Source: Candidatus Portnoybacteria bacterium (GTDB lineage: Bacteria > Patescibacteriota > Minisyncoccia > Portnoybacterales > GWB1-42-6). From it: a stretch of 64,000 nt of DNA. The notes beneath the pieces were generated by a model. That model was not told where the DNA came from. It ran no database searches and was given only the letters and a program-made list of their open reading frames with translations. Within the stretch, counting starts at the first letter, position 1. Each line of letters begins with the position of its first letter. The stretch spans positions 168,820 through 232,819 of the forward strand of contig JAQTYI010000001.1 of the NCBI GenBank assembly GCA_028688325.1, given 5' to 3'. Positions 1-64,000 of the stretch are shown piece after piece. The translations under genes and the position numbers were made by a program.

Positions 1-3000
1 GTGGAAGTGCCGAGTTTGAAAACATTATCCAAAGACGGATTGATGTCTCCGGCAAAAACCGCCGTGCCGCCATTTAAGATGCTCAAAAAAGTCGAGGTGG
101 CCGAAAGCGCGTCGGAAGAAGTGCCGATGTAAAAATTACCGCCTTGAGAGCTCAAAAACCAATGCTTGTCGTCGGCACCGGCCGAGTAGTCCGAAAGAAC
201 AAGCGAGGGACGCGTGCCGGAAATTTGCAATTTCCAATTGGGAGTGCTCGTGCCAATCCCCACATTCCCGTTGGCCGAAACCGTCAAAGTTGAAGTGGCC
301 TGCCAAGCCGAGTCCTGATAGGTCAAGGTCTGGCCTTGGGTGCCGACGGGCAAGGTGTCCACTCCTATTGTGAATAAAGTTGAGGTGCTCACCCATTCGG
401 TGGCCGAGCCGGTGGATTTGAGAATGTAGCCGTTGGCGCCGGCCGAAGACAAGCTGTCGTAGAGGCCGCCGGTCAGGGCGAAGTTGCCCGAGACCGAGAA
501 CTTCTGGTAAGGCGAGGAGGTGGCAACGCCGATGTTGCCGGTGTTGTTTATCGTCAGATAAGTTGAAGTGGCATTAAGCGCATCGGTGGAGGTGCCTATG
601 AAAAGATTGCCACCCATGGAAGAAAACAGCCAGTGCTTGTCGTTAATTCCGGCGGACATATCGGATAAAGCAAAAAATGTTTTGGTGGAAGAAGCGACCT
701 GAAAATTCCAGGCCGGAGTCGTTGTGCCAATCCCGATCGCTCCGGAAACATCAATTCTCATCCGCTCGGAGCCGCCGGTGAAAAACTTTAATTGGTCGTT
801 GTCCGCGCCGGCCGAATCTTCAGCCGTGATTTTTGTGTCCTGGTCAACATCAATCACTCCGCCCAGAGATCCCCAGGAGGAAGCGCCGTAGCCCTCAAAT
901 TGCTGGGTCTGTGAATTATAGCGAATAATGCCGCTGGTCAAAGAACCGGGCCGCTGGGCGGTGGTGCCCACGGGAATGACAAGGCCGTCTGTGGCGTCAA
1001 TATGCAAAGCGGTCTTGGGGGTGGTCGTGCCAACACCCAGATTTCCGCCGATAAGCGTTAAGTTTCCCCCCGACACCGCCAAGCCGGCTTTGGCCGAGAG
1101 CAGGCCAGAAAAAGAGCCGCCGGTGGCGGCAATGGAACCGGCGAAGGTGGAATCGGTGATGGTGGCGCCGGAGATAGCAACGCCGCTCAACTGATCAATT
1201 TTTTGCGACGACGACCAAGAATAAAAATTATTGGTGGTGTAAGAATTGCTCTGGGAGACGGCGGAACTTTGGCTGCTGCTGACCAGAGCCAAAATTTTTG
1301 TCTCCAGCGAAGCCATGTCGCTCGCCTTGGCATAGTCGCCGGGCGGCAAAACTTGCGTAATTTTTTCTATGCGCTGGACATACTGGATCGTTTGGCCATC
1401 CGGGCTGCCGACGATAATCGGCGGAAAACTCGGCTGCAACGCTTGCAATTTTTGCAAAGCGTTAATTTCGTCGTTCAAAGAAATGCTGAACTGCAATTCG
1501 TTCATTGTCACTTTTAGCTTATTGACTTCCCGGCGCATATCGTCGATGGCGATAAAATATTCTTTGTCGCCCGGCGACAAAGAGGGCATTGGCGGCGCAA
1601 CGGCGATGTGCCTGTAAAACAACGGGTCTATTTCCCGCGCCAATTGTCCGTAGTGGGTTAAATTATAAAAAACAAGAATGGCTTGGCGGCCCGCGCTGGT
1701 CGCGCTGTCGCCGGCGAATGCCAGGCCTTTGTTGATAATGCCGCCGAGATAATCCATCGCGTCCACCAAAACTTCGCCGGCGGCTTGCGGCCAAGAAACA
1801 ACCGGCTTCACCCCGTTCCAAACCGCCAGGCCGGTGTTGTTTATCGCGTCCCCGGATTTCTGGCTGATAACTAAATATTTGTCGTATGCCAGCGACGGCC
1901 ATTCCGTTATGCCGCCAAAAAAATTCCTGGCGGCCGAAGCTATTTTCAAGCTGGCGCGCGAAAAAATTTCTCCCAGATTATCTTTTGCCTGCTCGTTCTT
2001 TCTGTCCAAATTTAAATATGCGTCTTTCACGAAGGCCGGCCAGGCGGCGGCTCTGATTTCGATGTCGGCGATTTTATTTTGCGCGCCCTGGCCGGCCGAT
2101 GCGGTAAAGCCGGAAATGCTCCGTCCGGCTTCCTGAGCAAATTCAACTGCGGCCAAAGGCGCGTTCAAAATGTCGTTCAACAATAAATCCTGATTTTCAA
2201 CCGAACTGATGGAAACGGTCAATCGGCCAAACCGATGAACTGATGAATTGATGAACTGATGAATTGACTCGCCTGTTTGCTCCACCTGCCATGCTAATTC
2301 TTCTCCCGCGCCGGCCAAAGAATCGATTGCGCTCGCGCCGCCATCAACTAAAATCTCCGCTGAATTTTTTATTTCATTCTTAAATTTTTCTCCTTCTTTT
2401 TCATAAAGGCCCGCTTCGTTCTGTTCCTCCCTTTCGTAAAGGGAGGTTAGGAGGGATTTAGTATTCCATAAAACGCCGCTGATTTTTTCCGGTCCATCAA
2501 TAATTATCCTTCCCGCATTTTCCAGAACGGCTGCCGTCTTTTGAGTTATTGCTTCCTGCGCCTGCGGCAGAAACCAGGCGCCCGCCATCAGCAAAACCGT
2601 CAGCATTGCCAGCCGCAACGGCCTTAATTCCTCGCGGACCAGATGCGGCGCCACGCGCGCAATTTTCAACGCTTCTTCAAGCGCCTTGCATCTTAAATAA
2701 AATTTTATACAGGCCTCGCGCGATGCACCGGCGATTTTTTCAAAACCGGCGCCCAGCGCGGCCAGCGGCCAAAGCAGCGCCGCCAAGACCGCGAAGAAAA
2801 CTTTTCCACCCCCCTCCTTTAAATAAAGGAGGGGGGTGGAGGATTTAATTTCCTCCCTCCCCTGCAAAGGGTTCGCCTCGCTCTCGCGCAAGCGAGACGA
2901 GGAGGGTGGGGTGAGATTTAATTCTTGAACTTCCGCCGCTTCAATCTTTTTTTCACTGCCGCGTTTCTGCTCTTTGAAGTTTTGCACCCTCGCCAAATAT

Positions 3001-3356
3001 TCGTCCACCCAATCATTGGTGGTCATCCAGTTGCGGCCGATTTTTTTGGCTCGAAGTTTGCCTTGGCGCACGCGCAAGCTCAAATACTCCTGTGAATATT
3101 TAGCGCGCCTTGACGCTTCCTGCAAAGAAATGAGGCCGCCTTTCTTTTCTTTTTTGTTTTTTGCAGAAAACTGCGATTGGACCTTCGCCGAATATTCGTC
3201 CAGCCATTCCCGGGTGGTCATCCAATCCCGTCCGATCTTTTTGGCTTTTAATTTTCCCCTCCTGGCGCGCAAACTCAAATACTCCTGCGAATAAGGAGTT
3301 AACTCGCTGGCTTCCGCCAAAGAAAGGTAATTATTTTTTTGATCCGCTTGTTCCAT
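1..3356 (-). CDS. Giant partial ORF (more than 1118 aa) that continues past the window start. It has two tandem excisionase/MerR-like HTH domains at the N-terminus, hydrophobic segments, and a long extracellular-looking region with tail-fibre-like GIGTTTP/GNVGIGT repeats.
   Basis: The minus-strand frame was checked codon by codon and is open from position 3431 down to 1. The ATG at 3356..3354 gives MEQADQKNNYLSLAEASELTPYSQEYLSLRARRGKLKAKKIGRDWMTTREWLDEY; this HTH unit is duplicated about 70 aa later. Hydrophobic stretches follow (VFFAVLAALLWPLAALGAGF and LAMLTVLLMAGAWFLP). Downstream there are Ser/Thr/Gly-rich repeats such as GNLGVGTTTPKTALHIDATDGL, GAIGIGTTTPAWNFQVASS and GNVGIGTSTPNWKLQISG. 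The six-frame track missed this ORF because it runs off the window edge. Confidence 0.6.
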   Translation of the reverse strand, partial: MEQADQKNNYLSLAEASELTPYSQEYLSLRARRGKLKAKKIGRDWMTTREWLDEYSAKVQSQFSAKNKKEKKGGLISLQEASRRAKYSQEYLSLRVRQGKLRAKKIGRNWMTTNDWVDEYLARVQNFKEQKRGSEKKIEAAEVQELNLTPPSSSRLRESEANPLQGREEIKSSTPLLYLKEGGGKVFFAVLAALLWPLAALGAGFEKIAGASREACIKFYLRCKALEEALKIARVAPHLVREELRPLRLAMLTVLLMAGAWFLPQAQEAITQKTAAVLENAGRIIIDGPEKISGVLWNTKSLLTSLYEREEQNEAGLYEKEGEKFKNEIKNSAEILVDGGASAIDSLAGAGEELAWQVEQTGESIHQFINSSVHRFGRLTVSISSVENQDLLLNDILNAPLAAVEFAQEAGRSISGFTASAGQGAQNKIADIEIRAAAWPAFVKDAYLNLDRKNEQAKDNLGEIFSRASLKIASAARNFFGGITEWPSLAYDKYLVISQKSGDAINNTGLAVWNGVKPVVSWPQAAGEVLVDAMDYLGGIINKGLAFAGDSATSAGRQAILVFYNLTHYGQLAREIDPLFYRHIAVAPPMPSLSPGDKEYFIAIDDMRREVNKLKVTMNELQFSISLNDEINALQKLQALQPSFPPIIVGSPDGQTIQYVQRIEKITQVLPPGDYAKASDMASLETKILALVSSSQSSAVSQSNSYTTNNFYSWSSSQKIDQLSGVAISGATITDSTFAGSIAATGGSFSGLLSAKAGLAVSGGNLTLIGGNLGVGTTTPKTALHIDATDGLVIPVGTTAQRPGSLTSGIIRYNSQTQQFEGYGASSWGSLGGVIDVDQDTKITAEDSAGADNDQLKFFTGGSERMRIDVSGAIGIGTTTPAWNFQVASSTKTFFALSDMSAGINDKHWLFSSMGGNLFIGTSTDALNATSTYLTINNTGNIGVATSSPYQKFSVSGNFALTGGLYDSLSSAGANGYILKSTGSATEWVSTSTLFTIGVDTLPVGTQGQTLTYQDSAWQATSTLTVSANGNVGIGTSTPNWKLQISGTRPSLVLSDYSAGADDKHWFLSSQGGNFYIGTSSDALSATSTFLSILNGGTAVFAGDINPSLDNVFKLGTS

Positions 3357-3701
3357 CTGCCTTTTCTGATATCCGATATCCCGAATATTTAGAATTTTTG
3401 AGTTCGGATGTCGGATATCGCCGAATTTGATTTAATTAATTTTTACAAAATAAAAAACCCGCGAGACGATTAGTCCCCTTCGGGTTTTTCGCGAAATACC
3501 GGTTGTTTTTTTCTGTCTTTATTGTATGCTTTTTTCGAAATAGGTGTCAATGCGGATATATTGTGCGCGCAGCATATCCGATATATGCGCATCCATACAA
3601 CCGATATGATACTGAAAAATCCCCAAAACAAGCCAAAAAACGCATATTGCGACATTCGTGCATTTTTTATCTTTTTTATTCATAGAAACCTCTTCTTTAA
3701 C

Positions 3702-3710
3702 TTATCCACA
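3702..3710 (+). promoter_or_regulatory. Perfect DnaA box TTATCCACA.
   Basis: Exact 9-mer consensus. Confidence 0.5.
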
Positions 3711-3746
3711 AGCGCTTTAAAAAAATAAATATTTTTTTGCTTTGCC

Positions 3747-3755
3747 TGTGGATAA
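3747..3755 (-). promoter_or_regulatory. Perfect DnaA box (TGTGGATAA on the plus strand).
   Basis: Exact reverse-complement consensus. Confidence 0.5.
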
Positions 3756-4018
3756 AAAAATGCTTTTCTTGATAAACCGATATGCCGTTTTTTGGCTTAA
3801 AATAAGCATTTTTCGCTGTATCGGTTTTTTTATGATTTTTTATCCGATACGCCGGGCTTGACAAGATTTTAAAAAAACCTAAAATGAAAGCAGGACAATA
3901 AGTCCGGATTTCTAACAGACGGCCCCGCTTCGGCGGGGTTTTCTGTTTCACCGCGCCGAAGCTCGCAGCAATAACGGAGATGCGGAGGCGGGTTTTTCTA
4001 TTTCCGGTAAAAGTATCC

Positions 4019-4070
4019 GATGTCCGACATCCCGGATATTAAGGATCCCAAACCCCGGATGTCGGACATC
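4019..4070. repeat. GATGTCCGACATC-type hairpin repeat.
   Basis: GATGTCCGACATC-CCGGATATTAAGGATCCCAAACCCCG-GATGTCGGACATC. Confidence 0.7.
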
Positions 4071-4205
4071 ATAGAATGATACCGCTTACTTAAGATGACG
4101 CACCTCGCCGCCCTACAAATCTATCGCTTAACTATTTTCTATTGATTATAAAAACCCGCCTAATGGCGGGTTTTTGATTCTCAATTTATCGCTCTATTCT
4201 CTTTT

Positions 4206-4451
4206 TTAAAAGATATCTATCTTTCTTGCGGCCTTCTTGGCCCTGCTGCCTTCAAGCTGCCTCAGAAATGCTTCTATTTGGTCTAAGCGGTAAACTCTGT
4301 AGTTATTGCTTGGATGGCGGTATGCTTTCAACTTTCCCGCCTTATCCCAGTTGCGCAATGTCAAAGGAGTCACATGAAGAAGCTTTGCCGCATTATTTAT
4401 CATTAAATATTTCTGCATCTTTATTTTTTTCCGTTTTTTATTGATTATCAA
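4206..4451 (-). CDS. Small excisionase/MerR-like helix-turn-helix DNA-binding protein.
   Basis: The 81-aa ORF contains AAKLLHVTPLTLRNWDKAGKLKAYRHPSNNYRVYRLDQIEAFL, an HTH_17/excisionase-type motif. It sits inside the AT-rich non-coding block that carries DnaA boxes. Confidence 0.55.
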   Translation of the reverse strand: MIINKKRKKIKMQKYLMINNAAKLLHVTPLTLRNWDKAGKLKAYRHPSNNYRVYRLDQIEAFLRQLEGSRAKKAARKIDIF

Positions 4452-4508
4452 TGTTTATCAATGTTGTTTACTCTTATTTTATCTTTTTTATGATAACTGT
4501 CAATACCG

Positions 4509-4517
4509 TTATCCACA
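4509..4517 (+). promoter_or_regulatory. Perfect DnaA box TTATCCACA.
   Basis: Exact 9-mer consensus. Confidence 0.5.
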
Positions 4518-4613
4518 AAAAATACCCAAACAGCCATTCTATGCCCACACTATAAACATTGATAAAACATTTTTTAAACAACCATAAACATTCATACCAT
4601 TTTATCCTATTTT

Positions 4614-4697
4614 GATGTCCGACATCCCCCGCCTACGCCATACGGCTACGGCGGACAGGCAAATATTAATAATTTCTGATTTCGGATGTCGGACATC
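4614..4697. repeat. GATGTCCGACATC-type hairpin repeat (long loop).
   Basis: GATGTCCGACATC at 4614..4626 and GATGTCGGACATC at 4685..4697. Confidence 0.65.
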
Positions 4698-4867
4698 ATT
4701 AAATTATTCCCGCGGTTTTACCGCTCTTACCCCGCAAACCACCGTCTCGTATAACTTTGGACGCCCATTTTTTGACATTGAGTCATTGGGCATTCATTGG
4801 AAATTAGCCATTTGCCATTGGGATTTAAAAGCAAGAACGCGGGTTATTTTTATGATACTATTATACT

Positions 4868-5623
4868 ATGAGTCGCGCATCAAAACATCTCAAAGCTATT
4901 CTCAGCTGGTGCCTTGACCTTATCTTCCCCCGCTCGTGCCTGGGCTGCGGCCAAGACGGCTCCTACCTATGCCGAGATTGCCGCGACTCTCTGCCGATTG
5001 CCAGCTGCGCCAATTGCCCTTTTTGCGGCCGCCGCTCGCCCTTGGGATACGCCTGCCAAAAATGCCGCCGGCAGCATCATTCTTCTATCTCGGGAATTCT
5101 GATCGCCTCCGACTGGAATAATTTATTGCTTCGGCAAATAATTTACGAATACAAATACCGATTCGTCAAAGAGCTGGCCGATCCGCTTTCAAACCTGGCG
5201 ACAAATTTTTTAGAACGGATTGATTTTATTAAAACGCTGAGGTGCTCCGAAACCGAGATAATCGTCATTCCCGTTCCGCTGCATAAAAAACGCTTTGCTT
5301 GGCGGGGGTTCAACCAATCAGAACTGCTGGCGCAACAAATCAGTAGAAAATTTAATACGGCCGTAAATAACGACATTTTAATTCGCTCCCGCCACGCGCT
5401 TCCCCAAAGAGAGGTGGCGGATAAAAAAGCTCGGGCTGCCAACATCAAAAACGCTTTCGCGCTGTCGCCAAAATTAAATTTGAATGATGATGCCATAAAA
5501 AATAAAATTATTATTCTGGTCGACGACATCTGCACCACCGGCTCAACCTTTCAAGATTGCGCGCGGGCGCTGGCGCCGCTTAAACCCAAAGAAATCTGGG
5601 GGCTGGTCATCGCCAGAGGATAG
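4868..5623 (+). CDS. comF: ComF family protein: double zinc-ribbon followed by a phosphoribosyltransferase-like domain.
   Basis: The N-terminus has CLGCGQDGSYLCRDC...CANCPFCGRR...CQKC. The C-terminus has the PRTase motif IILVDDICTTGST. Confidence 0.75.
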   Translation: MSRASKHLKAILSWCLDLIFPRSCLGCGQDGSYLCRDCRDSLPIASCANCPFCGRRSPLGYACQKCRRQHHSSISGILIASDWNNLLLRQIIYEYKYRFVKELADPLSNLATNFLERIDFIKTLRCSETEIIVIPVPLHKKRFAWRGFNQSELLAQQISRKFNTAVNNDILIRSRHALPQREVADKKARAANIKNAFALSPKLNLNDDAIKNKIIILVDDICTTGSTFQDCARALAPLKPKEIWGLVIARG

Positions 5624-5727
5624 GGATAGCTCCGGCGCCGCGGTTGGATTATCTTCTTTTTATTTGCTATCATGCCTATGAAAGGCCGGATGAAAAATCC
5701 GCACTAAATGCATCCGGCGCAAAAATT

Positions 5728-6051
5728 ATGAAAAAGATAAAAAGGAATCCCGAAATCGCCTGGAGAGAAGAAGAAGAGATGAGAAATAAAGTGGAAGAGA
5801 TTTTAAAACAGGGAGGAGAAACAGAAGAAGTGAGCAAAAAAGGGACCGTAACGCTTGTTTACTCTGGAGCGATGCATCAGTTGAATCTCTTGGGAGGAGA
5901 AATCTGGAAGCTATGCGACGGAACTCGGACGGAGGAAGAAATCGGAGAAGAATTATTAAAAACATTCGATGCCGAACGGGATATTATCTTAAAAGATCTC
6001 AAAGAATTCATCCTGGACCTTCAAAATAAGAAATGGCTTTTTTATGAATAA
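5728..6051 (+). CDS. PqqD-family peptide chaperone (RiPP recognition element).
   Basis: The stretch VTLVYSGAMHQLNLLGGEIWKLCDGTRTEEEIGEELLKTFDAERDIILKDLKEFILDLQNKKWL matches the PqqD fold pattern. Its stop overlaps the start of the next gene (ATGAATAA). The track ORF begins at a TTG at 5644; the ATG at 5728 is preferred. Confidence 0.65.
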   Translation: MKKIKRNPEIAWREEEEMRNKVEEILKQGGETEEVSKKGTVTLVYSGAMHQLNLLGGEIWKLCDGTRTEEEIGEELLKTFDAERDIILKDLKEFILDLQNKKWLFYE

Positions 6052-7054
6052 AAACACTCCCGCCATGATGCCATTGGCGGCCAATTGGGCGCTAACCGTA
6101 AGATGCAATTTCAACTGCAACCACTGCTACTCTCGGACGGATAGCAGCCCCGAATTGGCTTTGAAAGAGATAAAAGTCATCGTTGACAAATTAGTCCGTT
6201 CCCGTGTTCTTTTTGTGAACTTTGGCGGAGGCGAACCGCTGCTGCGAAAAGACTTGTTTGAAATTGCAAACTACGCGAAACGCCGAGGATTGCACATCTC
6301 TATGAACTCGAACGGATCTTTAATAACGAAAGCGGCGGCGAAAAATATAAAAGAATCCGGTTTTCGCCAGGTCGGAATAAGCATGGATAGCCATCTGTCC
6401 GGGATACACGATAAATTCAGAAACGCTCCGGGAAGCCATAAAAAAGCGATCGCAGCAATAGGCCGCCTGAAAAAGGCCGGCATCGAAGTCAGCGTTTCAT
6501 CGGTGATATGCAAGATCAATCACACTAATTTCGAAAAGATCATCGCTCTCGCCAAGAAATTAAAAGTTAATAAGATAAATCTGCACAACTACAAGTGCGG
6601 CGGCCGGGAGTTCGCCAATCGCGACAACCTTGATCTGTCGCCAGAGGAATGGCGCGATTTTTACGGCAAAGTCCTCGAGATAAAAAGCCGAGAAAAAGAA
6701 ATGGATATTTCCCTGGACGACCCGATAATCGCCTCGCTGAAAAATACGGAAAATAAATCTTTGGTGCAAGGGAGCATCTGCGGAAAGCTGTCTTTTTATA
6801 TCAAGTCCAACGGAGATATGACTCCGTGCGGCTTCATTCCTACAAAGATAGGAAATATTCTGACGGACTCCTTTAAAGAAGCATGGGAGAGCTCGCCGAT
6901 ATTACATACAATGAGAAACAAAGAGCCGAAAGGCAAATGCAAGAAATGCAAATTTTTCACTTCTTGCATCGGAGGTTGCACCGCAAGGGCGTATGCCATA
7001 AGCGGCGACTTCAACTCACCTGACCCTCATTGCTGGTATGAGCCGAAAAATTAG
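6044..7054 (+). CDS. Radical SAM protein with a C-terminal SPASM domain (PqqE/MftC/AlbA-like peptide maturase).
   Basis: CNFNCNHC is the CxxxCxxC SAM-cluster motif. GGGEPLL is present. The C-terminus has the Cys-rich SPASM region CGKLSF...CGFIP...CKKCKFFTSCIGGCTARAY...CW. Confidence 0.85.
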   Translation: MNKNTPAMMPLAANWALTVRCNFNCNHCYSRTDSSPELALKEIKVIVDKLVRSRVLFVNFGGGEPLLRKDLFEIANYAKRRGLHISMNSNGSLITKAAAKNIKESGFRQVGISMDSHLSGIHDKFRNAPGSHKKAIAAIGRLKKAGIEVSVSSVICKINHTNFEKIIALAKKLKVNKINLHNYKCGGREFANRDNLDLSPEEWRDFYGKVLEIKSREKEMDISLDDPIIASLKNTENKSLVQGSICGKLSFYIKSNGDMTPCGFIPTKIGNILTDSFKEAWESSPILHTMRNKEPKGKCKKCKFFTSCIGGCTARAYAISGDFNSPDPHCWYEPKN

Positions 7055-7133
7055 GCGTTCGCCGATTTAATGACGCTGCGGTTGAAGAAAAAGGTCCCAT
7101 GGATTATAATATCAATGAAAGGAGGTGCGTTTT

Positions 7134-7193
7134 ATGAAGATAAAATATATTCAACCGAAAATAGTCGGGAGTTCCAGTATTCATCCTTGCTGA
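7134..7193 (+). CDS. Candidate 19-aa precursor peptide MKIKYIQPKIVGSSSIHPC.
   Basis: The ATG at 7134 is preceded by AAAGGAGGTG at a 7-nt spacing, a consensus Shine-Dalgarno. The ORF lies in the 163-nt gap between the two SPASM genes and ends with a single C-terminal Cys. There is no other support. Confidence 0.3.
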   Translation: MKIKYIQPKIVGSSSIHPC

Positions 7194-7217
7194 TGATATC
7201 CTGCTGAACGAACAATT

Positions 7218-8156
7218 ATGCCAATGAATTTGAGCGCGCCCATTCGGGTGTATTGGGATGTGCGCGCCGATATTAATACTGAAAAACCGGCAAGCGGCGC
7301 CGAAAAAACCGTTATCGCCATTTTGGAAAGATTAACGCGGGAAAAAATATTCTATTTATCGATTTCGGGATGGGAGAATATATCCTATGAGGCGTTGCGC
7401 GAAATGCTGCCCGGCTTGGATAAAAACGGCATCTCGGTCTCGTTGATGCTTTCGGGCGGAAAAACACTCCCCGAAAACGAATTACTTTTACACGCAAGTT
7501 ATGCAAAAGAATTCGTTTTTGAAATAGATTCTGAAAAAGATTTGACGAAGTTATCTTCGCTTCAGAAAATATTAAAAAAAACACCGGCAAGAATAAGCGT
7601 TTCCATATATCCGCATGAAGGAAATTACGGCCGAATCCCTTCGATCATCGAATATTACGCAAAAAATGGAGTCCAAAATTTCATTATTCCGGCTCCCGGG
7701 ATCGCCGACAAGTCCAAAATCTCCGCACGCGACCATTCCCTCAGGGAGAAAATAGCACGCGCTATTAACAGCTCCCCTTCCTCGCGGAACGGTACCCTGA
7801 ATTTTATCGTCCACGATCCCTTTTTGTGGAAGCTGCTCGACCCAAGGTGTTTTGAAAATAAAAAGATGACTTTTGAAGGATGCCAAGCGGCTGATTCGAT
7901 AGCTTATATTGATTTTAAGGGCGATGTCTTTCCCTGCTTGTTGCTGCCAATAAGATTGGGCAATCTGCTCCAAGACAGTTTAAAGGAAATATGGTCGTCG
8001 AAAGAAAGGAAAGCTGTCAGAAAAAAGATAGAAGACATTCCTGAAAATTGTAAAAAATGTTCCCGGCTCTCGGAATGCAACGGCGGGTGCAGGGGCTTAT
8101 CATTATTGATCAACAATAATATCTGTTCGAAAGACCCAACCTGTCCCGTTTGTTGA
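7218..8156 (+). CDS. SPASM-domain protein related to radical SAM enzymes but lacking the CxxxCxxC SAM-cluster motif (degenerate rSAM paralog).
   Basis: The C-terminus carries CQAADSIAYIDFKGDVFPC...CKKCSRLSECNGGCRG...CSKDPTCPVC, a 7-Cys SPASM-like motif. The N-terminal barrel region (VYWDVRADINTEK, LSISGWEN) has no Cys triad. Confidence 0.6.
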   Translation: MPMNLSAPIRVYWDVRADINTEKPASGAEKTVIAILERLTREKIFYLSISGWENISYEALREMLPGLDKNGISVSLMLSGGKTLPENELLLHASYAKEFVFEIDSEKDLTKLSSLQKILKKTPARISVSIYPHEGNYGRIPSIIEYYAKNGVQNFIIPAPGIADKSKISARDHSLREKIARAINSSPSSRNGTLNFIVHDPFLWKLLDPRCFENKKMTFEGCQAADSIAYIDFKGDVFPCLLLPIRLGNLLQDSLKEIWSSKERKAVRKKIEDIPENCKKCSRLSECNGGCRGLSLLINNNICSKDPTCPVC

Positions 8157-8192
8157 GCGCCCATAAATCATAATTGAAACAATAAATAAAAT

Positions 8193-15712: not shown

Positions 15713-16882
15713 ATGAAAATCTTAGCCATAGAAACTTCCTGCGACGACACGGGAATCGCCATTCTCGAATACGGCAAAACCGGCCAACCGAAAATTTCGG
15801 CTGATTTAATATCTTCTCAAACCAAGATCCACGCGCCATGGGGCGGAGTAGTTCCGATGCTGGCCAAACGGGAGCACCAGCGCAATTTAGTGCCATTATT
15901 GATCAAAGCCCTGAAAAAATCGGCTCTTCTCAAAACTAAAAGTTTGAAACTAAAAACTAAAAACCAAAAACCAAAAACTTTAGGGTCGATCCTGGAGCGC
16001 GAACCGGAGCTCCTAAAAAAACTACTGCCACTACTGAAAAAATACCAAAAGCCGGATATCAATTATATCGCCGTAACCGTCGGCCCGGGCTTGGAGCCGG
16101 CACTATGGGTGGGCATAAACTTCGCCCGGGCGTTGAGTTATTTTTGGGAGATACCGATAATTCCTATTAACCATATCGAGGGGCATCTTTGCGCTAACTT
16201 CGCCGACGGCGAAGTTAGCGCCTACTATAAGCTACTTTTTCCCGCCATCTCCCTTGTTGTTTCCGGCGGCCACACCCAGCTTATCCTGATAAAAAGCGTC
16301 GGCCGATACAAAATTATCGGCGAAACGCGCGATGATGCGGCCGGTGAAGCGTTCGATAAGGTCGCCAAAATGCTGAACCTGGGCTATCCCGGCGGCCCGA
16401 TTATTTCTGAGCTCGCTATAAGCTATAAGCTAAAAGCTATAAGCTCTAAGTTCTCCCTCCCCCGGCCCATGATAAACTCGGGCGATTTTGATTTTTCCTT
16501 TTCGGGATTGAAAACCGCAGTGCTTTACGCCTTGCAAAAAATGACGCCCGCGCAGATAAAAAAACAAACGCCGGCCATCGCGGCGGAATTCCAACAGGCG
16601 GTTATTGATGTTTTAACCGCTAAAGCCATATCGACAGCCAAAAAATACAAAGCAAAAACCATTATGCTGGCCGGCGGCGTCGCCTCAAATCAATCCTTGC
16701 GCCAAGCGCTGGCCGAAAAGGCAAAAGAATCGGACATTGCCTTTTCCGTTCCCGATGCGCATCTTTGCACAGACAACGCCGCCATGATAGGATTGGCCGC
16801 TTTCTATAATTTAAAGATCTCTCGCGCTAAAAAAGCCGACTGGCGCGCCCTCAAAGCGCAAGCGAATCTGAGAGTTTCATAA
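15713..16882 (+). CDS. tsaD: tRNA N6-adenosine threonylcarbamoyltransferase TsaD, carrying an in-frame low-complexity insertion.
   Basis: MKILAIETSCDDTGIAI, GPG, HIEGH, SGGHTQL and GGVASN motifs are present. The insertion is LKTKSLKLKTKNQKPKTLGSILEREPELLKKLLPLLKKY. Confidence 0.9.
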   Translation: MKILAIETSCDDTGIAILEYGKTGQPKISADLISSQTKIHAPWGGVVPMLAKREHQRNLVPLLIKALKKSALLKTKSLKLKTKNQKPKTLGSILEREPELLKKLLPLLKKYQKPDINYIAVTVGPGLEPALWVGINFARALSYFWEIPIIPINHIEGHLCANFADGEVSAYYKLLFPAISLVVSGGHTQLILIKSVGRYKIIGETRDDAAGEAFDKVAKMLNLGYPGGPIISELAISYKLKAISSKFSLPRPMINSGDFDFSFSGLKTAVLYALQKMTPAQIKKQTPAIAAEFQQAVIDVLTAKAISTAKKYKAKTIMLAGGVASNQSLRQALAEKAKESDIAFSVPDAHLCTDNAAMIGLAAFYNLKISRAKKADWRALKAQANLRVS

Positions 16883-16898
16883 AAATTACTTTAATAAC

Positions 16899-17052
16899 CG
16901 CGCATGGCAAAAATTTTATCAGAAAATAAAGTTGAGCCGAGTGTAAAATTTGCGTGCCGTGGTGGGGCCCCGACCGTCAGGTCGGGGCGTTGCGGATAGC
17001 AAATTTAGTGAGGCGAAACTTATATTTTCTTAAAATTTTATGCCCGCGCGGG
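16899..17052 (+). mobile_element. MITE-like repeat, family A, copy 1.
   Basis: About 150 bp with imperfect terminal inverted repeats CGCGCATGGCAAAAATTTT ... AAAATTTTATGCCCGCGCGG. The core hairpin is GGGGCCCCGACCGTCAGGTCGGGGCG. Highly similar to 44298..44448 and 56341..56492. Confidence 0.6.
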
Positions 17053-17134
17053 GCTTTTTTTGTTACTTTTTTGTGCCCACAAAAAAGTAGATAAAGCATT
17101 CTATAAAAGACGGTTCTTTGTTATAATAGCATCA

Positions 17135-17875
17135 ATGAACTACTTGCTCTACGCAATCTTGGGCATCGCACCCAGCATTATTTGGTTGCTGTTTTATTTG
17201 CACAAAGACCTGAACCCGGAACCCAAGCGCACGGTTTTGCTGGTCTTTTTGGGCGGCGCCTTTATGGGACCAGTGGCCATATTGGCGCAATTTTTAGCTA
17301 TGGCAGCACTCACCTCCTCCGCTCAATGGCCGCATTTTTTTGAAACGCTGAGTCAAAACCGTTACTTGTTCTTTATCAATGTCGTCCTTTTTGCTCCGCT
17401 CAGCGAAGAATTCCTGAAATACCTGGTTGTTAAGTGGCAAGTGCTCAAAAATCCCGATTTTGACGAGCCGCTTGACGCCATGATATACTTGATAATAAGC
17501 GCGCTGGGTTTTGCGGCAACTGAAAATTTGCTAAACATCTTTTTAATGCCCGGCGTCACGCTTCAGCTCGCTTTTTCCCAAGCGCTGGCCAGATTCCTGA
17601 GCGCCACCTTCCTTCACGCTCTCACTTCCGGAATTTTGGGATATTTCATCGCCCGCTCGTTGTTCCTTTTTAAACGCAAAAATGTCATTTTTATTTCCGG
17701 TTTCCTGCTGGCTGTCGCGCTTCACAGTTTCTACAATTATCTGGCCTGGCTTTTCAACGCGGAAAAAATCATCGCGCTGGCCATAGCGCTGCTACTGGCT
17801 GCAATGGGAGGAGTCGTCGGCTGGCAATTCCGCCGGCTGAAAAAACAATTGGCGGTTTGTAAAATAAAATATTGA
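17135..17875 (+). CDS. PrsW-family intramembrane protease.
   Basis: Multiple transmembrane helices and the conserved EEFLK, FAATEN and HSFYN motifs. The start was chosen at the ATG downstream of the repeat element. Confidence 0.6.
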   Translation: MNYLLYAILGIAPSIIWLLFYLHKDLNPEPKRTVLLVFLGGAFMGPVAILAQFLAMAALTSSAQWPHFFETLSQNRYLFFINVVLFAPLSEEFLKYLVVKWQVLKNPDFDEPLDAMIYLIISALGFAATENLLNIFLMPGVTLQLAFSQALARFLSATFLHALTSGILGYFIARSLFLFKRKNVIFISGFLLAVALHSFYNYLAWLFNAEKIIALAIALLLAAMGGVVGWQFRRLKKQLAVCKIKY

Positions 17876-17974
17876 CCCGAATTAGAAATCCGGTCTCATA
17901 AAAAATTGCATTACTGATTTTACGCTGCTCCCGCACAAGGATAAGCGGCAAAATCCGCATTTGTGAACAAACTT

Positions 17975-18580
17975 ATGAATAAAAAACCGTCATTTTTGGA
18001 ACGGCTGACCGGAGTATTAGAAGAAGAGGAGGAAGAAAAAAATATTCCGATAAACGATTCCGATGAAGAGAAAACAGAAGAAGGGGCCGCGGAAAAAATA
18101 AAGCCCGTCCAACGCGTTCGCGAGAACGAAACGGCTCCGGCTAGGCAAAATCCGCCCCGAAAAAGCGAAGGCGAGCCGATAAAAAAGGAGAAGAAATTTT
18201 CCCTTCCCGCCTCGTCGGAAAAAACCGCCGAGGATTGGCTGCCCGACTCCGAGGGCCAGTTGACGATTGATGTATACCAGACACCAAGCGAAATCGTCAT
18301 AAAATCCACCATCGCCGGCGTGAGCCCGGAGGACTTGGACATCACTATCACCAACGACATGGTGACCATCAAGGGCCGGAGAGAAAAAGACGAAACAATT
18401 TCCAGCGGCGATTATTATTACCAAGAATGCTACTGGGGCGCTTTTTCCCGCTCGGTTATTTTGCCGGTGGATGTGGAAGCGGAAAGAGCCGATGCTTCAA
18501 TGAAAAACGGCATCCTGACCATCCGCCTGCCTAAAATTGAAAAAGTTAAAACCAAAAAGATTCGCGTTGTTTCAAATTAA
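17975..18580 (+). CDS. Hsp20/alpha-crystallin small heat-shock protein with an acidic N-terminal extension.
   Basis: The C-terminal alpha-crystallin domain reads TIDVYQTPSEIVIKSTIAGVSPEDLDITI...GAFSRSVILPV...NGILTIRLPK. Confidence 0.8.
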   Translation: MNKKPSFLERLTGVLEEEEEEKNIPINDSDEEKTEEGAAEKIKPVQRVRENETAPARQNPPRKSEGEPIKKEKKFSLPASSEKTAEDWLPDSEGQLTIDVYQTPSEIVIKSTIAGVSPEDLDITITNDMVTIKGRREKDETISSGDYYYQECYWGAFSRSVILPVDVEAERADASMKNGILTIRLPKIEKVKTKKIRVVSN

Positions 18581-18674
18581 GCCAGATTTTTGACAACGGA
18601 AGCATTCGTTATCAAGCAACTTTGCTGCGGTCGTCTGGCAAGGTTGCTTTTTTGTCAACTGGCCTCGGCTTTTT

Positions 18675-20405
18675 ATGCACATTAAGCTCCACCGAAAATT
18701 CTATAAGGTCTTCGGGCTGGCCGCGCTGGCCGCGCTTTTTATCGTTTGTCTATCGCTATCTGCGCTGGCTGCGGCAAATTATGAAAAAGCCATCGCCGGT
18801 TTGACAGTAAGCGGATTTAGGGTCGGCGGAACCGATAAGAACAAATTAAAAGAATTACTGGCCGCGCAAATTGTTGAATTCAACGACCAAAAATTTTCTC
18901 TTATTTACGGGGGGGAAACCTGGAATTTATCGCCGGACGACTTTGGCGTCAAAATAGATGCCGGCAAAACCGCCGCGGAGGCCTTAGCCGCCGGCCGGGG
19001 CCCCGCATTGACAGCGATGGCCGAGCAGATAAAAACGCTTTTTGCCGGCCGAGATCTGCCGCTCGCCTACTTCGTCAATTCGCCCAAATTTGACAGCGCC
19101 CTGGACATTTTTGCCAAGATAGAAACGCCGGTAAAAAATTCTTCTTTGAAATATGACGCTCAAAAAAATGATTTTGTCGTCTTGCCGGCCCAAAATGGAG
19201 TCGTTGTTGATAAAGAAAAGCTCCTTGCCGATATTTTAACGGCTTTCGGCAAACCGACGCAGAACATTTATCTGTCGCTAACAGAACAAAAAGCTTCGGT
19301 CAGCGAAAAAGAGATGGCGCAAATCGTTGCGCAAGCCGTAAAGATTGTTGATAACGCGCCGTATTTTTTGCAAAGCGCCGATTCCACCTGGCGCATAGAT
19401 AAATCCAACTTGACCGGTTGGATATCGGCCGCCCCTTCAAGCGATAACTCCGAAAAAGCGCTGCTGACTCTTGATACCGAACAAATAAGCGATTTCCTGA
19501 TACCTCTTTCGGCCTCCGTCAACCGCGAGCCGACAGACGCCAAGCTAACACTGGAAAACGGCGAATTGAAGTTTGCCATACTTTCCCGGGACGGCCAGAA
19601 ACTCAACATCGAAACCAGCGCCAAAAAAATAGCGGACGACATATTGGCTGGGAAAAAAAATATCTACCTGATAACCGATTCTGTTGAACCGAAAATTTCC
19701 AATTTTAATACCAAAGAGCTGGGACTGCTCACGCTGATAGGCAAGGGCGAATCAAATTTTTCCGGGTCCCCCGCCAACCGCCGCATTAACATAAAAGTGG
19801 GCGCCACCAAGCTCAACGGCTTCCTGATAAAACCGGGCGAGGAATTTTCTTTCTCGCAAAATATCGGCGACATCGACGCGCCAAACGGCTGGGTGCCGGA
19901 GTTAGTCATAAAAAACAGACAAACCATCCCGGAGTATGGCGGAGGTCTTTGCCAGATTTCCACCACTCTGTTTCGCGCCGCGATAAATTCCGGCCTGAAA
20001 ATAACCGAACGGCATCCGCATGCTTATCCTGTACACTATTACGATCCTCCGGGTTTTGACGCCACGGTCTATCCGCCAAACCCGGATCTGAAATTATTGA
20101 ACGACACGCCCGGTCATCTTCTTTTGCAGACCAAGATAGAGGGCAACAAATTAACTTTTGAAATATACGGCACGAACGACGGCCGGCAAGTCAAGGTCAA
20201 GGGGCCCTTCGCCACGCAGAAAAATCCCGACGGCTCCCTCAAGGCCACCCTGACCCAGGAGATCTGGCGCGACGGGCAACTGGAACGAAAACAAATATTC
20301 AATTCCAGCTACAACTCGCCCGCGCTTTACCCCAACCCCAACGCAACGCCGGCGCCAAGTCCGGCCCCGTCTTCTTCCCCTTCTATTCCGCCGGCCGCCA
20401 ATTGA
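18675..20405 (+). CDS. VanW family protein.
   Basis: N-terminal signal/transmembrane segment, followed by GGGLCQISTTLFRAAINSGLKITERHPHAYPVHYYDPPGFDATV. Confidence 0.8.
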   Translation: MHIKLHRKFYKVFGLAALAALFIVCLSLSALAAANYEKAIAGLTVSGFRVGGTDKNKLKELLAAQIVEFNDQKFSLIYGGETWNLSPDDFGVKIDAGKTAAEALAAGRGPALTAMAEQIKTLFAGRDLPLAYFVNSPKFDSALDIFAKIETPVKNSSLKYDAQKNDFVVLPAQNGVVVDKEKLLADILTAFGKPTQNIYLSLTEQKASVSEKEMAQIVAQAVKIVDNAPYFLQSADSTWRIDKSNLTGWISAAPSSDNSEKALLTLDTEQISDFLIPLSASVNREPTDAKLTLENGELKFAILSRDGQKLNIETSAKKIADDILAGKKNIYLITDSVEPKISNFNTKELGLLTLIGKGESNFSGSPANRRINIKVGATKLNGFLIKPGEEFSFSQNIGDIDAPNGWVPELVIKNRQTIPEYGGGLCQISTTLFRAAINSGLKITERHPHAYPVHYYDPPGFDATVYPPNPDLKLLNDTPGHLLLQTKIEGNKLTFEIYGTNDGRQVKVKGPFATQKNPDGSLKATLTQEIWRDGQLERKQIFNSSYNSPALYPNPNATPAPSPAPSSSPSIPPAAN

Positions 20406-20546
20406 TTTTTTTAAGCATACCGGGCGCTAAAAAACACCGTAATTTGCGGTGTTTTTTAGCGCTGTTGTGCCGAGGGGGAGATTTGCCCCGTAGAAATTTG
20501 CCACGCAAATTAACGGGGTAAAAACTCCTCGTACAAAAAATAAACT

Positions 20547-20631
20547 TGGTGGGGACGGAGAGAGTCGAACTCTCATGGATTGCTCCACATGGTCCTAAGC
20601 CATGCGCGTCTGCCAGTTCCGCCACATCCCC
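20547..20631 (-). tRNA. tRNA-Leu (anticodon TAG).
   Basis: Acceptor stem GGGGATG/CGTCCCC with an encoded CCA, anticodon stem-loop CATGG-CTTAGGA-CCATG, long variable arm. Confidence 0.8.
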
Positions 20632-20896
20632 GCACTTTGTGCGATTGCCAACTTGTCCCGTGATTGCGCAAAGCGCAATTTTACGGGATTTCGCCACCTC
20701 GGCCTCTTCTAAATTTAACCTTTTATGACCTCGAAAAGCAAGATGCTAAAGCCCCTGCCCCGTTAGAAGTTTTTAACTGGACGCTATTTTAGAACATGTA
20801 AAGCCGCCCACTTCGCTCTCGCTTCAACGAGGCGAGCAGGCGAAATCGCGCAGTTTTTTGGATAAAAACAGCATACAGAGGAACTTCTCTACGGGG

Positions 20897-20925
20897 TTGA
20901 CAGCATATTGTCAAAGGTGTATAAT
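20897..20925 (+). promoter_or_regulatory. Consensus sigma-70 promoter (TTGACA, 17-nt spacer, TATAAT).
   Basis: Exact -35 and -10 hexamers with a 17-nt spacer. Confidence 0.7.
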
Positions 20926-20954
20926 ATATAATCCTGACAATGGCTCTATCTAAG

Positions 20955-21063
20955 CCCCCACACCCGATCCAGCAATATTTCCTGATTTTCAGAAAGGCAA
21001 GGCGAAGCCGTTTTACTTGGCTTGCGCGCCCTTGGAGGTGCATTATTTGATCGGGTGTGGGGG
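20955..21063 (+). ncRNA. 109-nt structured leader or small RNA closed by a perfect 15-bp stem.
   Basis: CCCCCACACCCGATC ... GATCGGGTGTGGGGG encloses about 80 nt that contain an internal imperfect hairpin. It lies just downstream of the consensus promoter and about 145 nt upstream of the SPFH gene. Confidence 0.4.
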
Positions 21064-21207
21064 TAAACCAAAATCGGATCTTGGACAGAACTTTAAAAAT
21101 CGAAAAGGGACATAATCCCCTTTCTCAACATATATACCAATTGAGTATGCACTTTTTAGTGCTCAAGAATATACAACTAAAATGATTATATTGAAAAAGG
21201 AGGAGTT

Positions 21208-22296
21208 ATGAAAAAAATTAGGGTCTTTTTATCAAGGATTGATTACTGTCTTAGAAGTATCCCGGGGTGGCTCGGGATGGCCAAGCAATCTTTTCAAGGA
21301 ATATTCCCGAGGGAAAAAAAGCATTATGCCATCGAATTGATCTTTATCTCAATTCTTATTTTTTGCTCTTGGCGATTCGTTGAATTAAGATGGGGGTTTG
21401 CAGCATTAGGTGCTGCCTGGGCGGTTTTCTGCATAAAGATTATCGGGCCGACGGAAAAAGCCATCGGCATTTTCCTGGGCGAACCGTCGCGAGAACTCAC
21501 CTCCGGAATAAGATTTATCTTTTGGCCGCTGGAAAAATTAGCGATCTATCCGACCAAACAACAAGAAGTGGAACTGAATCTTATCGAGGTCATCACCAAA
21601 AAAGTAGGAAGAGCACATAGCTCGGCGGCAATAACGATAAAGCCGACTTTCTATTTCTTTTGGCCGGACAAATTTGAGAAGTTAAAACAAGCGCTGGAAA
21701 AAGGCGCCAATCCCGATAAAGATTCCGTCAAAGACCTCTTCCAAGAAGCAATCTTTAATGCCTTGCGTTCCGTGATTATCCAATATGATTGGGAAACCTG
21801 TTATTCGGAAAGAGATAAAATCACGCAAGAGGTGTTAGGGATTCTTTGCTGTTCGGGCCCCATTCAGGCGGCCGGCATAGAGAAAGAGCAAATGTTTCTG
21901 GCTATAGAAGTTTTTTTACCAAAAGACCTGGTTGCAAACATCAACGCCCCGGAAATTGCTGCGCTTAAAGCCGCCGCCAAAAAAGAAGAAGCTGAAGGAG
22001 AAAAAGCGTTCGCCATCGCCCAAAAACAAGCGGAGGCGGAAGGGCGTAAACTGGTTTTTGCCAGCATCGGAGACGAAATGGCCAAAGAAGCGTTATTTAC
22101 GCTTCGCGAAATGGCCAAGGGCACCAGCAATACGATCCTGTTCGGACTGCCGCCGGAACTCTATGAAACGGTCAAGGCGGCTACGCGCGGTGCGGACATA
22201 GATGTTGATCATCTGCTTAAAGTACTCACGAAAGAGCAAAAAAAGAAAATCGTTGAGGCGATAGCCAATCTCGGAAAGAAAGGAGATACGACATGA
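21208..22296 (+). CDS. SPFH/band-7 domain protein.
   Basis: N-terminal transmembrane segment, a band-7-like core, and a C-terminal Ala/Glu-rich coiled coil. GGAGG precedes the start. Confidence 0.55.
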   Translation: MKKIRVFLSRIDYCLRSIPGWLGMAKQSFQGIFPREKKHYAIELIFISILIFCSWRFVELRWGFAALGAAWAVFCIKIIGPTEKAIGIFLGEPSRELTSGIRFIFWPLEKLAIYPTKQQEVELNLIEVITKKVGRAHSSAAITIKPTFYFFWPDKFEKLKQALEKGANPDKDSVKDLFQEAIFNALRSVIIQYDWETCYSERDKITQEVLGILCCSGPIQAAGIEKEQMFLAIEVFLPKDLVANINAPEIAALKAAAKKEEAEGEKAFAIAQKQAEAEGRKLVFASIGDEMAKEALFTLREMAKGTSNTILFGLPPELYETVKAATRGADIDVDHLLKVLTKEQKKKIVEAIANLGKKGDTT

Positions 22297-23048
22297 ACGA
22301 GCTGTTAAATTATGCATTGATAACACTGGCTATGATAGTGATAGCCGCCAAAGTCATCCAGGCGGTAAAGGTCAAGATTCCCAGCGTTAACTGGAAATGG
22401 AGCATACCGGTTCAGGCCGCCGCCGCCATCTCCTTGATGACAATCATCTGCTTATTCACTTTTCAAAAAGAATTGGTAGAACTTTGGCATAGCAGTAAAT
22501 CGACAATAGTCGTGATAATTGCCGCGGCCATAGGATTGCTTATCGGGGGCGACTCGCTAAAAACCATAAATGTGTGCAGAAAAATCGCGCTTATCGTTCT
22601 TATTGTGACGATCGCCTACTTCGGAGCGAAGCCCAAGTGGTTTAGCCCCGCCAACCCGCCTCCCAACCTGTCCTCTGCCGCCGCTCAAGGCCAAATATCG
22701 GCGAGGATAACCGGCTTCAACACGGAGCTGCCGGCCGAAGCCAAGTTGGCCGCGAAAGTGACACCAGGCCAGATCGTCTGGGCCATCAGAGAACGGATGG
22801 AGCTGCCGGCGCCGGAACTCTGGATAAAAAATCTTAACTCCGGCGAAGTCAGACAGCAGAAAGCGTGGCCCGACGGACTGAAAAACCGCGAGCTGCAAAA
22901 CACGATCGGCAACAATGTAGAGATCTACGCCGTTCCGCTGCCGGACGGACAAAATGTTCCGATAATTTCTTACACCCGGCCAACGGTTAACCGGCTGGCA
23001 CAAACAGAAAATGAGCAGCCGCATCTGCTGCTCAATGTAGTGAATTAG
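22293..23048 (+). CDS. Hypothetical membrane protein, translationally coupled to the SPFH gene.
   Basis: ATGA start/stop overlap with the upstream gene; several transmembrane helices. Confidence 0.5.
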   Translation: MNELLNYALITLAMIVIAAKVIQAVKVKIPSVNWKWSIPVQAAAAISLMTIICLFTFQKELVELWHSSKSTIVVIIAAAIGLLIGGDSLKTINVCRKIALIVLIVTIAYFGAKPKWFSPANPPPNLSSAAAQGQISARITGFNTELPAEAKLAAKVTPGQIVWAIRERMELPAPELWIKNLNSGEVRQQKAWPDGLKNRELQNTIGNNVEIYAVPLPDGQNVPIISYTRPTVNRLAQTENEQPHLLLNVVN

Positions 23049-23066
23049 TTCCACACAACCAAAAGC

Positions 23067-23112
23067 CCCCTCTTCCAAAAAACGGAAGACGGGGGCTCTT
23101 TTTTTTGATTCA
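23067..23112. terminator. Strong bidirectional rho-independent terminator.
   Basis: GCCCCC-TCTTCC-AAAAAAC-GGAAGA-CGGGGGC followed by TCTTTTTTTT. Confidence 0.7.
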
Positions 23113-23136
23113 AACTTTGCAAAATTCAAATTCTGC

Positions 23137-23493
23137 TTAGTATCCTTGCGGACCTGACGGAATATTGGCATTGCCAACGCCGAAAGTATTAAGCAAGATA
23201 TTGACCAATCCCCACGCGCCAGCCATCACGGCCATGCCGACGATGCCCCAAATCATATGTTCCTTGCCCAATTTAAGCTTTGCGTCCTCGCCGCCGGCCG
23301 AAACATACTGCACGACGCCCCAGACGAAATATAAAGTGACCAGAACAAACAGAAGGCCAATCACTCCATTCAAGATGACTTTCAGTTGATTTATGGTTCC
23401 GGTCAGGTCAGAAGCGGCTAAAACCATCATAGGCATAAGCAATGTCGCAGAAACTATTGCCGCTTTCTCTAACATCTTTTCGATTTTTCTCAT
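23137..23493 (-). CDS. VirB2/TrbC-like pilin-family small membrane protein (paralog 1).
   Basis: Signal-like N-terminus, two hydrophobic segments, and the conserved LGKEHMIWGIVGMAVMAGAWGLV. AAAGGAGG sits 9 nt before the ATG. Confidence 0.5.
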   Translation of the reverse strand: MRKIEKMLEKAAIVSATLLMPMMVLAASDLTGTINQLKVILNGVIGLLFVLVTLYFVWGVVQYVSAGGEDAKLKLGKEHMIWGIVGMAVMAGAWGLVNILLNTFGVGNANIPSGPQGY

Positions 23494-23661
23494 TATGCTC
23501 ACCTCCTTTCGTTACCGCGGATTCTCGCTGATTTACACACGGATTCACGCGGATTTTTTATTAATTTTCAATTGTCCGTTTTCTAATTATCAATAATTTA
23601 AGAATTGATTGATAATTTGTGGCTGGTTGGTTCGGTGTTCTGTTCCTCTTGGTTCCGCGGT

Positions 23662-24438
23662 TTATGCGAAATAAAGCTGTATCATCTGCACTATCCCCCA
23701 GGCGCCGAGCATCACGGCCATGCCGATGATTCCCCAAATCATATGCCTTTTGCCTTCTTCCAATTTTGCTGATTCTCCGCTGGCGCTATAGCGCACATAC
23801 TCTGCCACTCCCCAGAAAAAATAGACCGTCACCAGAATAAAAAGCAAACCAATAATCTGATTCAATGTGTCTTTGATTTTTGCCACCAGCGCACTGCCTT
23901 GGCCAGAGCCGCCGCCCAAAATATCCGTGATATAAGTGACTATCGCCTGGCTGGCCATGATAACCGCGATGCCCGCGATGGTCCAAATAAAATTTTTCTT
24001 GGCCGCGGTTAATTTGTTTTCATTTCCTTGCGCCGTGGCAAATTGGAAACCCGCCCAGATAAGCATGAACACCGCAAAAATTGTCGCCAAAGGAATCAGA
24101 AAATTGATGATCTTAATAATGAGTTCACTGACGCTTTTGGCGCCGATAAAATTGGGCAAACTGACGCTATTCGGGCCGGGAGCATAGTTGCCGGCATTTA
24201 AGGGCTCGGCTGAGGGCAAAGCCGCATTTCCCGCTCCGGCGCCATAGCTATTTAAAAAACAATTGCCCTGGCCCGTATCAGGATCCGTTATGCAACTTTC
24301 CCCGCTTGGACAAGAAGAATCACCATATCCCCCGCAACTTTGTCCGCTGCTGGTCGCCGCCAATCCCGCTTCCGCCAAAACAAAAAACCCGCCGATCATT
24401 AAAAAAGCGATAAAAAATGTTTTATATGATTTTTGCAT
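23662..24438 (-). CDS. VirB2/TrbC-like pilin-family protein with an internal domain duplication and a Cys/Gly-rich N-terminal region (paralog 2).
   Basis: The C-terminal 100 aa is about 60% identical to paralog 1. An internal repeat reads IINFLIPLATIFAVFMLIWAGFQF. GGAGG precedes the start. Confidence 0.5.
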   Translation of the reverse strand: MQKSYKTFFIAFLMIGGFFVLAEAGLAATSSGQSCGGYGDSSCPSGESCITDPDTGQGNCFLNSYGAGAGNAALPSAEPLNAGNYAPGPNSVSLPNFIGAKSVSELIIKIINFLIPLATIFAVFMLIWAGFQFATAQGNENKLTAAKKNFIWTIAGIAVIMASQAIVTYITDILGGGSGQGSALVAKIKDTLNQIIGLLFILVTVYFFWGVAEYVRYSASGESAKLEEGKRHMIWGIIGMAVMLGAWGIVQMIQLYFA

Positions 24439-24522
24439 TTATTTCTCCTCCCTTTTTAAAGGGAGGCAGGGAGGGATTTTAATCCCTCTTAATCCTCCTT
24501 TGCACAGGAGGAAAATTATAAT

Positions 24523-24924
24523 TTATCTGCAATTGACCGTCCACCAGTTGCCCGGAACAAATCCCGCGACGCTGGTGCCGAAAGTCGTAATCAAGGTGTT
24601 TACGATGGCCCAAGAAGCCAAAACTATCAAAACGCCGATAGCGGTGCTCTTGAATGTGTCTTTGCCTTTTTTATAACGCGTTTCGTCCCCTCCCGCCCAT
24701 ATCATCATTATACCACCAATCAAAAAAAGCAGTCCAGCCAGTGGCGCTGTCACATCGCGCACTAAAAACATCACGATATTGCTGATGAGCTGCAAAAAAT
24801 TACAGGGAGTGCAGCTGGCGCCCCGGCAAGCAGGCACCAAGGCGGCATAGACGGGCCAGGCGGCCAATAGCGAATAGCCAATAGCGAATAACCCGACAAA
24901 TTTATTAAAATTAATTTTCATCAT
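24523..24924 (-). CDS. VirB2/TrbC-like pilin-family protein (paralog 3).
   Basis: LAGLLFLIGGIMMIWAGGDETRYKKGKDTFKSTAIGVLIVLASWAIV is the same architecture. Confidence 0.45.
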   Translation of the reverse strand: MMKINFNKFVGLFAIGYSLLAAWPVYAALVPACRGASCTPCNFLQLISNIVMFLVRDVTAPLAGLLFLIGGIMMIWAGGDETRYKKGKDTFKSTAIGVLIVLASWAIVNTLITTFGTSVAGFVPGNWWTVNCR

Positions 24925-24939
24925 AAATTGTGCTTTGAT

Positions 24940-26289
24940 TTATTGCTTTTGCTGTTTATCAAACGCTTCCCGCATAAGAAGTGTTGTTTGGGAATTGGCC
25001 TGCGTCAGAGCATCATCGGCCGCGGCTTTTCCCGCTACCACTGATTCTATCATATCGGCAAAAATCCGCTCAATGGCCAAATTGTCAATTTCCCACCAGG
25101 AAGAAGCGTAAAGCGCTTGCTCCGCAAAAACCCCAAGGCCGACATCTGATTTTTGCTCTTCTATCAAATCGCGCCGCGCGGCCGGCTTTTTGGCCGTTTT
25201 AAGATACGCGCGGCTGCTTTCCTGCGACGACAACCAGGTGACAAATTGCCAGGCGGCGGTAATATTTTTTGAGCCCTTCCCCACGGTTTGCGCCCAGTAA
25301 TTTCCCAATGTGACCTTTTTGCTGTTTTGGGATATCTGCGGCAAGGGCGCCACGCCGAAATTCAAATGCGGCGCGCGCGCCGCGATTACCGGCGCCTGGT
25401 AAGCGTAATTCAACATCATAGCCGCATTTCCTTCCACGAAAGCGTCTATGGAATAATGCTGCAGCGAATTCCAGGTGTAAACTTTAAGAGAAGGAATGGC
25501 AAAGTTGGTATAAAATATTAAGGCCTGCTTGCCGGGATTGAAAGTTTCGCTGCCCGAAAGAAATGACTGGTCAAATGTCGCGCTTCGCTTGTCGTCGGCT
25601 GTCATTTTGGCTCCGCTTTGCAGCATCAGCGCCGCCAAAATATCGGTTGAGCGATTGACATTTCTGGCCGTGCCCAAAGCCGCGCCGACTTGCAAAATAT
25701 TGTTTTTGTCATCGCGTTTGGTGAGTGTTTCCACCGCCGAGTTAAATTCCGGCCAGGTCTTGGGCGGGCTTGATATGCCGGCCGAATTCAACAAGTCCTT
25801 GTTGTAAAAAAGCGCCAGCGAGTCAACAGACAAAGGAAAGGCGTAAATTTTATTATCGTCTACAAAATCCCGGGCGGCCGCGTCAACAAAAAGAGAGCTG
25901 TATTTTTTCACATCGCCCGGGTCTTCCGATGCCGGCGCCAACTTGTCTTTGTGCTTCGGCAGCCAGCTGTTATGAATGGAAAAAATATCCGGTCCCCGGC
26001 CGGTGGCCAAAGCGTCCACCAGATCGTTTTCGTAAGAAGCGATATTTTTTTTGTAATAGTTTATCGTGACATTGGGATACAATTTTTGGTATTGCTGGAT
26101 CAGCGGCTGATAGATCTGCGAATCGTCAAACACGCTCCAGAATTCCAAAGTGACGAGAGGCGGCGCCGCTTCTTTAAAAGGATTGGCTAAAATAACCGCG
26201 CCGGTAACGACAACGATAATTCCAATAACGGCAAAGATTATTATTTTGGTTTTATCCATAAGAAATAAATCAAAAAATTTAAAAATCAA
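24940..26289 (-). CDS. ABC transporter substrate-binding protein (family 1, sugar-type).
   Basis: N-terminal transmembrane/signal segment and a periplasmic solute-binding fold of about 420 aa. The true start may be the internal MDKTKII. Confidence 0.75.
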   Translation of the reverse strand: MIFKFFDLFLMDKTKIIIFAVIGIIVVVTGAVILANPFKEAAPPLVTLEFWSVFDDSQIYQPLIQQYQKLYPNVTINYYKKNIASYENDLVDALATGRGPDIFSIHNSWLPKHKDKLAPASEDPGDVKKYSSLFVDAAARDFVDDNKIYAFPLSVDSLALFYNKDLLNSAGISSPPKTWPEFNSAVETLTKRDDKNNILQVGAALGTARNVNRSTDILAALMLQSGAKMTADDKRSATFDQSFLSGSETFNPGKQALIFYTNFAIPSLKVYTWNSLQHYSIDAFVEGNAAMMLNYAYQAPVIAARAPHLNFGVAPLPQISQNSKKVTLGNYWAQTVGKGSKNITAAWQFVTWLSSQESSRAYLKTAKKPAARRDLIEEQKSDVGLGVFAEQALYASSWWEIDNLAIERIFADMIESVVAGKAAADDALTQANSQTTLLMREAFDKQQKQ

Positions 26290-26379
26290 AGATAAAAAAT
26301 CGGATATCCCGCTGCGTGAAACTTGTTACTATGCCGCTCAGCGACGCCAAAATTTTGCTTTTTGATATTTTATTTTTAT

Positions 26380-26940
26380 TTACTGCGCCTTAAAGAATGT
26401 CAGCCCGAAATGATACCGGCCGGCATCAAAAACCCTGTTAAAAACAAATCCCGCTTCCTGCCCCAGGGCGCGGGCCTCGTCAAAAGACAAACGCCCGCCG
26501 TCACGCGGTCCGATAGCGGCCACTTCTTTTTTCCAGTCAATCAAAACAAAAGTTCCGCCCCGTTTCAGGGTTCTTCTGGCTTCTTTGATTATTTCCAATT
26601 TTTTTTGCGTCTGGAATAGAACATTGTGGAGTAAAACCAAATCCACGGAATTGTCGGGAAGGCGGGAGCCGTTGGCCGCCTCCAAATTTCCCCGCACGGT
26701 TTCTATGTTGGGTGCGTTCTCAAGCTGGGCGCGCGAACGCACAGCTTCCAGCGCCTCAAGCAGAATGTCTACCGCGTAGACCTTGCCTTCCTTGCCGACA
26801 AGTTTCGCCACGGGAATTGTAAAATAGCCGTGGCCGCAGCCAAAATCGGCCACTTTCGCGCCCTCTTTGAGGCCTATCTGTTCAATTACCTTTTGGGGAT
26901 TGATGAAACCCCCTGTTCCCGACGGCAATTTTTCCTCCAT
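26380..26940 (-). CDS. Class I SAM-dependent methyltransferase.
   Basis: VADFGCGHGYFT is motif I; VDLVLLHNVL is motif II. Confidence 0.8.
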   Translation of the reverse strand: MEEKLPSGTGGFINPQKVIEQIGLKEGAKVADFGCGHGYFTIPVAKLVGKEGKVYAVDILLEALEAVRSRAQLENAPNIETVRGNLEAANGSRLPDNSVDLVLLHNVLFQTQKKLEIIKEARRTLKRGGTFVLIDWKKEVAAIGPRDGGRLSFDEARALGQEAGFVFNRVFDAGRYHFGLTFFKAQ

Positions 26941-27216
26941 AAGAATTTTATTAATCTCAAGTGAGGATTCACTTTTCTGAAACGCTCAGTTTTGCGAGCG
27001 GGCATGGTTCCGCCATAGGCGGAGAGCGAGCAAAACTGGCGAGTGAAATTTTCCACGCCGGGGAAAATTTCACGATTTCAGGAAGTTAATCCGAGCGAAT
27101 ATTTTATCGTCGCGCGGCGGTTTTTCTGGTTCTCTGGCGTCTACCCCGTAATTTATACGGGGCCCGGGCAAAAGAGAACGAAACAATTTCACGATTTTAA
27201 AAAGTAAATCCGAGTG

Positions 27217-29727
27217 TTATATGCATGTCACCGACGCCACCTTGTCTCCCGCCTCCAGCTTCATTATCCGAACGCCCTGCGTGGCTCGGCCCAAAGATGG
27301 AATTGAACCCAAAGATGTCCTGATGACCTGGCCGCGCTGAGAAATTGCAATAATGTCTTCCAGCCCCGCCTCTAAAATTTCGGCTGCCACGATGGGACCG
27401 GTCTTTGGCGTTACCTGCGCCGCTTTGATGCCCGACCCCCCGCGGCGCTGAATTTTGAATTGTTTTAAATCCGTCTTTTTCCCGTAGCCGTTCTCCATAA
27501 CAACCAGTAATTCTTGGCTTCCTGTTTTTTCCGAATTTTCATTTTGACTTTTGAGTTTTGAGTTTTGAGTTTTAACTATATCCATACCGACTACCATATC
27601 GCCTTTTTTCAGGCGCAAACCGCGCACGCCACCGGCTCCGCGTCCCATGGGCCGGGCGTCTTTTTCCTTAAAGCGCACGCTCTGGCCTTTGGCCGTGACC
27701 AAAATTATCTCATCGCTGCCCGATGACAGCTTAACCCAGCGCAGAAAATCATCCTTGCCCAACTTTATGGCGATAAGCCCCGAACGGCGAACATTGGAAA
27801 AGTCCTCAATGTGCGTTTTCTTTATTATACCATCTTTCGTGGTCATCACCAGATAATTTTCATCCCCATTGGTTCCGGTCGTTTTTGCCTCGCCCTTTTT
27901 CTTGTTTTTGAGATTTTCTTTCAACGCCACCAGCGCGTTGACTTCTTCTTTGGGCGCCAATTCCAAAAAGTTGACGATGGCTTGCCCGCGCGCCACGCGG
28001 CTGGCTTCGGGAATTTCGTAGGCCTTGGTCTGGAAGACCCGGCCGGTGTTGGTGAAAAACAGCAAATTATCGTGCGTGTTCACGCAAGCCAGATATTTCA
28101 CCATATCCTCTTCGCGCGTGGTGATGCCCGATACCCCCTTGCCGCCCCGGTGCTGGGGCTTGTAATTTTTGGGGCTCATTCGCTTAACATATCCCCCATC
28201 GGTAAGAGCGATAATGCAATCTTCTTCCGGAATAAGGTCCTCTTCCTTGAATTCTCCGACCGGTGAAATGAAGACCTTGGTGCGCCGCTCGTCGCCGAAT
28301 TTGGCTTTCAGATACGCCAGTTCGTCCTTGATGACGCCCAAGATTTTTTTGGGCGATTTCAACAATTCTTCCAATTCGGCGATTATCTGTTTTTTCTCTT
28401 TCAATTCATCCTCTATCTTTTTGCGCTCCAGGCCCGCCAGGGTCTGCAACTTCATTTCCAAGATGGCGGTGGATTGCAAATCGCTCAATTTGAATTTTTT
28501 GCAAAGTTCGCTATGCGCTTCTTCCTTGTTGGCGGATTTCTTGATGGTGGAAATTATCGCATCGATATGATCCAGCGCTTTTTTCAGGCCTTCCAATATA
28601 TGCGCCCGATCCTTGGCGCGTTGCAGGTCGAATTTGGTGCGCCGCGTAACGACATTATAGCGATGTTCCACATACTGCTCCAAAAATGATTTGAGCGACA
28701 AAACCTGCGGCTGCAGGCCGTCAACTAAAGCCAGCATATTCAAGTGGAATGTTTTTTGCAGATCCGTCAGTTTGTAAAGGCGGTTCAGTGTTTTTTGCGG
28801 ATAGGCCTCGCTCTTAAGATCAATGACGATGCGCACGCCGTCTTTGTCCGATTCATCGCGAATATCTTTGATGCCGTCAACTTTTTTCTCTTTAACGAGT
28901 TCCGCCATCGTTTCCAGCAACGACGATTTGTTTACCTGATAAGGAATTTCCGAAACAACTATCTGCTTGGCGCCTTTTTTATCTTCAATGATTTCGGCGA
29001 TGGCGCGGTTGACTATCGCTCCTTTGCCGGTTGAATATGATTGCACGATTGCCTGACGATCATAAATGGCTCCGCCGGTCGGAAAATCCGGCCCCTTGAT
29101 AAATTTTGTCAGATCCTCGGAGGTGGCTTTGGGATTTTCAATAAGATAGTTTATGCCATCCACCAGTTCCCCCAGGTTATGGGGCGGGATTGAAGTGGCC
29201 ATACCCACGGCGATGCCCAAAGAGCCGTTCAGCAAAAGCTGCGGCAATTTTGAAGGCAAAACCAAGGGCTCTTTGCGGGTGCCATCATAATTATCCGTCC
29301 AAGCAATCGTATCCTTATCTATGTCCAGCATCATCTCTTCGGCCAGCGCAGTCATGCGGCACTCGGTATAACGCATAGCCGCGGCGCCGTCGCCATCGAG
29401 CGAGCCGAAATTTCCCTGCCCTTGAACGAGCGGATATCTCATGGAAAAATCCTGCGCCATGCGCACCATACTTTCATAAACCGCGCTGTCGCCATGAGGA
29501 TGGTATTTTCCCAGCACTTCGCCGACGACCAGGGCTGATTTTCTGAGCTTGGCGCTGGAGCGCAGGCCCATATCCCACATCGCGTACAAAATCCGGCGAT
29601 GCACCGGCTTTAACCCGTCTCGGACATCCGGCAGCGCCCGGCCCACGATAACGCTCATGGCGTAGTCCAAATAACAGGTTTGCATTTCCTGGACTATTTC
29701 CTGGGGTTTGACATTTCCTATTTCCAT
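27217..29727 (-). CDS. gyrA: DNA gyrase subunit A.
   Basis: [23 protein letters not shown], the active-site Tyr region and the C-terminal beta-pinwheel repeats are present. [17 protein letters not shown] low-complexity insertion is also present. Confidence 0.95.
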
Positions 29728-29839
29728 AGTATCGCTGAACCACGCAGAACAGTACGCTGAACTGCGCAGAACTTAATTATTATAATATCATTTTTCACTC
29801 CGCGTTTTTCCGCGTGGTGTTCCGCTTGGTTCCGCGGTT

Positions 29840-30187
29840 TTATTCCAATGGCAATTTTTCCGTCGACTGCTGCGCTGGGCTATCTTGCGGCGCGGGGTTG
29901 GGACTTACGGCCACATCGCTTTTCACCGTATCGATAACGCTGCCGACGCCGGCGCTCAAGCTCTGCCAAAGCCCGGGCATTTCCTTTTTTATCTCGCCCA
30001 ATTTTTTCAACTGGTCGTTGCCGGCGTTATTTTGCGGTGCCGTTTGCGCCAATAACGCGCTCAGAGACCAAAGCCAAAAACCGAAAATAATGACCGCGCC
30101 GACGGTCGCGCTCGCCCACATTATCTGCACCCTGATATGGCGGGGCTTTTTTTGCAATTTTTCTATGAAATCAATAACGGACACCAT
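29840..30187 (-). CDS. Hypothetical single-pass membrane protein.
   Basis: 115-aa ORF between gyrA and the MBL-fold gene, with one transmembrane helix. Confidence 0.4.
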   Translation of the reverse strand: MVSVIDFIEKLQKKPRHIRVQIMWASATVGAVIIFGFWLWSLSALLAQTAPQNNAGNDQLKKLGEIKKEMPGLWQSLSAGVGSVIDTVKSDVAVSPNPAPQDSPAQQSTEKLPLE

Positions 30188-30248
30188 TATATGCGAATTT
30201 CAGCGAATTTAAAACGAATAAATTCGCTTTAAATTAGTTAAAATTCGT

Positions 30249-30887
30249 TTATATGCGCATTGTAATCACTTGCATATCCCCTTCCGGCAAGTCCTTTTTT
30301 TTCAAGGTTAATTTATCCACCGTTTCTTTTTTGGCAACGCCCATTTCTTTCAAAAACGCGTCAACGCCTTCAATCTTGGAAGTCAGTCCGGGAATTTTAT
30401 AATGCATAGGAATCACGATCCTGGGTTCGATCTGATTGATTATCTCGGCCGCCATTTCTTCGTCTATGGTATAGGTGCCGCCCACAGGAATCATCAGAAT
30501 ATCGACTCCGTCTATTTTTTCCACCTGCTCGGCCGTCAACTTTGCCTGCCCCAAATCCCCCAAATGGCAGATCTTCATGCCTTCCATATCAATTATATAT
30601 ATGGTATTGGTGCCCCGCTCTTTTCCTTCTTTATCATCATGGAAGGACAGGATGCCCTTGATATCCACACCTTTGGACTCATATTCCCCCGGCTCGTCAA
30701 TGACCAGCGAGCCGCCGTTTATCGCCTCGCTGTTGTTGTGGTCGAAATGATTGTGGGAAATGGTGACGATATTGGCTTGCCCGCGCGGCGGCGTCAAACC
30801 AATCTCCTTGGCAAAAGGGTCGGTAAAAAGCACCGTCTCCCCGCTTTGAATTTTGAAACAAGATTGTCCGTACCAGGTGATTACCAT
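30249..30887 (-). CDS. MBL-fold metallo-hydrolase.
   Basis: HNHFDHN and the downstream His/Asp ligands are present. Confidence 0.8.
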   Translation of the reverse strand: MVITWYGQSCFKIQSGETVLFTDPFAKEIGLTPPRGQANIVTISHNHFDHNNSEAINGGSLVIDEPGEYESKGVDIKGILSFHDDKEGKERGTNTIYIIDMEGMKICHLGDLGQAKLTAEQVEKIDGVDILMIPVGGTYTIDEEMAAEIINQIEPRIVIPMHYKIPGLTSKIEGVDAFLKEMGVAKKETVDKLTLKKKDLPEGDMQVITMRI

Positions 30888-31180
30888 AGTGTTCGCGAAT
30901 AACGCTAATTAAAGGCGAATAATCCTAATGGATATTATTCGCATCATTAGTTATTTAATTCGCATTATTGGCGATTACTATTCAATTTTATCATAAAAAT
31001 TTTATCTTGCCAACACCCGATTTTGTCATTCCGGCCTCCCGCCTCTTCCCGTGCTCAAAAAATTATCCAAATAAAAAAAACCGGCAGGCGGTATCCATTT
31101 TTTGGAGACAAACCTGCCGGGGAAAATACTGCTTTTTAACAAGACGCCGATATCGCCCTCGGCAACGGGATACAGGGAGA

Positions 31181-31846
31181 TCAGCTCATCAGAAAGGCAA
31201 TCAAACTCGCCACCATTAACAAGAAATACACCGAGGAAAAAACTTTAAAAACTTTCTTACTCCATTCGACGGCGGCGGCGAAGGCGGCGAAGGCGAAGGC
31301 GGCGAAAGCGAAGGCGGTGGCGGCGGTGGCGGGGGCGGCGGCGGCGATGGCGGCGAAAGCGAAGGCGGTGGCGGCGGTGGCGGGGGCGGCGATGGCGGCG
31401 GCGGCATTGAATTTTCTAAAAAATACCGACATCCCCATCAGAACGACCGACAACACCCACAACACCAGATAGGGGCTAAACTTAATCTTCGGCTCCCCCT
31501 CAACGCCGCGCACCAGATGTATGCCTTGGGCATCGTAGATGATGCCTACAACCACGACAGGAGTATTCTTGATATGGAATAATCCTTCACGGGCAAACCG
31601 CACCTCTTCTGGCTTAACCGGCACGACGACGCCCGGTTTGGCATACGCCTGTTTCCAGGCGTCGCCGTAGGCGAGGACATCGTCGGCAATAACAACCCTC
31701 GTCTGCTTCCACTGTTCCGGCGGGCGGGAAGCCCGCAATCCGCCATTGCTCCCCACCTCAACGGTGGCGGCGCCGGCGATACCAACAAACACGATAACGG
31801 CAATGGCGATAAACATCATCACAACAGCTCTTCGCGCTTTCTTCAT
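31181..31846 (-). CDS. Hypothetical membrane protein with an Ala-rich tandem-repeat tail.
   Basis: N-terminal signal/transmembrane segment. AAIAAPATAATAFAFA repeats are encoded by a GC-rich tandem DNA repeat at 31262..31400. Confidence 0.5.
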   Translation of the reverse strand: MKKARRAVVMMFIAIAVIVFVGIAGAATVEVGSNGGLRASRPPEQWKQTRVVIADDVLAYGDAWKQAYAKPGVVVPVKPEEVRFAREGLFHIKNTPVVVVGIIYDAQGIHLVRGVEGEPKIKFSPYLVLWVLSVVLMGMSVFFRKFNAAAAIAAPATAATAFAFAAIAAAAPATAATAFAFAAFAFAAFAAAVEWSKKVFKVFSSVYFLLMVASLIAFLMS

Positions 31847-32010
31847 CTCATTCTCCTTTCTCTCTGTTTTTCCAGTCCGTTCCTTATTAGTGCTCTAAAA
31901 TAGAGCTTTTTAAGTTGCTACCCGTTAGCTTTTTCTGTTTTTTTATTTTAACATACCTGACCTATATTTGTCAATAGTTGAACTGGAATTCCCGAAATCC
32001 GCGCCTCTTG

Positions 32011-32080
32011 CCAGGAAGTAGAAATTCGGCCCTATACTGATTTTGTCGCCTACGGCGACAGCTGAATTTTCACTTCCTGG
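32011..32080 (+). promoter_or_regulatory. Conserved inverted-repeat element upstream of rpsA (copy 1 of 2).
   Basis: CCAGGAAGTAGAAATTCGGC ... GCTGAATTTTCACTTCCTGG with an inner hairpin GTCGCCTACGGCGAC. Homologous to 39448..39516 upstream of hup. Confidence 0.45.
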
Positions 32081-32328
32081 CTTGCCAAAAATTCTCTTTT
32101 ACCTTATACTAACCGAGTATTAAGCGCCGAAAAAACATTGCGAATAAGAAATAACAAGGTGATTTTCTCCTCCTCTTAATTTAAGAGGAGGCCGGGAGGA
32201 GTTATAATCTGCAATCTTTTAATTTATAACTCACCCTAACCCTCTCTTAACTTAAGAGAGGGAATAATTCCCTTTTAATCAAATTCGTATATTATAATAA
32301 TTAAAAAACGGCGTTATTATCGTTTTAA

Positions 32329-33516
32329 ATGACAGCTAAATCAAAAGTTAAAACAAAAGCAGCGGAGGAACCGAAAAAATCAGTTATGACCGGGCTTCTG
32401 GCCCAGTCCCCCAAAACCCCCAAGTTGGGCGAAATCGTTACCGGCAAAGTTTTAGAGGTCAGCCGGAGCACAGTTTTCATCGATCTGGGAGCGGCGGGCA
32501 CCGGCGTGCTGCTGGGCCGCGAAATAAAAGAAAACCGCAATTTAATCAAGTCCTTAAAGCCCGGCGACGAGATATCGGCCATGGTGCTTGAGGCAGAAAA
32601 TGAGAACGGCTTTGTTGAGCTTTCCTTGCAGGCGGCTCATCGGGAGCAGTCATGGGATGTGCTCAGAAAAATATCGGCTAGCCAAGAAATCGTCAAAGCC
32701 AGAGTCACCGCAGCCAATCGAGGCGGTTTGATGATAGAACTCAGCGGAGTGGCCGGGTTTTTGCCGGTTTCGCAATTATCCCACGAACATTATCCGAGAG
32801 TGGAAGACGGAGACAAAAACAAGATCCTGCAGGAATTGAACAAATTCATCAACAAAGAAATGGAAGTCCGCATCCTTGATGTCGACCCCAGCCAGCAAAA
32901 ATTGATAGTTTCCGAAAAAGCCGTTGGAGAAGAAAAAGTCCGCCAGGCGCTTTCGCAATACCAGATGGGCGAACTGGTGGAAGGAACGATTTCCGGCGTA
33001 GTGGACTTTGGCGCTTTCGTGCGCTTCCCTCTTAAAGGAACCGAGGCGCAGGCCAAACCGGAAATGATAGAAGGCCTCATCCATATTTCCGAAATTGATT
33101 GGCAGCTGATAGAAGATCCGCGCCAGCTTTTGCACGCGGGCCAGAAAGTTACCGCCAAAATAATCGGCATAGAAAAAGACCGGCTGTCGCTTTCTCTCAA
33201 GGCCCTGAAAAAAGACCCGTGGCAAAACATTGAAGGCAGATACGCCAAAGACCAGATCGTTAAAGGCGAAGTCACCAAGATAAACACCTTCGGCGCTTTT
33301 GTTCAATTGGATAAAGATATCCACGGACTCGTGCATGTTTCGGATTTCGGCTCTCCTGACATCATGAACAAGCAGCTCCAGAGCGGCCAAAAATACGACT
33401 TCAAGATCGTTTCTATCGAACCGGCCGTCCATAAAATGGCGTTGTCGCTGGTCAGGCCGGAAAGCGCGGCCAAAGCGGAATCGGCCGCGGAAACCGAAAC
33501 TCCAAAAACCGAATAA
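32329..33516 (+). CDS. rpsA: 30S ribosomal protein S1.
   Basis: Four S1 domains. Confidence 0.85.
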   Translation: MTAKSKVKTKAAEEPKKSVMTGLLAQSPKTPKLGEIVTGKVLEVSRSTVFIDLGAAGTGVLLGREIKENRNLIKSLKPGDEISAMVLEAENENGFVELSLQAAHREQSWDVLRKISASQEIVKARVTAANRGGLMIELSGVAGFLPVSQLSHEHYPRVEDGDKNKILQELNKFINKEMEVRILDVDPSQQKLIVSEKAVGEEKVRQALSQYQMGELVEGTISGVVDFGAFVRFPLKGTEAQAKPEMIEGLIHISEIDWQLIEDPRQLLHAGQKVTAKIIGIEKDRLSLSLKALKKDPWQNIEGRYAKDQIVKGEVTKINTFGAFVQLDKDIHGLVHVSDFGSPDIMNKQLQSGQKYDFKIVSIEPAVHKMALSLVRPESAAKAESAAETETPKTE

Positions 33517-33620
33517 ATAAATTAACTACTAAATACTAATTTTTTACGAATATACGAAAACCGCTAATTTTTTATTGCAGATTTAGTATATTCGTATAGT
33601 TTCGTATTTGGTAGTGCACC

Positions 33621-35444
33621 ATGAAGAACCTTCTCAAAAATTTCTTCATCATCCTGGTTTTGTTCATCCTGATCTCAGGCGTTTTTTCGATGCTGGGCAA
33701 CCCCAAGAACACCCCTAAAATCGTTTCGCTGACCGAACTCGCCCAGCAGATAAACAACGGCCAGATCGATAAAATCACGGTCAACGATCAGGATCTGGCC
33801 GTATCACTTAAAAATTCCACCACCACCGAGGCCTCAACCAAAGAGCTGGAATCGGGGCTCACCGAATCGTTGAAAAATTACGGCGTCGACCCGGCCAAGC
33901 TCCAGCAAGTGCAAATCGACATCCAGCAAGCCAGCGGCTGGAAATACTGGCTCAGCAACATCATTTTCCCCTTCGTGCTTCCGCTGGCGCTGATGGGCTT
34001 GTTTTTATGGTTCATGATGCGCCAGGCCAAACAAGGCGCGGGCCAGAATTTCGGCTTCACCAAATCTTTGGCGCGGCTGATAATGCCCGAGGATAAAAAA
34101 CAGCAGACCAGCTTTGCCGATGTGGCCGGGCTCAAAGAAGCCAAGCAAGAATTGGACGAAGTGGTTGACTTCCTAAAAAGCCCCGGCAAATTCATCGAAA
34201 TAGGCGCCAAAATTCCCAAAGGTGTTTTGCTCATCGGCCCCCCGGGCTGCGGCAAGACATTGCTGGCGCGCGCGGTTTCCGGCGAAGCCAATGTGCCCTT
34301 CTTCCATATTTCTGGCTCGGAATTTGTGGAGCTTTTCGTGGGCGTTGGCAGCGCGCGGGTGCGCGATCTTTTTCAGAACGCCAAAAAGAACAGCCCGTGT
34401 ATAATTTTCATCGATGAGCTGGATGCCATCGGCAGGCAACGCGGCGCCGGCCTTGGCGGCGGACACGACGAAAGAGAGCAGACGCTAAATCAAATACTGG
34501 TGGAAATGGACGGATTTGAAGCAAACAACGGCGTGGTGGTTTTGGCCGCCACCAACCGGCCGGATATTCTGGACTCGGCCCTGTTGCGCCCCGGCCGTTT
34601 TGACCGGCGCGTGATGCTGGACTTGCCGGATATCAACGACCGCGAAGACATTCTGAAAATCCACGCCAAAAACAAACCTTTAACACCCGATGTTAATTTG
34701 CGCCAGATCGCCGAGCGCACACCCGGATTTTCCGGCGCCGACTTGGCCAATTTGGTCAACGAGGCCTCAATTTCCGCGGCCCGGCAGAACAAGAAAGAAG
34801 TGCATATGTCGGACTTGATCGATTCCATTGAAAAGGTCTTGTTGGGCCCCGAGAGGAAAAGCCATATTCTCTCAATTGATGAGAAAAAAATCGCGGCCTA
34901 TCATGAAGCCGGCCACGCGTTGGTGGCCGCCTCCCTCCCCCACACTGACCCCGTGCGCAAGGTCTCTATCATCGCCCGCGGACAGGCCGCCGGCTACACT
35001 TTGAAATTGCCGGAAATTGACAAGCATTTGCACAGTAAAACGGAATTTATTGAAGAGCTATCAGTCCTTTTGGGCGGCTACTACGCCGAGAAACTGGTCT
35101 TTGACGAGATAACCACCGGCGCGGGCAACGATTTGGAAAAAACCACGGACCTGGCCAGACGCTTGGTTATGCGCTACGGGATGTCGGAAAAACTCGGACC
35201 CCGGACTTTCGGAGAAACAGAGGATATGGTATTTTTGGGCAAAGAGATAACCACGGAAAAAAATTACTCCGAGCATGTGGCTCAGGAAATCGACAGTGAA
35301 GTCCATGCGTTCATTGATAACGCCGCCAAGGCCGCGCAAAAGATACTGACGGAAAAACGCGCCCTGTTGGATAAGATAGCCAACCGGCTGATCGAAAAAG
35401 AAACAATAGAGAAAGAGGAGTTTGAAGAGTTGATGAAAGGATAA
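33621..35444 (+). CDS. ftsH: ATP-dependent zinc metalloprotease FtsH.
   Basis: Two transmembrane helices, AAA Walker A (GPPGCGKT), SRH, and the HEAGHA zinc motif. Confidence 0.95.
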
Positions 35445-35472
35445 TTAACTCAACTTTGACCCGCTATCTTTT

Positions 35473-35544
35473 GGGCGTGTAGCTCAATGGTAGAGCACGA
35501 AGCTTATACCTTCGCGGTTCTAGGTTCGAATCCTAGCGCGCCCA
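35473..35544 (+). tRNA. tRNA with anticodon TAT (Ile-UAU type), flanked by a perfect 15-bp leader/trailer inverted repeat.
   Basis: Acceptor stem GGGCGTG/CGCGCCC, anticodon stem-loop CGAAG-CTTATAC-CTTCG, T-loop TTCGAAT. The flanks are GACCCGCTATCTTTT and AAAAGATAGCGGGTC. Confidence 0.6.
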
Positions 35545-35774
35545 CCCCAAAAGATAGCGGGTCAAAGCATAGCGCTGGTTCTGGGCCCGCCCTGTTAGAA
35601 ATTATTGAATAGCTTATTTTCACGCTAAAATTTATTCTGGAAATAGCTTGTTTTATTAGATTAGAAATTACTTTATAATTTCTAACAGGGTGAAAATCAT
35701 AGCGCGCGCACCGCGTAAAACCCCGCCTTAGCGGGGTCACGCAGCGCAGCCCCGTAAAAAATTAACAAAAATTT

Positions 35775-36092
35775 ATGAAAAATATGAATCTCCCCTTCCG
35801 CGCCCTATTAAATTCTCTTGGCGTTTTAGCTTATACCTCGCTTATCGCCGCGTTTTTATCCAACGGAGAAAGGATCTTCGGCAGCCAGGATAACCACTTC
35901 TTGATTCCGGCGGTCATGCTGATGCTCTTGGTGCTTTCCGCGACAATCACCGGCGCGCTGGTGCTAGGCAAGCCCGTTCTGCTGTATATGGAAAACAAGA
36001 AATCGGAAGCGCTGAAATTATTTTTTTATACCATCGGTTTTATGGCCGCAATAATGGTTATTGCCATGGGATGTTTGGCGTTGCTCAGGTAG
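35775..36092 (+). CDS. Hypothetical small membrane protein.
   Basis: 105-aa ORF with three hydrophobic helices. Confidence 0.4.
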   Translation: MKNMNLPFRALLNSLGVLAYTSLIAAFLSNGERIFGSQDNHFLIPAVMLMLLVLSATITGALVLGKPVLLYMENKKSEALKLFFYTIGFMAAIMVIAMGCLALLR

Positions 36093-36164
36093 GCGTCTTT
36101 TCGCTGTAAAAAAGATGTCAGAATTTTTTTAGTTCTTACCAACATTATGAGAGGAGATTGATTT

Positions 36165-36614
36165 ATGAAGATGAAGATTCTGCACCTAAAGGATGAGCCG
36201 GAAAAAAGCATAATATTCAATGAAGGCGCGACCGTCCTCGTAGCCGACCTGCCTTCCGGTTTAAAAAAATCTCTGCTTAATTCTTTGCGGAAGATGCCAG
36301 AAATAAAAAGGATCCTGCCGATTTTTAACGGAAAAAAGATATCGGAAATAGTGGTCGACCTGCCCCAGAAACTCGCCACCCTGCCGAAGGTGCACGGATT
36401 GAGCAAAAACGACAGGGGAAAAATTGCAGAGACGCTGGAACTGCTCTTATGGCATTTTTCGCCGCACTGGCATTATGTCGGTTCCGGTGCTCATGAATTG
36501 GCCAGACATTGCGTTGACTGCGAGGCAACAGCAAAATCCATCGCCTCCAAATGCGATAATGGGGCGTGTCCATCGCACGAAAAATACCGGCTGCTTTCAG
36601 GCGAGGAAACCTAA
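36165..36614 (+). CDS. Hypothetical protein with a Cys/His-rich C-terminus.
   Basis: GAGAGGAG sits upstream of the ATG. The C-terminus has HWHYVGSGAHELARHCVDCEAT...CDNGACPSH. Confidence 0.4.
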   Translation: MKMKILHLKDEPEKSIIFNEGATVLVADLPSGLKKSLLNSLRKMPEIKRILPIFNGKKISEIVVDLPQKLATLPKVHGLSKNDRGKIAETLELLLWHFSPHWHYVGSGAHELARHCVDCEATAKSIASKCDNGACPSHEKYRLLSGEET

Positions 36615-36671
36615 CTCCTTTCACATTTCGCATTCTCGGGCTTGGCAAAAAACCGCCAAGCCCGACGATTT

Positions 36672-36748
36672 GGGTCTATAGCTCAGTTGGCTAGAGCGCG
36701 TCGTTGACATCGACGAGGTCAGTGGTTCGAGTCCACTTAGACCCACCA
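36672..36748 (+). tRNA. tRNA-Val (anticodon GAC).
   Basis: Acceptor stem GGGTCTA/TAGACCC with an encoded CCA, anticodon stem-loop CGTCG-TTGACAT-CGACG. Confidence 0.8.
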
Positions 36749-36767
36749 AATGAAACTGCTTAAAATA

Positions 36768-37817
36768 ATGTCCGCCCAGCGGCTGGACAAATTTTTACAA
36801 GAAAAGTTTCCGCAATATTCCCGCGCCTTTATCAAGGAACAGATAAAGCTCGGGAATTTTTTGGTTTACCCCGAGCAGAGCCGAGGGGTTAATGGAGAAA
36901 AAGTTAAGCCCTCTTATATTTTGCGCCAAGGCGACCAAGTCGCCTTGGCGCCGGGATTTAATTTACCCGACGCCGCGCAAATTTTACCCAATCCCGCCAT
37001 CAAGTTGGATATCATTTTTGAAAATGACGATGTTATCGTCATCAATAAACCGGCGGGATTATCAGTCCATCCGCGGCAAGACAAAAACGGCTTGCCCCTG
37101 CTTCAGGAAATAAATACGGCACTCGTTAGCGGATTGCTGGCATATTATCCGGCGATTACGGATGCGGGAGATATATTAAATCCTCCCCGGTCCTCCCTAA
37201 AGGGAGGGAGTAAAATCAGTTCCCCTCCTTTAGGAGGGGTTAGGCCAAAGGTCCTGGAAGGAGGAGATTTTTATCCTGCTAATATCCGTCCCGGCATCGT
37301 GCACCGCCTGGACAAAGACACTTCCGGCGTGATGATAATCGCCAAAAACCAAGCAAGTTTTGACTGGCTCAAAAAACAATTCAAAGAACGGCAGACAACA
37401 AAAAAATATCTGGCACTGGTCCATGGCTTGCTGAAGATTAAAGAAGGAGAGATTAAAACGCTGCTACACCGCGCAGTCTCCGACCCGACCAAACAGAAAG
37501 TCTCAAAGAACGAAGGAAAGGAAGCAATAACAGGATACAAGGTCATTAAGGAATTTAAGGGCTATTCACTGATTGAAGCCAGCCCCAAAACCGGCCGTTT
37601 GCACCAGATACGCGTGCATCTGGCGCACCTGAGCCACCCCGTGGCCGGCGATGCCAAATACGGCGATAAACGCCTGCCTATTTTGCCTGGCTTAGACCAC
37701 CAGTTCCTGCATGCCCAAGAGCTGAAAATAACCCTTCCCGGCGGCTCAAAAAAGACATTTTTTGCGCCTCTGCCGGCCGATCTGCAAGCCACTTTAGACA
37801 CCCTTGCCGGGAAGTGA
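36768..37817 (+). CDS. rluD: RluA-family 23S rRNA pseudouridine synthase (RluD-like), carrying an in-frame palindromic-element insertion.
   Basis: S4 domain (MSAQRLDKFLQEKF), VINKPAGLSVHP, and RPGIVHRLDKDTSG. An approximately 33-aa insert NPPRSSLKGGSKISSPPLGGVRPKVLEGG lies before the HRLD motif. Confidence 0.85.
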   Translation: MSAQRLDKFLQEKFPQYSRAFIKEQIKLGNFLVYPEQSRGVNGEKVKPSYILRQGDQVALAPGFNLPDAAQILPNPAIKLDIIFENDDVIVINKPAGLSVHPRQDKNGLPLLQEINTALVSGLLAYYPAITDAGDILNPPRSSLKGGSKISSPPLGGVRPKVLEGGDFYPANIRPGIVHRLDKDTSGVMIIAKNQASFDWLKKQFKERQTTKKYLALVHGLLKIKEGEIKTLLHRAVSDPTKQKVSKNEGKEAITGYKVIKEFKGYSLIEASPKTGRLHQIRVHLAHLSHPVAGDAKYGDKRLPILPGLDHQFLHAQELKITLPGGSKKTFFAPLPADLQATLDTLAGK

Positions 37818-37932
37818 AAGTTTGGCTGCCGTCCGCGGCGGCAAATTATTGGGTGGCCAAACTTCTACTTCCCGGCTTGAAAGAATATAAATAATATGAT
37901 AATATCTATTCGTAATTAGAGGCAACCCAAAT

Positions 37933-38355
37933 ATGACCAACATCATTCAAGATCAACTGAAAAGCGTGCCCGTACTCAAGTCGGGCCAGACCATCCGGGT
38001 GCATCAGCGCATCAAGGAAGGGAATAAAGAAAGAATCCAGCCGTTTGAAGGACTGGTTATTGCGGTTAAGCACGGCCGAGGCCTGGACGGCTCGTTTACC
38101 GTACGCAAGATTTCCGAAGGCGTGGGCGTGGAAAGGATCTATCCCTTGCATTCCCCGACCATCGATAAGATTGAGATACTGAAAACCGCCAAAGTCAGAC
38201 AGGCCAAACTTTACTATATGCGCGAACGCTCCGGCAAAAGAGCCCGGATGAAAAGTGGAGCCCCGCTAATAAATGATGCTGTTGGTCTTAACAGCGAGGC
38301 GGAATCCCGCACCGAAGACCAAGACAGCAATTTTTCTGCAACCGACAAAAAATAA
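37933..38355 (+). CDS. rplS: 50S ribosomal protein L19.
   Basis: GQTIRVHQRIKEGNKERIQPFEGLVIAVKHGRGLDGSFTVRKIS is present. Confidence 0.9.
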   Translation: MTNIIQDQLKSVPVLKSGQTIRVHQRIKEGNKERIQPFEGLVIAVKHGRGLDGSFTVRKISEGVGVERIYPLHSPTIDKIEILKTAKVRQAKLYYMRERSGKRARMKSGAPLINDAVGLNSEAESRTEDQDSNFSATDKK

Positions 38356-38440
38356 TGGTCTTCCGGTGCGCGGACAAGAATGCAGTTGCCGTGCCAGTTG
38401 AAAATAAAACCAGCGAAGAGGTCTCCGAGGAATAATTTTT

Positions 38441-38522
38441 GCGCGGGTGCTGTAATTGGTAGCCAGGCACGCTTGAGGTGCGTGTGCCGTAAGGCGTGGA
38501 GGTTCGAGTCCTCTCCCGCGCA
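38441..38522 (+). tRNA. tRNA-Leu (anticodon GAG).
   Basis: Anticodon stem-loop CACGC-TTGAGGT-GCGTG, long variable arm. Confidence 0.8.
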
Positions 38523-38528
38523 CAATCG

Positions 38529-38602
38529 GCGCGCGTAGCTCAGCTGGTCAGAGCGTCTCGCTTACACCGAGAAGGCCCCTGGTTCGAGTCCAGGCGCGCG
38601 CA
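38529..38602 (+). tRNA. tRNA-Val (anticodon TAC).
   Basis: Acceptor stem GCGCGCG/CGCGCGC, anticodon loop CTTACAC. Confidence 0.8.
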
Positions 38603-38621
38603 CTGGTTCATATTGATTCCG

Positions 38622-38694
38622 GCCGGGATAGCCAAGTTGGTCACGGCGGAGGTTTGAAAAACCTTTCATGTCAGTTCGATTCTGACTCCCGGCA
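38622..38694 (+). tRNA. tRNA-Phe (anticodon GAA).
   Basis: Acceptor stem GCCGGGA/TCCCGGC, anticodon loop TTGAAAA. Confidence 0.8.
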
Positions 38695-38802
38695 CCGCGT
38701 AAAATGATGAGCGAAGCGAATAATTTTACGCGCGCCGTGATAGCGAGCGTAGCGAGCTATTTTACGGGGCCGACATTATTTTTCCGCTCATCACCACGCG
38801 GC
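38695..38802 (+). ncRNA. Conserved nested-hairpin element 3' of tRNA-Phe (homologous to 9521..9625).
   Basis: CCGCGTAAAATGATGAGCG ... CGCTCATCACCACGCGG forms the outer stem; an inner stem ends in ATTTTACGGGG. Confidence 0.4.
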
Positions 38803-38884
38803 GCAGCCCCAAACTAATTGGGCGTAGCGCCGAAAATAATTTGTTATCGCCCTGGCGGGCTTGCCCGCCGAAGCTTTAGCGCAG

Positions 38885-38960
38885 GCGGGTGTAGTTCAGC
38901 AGCTAGAACGTCTCGTTGCCAACGAGAAGGTCGTGGGTGCGAATCCCATCACCCGCTCCA
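38885..38960 (+). tRNA. tRNA-Gly (anticodon GCC).
   Basis: Acceptor stem GCGGGTG/CACCCGC with an encoded CCA, anticodon loop TTGCCAA. Confidence 0.8.
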
Positions 38961-39085
38961 TGTAAAATATTCGCTGCGTTCATATCACATGGCGCCGCCA
39001 CAAAAAAACAAGGATTGATTCTCGCCCCGCGATTCCGCCGGAGCGGAATCGCGGGGTCACCCGCTACAATTTACAACAAAACAAA

Positions 39086-39110
39086 AGACCCCTTCCTCGG
39101 GGGTTTTTTG
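39086..39110. terminator. Bidirectional rho-independent terminator between the tRNA cluster and hup.
   Basis: GACCCC-TTCCTC-GGGGGT followed by TTTTTTG; the stem is also T-flanked on the other strand. Confidence 0.6.
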
Positions 39111-39134
39111 TTTGCGCAAAATTTTACTTGCAGC

Positions 39135-39407
39135 TTATCTGACGGCTTCTTTCAATGCCTTGCCGGCGCGGAATTTAGGAACTTTCATCGCCGGAATGTT
39201 GATTTTGGCGCCGGTTTTCGGATTCACGCCTTTTCGCGCTTTGCGATTAGAAATGACAAACGCGCCAAAGCCGGTAAAGGCCACTTTATCGCCCTTCTGC
39301 AAAGCTTTAGTGATATTGTCCAAAACCGACTCTAAAACTTCGTCGGTCTGCTTTTTAGACAAATTGCATTTGGCGGATACCGCTTCAATGATTTGATCTT
39401 TGGTCAT
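39135..39407 (-). CDS. hup: HU-family DNA-binding protein.
   Basis: The 90-aa ORF has the GFGAF arm motif and RKARKGVNPKTG. Confidence 0.9.
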   Translation of the reverse strand: MTKDQIIEAVSAKCNLSKKQTDEVLESVLDNITKALQKGDKVAFTGFGAFVISNRKARKGVNPKTGAKINIPAMKVPKFRAGKALKEAVR

Positions 39408-39447
39408 AAATAAAAAATGGAATATTTAATGTTTTACCTCGACCTTT

Positions 39448-39516
39448 CCAGGCAGTAGAAATTCGGCTGGCGCTTGCAGCGCCAAAATCCAAATAAGCCG
39501 AATTTTCACTGCCTGG
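39448..39516 (+). promoter_or_regulatory. Conserved inverted-repeat element upstream of hup (copy 2 of 2).
   Basis: CCAGGCAGTAGAAATTCGGC ... GCCGAATTTTCACTGCCTGG with an inner hairpin GGCGCTTGCAGCGCC. Confidence 0.45.
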
Positions 39517-39659
39517 CTTTCCCCTCCAAATTTATATGTATATTATAACGCAGGGATTACTCCAGCACAACCCGTCCTTCGCCAATGCTACGGAACGGCG
39601 CGGCACAAATATTAGCGCCAGATATTCTTGCGGTCTTCCGTAGTTTTAACGAAGGAGAC

Positions 39660-40478
39660 CTATTCTAACACAACCATCCTTCGCAACCTGGATATGTTTT
39701 CAGCCAGACCCGTCTTATCATTGATTTCCAGCAGCACTCCGTTGACTTCGGCTTTCTTGCCCTCCGCCGGCTCTATCTTGAATAAACGCTGAGTTAAAAA
39801 CCTTTTAATGACGATATCTTTGTCCGCACCCAGCACCGAATCCAAAACCCCCGCCATGCCAACATCGGAAATAAAAGCCGTGCCCTGCGGCAGTATTTTC
39901 TCGTCGGCAGTCGGCACATGCGTATGAGTGCCCAAAAGTGCGGATATCTTGCCATCCAAGAACCAAGCCAGCGCGGCTTTTTCCGAAGTGGCCTCGGCGT
40001 GAAAATCAACGATTATCGCACTCACCGCCTCGCTCCCCTGCTCTTTGCCCGCCAAAGAATAGTCATCCAGCAATTCTTTGATTTTGACGAACGGATCGTC
40101 AAAATCATGCTTCATAAAAATACGGCCGATTAAATTAACGAACAACACGCGCTTAGCGCCGATATCGATCGTCGTAAAACCCCGTCCGGCCGCGTGGCCC
40201 GGCCAATTCAACGGCCGCAAAATGGGATTTTTATCATCCGCCAAAATCTGCTCGCTTCCGCCCAAAGCGAACGAATGGTCGCCGTTGGTCAGATAATCAA
40301 CGCCGGCGTCCAGCACTTCCTTCAATGCTTCCTCGGTCACGCCCTGGCCGTGGGCCATATTTTCGCCGTTGGCCAAAACCAAATCCGGCTCAAAGGCCTT
40401 TTTAAGTTCAGGCAAGACCTTTTTCAAGGCCTGCCGGCCGATTTTGCCGGTAATGTCGCCGAAAAATAGTATTTTCAT
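39660..40478 (-). CDS. ymdB: YmdB-family metallophosphoesterase (2',3'-cyclic-nucleotide phosphodiesterase-like).
   Basis: MKILFFGDITGKIGRQAL, GENMAHG and GTHTHV are present. The gene sits downstream of rny, as in the Firmicutes rny-ymdB pairing. Confidence 0.8.
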   Translation of the reverse strand: MKILFFGDITGKIGRQALKKVLPELKKAFEPDLVLANGENMAHGQGVTEEALKEVLDAGVDYLTNGDHSFALGGSEQILADDKNPILRPLNWPGHAAGRGFTTIDIGAKRVLFVNLIGRIFMKHDFDDPFVKIKELLDDYSLAGKEQGSEAVSAIIVDFHAEATSEKAALAWFLDGKISALLGTHTHVPTADEKILPQGTAFISDVGMAGVLDSVLGADKDIVIKRFLTQRLFKIEPAEGKKAEVNGVLLEINDKTGLAENISRLRRMVVLE

Positions 40479-40504
40479 TATATGATTATTATTGCTTCCT
40501 AGAC

Positions 40505-40666
40505 CGCCCATACGAAAAATGACAATTTATTGTCATCCCGAACGAAGTGAGGGATCTCTGGCGAATGCCAGACCTGTTGCGCGGATCTCCGCCTAACGGC
40601 GGATCCCACGAGATCCCTCGCTACGCTCGGGACGACACTTCATGTCGACTTTATCATCGCGCGAGG
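40505..40666 (+). mobile_element. MITE-like repeat, family B, copy 1.
   Basis: About 160 bp, bounded by CCGCCCATACGAAAAAT ... TTTATCATCGCGCGAGG. The internal long hairpin is TCCCGAACGAAGTGAGGGATCTC / GAGATCCCTCGCTACGCTCGGGA. It is 90% identical to 61126..61286. The track ORF MRDLWRMPDLLRGSPP here is a translation of the repeat. Confidence 0.6.
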
Positions 40667-40711
40667 GTTTTTCTGGTTCTCTTTTGCCCGGGCGAAAGAG
40701 AACGAAACATT

Positions 40712-42244
40712 CTATCTTGCGTACTCTATAGTTCTCATCTCCCTTATCACCGTAACTTTAATATCGCCCGGATATTGCAATTCCTGCTGGATGCGGTCGG
40801 CCACATCGCGCGCCAGCTTCCTGGCCGAAATATCGTCAATCTTATCCGGTTGCACAAACACCCTGATCTCGCGGCCGGCCTGAATGGCATAGGACTTTTC
40901 AACGCCCTCAAAAGAGTTCGCCACTCGCTCCAATTCCTCCAAGCGTTTCAGATAGGCCTCCAAGGTGTCTTTTCTCGCGCCGGGGCGGGCACCGGAAATT
41001 TGGTCGGCTACCTGAACGATAACGCCCTCTAATGATTCGTAAGGATATTCTTCATGGTGCGACTGCATGGCCTTGATGACCTCTTCGGGCATATTGAATT
41101 TTTGCAGAATCATCTTGCCGATCTCAACATGAGAACCCTGGACTTCGTGGGTCACGGCCTTGCCGATATCGTGCAGCAGCCCCGCTTTTTTGGCCAGATT
41201 GACATCCGCGCCGACTTCCGCGGCGATGGAAGCGGCCAGATGCGCCACTTCAAGAGAGTGAAGCAAAACATTCTGGCCATAGCTGGTCCTCATGCTCAAG
41301 CGGCCCAAAATTCTGACCAGCTTGGGATCCAGCCCAGCCACGCCGGTATCATACACCGCGGCTTGTCCGGCCTGGGCGATCTTTTCACCAATTTCTTCTT
41401 TGGCTTTTTCCACCGCCTCTTCTATCCTGGCGGGCTGAATGCGGCCGTCGCTCATAAGTTTTTCCAGTGCTACTTTGGCGATCTGGCGGCGTACCGGATC
41501 AAATGCCGAAAGAATGATGGCGCCCGGAGTATCGTCTACTATAATCTCAACGCCAGTCAGTTTTTCCAGGGTCTTGATGTTGCGGCCTTCCTTGCCGATA
41601 ATGCGGCCCTTTAGCTCCTCGGACGGCAAGGCCACCGAAGAGGTCGTTATTTCAGCGCTTTGCGAAGCCGCATAGCGCTGCATCGCGTAAGTTAGGATGT
41701 TGCGTGCTTTCTTCTCCAACTCCTCTTTTCCTTCCTGCTCCAATTTTTGCACACGCTCCATCAAGATGGCGCCCTGTTCTTTTTCAATTTGAACAAGCAG
41801 TTCATCTTTGGCCTGCTCCTGGCTTAATTTGGCTACCCGTTCCAATTCCGTCAGTTTTTTCACCTGGATATTCAGCAGTTCCTCTTTTATCTCTTTCGCT
41901 TTTTCGGCGCGTTCGGCCACCTCGGCAAATTTCTTATCCAATTCATGCGACTTGCCTTCCAGCGCCTGCTCTTTTCGTTCCAAACGGTCTTCCAGACGCA
42001 TTATCTGTTGCTCTCGGTCCTTTTGTTCTCGCTTGGCTTCTTCCAATATTTGCATGGCCTTGTCTTTGGCCTGAATGACCGTCTCTTTGGCTTCGCGCTT
42101 GGCCTCCTCGGTCATTTTGCCAAGTTTGGCCTCAATGGAACCGGCCTGATTTTTGGCAATGCTTTGGCGCGACAAATAACCCAAAATAACGCCGGTAGCT
42201 AACCCGCCGACCCCGATAATAATGAGAATTAAATTAGAATCCAT
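40712..42244 (-). CDS. rny: Ribonuclease Y.
   Basis: N-terminal transmembrane helix, coiled coil, a KH domain, and an HD domain (HSLEVAHLA...LLHDIGK). Confidence 0.9.
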   Translation of the reverse strand: MDSNLILIIIGVGGLATGVILGYLSRQSIAKNQAGSIEAKLGKMTEEAKREAKETVIQAKDKAMQILEEAKREQKDREQQIMRLEDRLERKEQALEGKSHELDKKFAEVAERAEKAKEIKEELLNIQVKKLTELERVAKLSQEQAKDELLVQIEKEQGAILMERVQKLEQEGKEELEKKARNILTYAMQRYAASQSAEITTSSVALPSEELKGRIIGKEGRNIKTLEKLTGVEIIVDDTPGAIILSAFDPVRRQIAKVALEKLMSDGRIQPARIEEAVEKAKEEIGEKIAQAGQAAVYDTGVAGLDPKLVRILGRLSMRTSYGQNVLLHSLEVAHLAASIAAEVGADVNLAKKAGLLHDIGKAVTHEVQGSHVEIGKMILQKFNMPEEVIKAMQSHHEEYPYESLEGVIVQVADQISGARPGARKDTLEAYLKRLEELERVANSFEGVEKSYAIQAGREIRVFVQPDKIDDISARKLARDVADRIQQELQYPGDIKVTVIREMRTIEYAR

Positions 42245-42289
42245 ATGATTAAAGCAATAGCTTTAATCATTTAAGAGTTTGACCGGGCG

Positions 42290-42874
42290 TTAAGCCGCCT
42301 TTTTCAGGATCTTGTCTATAACGCCGTAGTTTTTGGCCTCCTCCGCCGACATAAAAAAATCCCTGTCCGTGTCCTTTTCTATCTGCTTGATATCCCGGTC
42401 CGTGTGTTTGGCCAGAAGATGATTCAAGCGATCTTTCACTTTCAGGATTTGCCTGGCGGCGATATCAATGTCAACGGCCTGACCCTCGGCTCCGCCCATC
42501 ACTTGATGCAACAGGACTTCGGAGTTGGGCAAAATGAACCTCTTGCCCTTGGCGCCGGCCGTCAGCAAAACCGCTCCCATGGAAGCGGCAATGCCGATGC
42601 AAATGGTTGAAACATCGGCTTTGACATACTGCATGGTGTCATAGATTGCCAATCCCGCCGTCACCACTCCCCCGGGGCTGTTGATATACAGCTGGATATC
42701 TTTTTTAGGATCTTGCGAATCCAAAAAAAGAAGCTGGGCGATAACCGAATTCGCCAGAACATCGGATATCGGCCCGCCCAAAAAAATTATCCGCTCTTTC
42801 AAAAGCCGCGAATAAATATCGTAGGCGCGCTCGCCGTAGGGCGATTTTTCAATGACAGTAGGAATCAAATTCAT
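42290..42874 (-). CDS. clpP: ATP-dependent Clp protease proteolytic subunit.
   Basis: [19 protein letters not shown], a catalytic Ser in the GIAASMGA context, and a catalytic His (LLHQ). The start was trimmed to MNLIPTV. Confidence 0.9.
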
Positions 42875-42988
42875 AAATGATTTGCCTATGCTGTTTTGTT
42901 TAAATGATTTATGTATTTCTATGCTATTTTCTGCATCATTAGACAATTATGTTATCCAACGGGGCAGAAAAAGGCGCGGAATTACGCC

Positions 42989-44275
42989 TTAAATCTTCTC
43001 CAAAAACTCAAAAACTTTCTCATTTTTCAATCTGTTTTTAGTATATTCCGCTAACTGGTCCATGTCAATTTTTTCTTTGACCGCGTCCCAATCCGGATAA
43101 TGTTTGATGATATGATTCACTTCCTCTTCGGCCTCCTGAGCTGTCACTTCCAGCTTCTCCTGGTCGGCAATGGCGCGCAGAATGAGCCCGGCCTGGGCGC
43201 GTTCCACGGCCTTGGGGAGCCAATCCTTTTTCATCTCTTCCTCCGTCTTTTTGATGTTTTTCAAGTACTGCTGATATTCTAAACCCATCTGCATTAAATT
43301 CTCCTTAAATTCTTCGGCCATCTTGGCGACCTCGGCCTGAATCAAAATTTCCGGCATTTCCATGGATGATTTTTTGACTATCTCCTGCAACACCTTGGCG
43401 CGCCAGATATCTTTCTCTTTATTCTCTTTTTCAATGGCCATCCCTTCTTTGATATTGGCCTTGAGCGCGTCGATGGTATCAAATTTACCCAGCGACTTGG
43501 CAAACTTGTCGTTTAATTCCGGCATCTGCGGCTCCTGCACCAAATTCATTTTTACCTCAAATTCAATAAGCTTGCCGGCCAGATCTTTTTGGGCAAAATT
43601 TTCCGGAAAAACCAAACTGAAGCTTTTTGTCTCGTTTTCTTTCAAGCCGACCAGCTGATCTTCAAAACCCGGCACGAATTTACCCTCGCCTATCACCAGC
43701 GGATGATTTTTGCTTTCGCCGTTGGCAATCATCTTGCCGTCCTGCTTGGCGATAAAATCGACTTCCACCCTGTCCCCCTTCTGCGCGGGACGCACGACGG
43801 TTGCGTATTTGGTACGCGATTTTTTAAGCCAATTCAACGAATCCTGAATTTCTTTTTCTTCAACTTTTATTTTATCTTTTGTTTTGGGTTTGTCGGACTT
43901 GGCGATCTTTTTGTAATCGGCTAACTTTATCGGCGGCAAAACCGCCGTTTTTATCTTGAATTCAAAGGGATTGCCCATCGCCACTTTCAGAACATGCACT
44001 TCGGGGCGGCCGATAGCGTCGATATTTTTTTCTTCCAGGACTTTAATGTATGTCTTGCGCACGGCTATGCCCGCGGCCGCCTCCAGGATGTGCCCCTGGC
44101 CTATTTTCTGTTCCACCATTTCTTTTGGCGCATTGCCCGGCCTAAAACCCTCGATCTTAACATCCCTGGCCAAAGTCCGCGTGGCCTCATCAACAAACTT
44201 GCCCCATTCTGTGGGGTCAAGTTCGATCAATATTTCAACTTCTGATTTTGGTAGTTGTTTAATTTCTGTTTTCAT
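42989..44275 (-). CDS. tig: Trigger factor.
   Basis: N-terminal ribosome-binding domain (GFRPGNAPK), a PPIase-like middle domain, and a C-terminal domain. Confidence 0.9.
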   Translation of the reverse strand: MKTEIKQLPKSEVEILIELDPTEWGKFVDEATRTLARDVKIEGFRPGNAPKEMVEQKIGQGHILEAAAGIAVRKTYIKVLEEKNIDAIGRPEVHVLKVAMGNPFEFKIKTAVLPPIKLADYKKIAKSDKPKTKDKIKVEEKEIQDSLNWLKKSRTKYATVVRPAQKGDRVEVDFIAKQDGKMIANGESKNHPLVIGEGKFVPGFEDQLVGLKENETKSFSLVFPENFAQKDLAGKLIEFEVKMNLVQEPQMPELNDKFAKSLGKFDTIDALKANIKEGMAIEKENKEKDIWRAKVLQEIVKKSSMEMPEILIQAEVAKMAEEFKENLMQMGLEYQQYLKNIKKTEEEMKKDWLPKAVERAQAGLILRAIADQEKLEVTAQEAEEEVNHIIKHYPDWDAVKEKIDMDQLAEYTKNRLKNEKVFEFLEKI

Positions 44276-44297
44276 AACGAGTTGTGCTTTAATTTAC

Positions 44298-44448
44298 CGC
44301 GCATACGAAAAATTTTGATAGAAAATAGCAATGAGCCGAGCGTCTAAATTTGCGTGCTGTGGCGGGGCCCCGACCGTCAGGTCGGGGCGTTGAGGATAGC
44401 AAATTTAGCGAGGCGAGTTCTATTTTCTCAAAATTTTATCGTCGCGCG
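44298..44448 (+). mobile_element. MITE-like repeat, family A, copy 2.
   Basis: CGCGCATACGAAAAATTTT ... AAAATTTTATCGTCGCGCGG with the core hairpin GGGGCCCCGACCGTCAGGTCGGGGCG. Confidence 0.6.
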
Positions 44449-44623
44449 GGAACTCTTTTGCTACTTTTCTGGTTACAGAAAAGTAGATGAGATAATACTA
44501 TGCGAATTGAACCTGGATTCCCGCTTTCGCGGGAATGACAAATCAAGCTATAAACTATACCAAGAAGCTCACCATCAACCCCGTAAAATCCCGCTACGCG
44601 GGACCACGGGGCAAGCAACGCCG

Positions 44624-46624
44624 CTAAACCAAGAATGATACCATCAATAGTGCAACTATGTTTATGATTTTTATCACGGGGTTGATAGCCGGGCCGGCTG
44701 TGTCTTTATACGGATCCCCCACCGTGTCGCCTGTCACCGCCGCCTGATGAGCCGGAGAACCCTTGCCGCCGTAGTGTCCTTCTTCAATATATTTTTTCGC
44801 GTTGTCCCAAGCCGCGCCGCCCGATGTCATCGAGATGGCGACAAATAAGCCCGTGATAATAGAACCAACCAGTAAACCGCCCACGGCTTTTGGGCCAAGA
44901 AGCAAGCCGACAATGATTGGCGCCAACACCGGAATCAACGCCGGCAATATCATGGCGCGAATCGCCGCTTTGGTAACAATATCGACGCACAAACCGTATT
45001 GCGGTTTTCCCGTGCCCTCCATGATGCCTTTGATTTCCTTGAACTGCCTGCGCACTTCCGTGACCACCGCCGCGCCGGCCTTGCCCACCGCCTGCATTGC
45101 CAATGAACTGAAAAGATATGGCAAAAGTCCGCCAATGAACAAACCGATAATGACTCTCGGATCGCTCAATTCAAACGCGATGCCCATGCCGCCGATGTCG
45201 GAAACCTCTTGGGCAAAAGATGCAAACAGCACCAGCGCCGCCAGCCCCGCCGAAGCGATGGCATAACCCTTTGTTACGGCCTTGGTCGTGTTACCGACAG
45301 AATCCAGAGCGTCGGTAATTTTACGCACACTTTCCGGCAGATCCGCCATCTCGGCGATGCCGCCGGCGTTATCCGTGATGGGTCCGAACGCGTCCACCGC
45401 CACCACTATTCCGGCCATTGAAAGCATACTCATCGCGGCCAGCGCCACGCCATAGATTCCGGCCAGATAAAATGCCGTAAATATGCCGGCGCAGATCAAA
45501 ATGACTGGCAACGAGGTCGATTGCATGGAAACCGCCAACCCCGTAATGATGTTGGTTCCGTGTCCCGTGATTGAGGCCTCAGCGATTGATTTTACGGGCT
45601 TAAAGTTTTTTGAAGTATAATATTCCGTGATCAGCACAACGCCAAATGTCACGACCAGCCCCACTATGGTTGAAAGATATAACGGCCAAAATGTGAAAGC
45701 AGCATCCACGACATTTTTGGTCAAAAATTTAATGGCCGGATAAAAACCAATGGCCGCAAAGATTGCCGAAGCCGCCAGGCCTTTATACAATGCGCCCATA
45801 ATATATTGCTTCTTGCCCAAACGCACGAAGAAAAATCCGGTAATTGACGCGAAAATGGAAATCGCGCCCAGCATCAACGGCAGCATAATCGCGTTGCTAA
45901 ATCCCGGAAACAGCAAATTGCCCAGGATCATGGCGGCAATGGCAGTCACCGCGTAGGTTTCAAAAAGGTCCGCGGCCATGCCGGCGCAGTCGCCCACATT
46001 ATCGCCCACATTGTCGGCGATAACCGCCGGGTTGCGCGGATCGTCTTCCGGAATGCCCGCTTCTACTTTGCCAACCAAGTCCGCGCCCACATCTGCGCCT
46101 TTGGTAAAAATGCCGCCGCCAAGCCGAGCGAAAACCGAGATCAAACTGCCGCCAAAACCCAAAGCCACCAAGGCCTTAAGGTCGCCGGTCAACCAATAAA
46201 AAATTGTAACGGAAAAAAGCCCCAGACCCACCACTAAAAGCCCGGTCACCGTTCCGCCTTCAAAAGCCACGGCCAAGGCCTTGGCCAGGCCTGTTTTGGC
46301 CGCCTGGGCGGTGCGGGAATTGGCGCGCACGGAGATATTCATGCCGACATATCCGGCCACTGCCGAAGCTATCGCGCCCAGAAGAAACCCGAGCATGGTC
46401 GTCAAATTGAAAAAATAAAACATCGCCGCCGCGATAACCACCGCCACCATAGCCACGGTGCGATATTGCCTGTTCATATAGGCCTTGGCGCCTTCGCGGA
46501 TGGCTTGGCTGATTTCCAGCATCTTGCCCTCGCCGGCCGGATACTTCATTATCCTGGCAGCCAGATAAGCGGTAAAAGCCACGGAGACCAAACTGGCGAT
46601 GATTGAGAAAAGCTGTATAGACAT
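44624..46624 (-). CDS. hppA: Membrane-bound proton/sodium-translocating pyrophosphatase.
   Basis: [19 protein letters not shown] and [21 protein letters not shown] are present, with about 15 transmembrane helices. Confidence 0.9.
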
Positions 46625-46793
46625 AGTATAAATTATATTTTATTAATTATATTTTTTATTGTTATCCAGAACGAAGCTAAAAATTATATTTTTAATGACA
46701 AATGACGAATGTCTAATCAATGACAAAATCCAAATTGGACATTGGTCATTGAGATTTTATTTTTCATTTGTCATTGGAAATTTGTCATTGATC

Positions 46794-48104
46794 TTATGCT
46801 TCCGCTTTCTTCTTCCTCCCCCGCTTACCTTTGGGCTTGGCTTCTTCTTTTTCCGCGATGCCTTCGTCTTTTTTGTCCGTTTTTATTTCGCCCTCATGTT
46901 CTTTGACTCCTTCGTTATTCTTCTCTCCTTCCTCTTCTTCGCCACCTTCAACTTTTCCGCCGGCCACATCAATTTTCCATTCGCTCAATTTGGCCGCCAG
47001 GCGCACATTCTGGCCGCGCTTGCCGATAGCCAGTGACAATTGGTCTTCCGGCACTTCAACCTTAGCCACTTTCTGTTCTTTGTTTGTTTCCACGCTCAGA
47101 ACTTTGGCCGGCGCCAAAGCATTGGCGATAAATTTTGCGATATCTTCATTCCATTCGATAATATCTATCTTTTCTCCGCCAAGTTCATTGATAATCGCCT
47201 GAACCCTCGTGCCTTTTTGGCCCACACAGCTCCCTATCGGGTCAACGCCCGGCTCAGTGGCAGCCACCGCTATTTTTGAGCGCGAACCCGCTTCGCGGGC
47301 GATGGCCTTAATCTGCACCGCCCCGGAAGCGATTTCCGGCACTTCTAATTCAAATAATTTCGCCAGCATCTTGGAATGGGCGCGCGATAAAATGATGTTG
47401 GGGCCGCGCACTTCCTTTTGCACTTCCAGTATCAAAACGCGCAATCGTTGGCCCAGGCGATAGCGCTCGCCCTGAATTTGCTCTTCCGGAAACAGCACGC
47501 CCGCGGTTTTGCCGATGTCAACGAACACCGCGCCCCGCTCAATGCGCTGCACGATGCCCGAAACCACCTGGCCTTCTTTGTCTTTATATTCTTCAAAAAT
47601 CGTTTCCCGTTCCGCTTCGCGGATTCGCTGGATGATGACCTGCTTGGCGGTTTGGGCCGCGATGCGGCCAAAGTCCGTCTTTGATTCCAGCCCTATCAAC
47701 AGCTCCTCGCCGACCTTAATTTTTTTCTCTATTTTCTTGGCGTCTTCTATCATAATATGTTTTTCTTCGTTGAAGCGGACTTTTTTTTCACCTTCCGCTT
47801 CATCTTCCCTCGCTTCCCTTATTTCTTCGCCCCGCTCCCGTGCGGCCTCAGCCGCCAGCCGCTCGGCTTCTATTTCCTCTTCTGTCTTGACCATGCTCTC
47901 GTCCAGCACCTGTTTGACCTGAAAAATCTTCACTCCGCCCGTGGCCAAGTCAAAAACTGCCCGAATGTTCTGGCCCTTGTGGCCGAAGTCCTTTTTATAG
48001 GCCGCGGCGATAGCAACTTCTATGGTTTCCAAAACCTTTTCCCTGGAGATGCCTTTTTCCTCGCAAATCTGGTCAATCGCCGAAGCGAATTGATGTGAGT
48101 CCAT
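46794..48104 (-). CDS. nusA: Transcription termination/antitermination factor NusA with an acidic insertion and a Lys/Glu-rich C-terminal tail.
   Basis: N-terminal domain, S1 domain, two KH domains (GSCVGQKGTRVQAIINELGGEKIDII), then a C-terminal KKDEGIAEKEEAKPKGKRGRKKK tail. Confidence 0.85.
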   Translation of the reverse strand: MDSHQFASAIDQICEEKGISREKVLETIEVAIAAAYKKDFGHKGQNIRAVFDLATGGVKIFQVKQVLDESMVKTEEEIEAERLAAEAARERGEEIREAREDEAEGEKKVRFNEEKHIMIEDAKKIEKKIKVGEELLIGLESKTDFGRIAAQTAKQVIIQRIREAERETIFEEYKDKEGQVVSGIVQRIERGAVFVDIGKTAGVLFPEEQIQGERYRLGQRLRVLILEVQKEVRGPNIILSRAHSKMLAKLFELEVPEIASGAVQIKAIAREAGSRSKIAVAATEPGVDPIGSCVGQKGTRVQAIINELGGEKIDIIEWNEDIAKFIANALAPAKVLSVETNKEQKVAKVEVPEDQLSLAIGKRGQNVRLAAKLSEWKIDVAGGKVEGGEEEEGEKNNEGVKEHEGEIKTDKKDEGIAEKEEAKPKGKRGRKKKAEA

Positions 48105-48303
48105 ATGTATGTTTTAACTTATAAAATAAGGCCCGTTTTCACGGACCCGTAAACTGCCTTATCCACACTTGGCTTTATATTATCACCCCGACTACCCGTT
48201 TGTCAATGCGTAAAATGAATAAATTCCCACACCTATGCATAGGTGTGGGAATAAAAAAGGCCCGCAATCGCGCCGCGAGCCGTAATAATACCCCTCTTCT
48301 TTG

Positions 48304-48579
48304 CTACCGGGCGGTAAAATTCTTTTCAAAGAATTTTTTCACCGCTAACTCAGCTTCATTGAAATGACGCCAGGTTACGGGAGCCATCTTCCCATATTCC
48401 CCGGATGCCATTATGATCGTCGCCTTTTCACCCGATGTCCTGGAAGGAACGCGTAAATATATGCCGCATATTTCATGCCCGCCGTGGCAAAATCCATATT
48501 CATCGGAATCGCCGCGAGACACCAATGCGCCGCAATTGGGACATTTGTCATAATCCCTTAAAACCGCTTTTTCCGCCAT
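48304..48579 (-). CDS. Hypothetical small zinc-ribbon protein.
   Basis: CPNCGALVSRGDSDEYGFCHGGHEIC. Confidence 0.4.
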   Translation of the reverse strand: MAEKAVLRDYDKCPNCGALVSRGDSDEYGFCHGGHEICGIYLRVPSRTSGEKATIIMASGEYGKMAPVTWRHFNEAELAVKKFFEKNFTAR

Positions 48580-48723
48580 AAATCCTCCTTTCCAATTCGC
48601 GATAATGATTCGTGTTCTGAAAATCTCCCCTTTTTACGCCGCTAAAAATTTATTAGGAACTACTTTTTTCTGTCTATAAAAATACCACAAAACTACCATT
48701 CGGTCAATTCCGCTGCCCTCTTC

Positions 48724-49185
48724 TTATCGGTTGTCTTTTTTCTGGTATTTTTCCACCAGCCAGGAGCTGGACTGAATTTTTCCTTTTTTGCCGACATTAT
48801 AAATTATTTCAATTCCGAGCTTCTTGCAAAGCTCAACTTCAGGAACCGGATTGCCCTCGGGGTGGCGGTCGCCGCCATTGGCGAAAATATCCGGCCTCAA
48901 TTCTTCAAGCGCCCGGCAAACACTAACATCACTGTCGCCGGGCTTGTGCTTGGTCAAAATAACCCTGTCCACCGGCCTTAACGCTTCGATTATTTCCTTG
49001 CGCTCCTGCTGGGGCATAAAAATGTGCCCTTTCTTTTTTTGGAGCCAGTTATCGTTATTTAATATCACGACCAATTCGTCGCCCAACGATTTGGCTTCAA
49101 AGAACATATCAATATGCCCGATATGTATCGGATCGAATCCCCCGCTCACGGCCACTATTATTTTTTTGCTTTTTTGTTTTGGCAT
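48724..49185 (-). CDS. Cytidylyl/adenylyltransferase-family nucleotidyltransferase (TagD/HldE domain II-like).
   Basis: IIVAVSGGFDPIHIGHIDMFFEAK matches the HxGH nucleotidyltransferase motif. Confidence 0.7.
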   Translation of the reverse strand: MPKQKSKKIIVAVSGGFDPIHIGHIDMFFEAKSLGDELVVILNNDNWLQKKKGHIFMPQQERKEIIEALRPVDRVILTKHKPGDSDVSVCRALEELRPDIFANGGDRHPEGNPVPEVELCKKLGIEIIYNVGKKGKIQSSSWLVEKYQKKDNR

Positions 49186-49204
49186 ATCATTTAAAAAAGT
49201 TTAT

Positions 49205-49337
49205 TCCGACATCCGATGTCCCAAATATTGGGCATTTTGCACCCAGGACATCGGATGTCGGAATATTGAATTTAATCTGTCGACATCCGACGACCTAAAA
49301 TTCAGAATTCTTTAATATTCGGGTTGTCGGATGTCGA
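49205..49337. repeat. Two tandem copies of the GATGTCCGACATC-type hairpin repeat.
   Basis: CCGACATCCGATGTCC-(24 nt)-GGACATCGGATGTCGG, followed by TCGACATCCGACGACC-(31 nt)-TTGTCGGATGTCGA. The first loop contains CAAATATTGGGCATT. Confidence 0.7.
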
Positions 49338-49343
49338 AAAGTT

Positions 49344-50033
49344 TTATTTGAAAAAATTTATTATTTTCTCTCCCTCCGCCAAATCCTCCTTGTGACCGTT
49401 GGGATGCCAGAAGTCCGCCTCCACTGCTTTAATTTTATACTTATCCGCCATTTGCGCCAAGGTCTGAGGCAAGCCGAACTCCTTGTCTGAAACCAGCACA
49501 AATGGATAGTCAAAAAAATCCTTGCTCATAAGATACGCGCCGATGTTCACTAGATTGCCGCCCTTCCTGTCTTTTAGAAATTTAAATTCCACCACTTGTT
49601 TTAGATTCCCTTCGCTGTCTTTTTCCACCACGCCAAAACGCGTGTTGTTTTCTATTTTTTTTACCAACAAAGCCAGATCGTGTCGCAAGAGCTTTTTAAG
49701 ATCTTTTTTATGATAAAGATCGTCGCCCATCAGCACCAGGAATCTGTCGGCCAGCATATCCTTGGCCAGGCAGATGGCACCGGCCGTGCCGTTAAAATCC
49801 GTCTGCTCGCAATAGCTAATCTTTCTGCCTTTATGCTCTCCGCCAAAATATTTACGGATCATATCGCCCTTGTAGCCCACGATAAAAATAATTTCCGAAA
49901 TTTCTTCCGGAAGGTTGTCTAAGGCATATTCGACTATGGGCCGGCCGCCGATTTTCAGCAGGGGCTTGGGGATTTCGTCAGTCAGCTCCCCCATCCTTGT
50001 GCCCCGCCCAGCGGCCAAAATTACTGCTTGCAT
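49344..50033 (-). CDS. Sugar-phosphate nucleotidyltransferase (NTP_transferase family).
   Basis: MQAVILAAGRGTRMG...PKPLL is present. The start was trimmed to avoid overlapping tRNA-Ala. Confidence 0.8.
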   Translation of the reverse strand: MQAVILAAGRGTRMGELTDEIPKPLLKIGGRPIVEYALDNLPEEISEIIFIVGYKGDMIRKYFGGEHKGRKISYCEQTDFNGTAGAICLAKDMLADRFLVLMGDDLYHKKDLKKLLRHDLALLVKKIENNTRFGVVEKDSEGNLKQVVEFKFLKDRKGGNLVNIGAYLMSKDFFDYPFVLVSDKEFGLPQTLAQMADKYKIKAVEADFWHPNGHKEDLAEGEKIINFFK

Positions 50034-50043
50034 TTTTTTAGTG

Positions 50044-50114
50044 TGGACCCGGGGAGAATCGAACTCCCGTCTCAGCAATGCGAATGCCGCGTATTACCAC
50101 TATACTACGGGCCC
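50044..50114 (-). tRNA. tRNA-Ala (anticodon CGC).
   Basis: Acceptor stem GGGCCCG with the G3:U70 identity pair, anticodon loop TTCGCAT. Confidence 0.75.
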
Positions 50115-50247
50115 TCTACTTCAAGATTTCTTCAAAATCTTGAATGGGCCGTTCAAAAGTCGCACTGCGACTTTTGAAATAGGCCTCAACCAATTTTCTT
50201 CAAATATTCTATTTTTAACTTCTGTTTAAATCTGGCCACTTAAACTA

Positions 50248-50553
50248 TCAGATGAACTCTTTCTTAATCATCTCCGCTTCCTGTTCCAACCATTTATTAT
50301 CATTATTATATTCGCCACTATGCGCCGTTGTCCCTTCATACGACGCCTTTTTCTGGTCCAAATGCAGATTGACTTCAATGCTGCCCCTGGGCGAAGTTCT
50401 CGTATATATATGGAAACGCGGATAATCAGCGTTTCCGATCCGCTTGGTAAAAGACATCTCCCCCGTTTGTTCGTCCTTGCGCAAAAAACTGTATCCGGCC
50501 CGGCGCAAGGCATTTACGGCGTTCTCTCTCGGTTTGTCAAAAATCAGTTTCAT
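50248..50553 (-). CDS. Hypothetical protein.
   Basis: 101-aa ORF with a plausible coding composition. Confidence 0.35.
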   Translation of the reverse strand: MKLIFDKPRENAVNALRRAGYSFLRKDEQTGEMSFTKRIGNADYPRFHIYTRTSPRGSIEVNLHLDQKKASYEGTTAHSGEYNNDNKWLEQEAEMIKKEFI

Positions 50554-50560
50554 AAAAATT

Positions 50561-50977
50561 TTATTCTTTCTGCCGACGCCTTTTTTGATAGTATATCGCC
50601 CGAGAGCGGCGCGTTACGGCGAGGACCGAAAGCACCGCGATATAGGCAGCCACCACATCGCTGGTCAGGCCGCCCGGCTTGTTAAAAATGAACTGGCAAG
50701 CGCCGATGGCCATTATCAATATCGTCCAGAAAAATACGAACACCTCGCCCGGATGGCGACCCGAATGATGGTCGTGCCAGCGTTCAAATTCCTTATCGCC
50801 CGCATAAATAGCCAGCATCGCGATATAGATAACCAGCAATGCGTCCAGCTCTTTATCGTATATGCCGCTTTTTACGAAATTGAAGATTATGGCGGCATAA
50901 ACCGCGACTGTCCAAAAAGACACCAGCCGCCACCAAAACCTGGAATTTTTCGCGGTATTGTTGAAAAATTTGAACAT
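50561..50977 (-). CDS. Hypothetical membrane protein.
   Basis: Three hydrophobic helices. Confidence 0.4.
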   Translation of the reverse strand: MFKFFNNTAKNSRFWWRLVSFWTVAVYAAIIFNFVKSGIYDKELDALLVIYIAMLAIYAGDKEFERWHDHHSGRHPGEVFVFFWTILIMAIGACQFIFNKPGGLTSDVVAAYIAVLSVLAVTRRSRAIYYQKRRRQKE

Positions 50978-50993
50978 AATTTTGGTATTTAAA

Positions 50994-51575
50994 TCAGTTA
51001 GGGCGCTGCGAGCCCTTGGCTAAGGCCTCGTCCAATAAATTCTCTTCGCCCGGCGCCAATTCACACAAAGCGATAGTTGCGTCATCGCCCAATTTTATTG
51101 GTTGGCTATTTTTTATTGCTAATGCGATTGCCGTAGCCCGATGATGGCCCTCTACACAAATAATTTTATTATTATCTATTCGAACAATTCCAATAAATTG
51201 AGCCCCGATTGGAAAGTTTTTCATCATGCCCACAACTTTATCGTTTTTACTTAACGCTTCGTAGTTTTCCGGAATTTCCAGCATTTGCGCAAACGACAAA
51301 ACATTTTTAACGGGCAACCGGTTTTGCCAGCCGATATACGGCCCAACCAGCATGGCTGGCACAATCTTGTTTATATCGGCTATCCGGTAAATTTTCCATT
51401 CGCGCTTATCAGCTCTAAGCTGCGCTGCGGTATAATTGCGCCAACTTTCCCAATCCGGCCAACCTTTGATTTTAGTGGCAGCATTAATCCAACCAGGATC
51501 ATTCCCTTCTCGGCTTTTCCAGTCCTCAAAAACTTCCTGCCAGGCCGCATTTTTTATAAAAATTAAGTCATCCAT
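50994..51575 (-). CDS. Hypothetical protein with a ParB/sulfiredoxin-like GHHR motif.
   Basis: IICVEGHHRATAIALA is present. Confidence 0.4.
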   Translation of the reverse strand: MDDLIFIKNAAWQEVFEDWKSREGNDPGWINAATKIKGWPDWESWRNYTAAQLRADKREWKIYRIADINKIVPAMLVGPYIGWQNRLPVKNVLSFAQMLEIPENYEALSKNDKVVGMMKNFPIGAQFIGIVRIDNNKIICVEGHHRATAIALAIKNSQPIKLGDDATIALCELAPGEENLLDEALAKGSQRPN

Positions 51576-51616
51576 GATTTTTTACTATTTGCTATAAGAC
51601 ATCAAATAGCTACTAT

Positions 51617-51838
51617 TGGTCGGGCCGCGGGGACTCGAACCCCGACTAAATCCCCCCGCCCCGCACCAAAAATTTACTGTCGGGGCACTGGGAATTGAAC
51701 CCAGTCTACATCCTCCCGAAGGATGCGTACTACCGGTATACGATGCCCCGGTGATTTTGGTGCGGGGTAAAAAGGACTCGCCTGCCCCGTTGTCGCCAAG
51801 GGCGACTTTTCGGGGTGCTACCATTACACTACGGCCCG
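51617..51838 (-). other. Split tRNA-like sequence: a tRNA 5' half (acceptor and D arm) and a tRNA 3' half (T arm, acceptor, CCA) whose acceptor strands pair with each other, separated by about 170 nt that contain a complete tRNA-Pro.
   Basis: The 5' part, CGGGCCGTAGTGTAATGGTAGCAC, lies at 51815..51838 on the minus strand. The 3' part, GTCGGGGTTCGAGTCCCCGCGGCCCGACCA, lies at 51617..51646. The acceptor strands CGGGCCG and CGGCCCG are complementary. Confidence 0.4.
51680..51750 (-). tRNA. tRNA-Pro (anticodon CGG), flanked by a 14-bp leader/trailer stem.
   Basis: Acceptor stem CGGGGCA/TGCCCCG with the C1:G72 pair, anticodon stem-loop CATCC-TTCGGGA-GGATG, T-loop TTCAATT. The flanks are CCCCGCACCAAAAT and ATTTTGGTGCGGGG. 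Confidence 0.75.
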
Positions 51839-51992
51839 ATAACTTATTTACCCTGAGTTCATCGAAGGGCTTCTCCTATTTCATCATAAATCCATAAAAA
51901 AATCAACTATTGACAAATATATTAATAAGATGTATTCTTATTAATATTCCGAGTAGTTCATTTTAGCCATTATTCAGAAAAGGAGGAAGTAT

Positions 51993-52193
51993 ATGGAATT
52001 TTTAACCGCAGAGATCGTAGAGGGCCTCAAAAAGAAGGGCTGGGAAAAGACAGAAAGGGAAGGCAAAGTCATTCTGCGCCACCCCGATTTGATGGGAAGT
52101 TATAGCGTATTTGACGCTATAAGGACCCAAAAGATGCTGGATAGCCCGGCGCCCTCACCACGCGCTTCAACCAGGCGCACCTCTCCCGTCTAA
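51993..52193 (+). CDS. Hypothetical small protein.
   Basis: AAAGGAGGAAG lies 6 nt before the ATG. The 66-aa ORF is followed by a terminator. Confidence 0.4.
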   Translation: MEFLTAEIVEGLKKKGWEKTEREGKVILRHPDLMGSYSVFDAIRTQKMLDSPAPSPRASTRRTSPV

Positions 52194-52224
52194 AACGCCG
52201 GCCAAAACAGCCGGTCCCACCAAA

Positions 52225-52262
52225 ATAAAAAGCCCTATCCAAAAAAGATAGCGGCTTTTTTC
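52225..52262. terminator. Bidirectional rho-independent terminator (leuS and the small plus-strand ORF).
   Basis: GCCCTATC-CAAAAAA-GATAGCGGC followed by TTTTTTC; the stem is also T/A-flanked on the other strand. Confidence 0.55.
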
Positions 52263-52272
52263 TTATACAATC

Positions 52273-54906
52273 CTACACCACAATATTCACCAGCTTCCCC
52301 TTCACAAAAATCACTTTCTTGGGCTCTTTGCCTTCCAGCCACTTAATAATATTGATGTCAGACATCGATAGTTTCTTGGCTTCGTCTTCCGAGATATCGG
52401 CCGGCACAGTCAAGATGGCCCGGACTTTGCCGTTGATTTGCACGGGCATCTGGATAGTTTCATCTTTCACCATCGCGGGATTGAATTTCGGCCAGGACTG
52501 CTTAAAAATTGACTCGCTATCTTTTTCCTCGGATTTATCCTCCGAAGCATTCTTGCCCGCCGAAGCTTTAGCGGAGGCGGGAGCGAAGGAGGACCAAAGC
52601 TCTTCCGCCATATGCGGGGCAAAAGGCGCCAGCAATATCAAAAAGGCCTGGGCCGCGCCACGGGGCATAACATTAAATCGTATAATGAAGTTTATAAAAA
52701 TCATCATTTGCGAAATTGCGGTGTTAAAGCGCAGATTCTCAATGTCTTCCGTGACTTTCTTGATGGTTTTGTGCAAAAGCTGAGGCATGCCTTCGGGCAC
52801 ATCCTTGCATCCCTCGCCGCAGTCCGTCAGATCGGCTTTATGGTATAAATTCCAAACCCGCTCCAAGAAGCGAACGATGCCGACAATTCCCTTGGTGTTC
52901 CAGGGCTTCATATCTTCCAGCGGGCCCATAAACATCTCAAACATGCGCAGGGCGTCAGCGCCGTATTCTTTAACCACATCATCGGGATTTACGACATTTC
53001 CCTTGGACTTGCTCATCTTGGTGCCGTCCTCCGCCAAAATTATTCCCTGGTGGCGCAACTTCAAAAATGGCTCGTCAAAATTGATATAGCCGAGTTTATG
53101 CAGAACTTTGGTGAAAAAGCGCGCGTAAAGCAGATGCAAAACGACATGCTCCGCCCCGCCGATATACAGATCCACGGGGAGCCATTTTTTGAGCATTTCC
53201 TTGGAAGCGAATTCCTTGTCATTTTTGTTGTCGGAGTAACGCAAATAATACCAGGAAGAGCAAACGAAAGTATCCATAGTGTCCGCTTCCCTACGGGCCG
53301 GCCCGCCGCATTCGGGACATTTAACATCCTGAAATTTTTTGGACTTGGCCAGAGGCGATTCGCCCGTGGGCATAAAATCCACATCATCGGGCAAGCGCAC
53401 GGGCAGATCTTCTTCCGGCACGGGAATCTCTCCACACTTATCGCAATAAATTATGGGAATCGGCGCACCCCAATATCGTTGGCGCGAAACCAGCCAATCG
53501 CGGAGCTTATAATTGATAACCTTTTTCCCTATTCCCTCTTTTTCCAGCCACTTTGCTATTTTTTCACGCGCCTTTTCCGAGGTTAGACCGTCGTATTCGC
53601 CGGAATTGGTCAAAATACCATCTTCAACAAAAGCTTCGTCATCCTGAGCGCCAGCGAAGGATCTATTTTTAGATTCTTCGTTCCGCTTCGCTTCATTCAG
53701 AATGACAAAATTGATAGGTAGTTTGAATTTCTTCGCAAACTCAAAATCCCGCTCATCATGCGCCGGGACGGCCATCACAGCTCCCGTGCCGTAATGCGCC
53801 AAAACAAAATCGCTCGCAAAAAGCGGAATGGCCTGCTTGGTGAAGGGATTTTTAACTTTCACGCCTTCCAATTCCACGCCGGTTTTTTCTTTAGCCTCGG
53901 TTTGGCGCTGCAAATCGGTTTTCTTTTTGGCCAGGGCAATATATTTTTCCACTTCGCTCCAATTGCTAATTTGAGATTTTAATTTTTGCACCAGTTCGTG
54001 TTCAGGCGCTATCAGCGCGAACGACATGCCAAAAACCGTGTCCAGACGGGTGGTAAAGACCTCAAGAAAAAGATTGTCATCCTGAGCGCCAGCGAAGGAT
54101 CTTTTAGATTCTTCGCCCTTCGGGCTCAGAATGACGGGAAGACGAAATTGCGCTCCCTCGCTTTTGCCTATCCAATTTTTCTGCGCCGCTTTGGTAGAAT
54201 CGGGCCAATCAAGTTTTTCCAGGCCTTCAAGCAGACCGGAAGTTATTCGCCCGTCCTTCGCATCTCCGCATCTTCGCTGTCGCTCCGAGCTACGAGCTTC
54301 GGAGGGCTCAATAAACTTCGTTATCGAGAAATACCACTGTTCCAAATCCTTTTGTACGACCTCGTTGCTGCAGCGGTCGCACACTCCCCCTTCGGCCTGC
54401 TCGTTGGCCAGCACGGTCTGGCAATTATCGCACCAGTTCACTTTCCCTTTCTTTTTATACGCCAAGCCGTTTTTGTAAAGCAGCAAAAAAAACCATTGCG
54501 TCCATTTGTAATATTCCGGGTCGGAAGAATTCACCTCGCGCGACCAATCATAAGAAAAGCCCAGCATATTCATCTGCTTTTTAAAGGTTGCGATGGCTTT
54601 TTTGGTGGTGGCGGCGGGATGCACTTTTGTTTTGATGGCGAAATTTTCCGCGGGCAAACCGAAAGCGTCCCAACCCTGCGGATGCAGAACATTTTTGCCG
54701 CAAAGTCGCGCGTAGCGCGACATAATATCGGAAGCCGTGTAGCCCTCAACATGGCCGATATGCAAGCCGTCGCCGGAGGGATATGGGAACATATCCAAGA
54801 TGTATTGCTTGGGCTTATCACTTTTATCGTCCGCCGCGCAAAGTTCCGGGTGCTTGGTCCATTCTTTCTGCCACTTTTTTTCTATTTTGGCGTGGTCATA
54901 TTTCAT
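52273..54906 (-). CDS. leuS: Leucine--tRNA ligase, carrying two in-frame copies of a palindromic element that encode SFAGAQDD.
   Basis: HIGH (PYPSGDGLHIGH) and KMSKS motifs and an editing domain. The inserted elements are at 53638..53710 and 54074..54138. Confidence 0.95.
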   Translation of the reverse strand: MKYDHAKIEKKWQKEWTKHPELCAADDKSDKPKQYILDMFPYPSGDGLHIGHVEGYTASDIMSRYARLCGKNVLHPQGWDAFGLPAENFAIKTKVHPAATTKKAIATFKKQMNMLGFSYDWSREVNSSDPEYYKWTQWFFLLLYKNGLAYKKKGKVNWCDNCQTVLANEQAEGGVCDRCSNEVVQKDLEQWYFSITKFIEPSEARSSERQRRCGDAKDGRITSGLLEGLEKLDWPDSTKAAQKNWIGKSEGAQFRLPVILSPKGEESKRSFAGAQDDNLFLEVFTTRLDTVFGMSFALIAPEHELVQKLKSQISNWSEVEKYIALAKKKTDLQRQTEAKEKTGVELEGVKVKNPFTKQAIPLFASDFVLAHYGTGAVMAVPAHDERDFEFAKKFKLPINFVILNEAKRNEESKNRSFAGAQDDEAFVEDGILTNSGEYDGLTSEKAREKIAKWLEKEGIGKKVINYKLRDWLVSRQRYWGAPIPIIYCDKCGEIPVPEEDLPVRLPDDVDFMPTGESPLAKSKKFQDVKCPECGGPARREADTMDTFVCSSWYYLRYSDNKNDKEFASKEMLKKWLPVDLYIGGAEHVVLHLLYARFFTKVLHKLGYINFDEPFLKLRHQGIILAEDGTKMSKSKGNVVNPDDVVKEYGADALRMFEMFMGPLEDMKPWNTKGIVGIVRFLERVWNLYHKADLTDCGEGCKDVPEGMPQLLHKTIKKVTEDIENLRFNTAISQMMIFINFIIRFNVMPRGAAQAFLILLAPFAPHMAEELWSSFAPASAKASAGKNASEDKSEEKDSESIFKQSWPKFNPAMVKDETIQMPVQINGKVRAILTVPADISEDEAKKLSMSDINIIKWLEGKEPKKVIFVKGKLVNIVV

Positions 54907-54959
54907 AATATTTACTCTAACCCCTTTTTACCTTTTTTTCAATCTTGCTTTATGTTATT

Positions 54960-55781
54960 ATGACTCCAATGTTAAAGGAGTGGCTGAAAAAATATTATCT
55001 GTTATTCGTCATCATCGCCGTTATCGCGGCGGTTTTTGCGCTGGCTAATTTCCAGCCGGCTAAGAATTTGGCCAACGCCTGCCAGATGGGATTTGAGTCA
55101 TTGAACCTGACGCCCATAGCCGTTATAAGCGGCGCGGCGGTGGACGCCATAAATCCCTGCGCGCTGTCCATCTTAATACTGCTGATGGCTTCCGCGCTAA
55201 TAAGCAACGATAAAAAAAGAGCCCTTAAAACCGGTTTGGCTTTTATCGCCGCGATCTATCTGGCTTATTTTGTCATGGGTATCGGCGTGCTCACGGTCAT
55301 CCGTTCCTACACCTTGTCGTTTTCCTCGCTATTTTACAAAGTAGTGGGCGCCGTCGCTTTAATATTCGGTCTGCTCAACATCAAAGATTATTTCTGGTAC
55401 GGCAAAGGAATTTTGATGGAAGTGCCGCTTAGATGGCGCCCAAAAATGCAAAAGCTGATCCTGGAGGTAACCAGCCCTTGGGGTGCGTTCGTTATTGGCC
55501 TGGTCGTAAGTTTATTTTTGCTCCCCTGCCTGTCGGGGCCTTATGCCATTATTTTAGCGATGCTGGCCGCCAAAAAAACTTTTGCCAAAGCGCTGCTTTA
55601 TATGGTTGTTTATAATATCGTTTTTATCTTGCCGATGACGGCGGTGGCTTTATTTATTTACTTCGGCCTGCCGGCCGAAAAAGCCGAGGCCTGGAGAAAA
55701 GAAAAACTCCGGCTGCTCCATTTGATTGCCGGAGTTATTTTGATAGGATTGGGGGTTGTAATTTTGGGCGGGTGGTTATAA
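54960..55781 (+). CDS. Cytochrome c biogenesis CcdA/DsbD-family transmembrane thiol-disulfide protein.
   Basis: NPCALS and LPCLSGP Cys pairs within transmembrane helices. The track start at 54945 is a TTG. Confidence 0.7.
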   Translation: MTPMLKEWLKKYYLLFVIIAVIAAVFALANFQPAKNLANACQMGFESLNLTPIAVISGAAVDAINPCALSILILLMASALISNDKKRALKTGLAFIAAIYLAYFVMGIGVLTVIRSYTLSFSSLFYKVVGAVALIFGLLNIKDYFWYGKGILMEVPLRWRPKMQKLILEVTSPWGAFVIGLVVSLFLLPCLSGPYAIILAMLAAKKTFAKALLYMVVYNIVFILPMTAVALFIYFGLPAEKAEAWRKEKLRLLHLIAGVILIGLGVVILGGWL

Positions 55782-55824
55782 ACAAAAATGGTAGGGCGAA
55801 AATAAAAAGGGCAAAAAGCCCTTT

Positions 55825-56325
55825 TTATTTTCGCCCCGCGTATTCTCTTTTTATTTTTCTTTTAATCTTCAGCCGCTTGAGCAGCGGTAACCTGTCCAGC
55901 ATGGTCTTGCCCGCCAGATGGTCTGTTTCGTGGCAAATTATCCGAGCCAGCAATTCGCCGGCTTTTATTTTTTGTTTCTGCCCGCGCTTGTCCATATATT
56001 CAACCTCTATTTTTTCGGGTCGCTTTATCTCAAATTCCACCCCCGGCAAACTCAAACAACCTTCGACCATTATCGAGGCGCCTTTTTTGCGGATAATTCT
56101 CGGATTTATCATCACCCTGACATTCCCTTCGCCCCGGCTGTCGTCGACTATAATTATCTGCTTTGACACGCCGACCTGGTTGGCCGCCAATCCCGCTCCG
56201 CGTTTGGCATAGAGCGTTTCCATCATATCATTGATAAGTTTTTTCGTTTCAGCGTCAACAACCCCAACTTTTTTGGTTTTTTTGGTCAGAATCTTATCGG
56301 GATAGATTTTGATGTCGAGTATCAT
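55825..56325 (-). CDS. def: Peptide deformylase.
   Basis: GAGLAANQVG, EGCLSLPG and HETDHLAG are present. Confidence 0.9.
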   Translation of the reverse strand: MILDIKIYPDKILTKKTKKVGVVDAETKKLINDMMETLYAKRGAGLAANQVGVSKQIIIVDDSRGEGNVRVMINPRIIRKKGASIMVEGCLSLPGVEFEIKRPEKIEVEYMDKRGQKQKIKAGELLARIICHETDHLAGKTMLDRLPLLKRLKIKRKIKREYAGRK

Positions 56326-56340
56326 GGATTGTATTTAACA

Positions 56341-56492
56341 CGCGCATACGAAAAATTTTGCCAGAAAATAGCAACGAGCCGAGCGTCTAAATTTGCGTGC
56401 TGTGGTGGGGCCCCGATCGTCAGGTCGGGGCGTTGCGGATAGCAAATTTAGTGAGACGAGTTCTATTTTCTCAAAATTTTATCGTCGCGCGG
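56341..56492 (+). mobile_element. MITE-like repeat, family A, copy 3.
   Basis: CGCGCATACGAAAAATTTT ... AAAATTTTATCGTCGCGCGG with the same core as the other two copies. Confidence 0.6.
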
Positions 56493-56539
56493 CGGTTTTT
56501 TACGCCGCTTTTTTGGCGGCAAAAAAGCGGCAAACTATT

Positions 56540-57361
56540 TTATATTCCAAATAACTTTTTGGCATTAGCCGTCGTCGCTTCCGCCACTTCTTCCAAACTG
56601 ATGCCGCGCAATTCCGCTACCTTTTGCGCCACATATTTCACATAACTCGGTTCGTTTCTTTTACCACGGAACGGCTCCGGGGTCAAATACGGGCAGTCGG
56701 TTTCCAGCAAGAGCCGCTCCAGCGGCATTTCTTTGACCGCGCGGTCATAATCGCGCGCAAAAGTGATGATGCCGTTAAAGCCCAGGTAAAAACCCATATT
56801 CAAATACTGCTCCGCCTGGTTCCACCGACCGGAAAAACTATGAATAACTCCCCGCAGGGGCTTATTGCCGACCATCGTCCAGGTTTTTAAGATTTTCAGC
56901 AGATCATCGTGCGCTTCGCGGCAATGCAGCATCACGGGCTTTTGCAAGCACTCAGCCAAACCTAATTGTTCCAACAGAACTTCTTTTTGCAATTCTGGCT
57001 TAGCTATATTTCTATAATAATCCAAACCGATCTCTCCTATCGCCACGACCATATCCTGCTGCGCCAGATTCTTATAATGCTCGTAATCAAATTCCTCCGC
57101 TTCCATTTTAAAATTCACGGTTTCTTGGTCATCCACCTTCGTTTCAATTTCCTGCGCGCGCAAAGAGCCGGGGTGCAGGCCGACGGCCGCAAAAACCCCG
57201 CGGCCGTATTTTTGAGCGTATTCAACCGCTCGTTGGCTCGTCTTCCTTTCCGAACCGACATTTATCAGCCAAGTATTTTCTTTTAGCGCGCGCCTGACTA
57301 CCTCGTCGCCATCGTCTTTATAGGCGCTGAAATTTATATGGGCGTGAGTATCAATAAGCAC
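56540..57361 (-). CDS. tatD: TatD-family hydrolase.
   Basis: IDTHAHINF, and GLHP...EIGLDY on a TIM-barrel metal-dependent hydrolase fold. The start is a GTG. Confidence 0.85.
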   Translation of the reverse strand: MLIDTHAHINFSAYKDDGDEVVRRALKENTWLINVGSERKTSQRAVEYAQKYGRGVFAAVGLHPGSLRAQEIETKVDDQETVNFKMEAEEFDYEHYKNLAQQDMVVAIGEIGLDYYRNIAKPELQKEVLLEQLGLAECLQKPVMLHCREAHDDLLKILKTWTMVGNKPLRGVIHSFSGRWNQAEQYLNMGFYLGFNGIITFARDYDRAVKEMPLERLLLETDCPYLTPEPFRGKRNEPSYVKYVAQKVAELRGISLEEVAEATTANAKKLFGI

Positions 57362-57370
57362 TTAAATGGC

Positions 57371-57423
57371 GATGTCCGACATCCAAAGATTAAAACGCAT
57401 TAATATTCGGGATGTCGGACATC
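57371..57423. repeat. GATGTCCGACATC-type hairpin repeat.
   Basis: GATGTCCGACATC-(27 nt, containing AATATTCGG)-GATGTCGGACATC. Confidence 0.7.
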
Positions 57424-57435
57424 GTAAAATTGGTA

Positions 57436-58854
57436 TTATTTGATCCTCGGAAACAGCCCTTCCCTCTTCTGTATCTTTTCCGCCTTAGCCGCGGCCAAAA
57501 TTTTTCCGGCGGTCTCGGGCATAAACGGCGCTAAGGCCTCCCCTATCGCAATGATGGCGCCCAAAAGTTCGGCCAGGGTTTTTTGCGCTTCGCCCTTGTT
57601 TGTTTTTACTAATTCCCAAAGTTTCGTTTCGTCTATTTTTTTATTGGCCCAGTCGATTTTCGCGATTATTTTTTCCAGGGCCTGATAAAGCTTAAAATTT
57701 TCCATTTCCGCGGCAATATCTATTTTATCCTTTTTCGCTTTTATCTTGCCGTCAAAATTTTTTTCAATAATATTGAAAACCCGGCTTACTAAATTTCCCA
57801 GCCCATTAGCCAGATCCGCGTTGTATTTTTCCGTCAGTTTTTCCCAGGAAATATCGCCGTCGTGGCCAAAAGGCGTTGAAGCGGCCAAAAGGTATCGGCT
57901 GGCATCCGCACTAAATTTCGCGACCATTTCCTCAGGCCATATCACATTGCCCAGTGATTTTGACATTTTTTGCCCGTTTATCGTAAAAAATCCATGCACA
58001 AAAAATCTCTTGGGTAATTTAAATCCCTGATTCAGCGCCAATAGCAGTCCCGGCCAGATGGTGGAATGCACCCGAACAATGTCTTTGGCCATCAACTGGG
58101 CATCTGCGGGCCAAAATTTCAGCTCTTTTTCATTATCGCCATCCCAACCAAGTCCGGTCAGATAATTCAACAAGGCATCCACCCAAACATAGGTCGTGTG
58201 CTCCTTGTCAAAAGGCAAAGGAATCCCCCATTTGACATTCTTGCGGGAGATGGAAATATCATTTAACCCGCTGCGGATAAAATTTAAAACCTCGCTCTTG
58301 CGCTCTTTGGGCTCGATCAAGAGTTCATCGTTTGAAATCCTTTTGGCCAGCTCTCTGCCAAAAAATGACAGTTTAAAAAAATAGCTTTCCTCTTTCATCA
58401 ATTGCGGCTCAACCTGGTGCTCCGGGCATTTGCCGTCGATTAGATCATCAGCAATTTTATACTGCTCGCAACCCGTGCAATAAAGCCCTTCGTATGTTCC
58501 CTGATAAATAAAATCCCGCTCATACATCCTTTGCAAGGCACGCTTGATGGCCGCTTCGTGCGCAGCGTCCGTAGTGCGGATGAATTTATCATATTTAACA
58601 TTAAAAAGTTTCCAGGCATCCTGGAAATCCTGCGCTCGATTGTCGCAAAAGTCCTTCGGGGATTGACCCGCCTTTTCGGCCGCCTGCGCCACCTTGGCGC
58701 CATGCTCATCTGTGCCGGTCAGAAAGAAGACCTCCTCGCCTTGTGATTTGTGCCAGCGCGCCAAAATATCCGCCGCCACGCTGGTATAGGCATGGCCGAT
58801 ATGCGGCTTGTCGTTTACATAATAAATGGGAGTGGTGATATAAAATTTATTCAT
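57436..58854 (-). CDS. metG: Methionine--tRNA ligase (short form).
   Basis: HIGH (PHIGHAYT) and KMSKS motifs, and the anticodon-binding domain. Confidence 0.9.
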   Translation of the reverse strand: MNKFYITTPIYYVNDKPHIGHAYTSVAADILARWHKSQGEEVFFLTGTDEHGAKVAQAAEKAGQSPKDFCDNRAQDFQDAWKLFNVKYDKFIRTTDAAHEAAIKRALQRMYERDFIYQGTYEGLYCTGCEQYKIADDLIDGKCPEHQVEPQLMKEESYFFKLSFFGRELAKRISNDELLIEPKERKSEVLNFIRSGLNDISISRKNVKWGIPLPFDKEHTTYVWVDALLNYLTGLGWDGDNEKELKFWPADAQLMAKDIVRVHSTIWPGLLLALNQGFKLPKRFFVHGFFTINGQKMSKSLGNVIWPEEMVAKFSADASRYLLAASTPFGHDGDISWEKLTEKYNADLANGLGNLVSRVFNIIEKNFDGKIKAKKDKIDIAAEMENFKLYQALEKIIAKIDWANKKIDETKLWELVKTNKGEAQKTLAELLGAIIAIGEALAPFMPETAGKILAAAKAEKIQKREGLFPRIK

Positions 58855-59533
58855 TTTTTACGATTATAACAAATTCCCCTTTCAAATTATTTTTATCCTC
58901 ATTCAACTTGTCTAAAATCTCTCCCGCCGTGCCGCGGTATACGCTTTCAAACATCTTGGTCAGCTCGCGCGCCGCGACGATCTGCCGCTCCGGCGCCAGA
59001 CCCTTCAGCTGTTCCATCGCCTTCAATATCCGGTGCGTGGATTCATAGAACACGACAACATAACCAGCCCTCGCCACTTCTTCAAAAAATTTATTACGCC
59101 CTTTTTTATGCGGCGGGAAGCCCATAAAAATGAATTTGTCGGTCGGAAAACCGGAAATGCTTAATGCCGCCATAACAGCGGATGGTCCAGGGATTGGGAC
59201 TATCCTGATGCCGGCATCTTGTTTCATGTTATTTGTTATATGTTCTATGATTTTTCCGCCCGGATCGGAAATTCCAGGAGTTCCCGCGTCCGTAACCAGG
59301 GCGACATTTTTACCCTCGGCCAGCTGCCCGGCAATATATTCAATTTTGGACAATTTGCTGTGCTGAAAATAACTCACCAGTGGTTTTGAGATCTGATAGT
59401 GGTTCAATAATTTCAAGGTCTGGCGCGTATCTTCGCACGCCACCAGATCCACGGATTTTAAAACCTCAAGCGCCCGCAGAGTAATATCTTTCAGATTGCC
59501 AATTGGAGTCGCGATGATATATAATGTTCCCAT
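58847..59533 (-). CDS. rsmI: 16S rRNA (cytidine1402-2'-O)-methyltransferase RsmI.
   Basis: LYIIATPIGNLKDIT...ACEDTR and the tetrapyrrole-methylase fold. Confidence 0.9.
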   Translation of the reverse strand: MGTLYIIATPIGNLKDITLRALEVLKSVDLVACEDTRQTLKLLNHYQISKPLVSYFQHSKLSKIEYIAGQLAEGKNVALVTDAGTPGISDPGGKIIEHITNNMKQDAGIRIVPIPGPSAVMAALSISGFPTDKFIFMGFPPHKKGRNKFFEEVARAGYVVVFYESTHRILKAMEQLKGLAPERQIVAARELTKMFESVYRGTAGEILDKLNEDKNNLKGEFVIIVKNE

Positions 59534-59574
59534 AACACCATCTTAAAGGAAAAACTCCGAAGTTTCAAATTTTT

Positions 59575-60030
59575 ATGATTCTTTTGCCCCATTTGCTGAT
59601 AGGCGCCGCGATCGGCTTTAAAATCCATAACGCCTGGGCCGTTTTTGCTCTGTCGCTGGTTTCGCATTTCATTGCCGACAAGATCCCCCACTGGGATTAC
59701 ATCGACGAGCAGATCGGCGATATGAATAAAAAAGAATTCATGGCGTTTCTGTATAAAGCCGCGGCTGACGCCGGCATCGGCGGCGTTCTGCTTCTCATAC
59801 TTTTGTGGCAGCAAAATGCCTGGCCTTATGCCATATTCGGCGCCGCTATTTCTATTTTACCTGATTTTTTAATATTTCTTCGTAAATTTTTCCCGAAAAC
59901 AAAATGGCTTTTTTCGTATCAAAAACTTCACAACTCTAATCACCTGGACAAAAAACCCGGCGGAAAAATTCTTTTCCCGCTCATCAGCGAACTGTTAATA
60001 ACGGCGATAGCGATATTTTTTCTCTTGTAG
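59575..60030 (+). CDS. Hypothetical membrane protein.
   Basis: Four hydrophobic helices. The ORF is followed by a bidirectional terminator at 60035..60070. Confidence 0.45.
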   Translation: MILLPHLLIGAAIGFKIHNAWAVFALSLVSHFIADKIPHWDYIDEQIGDMNKKEFMAFLYKAAADAGIGGVLLLILLWQQNAWPYAIFGAAISILPDFLIFLRKFFPKTKWLFSYQKLHNSNHLDKKPGGKILFPLISELLITAIAIFFLL

Positions 60031-60034
60031 ATCA

Positions 60035-60070
60035 TAATGAAACAAAAATCCCGCTCACGCGGGATTTTTG
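60035..60070. terminator. Bidirectional rho-independent terminator.
   Basis: AAAAATCCCGC-TCAC-GCGGGATTTTTG. Confidence 0.65.
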
Positions 60071-60092
60071 TTTTCCTCACCTAACCGCTTAA

Positions 60093-61106
60093 TCACTTTT
60101 CATTTTCTTCCTTCAAAAAAATATCTCCCAGGAAGACCGATATTATCGCCACGATGGGAACCGCCACCACCACGCCCAAAATTCCCATCAACTTGGCGCC
60201 CACTATCATGGAGATGATGACCACCAAAGGATTCAAACCCACCGCCCGCTTCATAACCATCGGCACCAGCACATAACCTTCTACTTGATGGACGACAAGA
60301 AATAATATCAAGACCAAAAAACCGAGAAACGGTGATTGCAAAAAAGCCAAAGAGACCGCGGCCGAACCTGCCAGAACCGGTCCGATATACGGCACAATTT
60401 CCAAAAGACCGGCCAACAAGGCCAGCATCAAGGCAAAATCGACCCTTAAGGAAAACAATCCCGCAAAAACCATCACCGCGATTGCCAGCATAATTATCAG
60501 CTGGCCGCGCATCCAACGACCGAGTTTTGTCTGGATGCGCTCGGCCAGGTTGACAACATACGGCCGGTGTTCTGCTGGAGTTACGCTGGAAATGAACATT
60601 TTTATGCCCTTATCTTGCACCACCAAGTAGAAAGAAATGACCACAATGACGATGGCGGAAAATATCCCGCCGAAAATATTGACCGCCGTGCCAAAAATCC
60701 CTGAAGTGGTGCCGTAAATCTGGCTGCTGAGATTTTCCAGGATTTTCTGGCCGTAGCCCGGAGCGAATTTATATTGAAAAACGGAAACATTAACGCCAAA
60801 TTTATTCAAATAATCCGGCAAAGAGACGGCTAGTGATTTCATCTGCCCGGCCAGCAATGGCAAGGCCCAATAAACAAAAGCCGCCAGAAGTCCGGCAACG
60901 AAAAGATATATCATCAAGGCGCCGAGCGTCCGGCGCACACGGTGCTTGGCCATCCAATCCACCGGGCCATCAATGGCAGCAGCGATGATAAGGGCGATAA
61001 AAACCATCAGCAAAACATCCCGGACAAGATAGATAAAAACCAGCCCCAGAACTATCAGGACGGAACGAAAGATCGTTGAAGTTGAAATGTCTATTTTTTG
61101 GATCAT
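60093..61106 (-). CDS. AI-2E family transporter (PerM/UPF0118).
   Basis: Eight transmembrane helices with the typical AI-2E topology and length. Confidence 0.75.
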   Translation of the reverse strand: MIQKIDISTSTIFRSVLIVLGLVFIYLVRDVLLMVFIALIIAAAIDGPVDWMAKHRVRRTLGALMIYLFVAGLLAAFVYWALPLLAGQMKSLAVSLPDYLNKFGVNVSVFQYKFAPGYGQKILENLSSQIYGTTSGIFGTAVNIFGGIFSAIVIVVISFYLVVQDKGIKMFISSVTPAEHRPYVVNLAERIQTKLGRWMRGQLIIMLAIAVMVFAGLFSLRVDFALMLALLAGLLEIVPYIGPVLAGSAAVSLAFLQSPFLGFLVLILFLVVHQVEGYVLVPMVMKRAVGLNPLVVIISMIVGAKLMGILGVVVAVPIVAIISVFLGDIFLKEENEK

Positions 61107-61125
61107 CTATTTTTATCAAACCTTT

Positions 61126-61286
61126 CCGCCCATACGAAAAATAACAATTTATTGTCCTCCCGAACGAAGTGAGAGATCTCTGGCGAATGCCAGACCCGTT
61201 GCGCGGATCTCCGCCTGATGGCGGATCCCGCGAGATCCCTCGCTACGCTCGGGACGACACTTCGTGTCGATTTTATCGTCGGGCGG
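61126..61286 (+). mobile_element. MITE-like repeat, family B, copy 2.
   Basis: CCGCCCATACGAAAAAT ... TTTTATCGTCGGGCGG; the interior is 90% identical to 40505..40666. Confidence 0.6.
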
Positions 61287-61352
61287 CGGTTTTTTCCGCC
61301 GCTTTGGCGTTTACCCCGTTCTGCGGGGCCGGCAAAAAAGCGGCAAAAGAAT

Positions 61353-62615
61353 CTATATTTTTAAAAACTTCTCAAACTTCTCTTTTTCTTTGAACGGCCC
61401 TATCAGCGCCAGATTGAGTTTCTCGGGCCTGAAGATGTCTTTGGCGACCCTCGCCAGGTCCGACTGGCTTACCGCCTTTATTTTACTAAAAATCTGCTCG
61501 GGCGTCAAAACCCCTTTGCGCAAAAGTTCCTGCAAGCCGACCCACGAAGCCATTTCATCCGATGTTTCAAGGCCCAGGCGCAACGAACCCTGGAGCCATT
61601 CTTTGGCTTTTTTTATCTCCGCGGCGCCCACCTTTATATCGCGGATTTTTTTATATTCCGTTAAGATCGCTTCTATCGCCTCTTCCGCTTTCTCATTGGC
61701 CACGCCCGCCTGCGTCACAAAATATCCGCAGTCGGTGTAATTTTCCGCGGCCGAACGCACATAATAAGCCAGGCCTCTTTTTTCACGCACGGAAATGAAA
61801 AGGCGCGAGCTCATCATGCCGCCCAAAATCGCCGCCAGCACCATCAGCGCATAGCGGTCTTTGTGGAACATATCGTAGGCGCGCACACCCAGGCGCAAAT
61901 GCGTCTGATCTGTGGCCTTATGATAAACCATGACCTCCGGCTTTGACTGCGCTTCGCGCACCGCCGATTTAGTTTGCCCTTCCCCTTTTTTCAAGCCGCC
62001 AAAATATTTCAAAACCTTCTTTTCCATATCCTTGTCGATTTTTCCAGCCAAACATACCACCGCGTTCTTTGTCCGGTAATGCGTATTGAAATAATCAACA
62101 AATTGCGTCCGCGCCATTTTGGAAATATTCTCTTTGGTGCCGATTATCTGCCAGCCGGCCGGCTGATCGCCGTAAAGCAATTCCTCCCACAGGTCGCCCA
62201 AATAACGCATCGGGTTATCCAACGACATATTTATTTCTTCCGTGATAACACCCCGCTCTTTGTCTATTTCCTTGGCGTCAAATTTGGAATTGAGCAAAAT
62301 ATCACTCACCCAATCCAGCGCCATATCAGCATATTCGGGCGCCACTTTGGCGTAGTAGCCCGTCATTTCCTGGCTCGTGAACGCGTTAAATTCCCCGCCC
62401 ACCCTGTCCAGATACTCGCTCAGCGCCAGAGTCGTGGGCCGTTTTTTGGTGCCCTTAAAAAACATATGCTCCAAAAAATGCGAGATGCCGTTGTTCTCTT
62501 TGCTCTCGTATTTTGAACCCGCGGCAAAAAACACCAGCACCGTGGTTGATTGGCTCCCCGCCATCGGCGCGGTAATTAATCTTAAGCCGTTTGGTAAAAT
62601 GGTTTTTTTAAACAT
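61353..62615 (-). CDS. M16-family zinc peptidase (insulinase-like).
   Basis: The inverted zinc motif HFLEHMFF and a downstream Glu, with both M16 domains. The ATG at 62615 is preferred over the GTG at 62627. Confidence 0.85.
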   Translation of the reverse strand: MFKKTILPNGLRLITAPMAGSQSTTVLVFFAAGSKYESKENNGISHFLEHMFFKGTKKRPTTLALSEYLDRVGGEFNAFTSQEMTGYYAKVAPEYADMALDWVSDILLNSKFDAKEIDKERGVITEEINMSLDNPMRYLGDLWEELLYGDQPAGWQIIGTKENISKMARTQFVDYFNTHYRTKNAVVCLAGKIDKDMEKKVLKYFGGLKKGEGQTKSAVREAQSKPEVMVYHKATDQTHLRLGVRAYDMFHKDRYALMVLAAILGGMMSSRLFISVREKRGLAYYVRSAAENYTDCGYFVTQAGVANEKAEEAIEAILTEYKKIRDIKVGAAEIKKAKEWLQGSLRLGLETSDEMASWVGLQELLRKGVLTPEQIFSKIKAVSQSDLARVAKDIFRPEKLNLALIGPFKEKEKFEKFLKI

Positions 62616-62818
62616 TATTTTTCCCACTTATACGCCACTTTGGCGTTGACCTTAAATTCAAAGATCTTTCCCTCTTTCACTTCAGCGGTCTGATTGATAA
62701 CATGCACGCCGGTCACATTCTTGCCGGCCTCAACTTCGTGGTTGACGATATTTTGCATGGCGTCTTCAAAGTTCTTGGTTGAAGTGCCGATGAGTTCGCG
62801 TATTTTGACTATGGCCAT
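62615..62818 (-). CDS. Dodecin-family flavin-binding protein.
   Basis: 67-aa ORF with the beta-alpha-beta-beta pattern. Low confidence. Confidence 0.5.
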   Translation of the reverse strand: MAIVKIRELIGTSTKNFEDAMQNIVNHEVEAGKNVTGVHVINQTAEVKEGKIFEFKVNAKVAYKWEK

Positions 62819-62835
62819 ATGTTTTATAATTTATT

Positions 62836-62880
62836 TGGTTAATTCTTAAAAACTGGCGTCATTCCGCGGCCGCAGGCCGA
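62836..62880 (-). terminator. Rho-independent terminator for the Nif3-like gene.
   Basis: GGCGTCATTCC-GCGGCCGCAGGCCGAG-GAATGACGCC, with a T-run on the minus strand. Confidence 0.55.
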
Positions 62881-62899
62881 GGAATGACGCCAAGCTAAA

Positions 62900-63844
62900 T
62901 TACTTTTTGCCTCTCTTTATTCTGATTAGTCCTCCGTACGAAATAACTTCTATCCCCTTCTTCTCCAACTCATCCAAAAACAAATTCATCCCCAGAGAAT
63001 CGGAAGCGATATGCGAAGCCACCACGACATTCAAATGCGCCTCTTCCGCGTTCTTGCGATGTTCCTCGGATAAATGCATCGCCACGACCGTGCCGATGCC
63101 TGCGTTGGCCATCTCGCGATAGATATTTTTGGCGCCTTCCGTGCCGCCGGTAATTTCCGTCAAAACAATTTTGCCCGCGCGCCGGTCTTCCGACCCAGCA
63201 AATATTTTCACGGGTGAGCCGCGCCTAGCCGACTCCTTGTATTCGTCAACCCCGGCAATCAACTCAACCAGTTCGCTAACATATTCCGGCTGTTTTTTGT
63301 CAATAATCTTTTTCAAAAAATCCGCCACCAGGTTATCGGCCGGAGTGTGCACATTCATTAGATTAACCTTGGCCAGCTTGGCCGCGTCTATGGTTTTATA
63401 GGAATTACTGGCGTGCACCCCGCGGCCAACCTCGGAGATGCGCACTTTCATCAGCGACTCGGCGATGTTTATGGGCACGCCGCACAAAGCCAAAACATCG
63501 GCCTGCAAATGCATCCCCCCATCCAACATGGCCAGACCCTTGCCGAGCGGATGATGGTTGATGATGGTATCCACGCCCAAACTCTTTGCCAACATTATAT
63601 CGCCGGATGTGACATCAATTCCGGCCATGGCTTTTTTCACCGGCTTACCGCTATCATTCCAAACGCCGGAATCCATATAAGGATTTACCAGCCGCTCTTT
63701 ATCAAAATCCGCCTGCTTTTTGGCGGAAAGCCCCTCAAACTTCTTTTTTTGCCTGACCAGATATTTTGCCACCGCTTCCACCCCTCTCAGGTCGGCTTTG
63801 GTTCCCATCTTTATAGCTAGCTCCAGAATTTGTTGTTGAGTCAT
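62900..63844 (-). CDS. Nif3-family dinuclear metal-centre protein.
   Basis: IINHHPL and ASHIASDSLGMN motifs. The start was trimmed to MTQQQILE. Confidence 0.55.
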   Translation of the reverse strand: MTQQQILELAIKMGTKADLRGVEAVAKYLVRQKKKFEGLSAKKQADFDKERLVNPYMDSGVWNDSGKPVKKAMAGIDVTSGDIMLAKSLGVDTIINHHPLGKGLAMLDGGMHLQADVLALCGVPINIAESLMKVRISEVGRGVHASNSYKTIDAAKLAKVNLMNVHTPADNLVADFLKKIIDKKQPEYVSELVELIAGVDEYKESARRGSPVKIFAGSEDRRAGKIVLTEITGGTEGAKNIYREMANAGIGTVVAMHLSEEHRKNAEEAHLNVVVASHIASDSLGMNLFLDELEKKGIEVISYGGLIRIKRGKK

Positions 63845-64000
63845 AAATAAAAACCCAATCATCAAGATACAAGATACAAACAAGTTGCAATAATCAAATT
63901 CCAAAAATTCAAACCGGTTTGATTATTGAATTTTGGGATTTGAAATTTGTTTGGTTATTGTTTCTTGGTTATTGTATCTTACCGGTTAAATATTTTTTTA

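Follow-up and report, generated by a model that had tools for sequence, protein, structure and literature searches.

The CPR/Patescibacteria account for a large share of bacterial diversity, and their cultured members live attached to host cells. Among bacterial proteins with an HTH close to the membrane, RodZ features a cytoplasmic HTH, one transmembrane segment (TM), and an outside domain, its HTH binding the protein MreB; RacA tethers DNA to the membrane-associated pole. In TraN, two winged HTH (wHTH) repeats are packed as an internal dimer. The mosaic adhesive trimers (MATs) of Bdellovibrio bacteriovorus, such as Bd2133 (PDB 8OND) and Bd3182, are described with a capping-loop motif V-G-G/N-pi-x-x-P-x-x-x-L, and in all 21 Bdellovibrio MATs a signal peptide comes first, followed by a β-rich domain of ~130 aa that is conserved (Caulton et al. 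2024, PMC10769870).

The giant gene at the edge of the window—the whole 64-kb stretch of DNA analyzed here—is real and encodes, in an ultra-small Patescibacteria/CPR bacterium, a protein that joins a tail-fibre-like surface fibre via one membrane helix to two intracellular HTHs of DNA-binding type (Table 1).

Table 1. Features of the giant gene and of its upstream region, in window coordinates
Feature	Position	Strand	Basis or remark
Giant-protein CDS (aa 1-1118)	1..3356	(-)	Open frame; C-terminus beyond window edge
Fibre region (aa 726-1118), MAT/phage-tail-fibre-like β-helix	3..1181	(-)	PDB and PHROG matches
Capping-loop motif 4 (GNVGIGTSTPNWKL)	228..269	(-)	Motif search
Capping-loop motif 3 (GNIGVATSSPYQKF)	498..539	(-)	Motif search; aligned to Bd2133
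Capping-loop motif 2 (GAIGIGTTTPAWNF)	702..743	(-)	Motif search; aligned to Bd2133
Capping-loop motif 1 (GNLGVGTTTPKTAL)	1005..1046	(-)	Motif search; aligned to Bd2133 motif
Conserved neck (aa 655-725: IEKITQVLPPGDYAK...YTTNNFYSW..SQKIDQL)	1182..1394	(-)	Invariant columns of alignment A1; subfamily matches
Ala/Leu/Glu-rich region (aa 266-654), WPxxxxxxY repeats	1395..2561	(-)	Composition, homologues, AF2 secondary structure
Imperfect palindrome, 16-nt arms, 88%	2034-2097		Inside CDS
Family-conserved transmembrane helix (aa 246-265), N-in/C-out	2562..2621	(-)	Homologue alignment, positive-inside rule
Hydrophobic segment 1 (aa 186-205)	2742..2801	(-)	Strongly hydrophobic only in the giant protein
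Perfect 17+2+17-nt palindrome, TCCACCCCCCTCCTTTA..TAAAGGAGGGGGGTGGA	2805..2840	(.)	In frame, encodes STPLLYLKEGGG
HTH unit 2 (aa 76-124), excisionase/MerR-type winged helix	2985..3131	(-)	Family HMM, NCBIfam, PHROG, AF2, Foldseek
HTH unit 1 (aa 10-58), excisionase/MerR-type winged helix	3183..3329	(-)	Family HMM, Pfam, AF2, Foldseek
Palindrome pair, 13-bp arms (GATATCCGATATC / GATGTCGGATATC)	3368..3419	(.)	Arms 39 bp apart start to start
Promoter-like TTGACA (3550-3545) and TACAAT (3526-3521), then hairpin	3452..3550	(-)	Conserved, upstream of giant gene
Two perfect TTATCCACA 9-mers, inverted orientation	3702..3755	(.)	Also conserved in L081
Small soluble MerR-type HTH gene (70 aa)	4206..4418	(-)	Pfam MerR, E 5e-10

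Gene, topology, and family

The minus-strand frame, which an earlier note on this DNA had described as unbroken from 3431 to the window edge, indeed carries no stop down to base 3. Its first ATG lies at 3356; the part inside the window encodes 1118 aa, and the protein continues past the window edge. Chance does not account for this ORF: the 1712-aa homologue P0001 aligns with it nearly end to end (98% of the query, 38% identity, E 1e-218). Four full-length homologues (P0001, P0002, P0003, and L001) range from 1598 to more than 3778 aa and keep the architecture. The earlier note had proposed the order of a cytoplasmic HTH pair, a membrane anchor, and a tail-fibre-like extracellular fibre, and had suggested checking whether homologues keep it; the order is right, and they do.

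Both hydrophobic segments listed in that note are present (aa 182-208 and 246-265), but only the second is conserved as a TM in homologues. At the position of the first, homologues carry a charged LKPFxxLGxGFEKL sequence instead; in the AF2 model, a 50-residue helix begins with this segment of the giant protein, which is probably a juxtamembrane helix. The protein features the ToxR-like layout of a single TM between the HTH part and the outside domain, to which it adds one non-conserved hydrophobic segment. Orientation follows the positive-inside rule: for 72 family members, K+R is 2.86 in the N flank versus 1.60 in the C flank (p = 3e-9). Were the extra hydrophobic segment to span the membrane, the topology of the giant protein would be altered.

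The N-terminal HTH-TM module is widespread: it is found in 2730 cluster representatives at 50% identity in CPR genomes, on proteins that reach 6890 aa. A design of this kind, expected to be unusual at the outset, is thus not rare within the lineage. In 88 family proteins from 80 CPR loci, the HTH lies nearly always near residue 10 and is followed by one TM (median distance from the last HTH unit, 74 aa) and a variable C-terminus; two HTH units occur in 13 of the 88. No description of the HTH-TM module was found in the literature searched.

Tandem HTH units

The two N-terminal units, already recognized as excisionase-like from the sequence, are borne out by the family HMM (104.5 and 103.7 bits), by PHROG excisionase phrog_1840 (E 4e-14), by the AF2 fold, and by Foldseek. 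Pfam HTH_17 (PF12728) gives 22 bits, under the 27-bit cut-off for membership, and TIGR01764 ‘excise’ 19.2 bits, under its cut-off of 28.8. The relative P0016 passes the HTH_17 cut-off with 27.5 bits, many hits bear a precomputed PF12728, and HTH_17 is matched by 41/61 family HTH units at E < 0.01 (best 3.7e-8). Both units are modeled by AF2 with pLDDT > 90 and feature the wHTH fold with a β-α-α-β-β-α topology. The Foldseek neighbours of the model are TraN, RdfS, Pukovnik Xis, RacA-DNA, BldC-DNA, and SoxR-DNA—all of them DNA binders—with target TM-scores of 0.61-0.75 and rmsd of 1.2-2.8 Å for RdfS, Pukovnik Xis, BldC, and RacA (TM-score 0.75 and rmsd 1.3 for Pukovnik Xis). TraN (PDB 4P0Z) is the best match of the tandem model (E 2e-3, probability 1.0); at an overall pTM of 0.34 for the model, the target TM-score is 0.38 and the rmsd ~16 Å over 128 columns, the order of the repeats agreeing and their packing differing. 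The units are basic, with a mean net charge of +4.3 per unit, and polar and basic residues are conserved in helix 2 and the wing. The recognition helix (YSQEYLSLRxRxGKL) is near-invariant across family proteins with unrelated ectodomains.

Middle region and fibre

The stretch rich in Ser/Thr/Gly, taken at first to exceed 800 aa, spans ~420 aa (aa ~700-1118); residues 266-700 are rich in Ala/Leu/Glu. The Ala/Leu/Glu-rich region is limited to a small subfamily and has predicted long helices. The AF2 model of the middle region is all helix and, because of its mean pLDDT of 36, of low confidence and unusable. The tail-fibre assignment of the earlier note is backed by two sets of matches: by sequence, the solved MAT fibre 8OND (Bd2133) matches aa 756-1007 (E 3.7e-9), with 8OML at E 1.5e-3, and aa 717-960 are hit by PHROG families of virion structural proteins, baseplate wedge subunits, and tail fibres (E 8e-24 to 5e-11). 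The recurring glycine-rich motif is likewise found, as GN(I/L/V)G(I/V)(G/A)T(T/S)(T/S)P at aa 771, 872, 940, and 1030; three of these four MAT-type capping loops align with loops of Bd2133. No S74 domain was found in the visible 1118 aa, the C-terminus lying beyond the window; a search of genome and metagenome contigs for the contig of origin gave no match.

Promoter motifs and palindromes

Two palindromes had been noticed inside the CDS, and both could be located, one being perfect (2805-2840) and the other imperfect. The perfect one adjoins a protein segment with pLDDT < 50 (aa 153-180), and the same palindrome, of SD/anti-SD type, is also located upstream of HTH genes at four further loci (L029, L031, L020, and L082). 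Upstream of the giant gene, the nearer arm of the 13-bp palindrome pair ends 12 nt before the ATG. The pair is almost identical at the orthologous locus L081, where the small MerR-type gene also occupies the same place, and it is related to the TATCCGATA palindromes of the family. Five further copies of the element in the window are intergenic without an HTH-TM gene directly downstream, and three of these lie between housekeeping genes. The hairpin behind the promoter-like element is terminator-like with a U-tract (3484-3452), its stems conserved and its loop variable between the window, L081, and L082. The 9-mer TTATCCACA, the perfect DnaA-box consensus, occurs four times in the window versus 0.3 expected; three copies lie within 1.2 kb upstream of the giant gene, and one sits upstream of nusA.

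The same elements accompany the family. A perfect TTATCCACA lies upstream of 40/84 family genes, and in 902 kb, 42 of the 59 perfect copies are within 450 nt upstream of an HTH unit; composition-matched shuffled 9-mers average 8.1 copies in the same 902 kb and 0.6 near family genes. Against an intergenic-only null, 39/54 copies of TTATCCACA are near family genes versus 16% expected (p = 5e-20), as are 69/97 of TATCCGATA (p = 1e-33), whose palindromes are enriched upstream of HTH-TM genes and located after the -10. In ~17 forward-oriented cases with a recognisable -35, the layout is TTATCCACA-N9-10-TTGAC, followed by a -10-like element, palindromes, and the ATG. The palindrome forms considered as candidate HTH targets are TATCCGATA/GATATCNGATATC. 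The composite motif is not exclusive to the family since in a scan of metagenome contigs an HTH gene followed 0/121 instances of TTATCCACA-N9-10-TTGACA. A small MerR-like homologue is encoded within 1.6 kb upstream of 27/76 HTH-TM genes, and the presence of TTATCCACA is independent of it (16/27 with the gene, 21/49 without). As TTATCCACA is the DnaA-box consensus, DnaA itself is an evident other candidate for binding it; the palindromes, for their part, might serve the small MerR-like protein as operators or form RNA hairpins.

Proposed function and alternatives

We favor, with a probability of roughly 0.5, a host-binding fibre with a type II anchor and a cytoplasmic pair of HTHs that would bind DNA in a ToxR-like manner. 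The fibre part of this reading is well supported. The gene product would be a surface fibre that a Patescibacteria/CPR bacterium anchors in its membrane in type II orientation (N-in, C-out). On the outside, the predicted helical region of ~400 aa and then the neck would bear the fibre of the phage-tail-fibre/Bdellovibrio MAT type: putatively an intertwined trimeric β-helix with GNxGIGTTxP capping loops, its receptor-binding tip expected beyond the window edge. By analogy, this fibre may attach to host or partner cells at their surface. On the inside, the two excisionase/MerR-type wHTH domains per chain, clustered three-fold by the trimeric fibre, could bind specific DNA at the membrane, the candidate targets being the TATCCGATA palindromes that follow the -10 and TTATCCACA near -50. 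They may act with or against the small soluble MerR-like protein encoded next door, and fibre genes would be auto-regulated or contact-regulated, as with ToxR/CadC. Given the conserved promoter motifs that accompany the N-terminal design, contact at the surface may be coupled to gene control. The earlier note had offered two options, a ToxR-like regulator and a fibre with HTHs in a non-DNA role; from the upstream cis-elements and the exclusively DNA-binding fold neighbours of the modeled units, we lean towards DNA binding by the HTH pair. A wider version is put forward tentatively: the tandem HTH as a membrane-tethered, sequence-specific DNA binder that, together with the MerR-like protein, might control a lineage-wide surface-protein regulon marked by TTATCCACA (~-50) and TATCCGATA, with fibre-host contact leading to transcription and DnaA as a possible co-reader.

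That the long frame is an artefact—two genes fused through assembly or sequencing error—is exceedingly improbable. The closest orthologue, L081, is split into ORFs of 416 aa and 892 aa, but the split is a frameshift at an 8-nt tandem repeat within the middle region and not at a domain border, and the four independent homologues named above show no interruption from the HTH past the TM to the fibre. It is also very unlikely that the gene codes for a phage or prophage tail fibre in place of a cellular surface protein. The PHROG matches to virion structural and tail-fibre families are strong, the giant protein carries excisionase-like domains, which are typical of mobile elements, and one flank is out of sight, with the gene running off the window. 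The visible flank, however, carries cellular genes (comF-like, radical-SAM, nusA, trigger factor, and metRS, together with 13 tRNAs), and the synteny of comF-like, small MerR, and HTH-fibre genes is retained in another genome; a cytoplasmic N-terminal domain with a TM is ill-suited to a virion fibre, and non-viral fibres of the same kind are known in Bdellovibrio.

Two alternatives concern the inside role. Fibre and anchor may be as described with the HTH pair being a conserved cytoplasmic adaptor that does not bind DNA, as the RodZ HTH binds MreB, and that sorts, clusters, or anchors diverse surface proteins to one shared partner; the upstream motifs would then be read by others, TTATCCACA by DnaA and the palindromes by the small MerR-like protein. 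This is a possible reading, though a less probable one. A single shared partner would suit a near-invariant module that is joined to hundreds of unrelated ectodomains; TTATCCACA corresponds to the DnaA box, a soluble MerR-type protein is encoded beside 27/76 of these genes, and palindrome elements are also seen elsewhere between genes of the window, at unrelated sites. Against it, all close structural neighbours bind dsDNA, the HTH units are strongly basic with conserved polar/basic residues in helix 2 and wing, and TTATCCACA is not tied to the adjacent MerR-like gene. Alternatively, the pair might bind DNA as a RacA-like structural tether of chromosomal sites beneath the fibres and not as a transcription regulator. 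Consistent with this are RacA-DNA among the fold neighbours, the clustering of perfect DnaA-box-like 9-mers near family genes, and the multivalent binding that three-fold clustering by a trimeric fibre would provide. The motifs, however, keep a set spacing within the promoters, one lying 9-10 nt ahead of the -35 and the other directly behind the -10, as expected from regulation and not from a tether, which makes this option unlikely.

Significance

For host recognition by CPR bacteria, the locus points to concrete candidate host-binding proteins. It belongs to a recurrent CPR design of an N-terminal excisionase-type HTH, one TM, and a variable, often giant ectodomain, which in the giant protein and its closest homologues is a phage-tail-fibre/MAT-like fibre. 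With its conserved promoter layout and a small MerR-like gene in synteny, the family offers a testable regulatory circuit. If the HTH binds DNA, the family would be a class of membrane-bound regulators on a DNA-binding fold other than that of ToxR; if not, it would be a new case in which an HTH has taken on the role of cytoplasmic adaptor. If the regulon proposal holds, genome-reduced episymbionts would possess a contact-sensing system that combines an excisionase-type HTH with a phage-type fibre.

Comparison with known systems

The giant protein and the Bdellovibrio MATs are homologous by sequence in the fibre and have GNxGxGTxxPxxxL capping loops in common. Both are non-viral cell-surface relatives of tail fibres, ~1000 aa or longer and with swappable tips, in bacteria living on bacteria. 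Unlike in MATs, the N-terminus consists of two HTHs, a linker, the TM, and the ~400-aa predicted helical region, the MAT signal peptide and β-rich domain being absent. The PHROG matches extend the likeness to those phage tail fibres and tailspikes that carry S74 as an intramolecular chaperone (T5 pb1 and K1F endosialidase), whose S74-type fibres are of the same β-helix class as MAT fibres; in contrast to these, the giant protein is cellular and membrane-anchored, and its visible part is without a virion attachment domain and S74.

With ToxR, CadC, and TcpP, it shares an N-terminal cytoplasmic winged helix, a single TM, an extracytoplasmic domain, and motifs in its own promoter region. It differs by a duplicated excisionase/MerR (HTH_17) domain in place of OmpR/PhoB, by a giant fibre in place of a small sensor, and by DNA binding that is as yet putative. 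TraN of the Enterococcus plasmid pIP501 also carries two excisionase-like winged HTH repeats per chain and binds double-stranded DNA, but it is small and soluble, and the relative orientation of its two units differs. RodZ shares the layout of cytoplasmic HTH, one TM, and outside domain with an Xre-type HTH, and RacA shares the MerR-like wHTH fold without a TM; neither carries a fibre. The eukaryotic membrane-bound factor MyRF, with its phage-derived S74 trimerisation domain, likewise combines a DNA-binding-type domain, a phage-fibre-type β-helix that the MAT capping-loop motif also matches, and a membrane anchor. In MyRF, the DNA-binding and fibre-like domains lie on the same membrane side and self-cleavage frees the factor, whereas in the giant protein the TM lies between them.

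Gene frame and relatives

The giant gene at the window edge lies on the minus strand, where, as the earlier note had stated, an unbroken frame runs from 3431 to base 1 (1143 codons, zero stops on translation). From the first ATG at 3356, the product has at least 1118 aa, with its C-terminus beyond the edge. A search for the missing C-terminus in genome contigs returned only relatives (best 36% identity), and an exact 45-mer at the window edge had zero matches in metagenome contigs. All relatives come from Patescibacteria/CPR assemblies. The homologue P0001 (1712 aa) shares 38% identity with the query at 98% query coverage (E 1e-218), and the whole layout of HTH pair, transmembrane segment, helical-predicted region, neck, and fibre is common to P0002 (1845 aa), P0003 (1598 aa), and the locus L001 (>3778 aa, cut by a contig end); the architecture is thus kept in homologues. 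The frame is a real gene, and an assembly artefact is an unlikely source of it. In L081, the closest orthologous locus, a frameshift breaks the orthologue into ORFs of 416 aa and 892 aa; it falls at a short tandem repeat (GTTTATCA, ~3 copies, 5741-5860) and reflects either an error of assembly or on/off switching by slipped strands.

Features of the window, with coordinates
Feature	Position	Strand or setting	Description
Giant fibre gene	1-3356	minus	cut at window edge
Second palindrome in the gene	2034-2097		imperfect
First palindrome in the gene	2805-2840		perfect, 17+2+17 nt, in frame (STPLLYLKEGGG)
Palindrome-pair elements	3366-3420, 4017-4072, 4612-4700, 49205-49262, 49280-49338, 57370-57423	intergenic	two 13-bp arms each
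Palindromic arms before the giant gene	3368-3380, 3407-3419		13 bp; end 12 nt before the ATG
Possible leader	3452-3550	minus	hairpin and U-tract
54-aa ORF	3519-3683		between box pair and giant gene
Candidate small RNA	~3858-4000	plus	opposite strand
MerR-type HTH gene	4206-4418	minus	70 aa, soluble; Pfam MerR E 5e-10; upstream of giant gene
tRNA-Ile	35472-35547		anticodon UAU
SD/anti-SD palindrome	37222-37239		
nusA	46794-48104	minus	
Fourth TTATCCACA copy	48159-48167		perfect; 55 nt upstream of nusA, opposite orientation

N-terminal HTH pair

The N-terminus features two HTH units, at aa 10-58 and 76-124, which score 104.5 and 103.7 bits against a family HMM trained on the eight units found in the query and in three homologues. 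The general profiles respond more weakly to the query (Pfam HTH_17 22 bits, under the 27-bit cut-off; TIGR01764 19 bits), the PHROG excisionase phrog_1840 matches it at E 4e-14, and 41 of 61 non-redundant family units match HTH_17 (best E 3.7e-8). A profile of the 61 units against PDB sequences gave nothing but spurious ankyrin matches, so the fold was taken from structure comparison. An AlphaFold2 model of aa 1-290, computed from a 25-sequence alignment, has a mean pLDDT of 82.7, with both units above 90 and of β-α-α-β-β-α topology. The top Foldseek match in the PDB is TraN of pIP501, a dsDNA binder with two excisionase-like winged HTHs per chain. Single units superpose on the RdfS excisionase, on RacA, BldC, and SoxR in complex with DNA, and on Pukovnik Xis (TM 0.75, rmsd 1.3 Å); all close fold neighbours are DNA-binding proteins. 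Together with the HMM and PHROG matches, this bears out the two excisionase-like HTHs proposed earlier. The units are basic (mean net charge +4.3), and YSQEYLSLRxRxGKLxAxKxGRxW, covering helix 2 and the wing, hardly varies within the family (mean column identity 63%).

The N-terminal module is widespread. When 1.84 billion cluster representatives were scanned in full by HMMER with aa 1-130, 2730 proteins passed E ≤ 1e-3 and 844 passed E ≤ 1e-10; tandem-HTH proteins of 4310, 4384, 4486, and 6890 aa were among the hits. A word-indexed search with aa 1-290 gave 181 proteins with many and varied C-terminal domains, and two peptide patterns alone gave 486 confirmed stretches in GTDB species representatives. 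On these counts, the module is a lineage-typical N-terminus rather than a one-off; a literature search on this architecture in CPR found no description. Some family members combine the HTH with a Fic domain (PF02661; noted at P0137), which probably explains the misleading public name of the fibre homologue P0004, "Fic protein involved in cell division".

Membrane segment and topology

Both hydrophobic stretches of the earlier note are present in the query, at aa 182-208 and 246-265, but only the second is hydrophobic in the homologues; the first aligns to their charged LKPFxxLGxGFEKL and is modeled by AlphaFold2 as the start of a 50-residue helix. The HTH motif recovered 80 genome loci with 88 proteins carrying the unit, two units being found in 13 of the 88. 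In almost all of them the HTH is close to residue 10, with a single predicted transmembrane segment after a median gap of 74 aa; the residues beyond that segment number 528 in the median and 3529 at most. Lys and Arg flanking the segment average 2.86 on the N side versus 1.60 on the C side (p = 3e-9), as the positive-inside rule predicts for an N-inside orientation. In archaeal-labelled loci, the HTH proteins are soluble, without a predicted transmembrane segment after the HTH, and in several the HTH is C-terminal.

Extracellular part

The part outside the membrane begins with an Ala/Leu/Glu-rich region with WPxxxxxxY repeats (aa 266-654), common only to a small subfamily (P0001, P0002/L002, P0003, and L001). 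AlphaFold2 draws long helices here, but at a mean pLDDT of 36 over aa 240-760, too low for a conclusion on the fold. A conserved neck (aa 655-725) leads to the Ser/Thr/Gly-rich fibre. Such a fibre had been described as exceeding 800 aa; it spans only aa ~700-1118. The sequence alone matches solved mosaic adhesive trimer (MAT) fibres of Bdellovibrio, Bd2133 (PDB 8OND; E 3.7e-9, aa 756-1007) and PDB 8OML (E 1.5e-3), as well as PHROG virion structural, baseplate wedge, and tail-fibre families (E 8e-24 to 5e-11), in keeping with the tail-fibre-type repeats of the earlier note. The GxxGIGTTTP motif noticed with them occurs in four copies, three of which line up with the capping loops of Bd2133. Caulton et al. 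(PMC10769870) describe this feature from S74-type phage fibres and from MAT fibres, and the latter as intertwined trimers at the surface of the predator, where they bind glycans of the prey. By homology, the fibre would be a trimeric adhesin. That the gene is instead a prophage tail-fibre gene is unlikely; the window is chromosomal, since ordinary genes of the cell (a comF-like gene, nusA, trigger factor, H+-pyrophosphatase, and metRS) stand in it beside 13 tRNA genes.

Inteins were seen in two homologues: P0003 carries one inside the fibre repeats (aa ~1000-1500; Pfam Intein_splicing E 7e-21, boundary GQCVTGDT...HNT), and the C-terminus of P0001 is the start of another with the same GQCVTGDT motif. 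The UAU anticodon of the tRNA-Ile in the window is unusual; most bacteria use a lysidine-modified CAU.

Palindromes inside the gene

Two palindromes had been noticed in the coding sequence. The first holds up as a perfect element, adjoining a segment with pLDDT <50; the second is imperfect and may be chance. The arms of the first form an SD/anti-SD pair (CCCCTCC / GGAGGGG). Palindromes of the type CCCCTCC-TTTAAA-GGAGGGG lie just upstream of HTH–transmembrane genes (L029 9760, L031 9715, L020 9742, and L082 819), a further SD/anti-SD palindrome occurs in the window, and in L039 and L044 the linker between HTH and membrane segment holds other perfect palindromes of 24-42 nt. The simplest reading is a small palindromic element tolerated in frame only in the disordered linker; the SD/anti-SD copies in front of HTH–transmembrane genes may form hairpins that sequester the RBS, or may represent a small mobile element. 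Homologue peptides such as PPFIKGG and PPFLKEG look like such a palindrome in translation. An internal start with a signal peptide at the hydrophobic segment behind the first palindrome was rejected, there being no in-frame start codon after the SD-like GGAGG.

Upstream DNA

The earlier note did not cover the upstream motifs, which are relevant to the role of the HTH. The 9-mer TTATCCACA, which is the DnaA-box consensus, occurs four times in the window versus 0.3 expected, three copies lying within 1.2 kb upstream of the giant gene. In the 80 loci, it has 59 perfect copies versus a mean of 8.1 for composition-matched shuffled 9-mers; 42 of the 59 have an HTH unit at most 450 nt downstream (0.6 for shuffles), and 40 of 84 HTH genes have a box. 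Against an intergenic-only null, 39 of 54 copies are near HTH–transmembrane genes (16% expected, p = 5e-20). Where a −35 is recognisable (~17 of those in forward orientation), the order is TTATCCACA-N9-10-TTGAC, a −10-like element, one or two TATCCGATA/TATCGGATA palindromes, and the ATG. TATCCGATA is likewise enriched (136 copies; 69 of 97 intergenic ones near these genes, p = 1e-33).

The counterpart in the window is the pair of palindromic arms before the giant gene, almost identical in L081. Arms read GATGTC-N-GACATC or GATATC variants, with AATATT beside one arm; five copies have a start-to-start spacing of 39-40 bp, and the element at 4612-4700 one of 71 bp. GATATCCGA with at most one mismatch occurs 37 times (13.8 expected). 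Of the five other intergenic sites of the element, three lie between housekeeping genes, and the fourth TTATCCACA copy precedes nusA; dnaA was ruled out as the identity of that ORF. In metagenome contigs, TTATCCACA-N9-10-TTGACA has at least 121 instances, and among the matches listed none precedes an HTH gene or has TATCCGATA. As a sample, this is poorly informative on CPR genomes, and all it establishes is that the motif is not exclusive. Hence, the association is strong when read from HTH–transmembrane gene to motif, but the motifs are not exclusive to the family.

The small MerR-type gene has the same place in L081. Homologues (E 1e-16 to 1e-42) accompany 27 of 76 HTH–transmembrane genes at a distance of up to 1.6 kb upstream, usually in divergent orientation, and the presence of the box is independent of theirs. 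The protein is a candidate partner or regulator of these genes; it or DnaA may read the box and palindromes.

The possible leader has a promoter-like TTGACA-N18-TACAAT, a hairpin (CCCG..GGAC-loop-GTCYC..CGGG), and a U-tract, and is kept upstream in three genomes (this one, L081, and L082) whose proteins are ~40-55% identical overall, with conserved stems and a variable loop. It could serve the fibre gene as an attenuator or leader, or be an RNA of its own of ~70 nt. The 54-aa ORF was dismissed as probably non-coding: differences to L081 are not codon-periodic, and the DNA motifs are kept. The candidate small RNA has ~95% identity to L081 and features TTGACA-N16-TAAAAT, then CCCCGCTTCGGCGGGG and a T-tract. 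Rfam gave only tRNAs at gathering thresholds and nothing but noise at E ≤ 1 in 3300-4900.

Interpretation and comparison with known systems

The protein is securely read as a surface fibre of the tail-fibre/MAT-like kind, type II-anchored and with a cytoplasmic pair of excisionase-type winged HTHs, and as a member of a large CPR family united by the N-terminal module. Its fibre is likely to mediate adhesion to a host or partner cell (probability about 0.8). Whether the HTH pair binds DNA is close to an even call, the fold neighbours and basic charge being consistent with it. It is more speculative, and rather doubtful, that the pair targets the conserved promoter motifs, which would give ToxR/CadC-like regulation coupled to the fibre. 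The main rival, itself tentative, regards the pair as a RodZ-like adaptor and leaves the motifs to DnaA and the MerR-like protein.

On the outside, the surface fibre resembles MAT fibres, but it lacks one of their defining features, a signal peptide with a conserved β-rich N-terminal domain. With ToxR it shares the topology but not the DNA-binding fold. The protein, therefore, stands outside both families.

Follow-up and report, generated by a model that had tools for sequence, protein, structure and literature searches.

A 19-codon gene inside a divergent GeoRSP cassette of a Candidatus Portnoybacteria bacterium encodes the probable substrate peptide of a radical SAM/SPASM maturase

GeoRSP is a widespread curated three-protein system with the models TIGR04302 (PqqD chaperone), TIGR04303 (radical SAM enzyme), and TIGR04304 (SPASM protein), and no substrate was described for it in anything that was searched. 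Literature searches for GeoRSP, its TIGR accessions, geopeptide, and the peptide motif described below returned nothing relevant. Within the literature and databases searched, the precursor assignment reported here is new, and the kind of system to which it belongs is well known. Among the related enzymes, SkfB forms a thioether, PqqE forms a C-C cross-link, and the AhbD/NirJ-type haem synthases and MftC perform oxidative decarboxylations. For substrate recognition, [Y/W]xxPx[L/V/I/F/A] is the leader motif recognised by the discrete PqqD-like RREs of lasso pathways, and a second RiPP class depends on its YxxP motif for RRE binding (PMC13381572).

The window analysed in this study is the whole stretch of 64,000 nucleotides from contig JAQTYI010000001.1 (positions 168,820 to 232,819). 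It contains a pqqD gene, a radical SAM/SPASM gene, and a SPASM-only gene in this order and all on the forward strand (Table 1), and the same order was found in the loci L002, L004, L030, L042, and others. The radical SAM protein aligned over its full length with TIGR04303 (GeoRSP_rSAM) and, with 460.9 bits, exceeded the cutoff of 400. The best NCBIfam match of the PqqD protein was TIGR04302 at 97.9 bits versus a cutoff of 100, with a full-length alignment of residues 1-106 to profile positions 1-102. The best match of the SPASM-only protein was TIGR04304 (GeoRSP_SPASM) at 162.9 bits versus a cutoff of 300, with residues 5-309 aligned to positions 2-292 of 293. These two scores below the curated cutoffs were counted against the reading of the peptide as a substrate. 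The CX3CX2C motif of the radical SAM enzyme was located at C21/C25/C28 and its SPASM Cys cluster at the C-terminus, and all ten Cys residues of the SPASM-only protein fell within residues 211-312. Among the loci collected, CX3CX2C was present in 34 of 34 distinct radical SAM proteins versus none of the 34 SPASM-only partners. The radical SAM protein had 816 homologues at E < 1e-60, and many homologues carry GeoRSP names from JGI and NCBI. By gene order, domain make-up, and best full-length matches, the window cassette is classified as a divergent GeoRSP system (PqqD, radical SAM/SPASM, SPASM-only). It differs from the curated system in that the curated set comprises three proteins only, with no precursor-peptide model matched, and in that the window copy is divergent and lies in a Patescibacteria genome without the accessory genes present elsewhere.

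Table 1. Features of the GeoRSP-type cassette and a nearby gene; positions are numbered from the first nucleotide of the window.
Feature	Position	Strand	Description
PqqD-family peptide chaperone (RRE), 107 aa	5728..6051	+	Pfam PqqD, E = 9.6e-16
Radical SAM/SPASM maturase, 336 aa	6044..7054	+	Pfam Radical_SAM and SPASM
Sigma-70-like promoter candidate, TTGAAG-17 nt-TATAAT	7082..7110	+	Consensus match only
Shine-Dalgarno AAAGGAGGTG	7118-7127	+	GGAGG at 7121-7125; read from the sequence
Peptide ORF	7134-7193	+	ATG 7134; 19 sense codons, MKIKYIQPKIVGSSSIHPC; TGA 7191-7193
Leader part M1-V11 (MKIKYIQPKIV)	7134..7166	+	Carries Y5-x-x-P8-x-I10, a putative RRE-binding motif
Core part G12-C19 (GSSSIHPC) and TGA	7167..7193	+	Presumed modification site
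SPASM-only partner, 312 aa	7218..8156	+	Pfam SPASM; radical-SAM-like paralogue without SAM-cluster motif
recG	9647-11860		RecG 59-68% identical to Parcubacteria/Portnoybacteria proteins

The window radical SAM enzyme was compared with its better-known relatives. Its nearest solved relatives were SkfB, PqqE, and anSME, with SkfB first and PqqE second, and its nearest curated relatives in NCBIfam were the AhbD/NirJ-type haem synthases and MftC. The sole PDB sequence match of the window PqqD protein was the lasso RRE TbiB1 (5v1u/5v1v). Like the pairing of TbiB1 with the TbiA leader, the window combines a discrete PqqD-like protein with an aromatic-x-x-Pro-x-hydrophobic leader. However, the maturase of the window is a radical SAM/SPASM enzyme, neither the lasso B2 protease nor the C (Asn-synthetase-like) lactam synthetase was found among the neighbouring genes of the cassette, and the core contains no acidic residue and so lacks the lasso Asp/Glu acceptor (core position 7-9). 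The window system is predicted to resemble a lasso pathway at the recognition step only, and its product is not classed as a lasso peptide.

In the mycofactocin and PQQ systems, as in the window, the precursor is very short and is accompanied by a PqqD-type chaperone and by a radical SAM/SPASM enzyme directed, in the window by our reading, near the peptide C-terminus. The window radical SAM protein scored 173.6 bits against MftC (TIGR03962, cutoff 265) and 112.8 bits against PqqE (TIGR02109, cutoff 381). MftA ends in GVY and PqqA has E-x3-Y, whereas the window peptide ends in HPC and contains no Glu. Furthermore, neither of the two systems is known to have a SPASM-only paralogue or dispersed multi-copy precursor genes. 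Because the defining features of the lasso, mycofactocin, and PQQ systems were each looked for and found to be absent, the window was assigned to none of them. The systems of the sactipeptide and ranthipeptide maturases (SkfB, AlbA, PapB, NxxcB) resemble the window in that a radical SAM enzyme bearing auxiliary clusters is combined with an RRE and with a core that contains Cys. In contrast, similarity to them was weak (57.8 bits), the window peptide has one Cys at its extreme C-terminus, and Asn/Ser at -5, the candidate acceptor, varies within the family. A thioether is a candidate only. By analogy, the mode of action in the window would be that of an RRE-dependent radical SAM pathway for a RiPP or a cofactor.

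Beyond the cassette, the window encodes ComF-like, GIY-YIG, and RecG proteins, and the RecG identities (Table 1) mark the host as a Patescibacteria (CPR) bacterium. The window holds a minimal four-gene unit, pqqD-rSAM-peptide-SPASM, and accessory genes were absent across its 64 kb. Beyond its own lineage, the window radical SAM protein had no homologue of more than 59% identity, which suggests that the module is old in this reduced genome or was acquired horizontally. Between the end of the SPASM-only gene and the convergent GIY-YIG gene (8451-8705), a perfect hairpin of 18 bp, AT-rich with a GC core, was located at 8182-8221 on the reverse strand; it is probably a bidirectional terminator that closes the cassette. 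At the left end of the window, a giant gene of 4577 aa in the public calls occupies about positions 1-3356 on the reverse strand; it starts near 3356, exits the window, and has no Pfam match on record.

A preliminary description of this DNA had pointed to a 163-nt spacer in an otherwise packed unit and to a 19-codon ORF within it, placed between two SPASM genes and preceded by a consensus Shine-Dalgarno sequence (SD). These observations were borne out. The spacer extends over 7055-7217, from the end of the radical SAM/SPASM gene at 7054 to the start of the SPASM-only gene at 7218, and upstream of it the pqqD stop overlaps the radical SAM start (6044) by 8 nt. Pfam found SPASM domains in both flanking proteins, and the 3' end of the SD lies 7 nt before the A of ATG 7134. 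The TTGAAG-17-TATAAT element was the top promoter-like score (10/12) within 5400-8700 on both strands and ends 24 nt 5' of the peptide ATG. No terminator-like hairpin followed the stop codon of the window ORF. In the public gene calls of the MAG GCA_028710785.1, nothing was called in the spacer.

A second in-frame TGA follows directly at 7194-7196. The possibility that the TGA next to Cys is read as selenocysteine was considered and rejected, since the stop codon is TAA or TAG in 36 of the 119 family members listed and two TGA codons stand in a row in the window.

The ORF was intact in four further contigs of the same lineage with 97-100% identical radical SAM proteins. One substitution (S15N) was found in the 57 nt of the ORF versus six in the 24 nt downstream of it, and S15N is a change towards the commonest residue of the peptide family. 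A genome scan with the window radical SAM protein returned eight true relatives of 52-57% identity. In two of these loci, L002 from a Desulfuromonadaceae MAG and L004 from a Geoalkalibacter MAG, the spacer between the radical SAM and SPASM genes encodes MKKYMKPRVVGSSNVHPC with an SD. A further locus fetched independently (L146) encodes MKKYIKPRVVGSSNVHPC between the same two genes. Radical SAM identity was about 53-57% across the loci that share the peptide position, and about 54% for the Desulfuromonadota loci. Gly, His, Pro, and the C-terminal Cys were present in all the members found by context (L002, L004, L146, and L145), which were not selected by pattern.

Metagenome contigs were scanned, blind to gene context, with the back-translated pattern P-x-(NTN)-V-G-(S/T)-(S/T)-x-(NTN)-H-P-C-stop. 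The scan yielded at least 120 loci, where a rough information-content estimate gave only a few matches expected by chance, the size of the collection being unknown. Among the 121 matches listed, 119 were small ORFs that encode 17-23 aa and comprise 72 distinct sequences. They conform to M-K-K/R..(Y/F)xxPx(V/I)VGSSx(V/I)HPC-stop, where much of the core conservation was imposed by the search pattern. All of these ORFs also had an N-terminus rich in M-K/R, and in all of them the third residue before Pro was Tyr or Phe; both features lie outside the pattern. An ATG start was found in 107 of the 119, and 109 of the 119 had an SD of the GGAG/GAGG class spaced from the start as in the window. In a 120th match (L051, 982-1020), ...VVGSSGVHPCW, TGG replaces the stop codon and a NosD-like gene follows; a sequencing error, a pseudogene, or an extension of the C-terminus could account for this variant.

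Scans of ten family members against NCBIfam and Pfam at E <= 10 matched no model to the peptide itself, and a weak match, covering residues 1-10, was obtained between an artificial tandem of one member and the lasso leader model NF033528. By exact look-up, ten members (nine of 20-23 aa and one extended reading of 37 aa) were absent among about 15 billion proteins. In L027, MNKVRYVPPRIVGSSAVHPC and a second peptide, read as VKKIKYVKPRIVGSSAVHPC, are encoded near 2407 and 7214 in oriented coordinates, where they flank a CarboxypepD_reg - CarboxypepD_reg - NosD-like - CarboxypepD_reg block. Since these are two different family peptides, several precursor genes can occur in one genome.

The codon usage of the family was analysed in 115 distinct DNA segments. 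The Tyr/Phe codon, which the pattern left free, was T-(A/T)-Y in 115 of 115 segments, and the codon four before the end was G/A-T-N (Val/Ile) in all of them. Ser was retained through both the AGY and the TCN codon families. Third codon positions inside the ORF had an entropy of 1.8-1.9 bits, and the positions 5' of the SD region and 3' of the stop codon were unconserved at about 1.8-2.0 bits. Codon-position entropy, the use of both Ser codon families, and the unconserved flanks indicate selection on the peptide and not on an RNA or DNA element. Downstream of the ORFs, a terminator-like hairpin with a T-run occurred within 80 nt of the stop codon in 56 of 111 loci versus 4 of 111 control windows.

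The preliminary description had also allowed that so short an ORF could be spurious. A single 19-codon sequence with an SD could indeed have arisen by chance as an open frame in a non-coding spacer, and its length and its absence from public annotation fit such an origin. This origin is ruled out by conservation in more than 120 loci of several phyla, together with the SD sites, the start-codon bias, the codon periodicity, the invariant pattern-free Tyr/Phe codon, and the substitution counts within the lineage of the window; the probability left to it is negligible. The peptide gene is real and under protein-level selection with near certainty. Judged by these signatures, ORF 7134-7193 is a genuine and widely conserved gene that annotation has overlooked.

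Another suggestion had been that the ORF is an upstream leader that regulates the downstream gene. In this reading, its translation would only regulate or couple the SPASM-only gene, and the peptide would have no function. The window itself makes termination-reinitiation coupling plausible, as the ORF ends 24 nt before the SPASM-only ATG (7218) and this ATG has no obvious SD. However, conservation was found at the amino-acid level and not in the RNA, and no match to Rfam was obtained for the spacer at E <= 1, so that no structured RNA or riboswitch was found in it. Most of the family members listed, about three quarters, are not located 5' of a SPASM gene at all, and a terminator-like hairpin separates the peptide and SPASM genes in 14 of 22 cassette loci. 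A purely regulatory leader is therefore largely refuted and highly improbable. Because of the short gap and the missing SD at the SPASM-only start, translational coupling may act in the window in addition to a function of the peptide.

The genomic settings of the peptide genes were compared in the metagenome loci. Among the matches listed, the arrangement pqqD-rSAM-peptide-SPASM was found in about 22 loci, always in the same order. In Desulfuromonadales-type loci, the gene order was NosD-like, PhnD-like, TPR, YeeE-like, PqqD, radical SAM, peptide, SPASM. Where a cassette had no internal peptide (L145 and L131), a peptide gene headed the same co-directional cluster 8-11 kb upstream. In L131, this cluster is 13 kb long and ends with PqqD, radical SAM, and SPASM genes; its full order is peptide, NosD-like, CarboxypepD_reg, OpuAC-like, PhnD-like, TPR, YeeE-like, ArsP, cupin, PqqD, radical SAM, SPASM. 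L145 has a cluster of the same type, with the peptide MKKSYVTPRIVGSAVVHPC, which lies outside the search pattern, 8 kb upstream of the cassette. Other precursor candidates were sought upstream of pqqD and elsewhere in the cassettes, and no better one was found. Furthermore, no other maturase-type enzyme recurred beside the peptide in the family loci examined.

In other phyla, GeoRSP genes and the peptide were contained in larger co-directional clusters, as in L131, L145 (1247-11889), L148, L149, L052, L081, L091, and L111. These clusters include genes for NosD-like beta-helix, CarboxypepD_reg, OpuAC/PhnD-like, ResB-like, and YeeE-like (Sulf_transp) proteins, an ArsP_1 permease, and a small cupin, and sometimes also a cysteine-desulfurase-like Aminotran_5 gene. 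Judged by gene content, their function would be periplasmic and concern metals or sulfur.

Several arrangements were counted against the substrate reading. Among the 56 loci with enough flank, the peptide was inside the cassette in 12, about a fifth. Most of the copies listed adjoin genes for secreted or periplasmic proteins, and the link of these copies to GeoRSP is a candidate only. No peptide was found within the examined DNA of L001, L003, L005, L007, L008, L142-144, and L147-150; for L148 and L149, examined with 10-kb flanks, the DNA ends inside the NosD-like gene, just before the site of the L145-type peptide. Nitrospirae-type cassettes with abutting radical SAM and SPASM genes had no peptide within the examined flanks. 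In these peptide-less Nitrospirae-type loci, a six-frame search for small ORFs preceded by an SD and for relaxed motifs (H.C*, PC*, Y..P..G) found nothing conserved.

Some cassettes departed from the usual arrangement. In L006, a 1.7-kb insertion (4972-6679) is located exactly at the usual peptide site between the radical SAM and SPASM genes. On the far side of the insertion the 3' end of the radical SAM gene (PDPHCWVEE) occurs a second time, and opposite-strand ORFs lie inside it; it looks like a mobile insertion, possibly of toxin-antitoxin type, that displaced or replaced the peptide gene. In L144 (4839-5744) and L150 (11066-11520), a PhnD-like gene or a HicAB pair takes the place of the SPASM-only gene after the radical SAM gene, which means that the SPASM-only partner is not always adjacent.

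The copies outside the cassettes raise the alternative that the peptide is a real small protein serving extracytoplasmic genes of the NosD-like, CarboxypepD_reg, ArsP, YeeE-like, or cytochrome type, where its His-Pro-Cys end might, for instance, bind metal or sulfur, and is a neighbour of GeoRSP and not its substrate. About three quarters of the family listed lie outside GeoRSP cassettes. The peptide gene is located just downstream of multi-CxxCH cytochrome-like genes in about 22 listed loci, and in about 27 further loci without a cassette the next gene encodes a CarboxypepD_reg, NosD-like, or ArsP protein. Other common upstream neighbours encode FG-GAP, HD, and other proteins, and a common downstream neighbour encodes a CarboxypepD_reg-domain protein. 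His and Cys are, moreover, typical metal ligands. Against this alternative, the window peptide accompanies the three GeoRSP genes only, with no accessory gene within 64 kb, its fixed position between the radical SAM and SPASM genes recurs in several phyla, and its leader motif is of the RRE type and stands beside a PqqD gene. We consider the alternative improbable. As the accessory genes themselves co-cluster with GeoRSP, both links can hold together.

A recurrent triad on one strand, consisting of a large multi-CxxCH cytochrome-like protein gene, the peptide gene, and a CarboxypepD_reg gene, was observed in about 20 listed metagenome loci, with no GeoRSP gene nearby in the DNA examined. Examples are L129 (33-3601) and L038 (647-9524).

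The N-terminal half of the peptide was compared with the leader motifs of RRE-dependent pathways. The window peptide contains Y5-I-Q-P8-K-I10, and (Y/F)xxPx(V/I/L/M) was present in all listed family members (alignment A1). By pattern, the N-terminal motif matches the type of leader motif that is bound by RREs. A leader of 11 aa is unusually short among RRE-dependent systems, and this was also counted against the substrate reading.

On this evidence, ORF 7134-7193 is likely a translated 19-aa precursor and the substrate of the GeoRSP-type cassette that surrounds it. The substrate reading draws on co-localisation and leader-motif logic, and also on synteny, the context-blind recovery of the family, its coding signature, the terminators, the type of enzyme, and the absence of a rival maturase nearby. 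The proposal of the preliminary description, that the ORF encodes the substrate of the adjacent maturase, is supported in this way by the synteny, the RRE-type leader motif, and the lack of a better candidate; the check on which it had been made to depend, retention of the ORF and its SD at syntenic loci, gave a positive result in distant lineages (L002, L004, L146, and the metagenome loci).

In the proposed pathway, transcription of the peptide gene would begin at the promoter-like site in front of it, reach it from pqqD-rSAM by read-through, or take both routes, and translation would start from its consensus SD. The basic N-terminal half of the peptide (MK..Y-x-x-P-x-V/I-V, residues 1-11) would be a minimal leader that docks on the PqqD-like RRE, with binding as for lasso and PQQ leaders. 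The RRE would then hand the core G-S-S-x-(V/I)-H-P-C (residues 12-19) to the radical SAM enzyme, which may alter it through 5'-deoxyadenosyl radical chemistry and the SPASM auxiliary clusters. The SPASM-only paralogue may serve as a second Fe-S partner that does not cleave SAM. RRE binding, modification, chemistry, and product role are what we infer from the sequences.

The most likely reaction would involve the invariant C-terminal Cys, either in a thioether-type cross-link or in an MftC-like C-terminal oxidative decarboxylation. A Cys-centred cross-link or a C-terminal decarboxylation is favoured because the nearest curated relatives of the enzyme are AhbD/NirJ and MftC and the nearest solved ones are SkfB and PqqE. 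A thioether or C-terminal cross-link via the single Cys, as suggested in the preliminary description, is a plausible candidate.

The product could be a peptide-derived cofactor or a metal- or sulfur-carrying small molecule comparable to PQQ or mycofactocin. Its source would be the (V/I)-H-P-C end of a precursor of 18-20 aa, extracytoplasmic modules in anaerobes would use it, and the CPR bacterium would keep only the four-gene unit. This is a tentative reading by analogy, and we regard it as rather unlikely. If it were true, the users would be the NosD-like, CarboxypepD_reg, multihaem-cytochrome, YeeE, and ArsP modules of Desulfuromonadota and Nitrospirota, and the GeoRSP product would not be an antibiotic-type RiPP.

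The peptide family provides GeoRSP with a concrete candidate substrate of 17-23 aa that ends in His-Pro-Cys and is missed by gene callers. With such a candidate, the chemistry of an orphan radical SAM family becomes directly testable, and annotators gain a model of an overlooked gene class. The window also places GeoRSP in a CPR bacterium; to our knowledge, dedicated secondary-metabolite machinery is rare among CPR bacteria. Finally, given its recurrent links to NosD-like, YeeE-like, ArsP, and cytochrome-type genes, the peptide family may take part in the periplasmic metal or sulfur biology of environmentally important anaerobes.

Follow-up and report, generated by a model that had tools for sequence, protein, structure and literature searches.

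A SPASM-domain paralog of a radical SAM enzyme without a SAM cluster site, and a candidate precursor peptide, in a GeoRSP-type cassette of Candidatus Portnoybacteria

Introduction

The auxiliary Fe-S clusters of SPASM domains have been proposed to bind substrate and/or to shuttle electrons, and what they do apart from SAM chemistry is treated as an open question in a review of the field (PMC10114670). A protein that has kept its SPASM domain and lost the site for the SAM cluster is a natural system in which to approach this role. Such a protein is encoded in a metagenome-assembled genome of a Candidatus Portnoybacteria bacterium, a member of the CPR, on the 788,852-bp contig JAQTYI010000001.1, of which a stretch of 64,000 nucleotides was analysed (hereafter the window). 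An initial annotation, made from the letters alone, described it as a radical-SAM-like protein without the CxxxCxxC motif, located downstream of an active paralog. The annotation considered this pairing not commonly described and offered the roles of scaffold, substrate-binding subunit or electron-relay partner. Here we ask what this protein is, how old the loss of its cluster site may be, and on what substrate it could act together with its neighbours.

Results

A SPASM protein without a site for the SAM cluster

The gene under study is the following:

7218..8156, plus strand: cluster-less SPASM protein gene; ATG start, 312 aa, with a pseudo-radical-SAM barrel (residues ~1-210) and a seven-Cys SPASM domain

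All motifs first noticed in the protein are present in the reading frame. VYWDVRADINTEK stands near the N-terminus, followed by CQAADS...FPC...CKKCSRLSECNGGCRG...CSKDPTCPVC, and the N-terminal Cys triad is absent as described. The SPASM cysteines are C222, C240, C278, C281, C287, C291 and C309, and they conform to the seven-Cys pattern C-x(9-18)-G-x4-C ... C-x2-C-x5-C-x3-C ... C. The sole Pfam domain is SPASM (PF13186; residues 222-281, E 4e-13, 49.9 bits against a cut-off of 21.5), and the SPASM model TIGR04085 scores 47.7 bits (cut-off 27). Radical_SAM (PF04055) gave no match at E ≤ 1 in the Pfam search.

Residues 1-210 contain no cysteine, and because of this the protein cannot bind a SAM cluster. 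The first cysteine is C211, which makes a displaced motif impossible; the cluster loop is absent rather than shifted, as had been suspected. A non-canonical motif was ruled out as well, since no Cys precedes position 211 and the N-terminal columns of its relatives hold Cys in at most 55%. There is also no in-frame Cys in the DNA upstream of the reading frame, as far as the stop codon of the peptide ORF described below. Of the features of the Radical SAM superfamily, the CxxxCxxC motif is missing, as are the HMM match and the GGE motif, and the partial (beta-alpha)6 TIM barrel is present in a predicted AF2 structure (pLDDT 77, pTM 0.79; built with an 11-sequence alignment). In this model, six beta-alpha units come before the SPASM domain. 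Its top PDB matches in Foldseek were SuiB (TMq 0.71), PqqE (0.67), CteB, anSME and SkfB, with a probability of 1.0 for the first four.

The enzyme encoded upstream aligns with the protein from end to end. By BLASTP, residues 8-309 of the 312-aa protein match residues 10-330 of the enzyme at 23% identity (E 4e-14), and DVRADIN faces TVRCNFNCNHC, so that the cluster loop VRCNFNCNHC of the enzyme corresponds to VRADINTEK. The 312-aa protein is therefore a full-length paralog of the active radical SAM/SPASM enzyme, and the alternative that it belongs to an unrelated family sharing only a Cys-rich C-terminus is excluded.

The cassette in the window

The surrounding genes form a compact cassette:

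5728..6051, plus strand: PqqD-family peptide chaperone (GeoRSP type); TIGR04302 96.8 bits (cut-off 100), residues 29-134; Pfam PqqD E 5.4e-17
6044..7054, plus strand: active radical SAM/SPASM enzyme, cluster motif CNFNCNHC; TIGR04303 (GeoRSP_rSAM) 460.9 bits (cut-off 400)
8182..8221, no strand assigned: palindromic hairpin flanked by A/T runs, from a terminator-like scan; 18-pair stem, 26 nt after the stop of 7218..8156

The mechanical reading frame of the PqqD gene opens at TTG 5644, and the family profile matches from residue 29, corresponding to ATG 5728; the protein also matches TIGR03859 (E 1.6e-12). Its stop overlaps the start of the radical SAM gene by 8 nt. The enzyme carries both Radical_SAM (E 6.5e-27) and SPASM (E 4.2e-10) domains of Pfam. 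The hairpin is probably the terminator of the cassette.

NCBI names the enzyme "GeoRSP system radical SAM/SPASM protein" (MDD2753154.1) and its paralog only "SPASM domain-containing protein". The best family for the latter is nevertheless TIGR04304, the GeoRSP system SPASM domain protein (162.9 bits, E 8.8e-48): residues 5-309 cover profile positions 2-292 of 293, and the next family reaches 52 bits. The match is full-length, the SPASM domain is present without the Cys triad, and the adjoining genes encode a radical SAM enzyme and PqqD. The score lies below the equivalog cut-off of 300 bits. Classical members from Geobacteraceae and Nitrospirae score 320.6-343.5 bits, and a Desulfuromonas-type clade that carries a peptide gene scores 79-111. 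By this comparison the 312-aa protein is a divergent relative and not a strict equivalog. The pairing had in fact been catalogued before: NCBIfam curates the trio TIGR04302/04303/04304 as the "GeoRSP system", and TIGR04347 is a further curated family of this kind.

Conservation among relatives

A word-index homolog search with a profile added few relatives. When 1.84 billion representatives were scanned in full with HMMER, 134 clusters were found at E ≤ 1e-30 across several phyla. In an alignment of 128 relatives, CxxxCxxC occurs in the first 150 residues of none (0/128), and the columns of the SAM-binding GGE motif are unconserved (G in 17%, E in 8%). The seven SPASM cysteines, in comparison, are 98-100% conserved, which bears out the statement that the array had been retained. 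Because the triad and GGE are gone throughout the family and the SPASM cysteines are kept, the loss of the SAM site is ancient and stable, and the ligands of the auxiliary clusters are under strong selection. Some SPASM enzymes have an eighth Cys that completes Aux I; it is unconserved in this family, with C211 present in 3% of relatives.

The barrel is 24-30% identical among relatives, and only P8, R10, W13, P158, H199, D200, F202 and L203 are conserved in 80% or more of the alignment. P8, R10 and W13 at the end of strand 1, together with H199, D200, F202 and L203 after strand 6, are conserved at 82-98%, and the rest drifts. These residues stand where strands 1 and 6 end C-terminally, on the active-site side of a radical SAM barrel, where cluster and substrate bind. 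H199 and D200, at the barrel mouth, reach 94-98%. Beside the first SPASM Cys, GCQAA forms a family-specific motif.

Fusions of a radical SAM enzyme with a pseudo-enzyme were absent from the top 150 relatives. Two candidates for such a fusion were rejected, both outside the family: P0144 is a tandem of two active radical SAM modules, and P0170 is a PqqD-radical SAM fusion.

Gene neighbourhoods in other genomes

A genome scan based on an 8-sequence alignment returned 46 loci, mostly from Geobacteraceae, Desulfuromonadales and Nitrospirae/Thermodesulfovibrionia. The proposed co-occurrence of the two paralogs extends to PqqD: the order PqqD, radical SAM/SPASM enzyme, cluster-less protein was found wherever the flank was long enough (48/48 loci), often with overlapping stop and start codons. 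Every full seven-Cys member seen adjoins a radical SAM gene. At two loci, L175 and L176, the order is DUF362, PqqD and a degenerate SPASM protein that has lost part of the SPASM Cys motif, with no radical SAM gene within 7 kb.

Classical cassettes are flanked by genes for ResB-like proteins (23 cassettes), ArsP_1 permease, Cupin_2, a PhnD-like binding protein, TPR and YeeE/Sulf_transp proteins. Operons of the Desulfuromonas type are longer and contain EB_dh, CarboxypepD_reg, HEAT, Fer4_5, two NosD, PhnD-like, YeeE, PqqD, radical SAM, peptide, SPASM and Aminotran_5 genes.

A 19-residue reading frame between the paralogs

The two paralogs of the window lie 163 nt apart, and the gap holds a small reading frame and candidate signals for its expression:

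7134..7193, plus strand: 19-aa ORF MKIKYIQPKIVGSSSIHPC, a candidate precursor peptide; ATG 7134 to TGA
7082..7110, plus strand: sigma-70-like promoter TTGAAG, 17-nt spacer, TATAAT; 10 of 12 positions, by consensus match only
7119..7127, plus strand: Shine-Dalgarno sequence AAGGAGGTG, read from the sequence, 6 nt ahead of the peptide ATG

The NCBI accessions of the flanking genes run consecutively, so the ORF is unannotated; the peptide is too short for gene callers. The promoter-like site is the best sigma-70-like match within 5500-8400, and it is shared by the peptide and the 7218..8156 gene, separately from the radical SAM gene. TATAAT is kept at L169 and L170, the loci of the two closest relatives, the latter with TTGAAA, and the Shine-Dalgarno sequence AAGGAGGTG is identical at both; AGGAGG-type sites precede the peptide at L001, L024 and L039.

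Codon changes at the two loci clearly point to purifying selection on the peptide. L170, with a SPASM protein 61% identical to that of the window, has the same peptide (19/19) with six synonymous and no nonsynonymous changes. At L169, where the SPASM protein is 77% identical, three of the changes are synonymous and one is nonsynonymous. The peptide occupies the gap between the paralogs at about 11 loci, which were found through the protein and not through the peptide, including:

L001: MKKYMKPRVVGSSNVHPC
L039: MKRYSKPQVVGSSNVHPC
L020: MKKYSKPRILGSGSVHPC
L018 and L024: MKKYSKPRVTASGS[VI]HPC
L171-L174: MKRYSKPR[IV]VGSSNVHPC

The consensus is M-K-K-(x)-Y-x-K-P-x-V-V-G-S-S-N-V-H-P-C-COOH, and its core is conserved across contigs of the CPR, Desulfuromonadota and Nitrospirota types. 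The NCBIfam models, including the PqqA HMM, did not match the 19-aa peptide. The single Pfam hit, to part of DUF5972, was weak and sub-threshold (E 0.078; 13 bits, cut-off 22.6), and 20-aa peptide variants had no exact match among 15 billion predicted proteins.

A degenerate DNA pattern retrieved at least 120 metagenome loci with related peptides ending in [VI]HPC. Although the pattern required neither, most of these show an ATG in frame and, after it, codons rich in K/R. Among the matches listed, 25/120 have a GeoRSP-type cassette in the locus; in 31/120 the peptide directly follows an ORF with 2-62 CxxCH motifs (a multihaem cytochrome); 38/120 show other contexts, and in 26/120 the upstream DNA is too short to tell. 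One representative of the upstream cytochromes carries the Pfam domains Paired_CXXCH_1 and Cytochrom_c3_2. The other contexts include an HD-domain protein with a BaxI_1 membrane protein, and a B12-type radical SAM enzyme. As the majority of the peptide genes are located away from a cassette, the link between peptide and cassette is statistical and not universal.

In classical Geobacter and Nitrospirae cassettes, strict and relaxed patterns applied over ±5 kb found the peptide at L009 only, and the long gaps between the paralogs of L010 and L013 hold no such ORF. If the peptide is the substrate of the classical Geobacter cassettes, it must therefore be encoded elsewhere in the genome. The L009 cassette scores above the TIGR04304 cut-off (320.9 bits) and lies 4 kb from an operon of cytochrome, peptide (MKKHTYVKPKVVGTASVHPC) and CarboxypepD_reg genes; at L132 the distance between peptide and cassette is 7 kb.

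Discussion

The reading that we favour, at a probability of about 0.6, is that the 312-aa protein completes a GeoRSP-type cassette as its third component and serves as a SAM-independent Fe-S partner in the maturation of the 19-aa peptide, which is probably the missing substrate of the cassette. The protein would have arisen by duplication of a radical SAM/SPASM enzyme, followed by loss of the SAM-cleaving [4Fe-4S] site and of the SAM-binding motifs, while the SPASM domain was kept. By homology, this domain would hold two auxiliary [4Fe-4S] clusters, an assignment based on Cys conservation and on homologs with solved structures. As only seven cysteines are conserved, a ligand position of one of the clusters is probably either open or occupied by something other than Cys. 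The PqqD protein may bind the N-terminal aromatic-x-K-P-x-hydrophobic segment of the peptide, which resembles the PqqA leader. The radical SAM enzyme would then begin radical modification within the invariant C-terminal part, G-S-S-x-[VI]-H-P-C, and its cluster-less paralog, perhaps in physical association with it, would act on the peptide or on the modified form as a SAM-independent Fe-S subunit.

What this subunit contributes may take one of three forms. Its auxiliary clusters may accept or donate the electrons of the oxidation initiated by the radical SAM enzyme; in SuiB, Aux I is the oxidant (PMC10114670). An incompletely ligated Aux I may instead hold the C-terminal His-Pro-Cys of the peptide through its Cys or His. 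The subunit may also catalyse a second, SAM-independent step. The electron relay, substrate-binding subunit and scaffold proposed at the outset are all plausible. The annotation took the protein to be non-catalytic; a purely passive subunit is argued against by the conservation of H199 and D200 and by the loci L175 and L176, where a family member occurs without the radical SAM gene.

Taken further, the same observations lead to the alternative that the protein is an autonomous enzyme, a SAM-independent Fe-S oxidoreductase or lyase of the second step, which modifies the peptide after or independently of the radical SAM enzyme by means of an auxiliary cluster and His199-Asp200. In its favour are the conservation of this residue pair, the family-specific GCQAA and the promoter-like site shared by peptide and protein in the window, apart from the radical SAM gene; the pairing of PqqD with a family member at L175 and L176 argues against obligate dependence on the radical SAM paralog. 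At these two loci, however, the SPASM Cys motif is incomplete, and the proteins may for that reason represent a separate, further-decayed lineage, and each full seven-Cys member seen does adjoin a radical SAM gene. To our knowledge, no SPASM domain has been described that is catalytic by itself, and a literature search found no example. An enzyme acting in its own right is possible, and on balance doubtful.

Comparison with characterized and catalogued systems helps to place the cassette. GeoRSP is the closest: the triad-less barrel with a seven-Cys SPASM domain, the full coverage of the profile and the three-gene order are shared, the partner enzyme passes the TIGR04303 cut-off and PqqD falls just under that of TIGR04302. 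The differences lie in the score of the 312-aa protein (162.9 bits against a cut-off of 300 and 320-343 in classical members), in the host, a CPR bacterium instead of Desulfuromonadota or Nitrospirota, and in the presence of a peptide gene between the paralogs, since classical cassettes have none there. Our literature search found no paper on GeoRSP, its TIGR accession numbers or the peptide. The pseudo-SAM/SPASM proteins of TIGR04347 are likewise curated radical SAM look-alikes with a SPASM domain, but belong to a different lineage, and the match is confined to the SPASM part (residues 221-309, 32 bits). Because curators have already catalogued such proteins, the lost cluster motif is not new. 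What is new here is the 19-aa ORF, together with a family member below the cut-off, a CPR host and a candidate precursor gene inside the cassette, and it is the peptide that is worth following.

The PQQ system (PqqA, PqqD, PqqE) shares a PqqD homolog and a very short precursor with the cassette, and PqqE is a top structural match (TM 0.67). From phylum to phylum the peptide core hardly varies, which is what one would expect if it were the precursor of a cofactor. It ends in His-Pro-Cys, however, whereas PqqA has Glu...Tyr and its HMM is unmatched; a cluster-less paralog is not part of the PQQ system, and genes for PqqB, PqqC or PqqF were not seen in the window. In the mycofactocin system (MftA, MftB, MftC), too, a PqqD-like chaperone and a radical SAM/SPASM enzyme accompany a short peptide that is modified at the C-terminal end. 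Against TIGR03962 the partner enzyme scores 173.6 bits, under the cut-off of 265; the mycofactocin peptide is a different one, and the system has no pseudo-radical SAM component. In the best fold matches, SuiB, CteB and anSME (TMq 0.57-0.71), auxiliary clusters serve to transfer electrons or to bind substrate (PMC10114670). All three keep the CxxxCxxC cluster and cleave SAM, which the 312-aa protein cannot do.

A weaker rival is that the cassette acts on a tetrapyrrole or haem and not only on a peptide, or joins the peptide to haem, with the cluster-less paralog binding the porphyrin. After TIGR04303, the partner enzyme scores best against the haem b synthase AhbD (216 bits) and NirJ2 (199 bits), but these values are far under the family cut-offs of 500, and MftC and PqqE are comparable. 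The peptide ends in His-Pro-Cys, and His and Cys can both bind haem; the ResB-like proteins beside 23 classical cassettes and the position of the peptide after multihaem cytochrome genes in 31/120 of the matches listed would fit. On the other hand, the peptide chaperone PqqD is always present, and the Portnoybacteria window holds no ORF containing CxxCH. We consider a tetrapyrrole-related role improbable. Far less probable still is that the protein is a decaying, functionless duplicate, as its poorly conserved barrel might suggest, or an artefact in which a wrong start codon hides or displaces the motif, a reading that is already contradicted by the conservation data (134 clusters in several phyla, seven invariant cysteines and conserved barrel-mouth residues), by the intact gene in the CPR contig and by the lack of Cys both in residues 1-210 and in frame upstream to the peptide stop.

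With maturation of the peptide as the preferred function, the small ORF gives GeoRSP a concrete candidate substrate. Its conservation pattern is closer to that of cofactor precursors (PqqA, MftA) than to that of hypervariable antibiotic precursors, and a connection with electron-transfer biology is suggested by its repeated occurrence immediately downstream of genes for very large multihaem cytochromes. On a speculative note, and as a proposal that we hold only loosely, GeoRSP may be the maturation machinery for unrecognised, nearly invariant PqqA-like peptides of 18-20 aa. They would give rise to a small redox cofactor or a metal/haem ligand that works with giant multihaem cytochromes in extracellular electron transfer in Desulfuromonadota and Nitrospirota. 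Handling of the C-terminal His-Pro-Cys would fall to the cluster-less paralog, as a SAM-independent Fe-S enzyme or subunit, and in the CPR bacterium the cassette would be self-contained. In the window, only the core of the cassette is retained, and it sits between a ComF-like gene and two tRNA-Ser genes on the minus strand.

A peptide gene between the two paralogs

In about 11 loci, each found independently, the gap between the gene for the radical SAM (rSAM)/SPASM enzyme and that for its cluster-less SPASM paralog carries a short peptide ORF. In the window it is an unannotated 19-aa ORF, MKIKYIQPKIVGSSSIHPC, with the following features:

7082-7110, +, promoter-like site of the 19-aa ORF
7119-7127, +, ribosome binding site of the 19-aa ORF
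7134..7193, +, 19-aa ORF in the gap separating the two paralogous genes

Compared with the window, the related locus L170 shows only synonymous codon changes in this ORF, and the peptide is conserved.

In four other loci (L001:5945-5990, L024, L039 and L020), the stretch that separates the peptide gene from the SPASM gene contains a G+C-rich hairpin just past the peptide stop codon, followed by a run of T in the first three. It looks like an attenuating terminator, an element that is frequent 3´ of RiPP precursor genes. No such hairpin is found in the gap between peptide and SPASM genes of the window, where the spacing is only 24 nt.

Other genomic settings of the two families

In the Desulfuromonas-type loci (L171:1-12084, L172, L173 and L174), the peptide is part of an extended operon with genes for EB_dh, CarboxypepD_reg, HEAT, Fer4_5, two NosD, a PhnD-like protein, a 183-aa protein, YeeE/Sulf_transp, PqqD, rSAM, peptide, SPASM and Aminotran_5 (cysteine-desulfurase-like). 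This gene content may point to sulfur handling and to a metallo-centre in the periplasm.

In at least 31 metagenome loci (L049, L062, L095, L108, L129, L144 and 25 more), a member of the peptide family is found approximately 60-75 nt 3´ of a gene for a very large multihaem c-type cytochrome; these cytochromes are as long as 2,846 aa and have as many as 62 CxxCH motifs. In L009, such a peptide (5718-5795, -) is encoded in a cytochrome operon, and a classical GeoRSP cassette is located 4 kb away. In L132 and L163, a 504-aa B12-binding-type radical SAM protein (CKSQCSFC) is encoded immediately 5´ of a 20-aa peptide, and may be a second tailoring enzyme:

L132 4783-6297 (oriented coordinates), B12-binding-type radical SAM ORF, adjoining the peptide match on its 5´ side

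One branch of the cluster-less family is degenerate and is encoded in the gene order DUF362, PqqD, SPASM protein (L175:6908-9021 and L176:5859-7972). An rSAM gene is absent within 7 kb of both, a search for the HPC peptide found none there, and the SPASM Cys motif is partly lost (P0011). P0144 (663 aa), a protein of the representative library, consists of two entire rSAM/SPASM modules fused in tandem; both halves have the Cys triad and are apparently active. It is unrelated to the cluster-less family, though the profile of that family retrieved it.

Other features of the window

An Rfam search of the window returned tRNAs and no other RNA family. Two similar ORFs of 82-84 aa, each adjoining a tRNA gene (8451..8705, -, and 15195..15443, -), begin with MFYVYFLKS and MHYVYLLKS and encode putative small proteins of the GIY-YIG type. 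Positions 1..4200 are without a long ORF, and the G+C content is higher at the start of this region (0.535). Around positions 2974-3294, ORF translations repeat one another, which suggests a DNA repeat.

What the first reader, a model, noticed from the sequence alone, without database searches (positions are those of the whole stretch)
20897..21207. Textbook sigma-70 promoter driving a 109-nt perfect-stem hairpin ahead of an SPFH membrane-protein operon
Seen in sequence: TTGACA, a 17-nt spacer, then TATAAT. About 30 nt later a 15-bp perfect stem (CCCCCACACCCGATC / GATCGGGTGTGGGGG) encloses roughly 80 nt with an internal hairpin. A further 145 nt carries two small hairpins before the GGAGG-ATG of the SPFH gene, which is translationally coupled to a membrane protein.

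Inference: a long structured 5' UTR of riboswitch, thermometer or attenuator type, or an independent small RNA sharing the promoter. Consensus promoters are otherwise rare in this window.
Basis: seen in the sequence. Interest (0 to 1): 0.55.

Follow-up and report, generated by a model that had tools for sequence, protein, structure and literature searches.

The report
Inserted hairpin element in SPFH leader
The big perfect hairpin behind the textbook promoter is real, but it is a recent lineage-specific insertion (a small inverted-repeat, transposon-like element) into an otherwise conserved promoter and 5' leader of a Portnoybacteria (CPR) operon, not a conserved riboswitch or small RNA.

Summary
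This includes a 12/12 sigma-70 promoter, the only one in 64 kb. It also includes a perfect 15-bp stem (20955-20969 / 21049-21063) enclosing 79 nt, followed by 144 nt to the GGAGG-ATG of an SPFH gene. That gene overlaps a membrane-protein gene.

Seven homologous leaders from other Portnoybacteria keep the promoter, and those that extend far enough keep the rest of the leader. Six of them lack the hairpin entirely. One of these six is 96.9% identical in the DNA just upstream.

The seventh (L019) carries a different insert at exactly the same spot. Its first 23 nt match the reverse complement of this element's right end at 20 positions, so it lies in the opposite orientation.

The insert has:
- perfect terminal inverted repeats
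- an imperfect 6-bp flanking direct repeat (TAAGCC/TAAACC)
- 52% GC, against 34% for the leader
- an interior no more structured than shuffled sequence
- no U-tract after the stem
- no Rfam or tRNA match

No further copy was found anywhere I could search.

Best reading: a MITE-like mobile insertion carried as a passenger in the 5' UTR. The conserved part of the leader has a plausible anti-SD/anti-anti-SD switch. Interest is modest.

The parts
20897..20925 (+). Consensus sigma-70-type promoter: TTGACA, 17 nt, TATAAT. It belongs to the ancestral leader. The transcription start is inferred at about 20932.
   Evidence: Scores 12/12. It is unique in the window. It is present once, at the homologous place, in every relative locus.
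20933..20956 (+). 5' domain of the conserved leader. It holds the P1 5' arm CCTGA (20933-20937) and small hairpin HP1, TGGCT 20941-20945 pairing with AGCC 20953-20956.
   Evidence: The RNAalifold consensus and pair counts on the insert-deleted leaders support P1 and HP1. P1 is paired in 96% of cells with one compensatory pair, and HP1 in 89%.
20951..20956 (.). Left copy of the flanking direct repeat, TAAGCC. It is the native target sequence and is present in five of the six empty sites.
   Evidence: A 5/6 match to 21064-21069 has P = 0.0046 by chance at fixed positions.
20955..21063 (.). The inserted element, 109 bp from repeat end to repeat end. The segment absent from relatives is 113 bp (20957-21069); the exact junction is ambiguous by a few bases. 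The perfect 15-bp terminal inverted repeats lie at 20955-20969 and 21049-21063, around a 79-bp interior.
   Evidence: Perfect inverted repeat. Absent from L001, L003, L011, L012, L018 and L020. A related terminus sits at the same site in L019. GC is 52% against 34% for the leader. The interior is not structured. No Rfam or tRNA hit.
21064..21069 (.). Right copy of the flanking direct repeat, TAAACC. It is a possible target-site duplication with one mismatch.
   Evidence: The empty site in L018 reads TTAAACTGAAAATC, so which copy carries the change is uncertain.
21070..21207 (+). Remainder of the conserved leader:
- P1 3' arm TCGG, 21074-21077
- conserved single-stranded TTGGACAGAACTTTAAAAA, 21081-21099
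- HP3, GAAAAGGGA 21102-21110 pairing with TCCCCTTTC 21116-21124
- candidate anti-SD TCCCCTTTCTCAA, 21116-21128
- HP4, GCACT 21149-21153 pairing with AGTGC 21158-21162
- SD region TTGAAAAAGGAGG, 21191-21203
   Evidence: Conserved in the six other leaders that extend past the insertion site (alignments A3 and A7). The anti-SD:SD duplex scores -11 to -17 kcal/mol, against -9 to -11 for HP3, in the five leaders tested. Cells are 95% and 89% paired respectively, with no double compensatory change in either helix.
21208..22296 (+). SPFH/Band_7 gene, 362 aa.
   Evidence: Pfam PF01145, E = 2.3e-15. Identical to an NCBI protein of a Ca. Portnoybacteria MAG.
22293..23048 (+). 251-aa membrane protein. 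Its start overlaps the SPFH stop codon (ATGA).
   Evidence: Four hydrophobic segments and the overlap sequence. No Pfam family.

Best explanation
The hairpin is a small non-coding DNA insertion bounded by perfect 15-bp terminal inverted repeats. It is a MITE-like, probably mobile, element. It landed in the 5' leader of the SPFH operon in the lineage of this Portnoybacteria genome, immediately 3' of the first small leader hairpin (after TAAGCC).

The consensus promoter and the rest of the leader are ancestral and drive the operon, so the element is simply co-transcribed. Because its two ends pair perfectly, it folds back on itself as a closed side-branch at the P1/HP1 junction. This leaves the conserved downstream leader free to fold as in relatives. 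That downstream part includes a candidate switch in which UCCCCUUUCUCAA pairs either with GAAAAGGGA or with the Shine-Dalgarno region.

The element's effect on expression is most likely neutral or modest. One possibility is a 15-16-bp double-stranded RNA target for RNase III that alters the mRNA 5' end or its stability.

Shown: it is an insertion. It has terminal repeats and a flanking near-repeat. It is absent from close relatives. A related terminus occupies the same site in a second lineage.

Inferred: transposition as the mechanism, transcription from the promoter, and any effect at the RNA level.
For: 1. Presence/absence. Six homologous leaders read TAAGCC|AAAATC(G)GG, or a near variant, with nothing in between: L001, L003, L011, L012, L018 and L020. 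The window has 113 extra nt there. L001 is 96.9% identical over the 2.5 kb just upstream, so the difference is recent.

2. Second lineage. L019 has an insertion at exactly the same point. It begins CCCCCACACCTAATCTAATAATG, which is 20/23 identical to the reverse complement of the window element's right end, so it lies in the opposite orientation. Its interior is otherwise unrelated. L020, whose leader is most similar to L019's, has an empty site. Shared termini, different interiors and two orientations together are the pattern of a transposable family. The L019 contig also ends inside the element.

3. Anatomy. The terminal repeats are a perfect 15 bp. A 5/6 direct repeat, TAAGCC/TAAACC, abuts them (P about 0.005). 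GC is 52% against 34% in the leader. There is no coding capacity.

4. No sign of an evolved RNA. Both strands fold equally well. The interior has z = -0.1 and -0.9. There is no Rfam hit at E <= 10, no tRNA and no U-tract after the stem.

5. Context. This lineage has mobile repeats bounded by inverted repeats. A roughly 155-nt family with pairing ends occurs 5 times in the window. It also occurs once in L016, at a site that is empty in the window. In addition, two other segments bounded by inverted repeats, around and after tRNA-Ile(UAU), are absent from the three relatives fetched, whose FtsH is 98%, 93% and 87% identical.
Against: - No second full copy of this element was found. I searched the 64-kb window, about 190 kb of related loci, JGI metagenome contigs, 185,579 species-representative genomes (2 chance hits), IMG/VR, and plasmids and phages. 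Those collection scans needed exact repeat matches, however. The rest of this 788-kb genome could not be searched.
- The flanking repeat is imperfect and the junction is ambiguous.
- No transposase with matching ends is known.
- Only 51 nt of the L019 element are visible.
- Occupation of the same site in two lineages could also mean an old insertion with several precise losses.
Confidence: 0.7

Rival explanations
1. The hairpin is a functional RNA module of the leader, kept by selection. It could be an RNase III processing site, a stabiliser, or a lineage-specific expansion that tunes the anti-SD switch. It may have originated from a mobile element and been exapted.
For: - It is placed so that it folds as a closed branch at the P1/HP1 junction without disrupting the conserved helices.
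- The stem is still perfect while the flanking repeat has a mismatch.
- The same leader position is occupied in a second lineage.
- Other leaders carry variable hairpins about 10 nt downstream, and L011 carries a separate insert of about 175 nt rich in hairpins. The leader therefore tolerates, or even recruits, hairpins.
- Correia elements in Neisseria are known to be bound or cleaved by RNase III and to affect neighbouring genes (PMC2649163).
Against: - It is absent from the closest relatives, which keep the operon.
- The interior is not structured beyond chance.
- The strands fold symmetrically.
- No covariation data are available.
- It lies 144 nt from the SD.
Confidence: 0.12
2. The element is an old resident of this site that has been lost precisely several times, for example by slippage between the flanking short repeats. 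It was also flipped in situ by recombination between its inverted repeats. On this reading there were not two independent insertions.
For: - The same site is occupied in two divergent leader subtypes, the window and L019.
- The two copies lie in opposite orientations, as expected from inversion mediated by the inverted repeats.
- L020's empty site reads AAGCCCCAAATC, with two extra C, which could be a footprint.
- Palindromes flanked by direct repeats are known to be prone to deletion (general knowledge).
Against: - It needs at least 3-4 independent precise losses, against 2 gains.
- The interiors of the two elements are unrelated beyond 23 nt.
- The window repeats are perfect, which suggests youth.
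Confidence: 0.08
3. It is an independent small stable RNA gene flanked by a processing (leader-trailer) stem and transcribed from the strong promoter. This would parallel the tRNAs in this window that sit inside long leader-trailer helices.
For: - Three of the 13 tRNAs in the window have long leader-trailer duplexes: Ile-UAU at -30.6, Pro-CGG at -32.5 and Ser-UGA at -22.4 kcal/mol.
- They enclose 70-83 nt, the same architecture and size as here.
- Consensus promoters often drive stable RNAs.
Against: - The promoter pre-dates the hairpin and drives the leader in relatives that lack it.
- The interior has no significant fold.
- There is no Rfam or tRNA match.
- No homologue was found anywhere.
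- The tRNA-Ile stem is itself lineage-specific.
Confidence: 0.05
4. It is an invertible DNA switch (inverton). A recombinase flips the 79-bp segment between the inverted repeats and so changes leader function.
For: - Perfect 15-bp inverted repeats flank a short segment between the promoter and the gene.
- A related element in L019 lies in the opposite orientation.
Against: - 79 bp between the sites is very short for recombinase synapsis (general knowledge).
- Neither orientation contains a convincing promoter or terminator.
- The whole segment, not just one orientation, is missing in relatives.
- No invertase was looked for or seen next to it.
Confidence: 0.03

Closest known systems
Correia repeat-enclosed elements (CREE/NEMIS) of Neisseria, and similar small bacterial MITEs (RUP, ERIC/IRU, BOX)
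   Same: These are non-coding elements of about 100-150 bp bounded by terminal inverted repeats. They show presence/absence differences between close strains and are often inserted between a promoter and a gene. There they are co-transcribed and fold into a long hairpin in the mRNA. For CREE, the hairpin can be bound or cleaved by RNase III and can alter expression (PMC2649163, abstract). The features of RUP, ERIC and BOX are from my own knowledge.
   Different: CREE has 26-bp repeats, a TA duplication, an IHF site and hundreds of copies per genome (from my own knowledge). Here the repeats are 15 bp with an unrelated sequence. The flanking repeat is an imperfect 6-mer. Only one full and one partial copy are known. 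The host is a CPR bacterium with a genome of at least 0.79 Mb (contig length). The element appears tied to one specific leader site.
Riboswitches, RNA thermometers and attenuators (structured 5' UTR regulators)
   Same: It lies in a long 5' UTR behind a strong promoter. The conserved part of this leader has mutually exclusive pairings that could hide or free the SD.
   Different: The hairpin itself is not conserved, has no aptamer-like structured interior, is not followed by a U-tract and does not touch the SD. There is no Rfam match.
Leader-trailer processing helices around rRNAs, and here around some tRNAs
   Same: A long perfect helix formed by the sequences flanking an RNA-sized segment of 70-80 nt. 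Such helices around rRNA are described across bacteria (PMC11404451, abstract).
   Different: No recognisable RNA gene lies inside. The helix is not conserved in relatives.
The ~155-nt multi-copy repeat family with pairing ends in the same genome (model R1)
   Same: It is an intergenic element whose GC-rich ends pair to close a structured unit. It shows an insertion polymorphism between relatives.
   Different: The covariance model of that family does not detect the SPFH-leader element at E <= 10. That family has 5 copies in 64 kb and covarying interior helices, whereas this element has neither.

Membership tests
MITE (miniature inverted-repeat transposable element) | Terminal inverted repeats at both ends | tested here: met
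   A perfect 15-bp repeat, 20955-20969 with 21049-21063.
MITE (miniature inverted-repeat transposable element) | Small size and no transposase or other coding capacity | tested here: met
   109-113 bp. The only ORFs crossing it are a 36-codon frame whose start codon is not conserved (reading) and an 84-aa antisense ORF with no Pfam hit.
MITE (miniature inverted-repeat transposable element) | Target-site duplication flanking the repeats | tested here: inconclusive
   TAAGCC and TAAACC abut the element, a 5/6 match with P about 0.005. The match is imperfect. The junction can be drawn in several ways, giving a 3-, 4- or 6-bp repeat.
MITE (miniature inverted-repeat transposable element) | Presence/absence polymorphism at orthologous sites (empty sites in relatives) | tested here: met
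   Six empty sites: L001, L003, L011, L012, L018 and L020.
MITE (miniature inverted-repeat transposable element) | Several related copies sharing termini | tested here: inconclusive
   One further, partial, copy with 20/23 identical terminal bases, in another lineage (L019). No other copy was found in the window, the loci or the public collections. Apart from the 64-kb window and short flanks, the 788-kb genome was not searchable.
MITE (miniature inverted-repeat transposable element) | A cognate autonomous element whose transposase recognises the same ends | not testable with these tools
   It would need a DNA search of whole Portnoybacteria genomes for the termini flanking a transposase gene.
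Riboswitch / cis-regulatory leader RNA (the hairpin itself) | Conservation of the element upstream of orthologous genes | tested here: not met
   Absent from 6 of 7 homologous leaders.
Riboswitch / cis-regulatory leader RNA (the hairpin itself) | Match to a described RNA family | tested here: not met
   No Rfam 15 match over 20955-21063 at E <= 10 on either strand, and none at gathering score.
Riboswitch / cis-regulatory leader RNA (the hairpin itself) | Structured ligand-binding core beyond the closing stem | tested here: not met
   The interior 20970-21048 has z = -0.10 on the + strand and -0.91 on the - strand, against shuffles.
Intrinsic terminator / transcription attenuator | GC-rich stem followed directly by a U-tract | tested here: not met
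   The stem is followed by TAAACCAAAATCGG on the + strand and by CTTAGATAGAGCC on the - strand. The scanner does not call it.
tRNA or tRNA-like gene inside a leader-trailer helix | Cloverleaf detectable in the enclosed segment | tested here: not met
   ARAGORN finds none at default thresholds, nor at 95%, 85% and 75% of them.
Invertible promoter/segment (inverton) | Both orientations present in the population, and a nearby invertase | not testable with these tools
   It needs read-level data from SRR22315507. The neighbouring genes are PrsW, HSP20, VanW, SPFH, T4SS pilins and a solute-binding protein.
The ~155-nt repeat family of this genome (model R1) | Match to the family covariance model | tested here: not met
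   cmsearch with R1 over the window and 11 loci gives no hit at 20955-21063 at E <= 10.

The most novel reading that the evidence does not exclude
The element could belong to an undescribed family of very small mobile hairpin elements in CPR bacteria that target a specific structured site. That site is the 3' foot of the first hairpin of this conserved leader, occupied in two lineages in opposite orientations. The element may have been co-opted as a variable RNA 'expansion' that tunes an SD-sequestering switch. More broadly, this genome may carry a class of roughly 110-bp cassettes bounded by inverted repeats, one of which encloses a replacement tRNA-Ile(UAU).
Probability: 0.12. Interest if true: 0.6.

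Novelty: new member of a known kind. Interest (0 to 1): 0.3.

Why it matters
The result guards against a tempting misreading. A consensus promoter followed by a perfect long hairpin looks like a regulatory RNA or sRNA, but comparison with relatives shows the hairpin is a recent passenger insertion.

It also records small, probably mobile, inverted-repeat elements in a reduced CPR genome. A library search that combined the phrases 'miniature inverted-repeat transposable' and 'Candidate Phyla Radiation' returned one paper, on an unrelated topic.

Finally, it exposes a genuinely conserved module in Portnoybacteria: the promoter plus a leader with anti-SD potential. This module precedes different cargo genes in different lineages. 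It is the better candidate for experimental study of gene regulation in these uncultured bacteria.

Tried and rejected
Rejected identities
- Known RNA family. Rfam at gathering score over the whole window, and at E <= 10 over 20400-21400, gave nothing at the hairpin.
- tRNA or tmRNA. ARAGORN found nothing at default or relaxed thresholds.
- Terminator or attenuator. There is no U-tract.
- Conserved upstream small ORF. The 36-codon frame from ATG 20942 has its start replaced by TTG or CTG in L012 and L003. Its length also varies (my reading).
- Member of the 155-nt repeat family. It was not detected by model R1.

Searches for further copies that found nothing
- The window with up to 3 mismatches.
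- blastn-short against the window and all loci.
- A regex search for the terminus.
- JGI metagenome contigs with the repeat pair.
- GTDB species genomes. The two hits, in a Phycisphaeraceae and a Prevotella genome, are unrelated by eye.
- IMG/VR.
- Plasmids and phages by blastn.

Other dead ends
- The genome-contig search with the SPFH protein found no relative, so this genome is apparently not in that collection.
- Three SPFH homologue contigs were too short or had no DNA.
- L014 was a chance match of the leader pattern inside a coding region.
- The literature searches found nothing on MITEs in CPR, nothing on tRNA leader-trailer helices in Patescibacteria, and nothing relevant on Portnoybacteria.

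Full report
**Observation**

The window comes from a Candidatus Portnoybacteria (CPR/Patescibacteria) MAG, GCA_028710785.1, contig JAQTTM010000001.1 of 788,852 bp.

- Promoter. TTGACA (20897-20902), a 17-nt spacer and TATAAT (20920-20925) score 12/12. It is the only exact consensus promoter in 64 kb, against 0.04 expected.
- Stem. A perfect 15-bp inverted repeat starts 29 nt after the -10 box. Its arms, 20955-20969 and 21049-21063, enclose 79 nt.
- Stability. The 121-nt stretch folds at -54.4 kcal/mol, z = -5.26.
- Downstream. Another 144 nt, with two small hairpins, lead to GGAGG and the ATG at 21208.
- Genes. The gene at 21208 encodes an SPFH/Band_7 protein. Its stop overlaps (ATGA) the start of a 251-aa protein with four hydrophobic segments.

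The description is therefore accurate, with three caveats.

1. The opposite strand folds equally well (-52.6 kcal/mol, z = -5.09).
2. The 79-nt interior alone is no more stable than shuffles (z = -0.10 and -0.91). All the signal comes from the terminal inverted repeat.
3. Long perfect inverted repeats are abundant in this window: 30 with arms of at least 12 bp, against about 1 expected.

**What it is not**

- Rfam 15 has no match at the hairpin, either at gathering score or at E <= 10 on both strands.
- ARAGORN finds no tRNA or tmRNA there, even at 75% of its thresholds.
- The stem is followed by TAAACCAAAATCGG, not a U-tract, so it is not an intrinsic terminator or attenuator.
- The 36-codon frame that starts at ATG 20942 is not conserved. 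Its start codon is TTG or CTG in two relatives, and its length varies (reading).

**Comparative evidence**

I collected seven homologous leaders by three routes:
- SPFH homologues and their contigs
- a metagenome scan with a conserved leader pattern
- VanW neighbours

The seven are L001, L003, L011, L012, L018, L019 and L020. All sit in the same synteny: PrsW, HSP20, VanW, tRNA-Leu, in some an extra PaaX-like gene, then the leader, the operon and the T4SS pilins.

All eight leaders have the 12/12 promoter. All seven that extend past the insertion site have a recognisably conserved leader (alignments A3 and A7).

Six of the seven relatives read TAAGCC|AAAATC(G)GG, or a close variant, with nothing in between. 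The window has 113 extra nt (20957-21069) at that point.

L001 is a very close relative. The 2.5 kb covering the end of PrsW, HSP20 and VanW is 96.9% identical in DNA. The segment from tRNA-Leu through SPFH to the pilins is only 72-86% identical. The hairpin therefore lies in a fast-changing island and is a recent difference.

**A second occupied site**

L019 (JGI 3300025150) belongs to a different leader subtype. The leader most similar to it, L020, has an empty site. L019 has an insertion at exactly the same position.

After TTTTTAAGCC it continues CCCCCACACCTAATCTAATAATGGC..., until the contig ends 51 nt later.

These first 23 nt match the reverse complement of the window element's right end (CCCCCACACCCGATCAAATAATG) at 20 positions. 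They match the left-end subterminal sequence much less well, and beyond 23 nt the two elements are unrelated.

So there are two elements with homologous termini and different interiors. They sit at the same target in opposite orientations, in two lineages whose nearest sampled relatives have empty sites. This is what a family of small elements mobilised through their ends looks like. A contig that breaks inside the element is also typical of a repeat, although that point is weak.

**Anatomy of the insert**

- The terminal repeats are a perfect 15 bp.
- Directly outside them lie TAAGCC (20951-20956) and TAAACC (21064-21069). This is a 5/6 direct repeat, with P about 0.005 at fixed positions.
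- The junction can be drawn in several ways. The empty site in L018 reads TTAAACTG, so I treat the target-site duplication as suggestive only.
- The insert has 52% G+C, against 34% for the surrounding leader.

**Copies elsewhere**

I found none in any of the following:
- the window
- about 190 kb of related loci
- JGI metagenome contigs
- one genome per GTDB species, where two hits appeared, about the number expected by chance and unrelated on inspection
- IMG/VR
- plasmids and phages

The collection scans need exact matches to the repeats. The remaining ~720 kb of this genome is not in the collections I could scan. The multi-copy criterion for a MITE is therefore untested rather than failed.

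**Context in the same genome**

The lineage clearly has mobile repeats bounded by inverted repeats.

A family of about 155 nt has ends that pair (CCGCGC.ACGAAAAAT with ATTTTATCGT.CGCGCGG). Its interior helices covary: 18 of 57 predicted pairs show changes on both sides. It occurs five times in the window. It occurs once in L016 between two genes whose spacer in the window is empty. Diverged copies occur in L016 and L019. Its covariance model does not detect the SPFH-leader element, so the two are separate families.

The tRNA-Ile(UAU) at 35472-35547 sits in a perfect 22-bp leader-trailer helix. It is followed by another segment bounded by a 16-bp repeat (35590-35690). Both features are missing in three relatives whose FtsH is 98%, 93% and 87% identical. 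Their tRNA-Ile has different acceptor and anticodon stems. A remnant of that ancestral tRNA 3' end survives in the window at 35699-35720.

**The conserved leader**

I removed the window insert and a separate insert of about 175 nt in L011, then compared the leaders. They share the following features:
- a short P1 helix (CCUGA with UCGG) enclosing HP1 (UGGCU with AGCCA)
- a variable hairpin in some lineages
- a conserved single-stranded UUGGACAGAACUUUAAAAA
- HP3 (GAAAAGGGA with UCCCCUUUC)
- HP4, whose stem varies with two compensatory pairs
- the SD

The 3' arm of HP3, extended to UCCCCUUUCUCAA, is also complementary to UUGAAAAAGGAGG, which overlaps the SD. That duplex scores -11 to -17 kcal/mol in the five leaders tested, against -9 to -11 for HP3. 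Cells are 95% paired for the anti-SD:SD helix and 89% for HP3.

Both helices are almost invariant, or change only through wobble pairs. The switch between an anti-SD and an anti-anti-SD pairing is therefore a reasonable hypothesis, not a demonstrated structure.

In L012 and L020 the same promoter, leader, SD and ATG precede different genes (239-241 aa, then 182-183 aa, and in L020 also 358 aa) instead of SPFH. The leader thus behaves as a portable expression module.

The window insert sits in the P1/HP1 junction. Because its ends pair perfectly, it forms a closed side-branch there, which probably explains why it is tolerated. P1 is somewhat weaker in the window than in L001, at 4 against 7 pairs (my reading).

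**Mechanism I commit to (confidence 0.7)**

A small non-autonomous element bounded by terminal inverted repeats inserted next to HP1 of the ancestral leader. It is co-transcribed from the ancestral consensus promoter and folds on itself. It is neutral or mildly modulatory, for instance as an RNase III substrate. This would resemble the Correia elements of Neisseria (PMC2649163).

The insertion, the termini and the polymorphism are shown. The transposition chemistry, the transcription and any RNA-level effect are inferred.

**Rivals**

- An exapted RNA module (0.12).
- An old insertion with repeated precise loss and in-situ inversion (0.08).
- A stable small RNA inside a processing stem (0.05).
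- An inverton (0.03).

**Verdict**

A structured, probably regulatory, leader exists, but the hairpin is not part of it. The hairpin is a new member of a known kind (a MITE-like insertion) in an unusual host. Interest is modest.

Noticed in passing
window 35454-35567 (tRNA-Ile(UAU) at 35472-35547), 35590-35690 and 35699-35720; L015 6842-6915; L016 11894-11966; L017 11855-11927: tRNA-Ile with the rare UAU anticodon sits inside a perfect 22-bp leader-trailer inverted repeat (duplex -30.6 kcal/mol). Relatives whose FtsH is 98%, 93% and 87% identical lack the helix, and their tRNA-Ile has a different acceptor and anticodon stem. The window keeps a remnant of that ancestral tRNA 3' end (CATAGCGCGCGCACCGCGTAAAA) downstream of a second, AU-rich segment bounded by a 16-bp repeat, which is absent from L015. 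It looks like replacement of a tRNA gene by a cassette bounded by inverted repeats.
   Followed up: partly
window 51659-51767 (tRNA-Pro CGG, - strand) and 8274-8361 (tRNA-Ser UGA, - strand): Two more tRNAs have long leader-trailer duplexes, at -32.5 and -22.4 kcal/mol. The other ten tRNAs in the window do not. Whether relatives conserve them was not checked.
   Followed up: no
window 16898-17051, 40504-40664, 44297-44449, 56340-56492, 61126-61286; L016 3640-3797; L013 8302-8455; weaker hits at L016 11964-12102 and L019 3245-3389: A multi-copy structured repeat of about 155 nt, not in Rfam. Its ends pair (CCGCGC.ACGAAAAAT with ATTTTATCGT.CGCGCGG), and 18 of 57 predicted pairs show compensatory changes. 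A terminator-like hairpin follows it. The L016 copy lies between the solute-binding-protein and methyltransferase genes, where the window has none, so the element is mobile or polymorphic. It could be a new MITE or a new RNA family of Portnoybacteria.
   Followed up: partly
window 20932-20956 plus 21070-21207; L001 3819-4004; L003 3804-4004; L011 698-1063 (-); L012 3985-4191; L018 6990-7127; L020 6948-7160: A conserved promoter and leader module, with a candidate anti-SD (UCCCCUUUCUCAA) and anti-anti-SD (GAAAAGGGA) switch. In L012 and L020 it precedes non-SPFH genes (239-241 aa, then 182-183 aa, and in L020 also 358 aa). L011 carries a separate insert of about 175 nt, rich in hairpins, between HP4 and the SD.
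   Followed up: partly
window 20547-20631 (- strand), compared with L001 about 2690-2775 (+), L003, L018 and L019 (+), and L020 (-): The tRNA-Leu(UAG) segment between VanW and the leader is inverted in the window and in L020, relative to L001, L003, L018 and L019. The surrounding DNA is otherwise syntenic.
   Followed up: no
L001 2885-2930 and 3620-3655; L019 6880-6915 and 7640-7680; L011 1386-2060 (-): Some relatives have an extra PaaX-like regulator gene between tRNA-Leu and the leader. It is flanked on both sides by a palindromic motif of about 40 bp (ATTACTTATTATCACCGCATATACGGCATTAATAAGTAAT), probably its operator. The gene is absent from the window.
   Followed up: no
window 4019-4070, 4613-4698, 49202-49265, 57370-57424; L016 11830-11885: A palindromic motif, GGATGTCGGACATCC, recurs as inverted pairs in several intergenic regions. 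In L016 it also occurs upstream of tRNA-Ile. It could be a repeated operator or a REP-like element.
   Followed up: no
window 9523-9560, 38697-38740; L015 6916-6955: Several tRNAs are followed by a shared hairpin trailer, GCGTAAAAT(T/G)ATGAGCG(A/T)AGCGAATAA(A)TTTACGC. It weakly matches model R1, which suggests a wider family of related hairpin units.
   Followed up: no
window 21208-21381: The SPFH protein here has 362 aa, against 313-321 aa in its relatives. Its first 58 or so codons do not align with L001 at the DNA level, so the N-terminus is lineage-specific.
   Followed up: no
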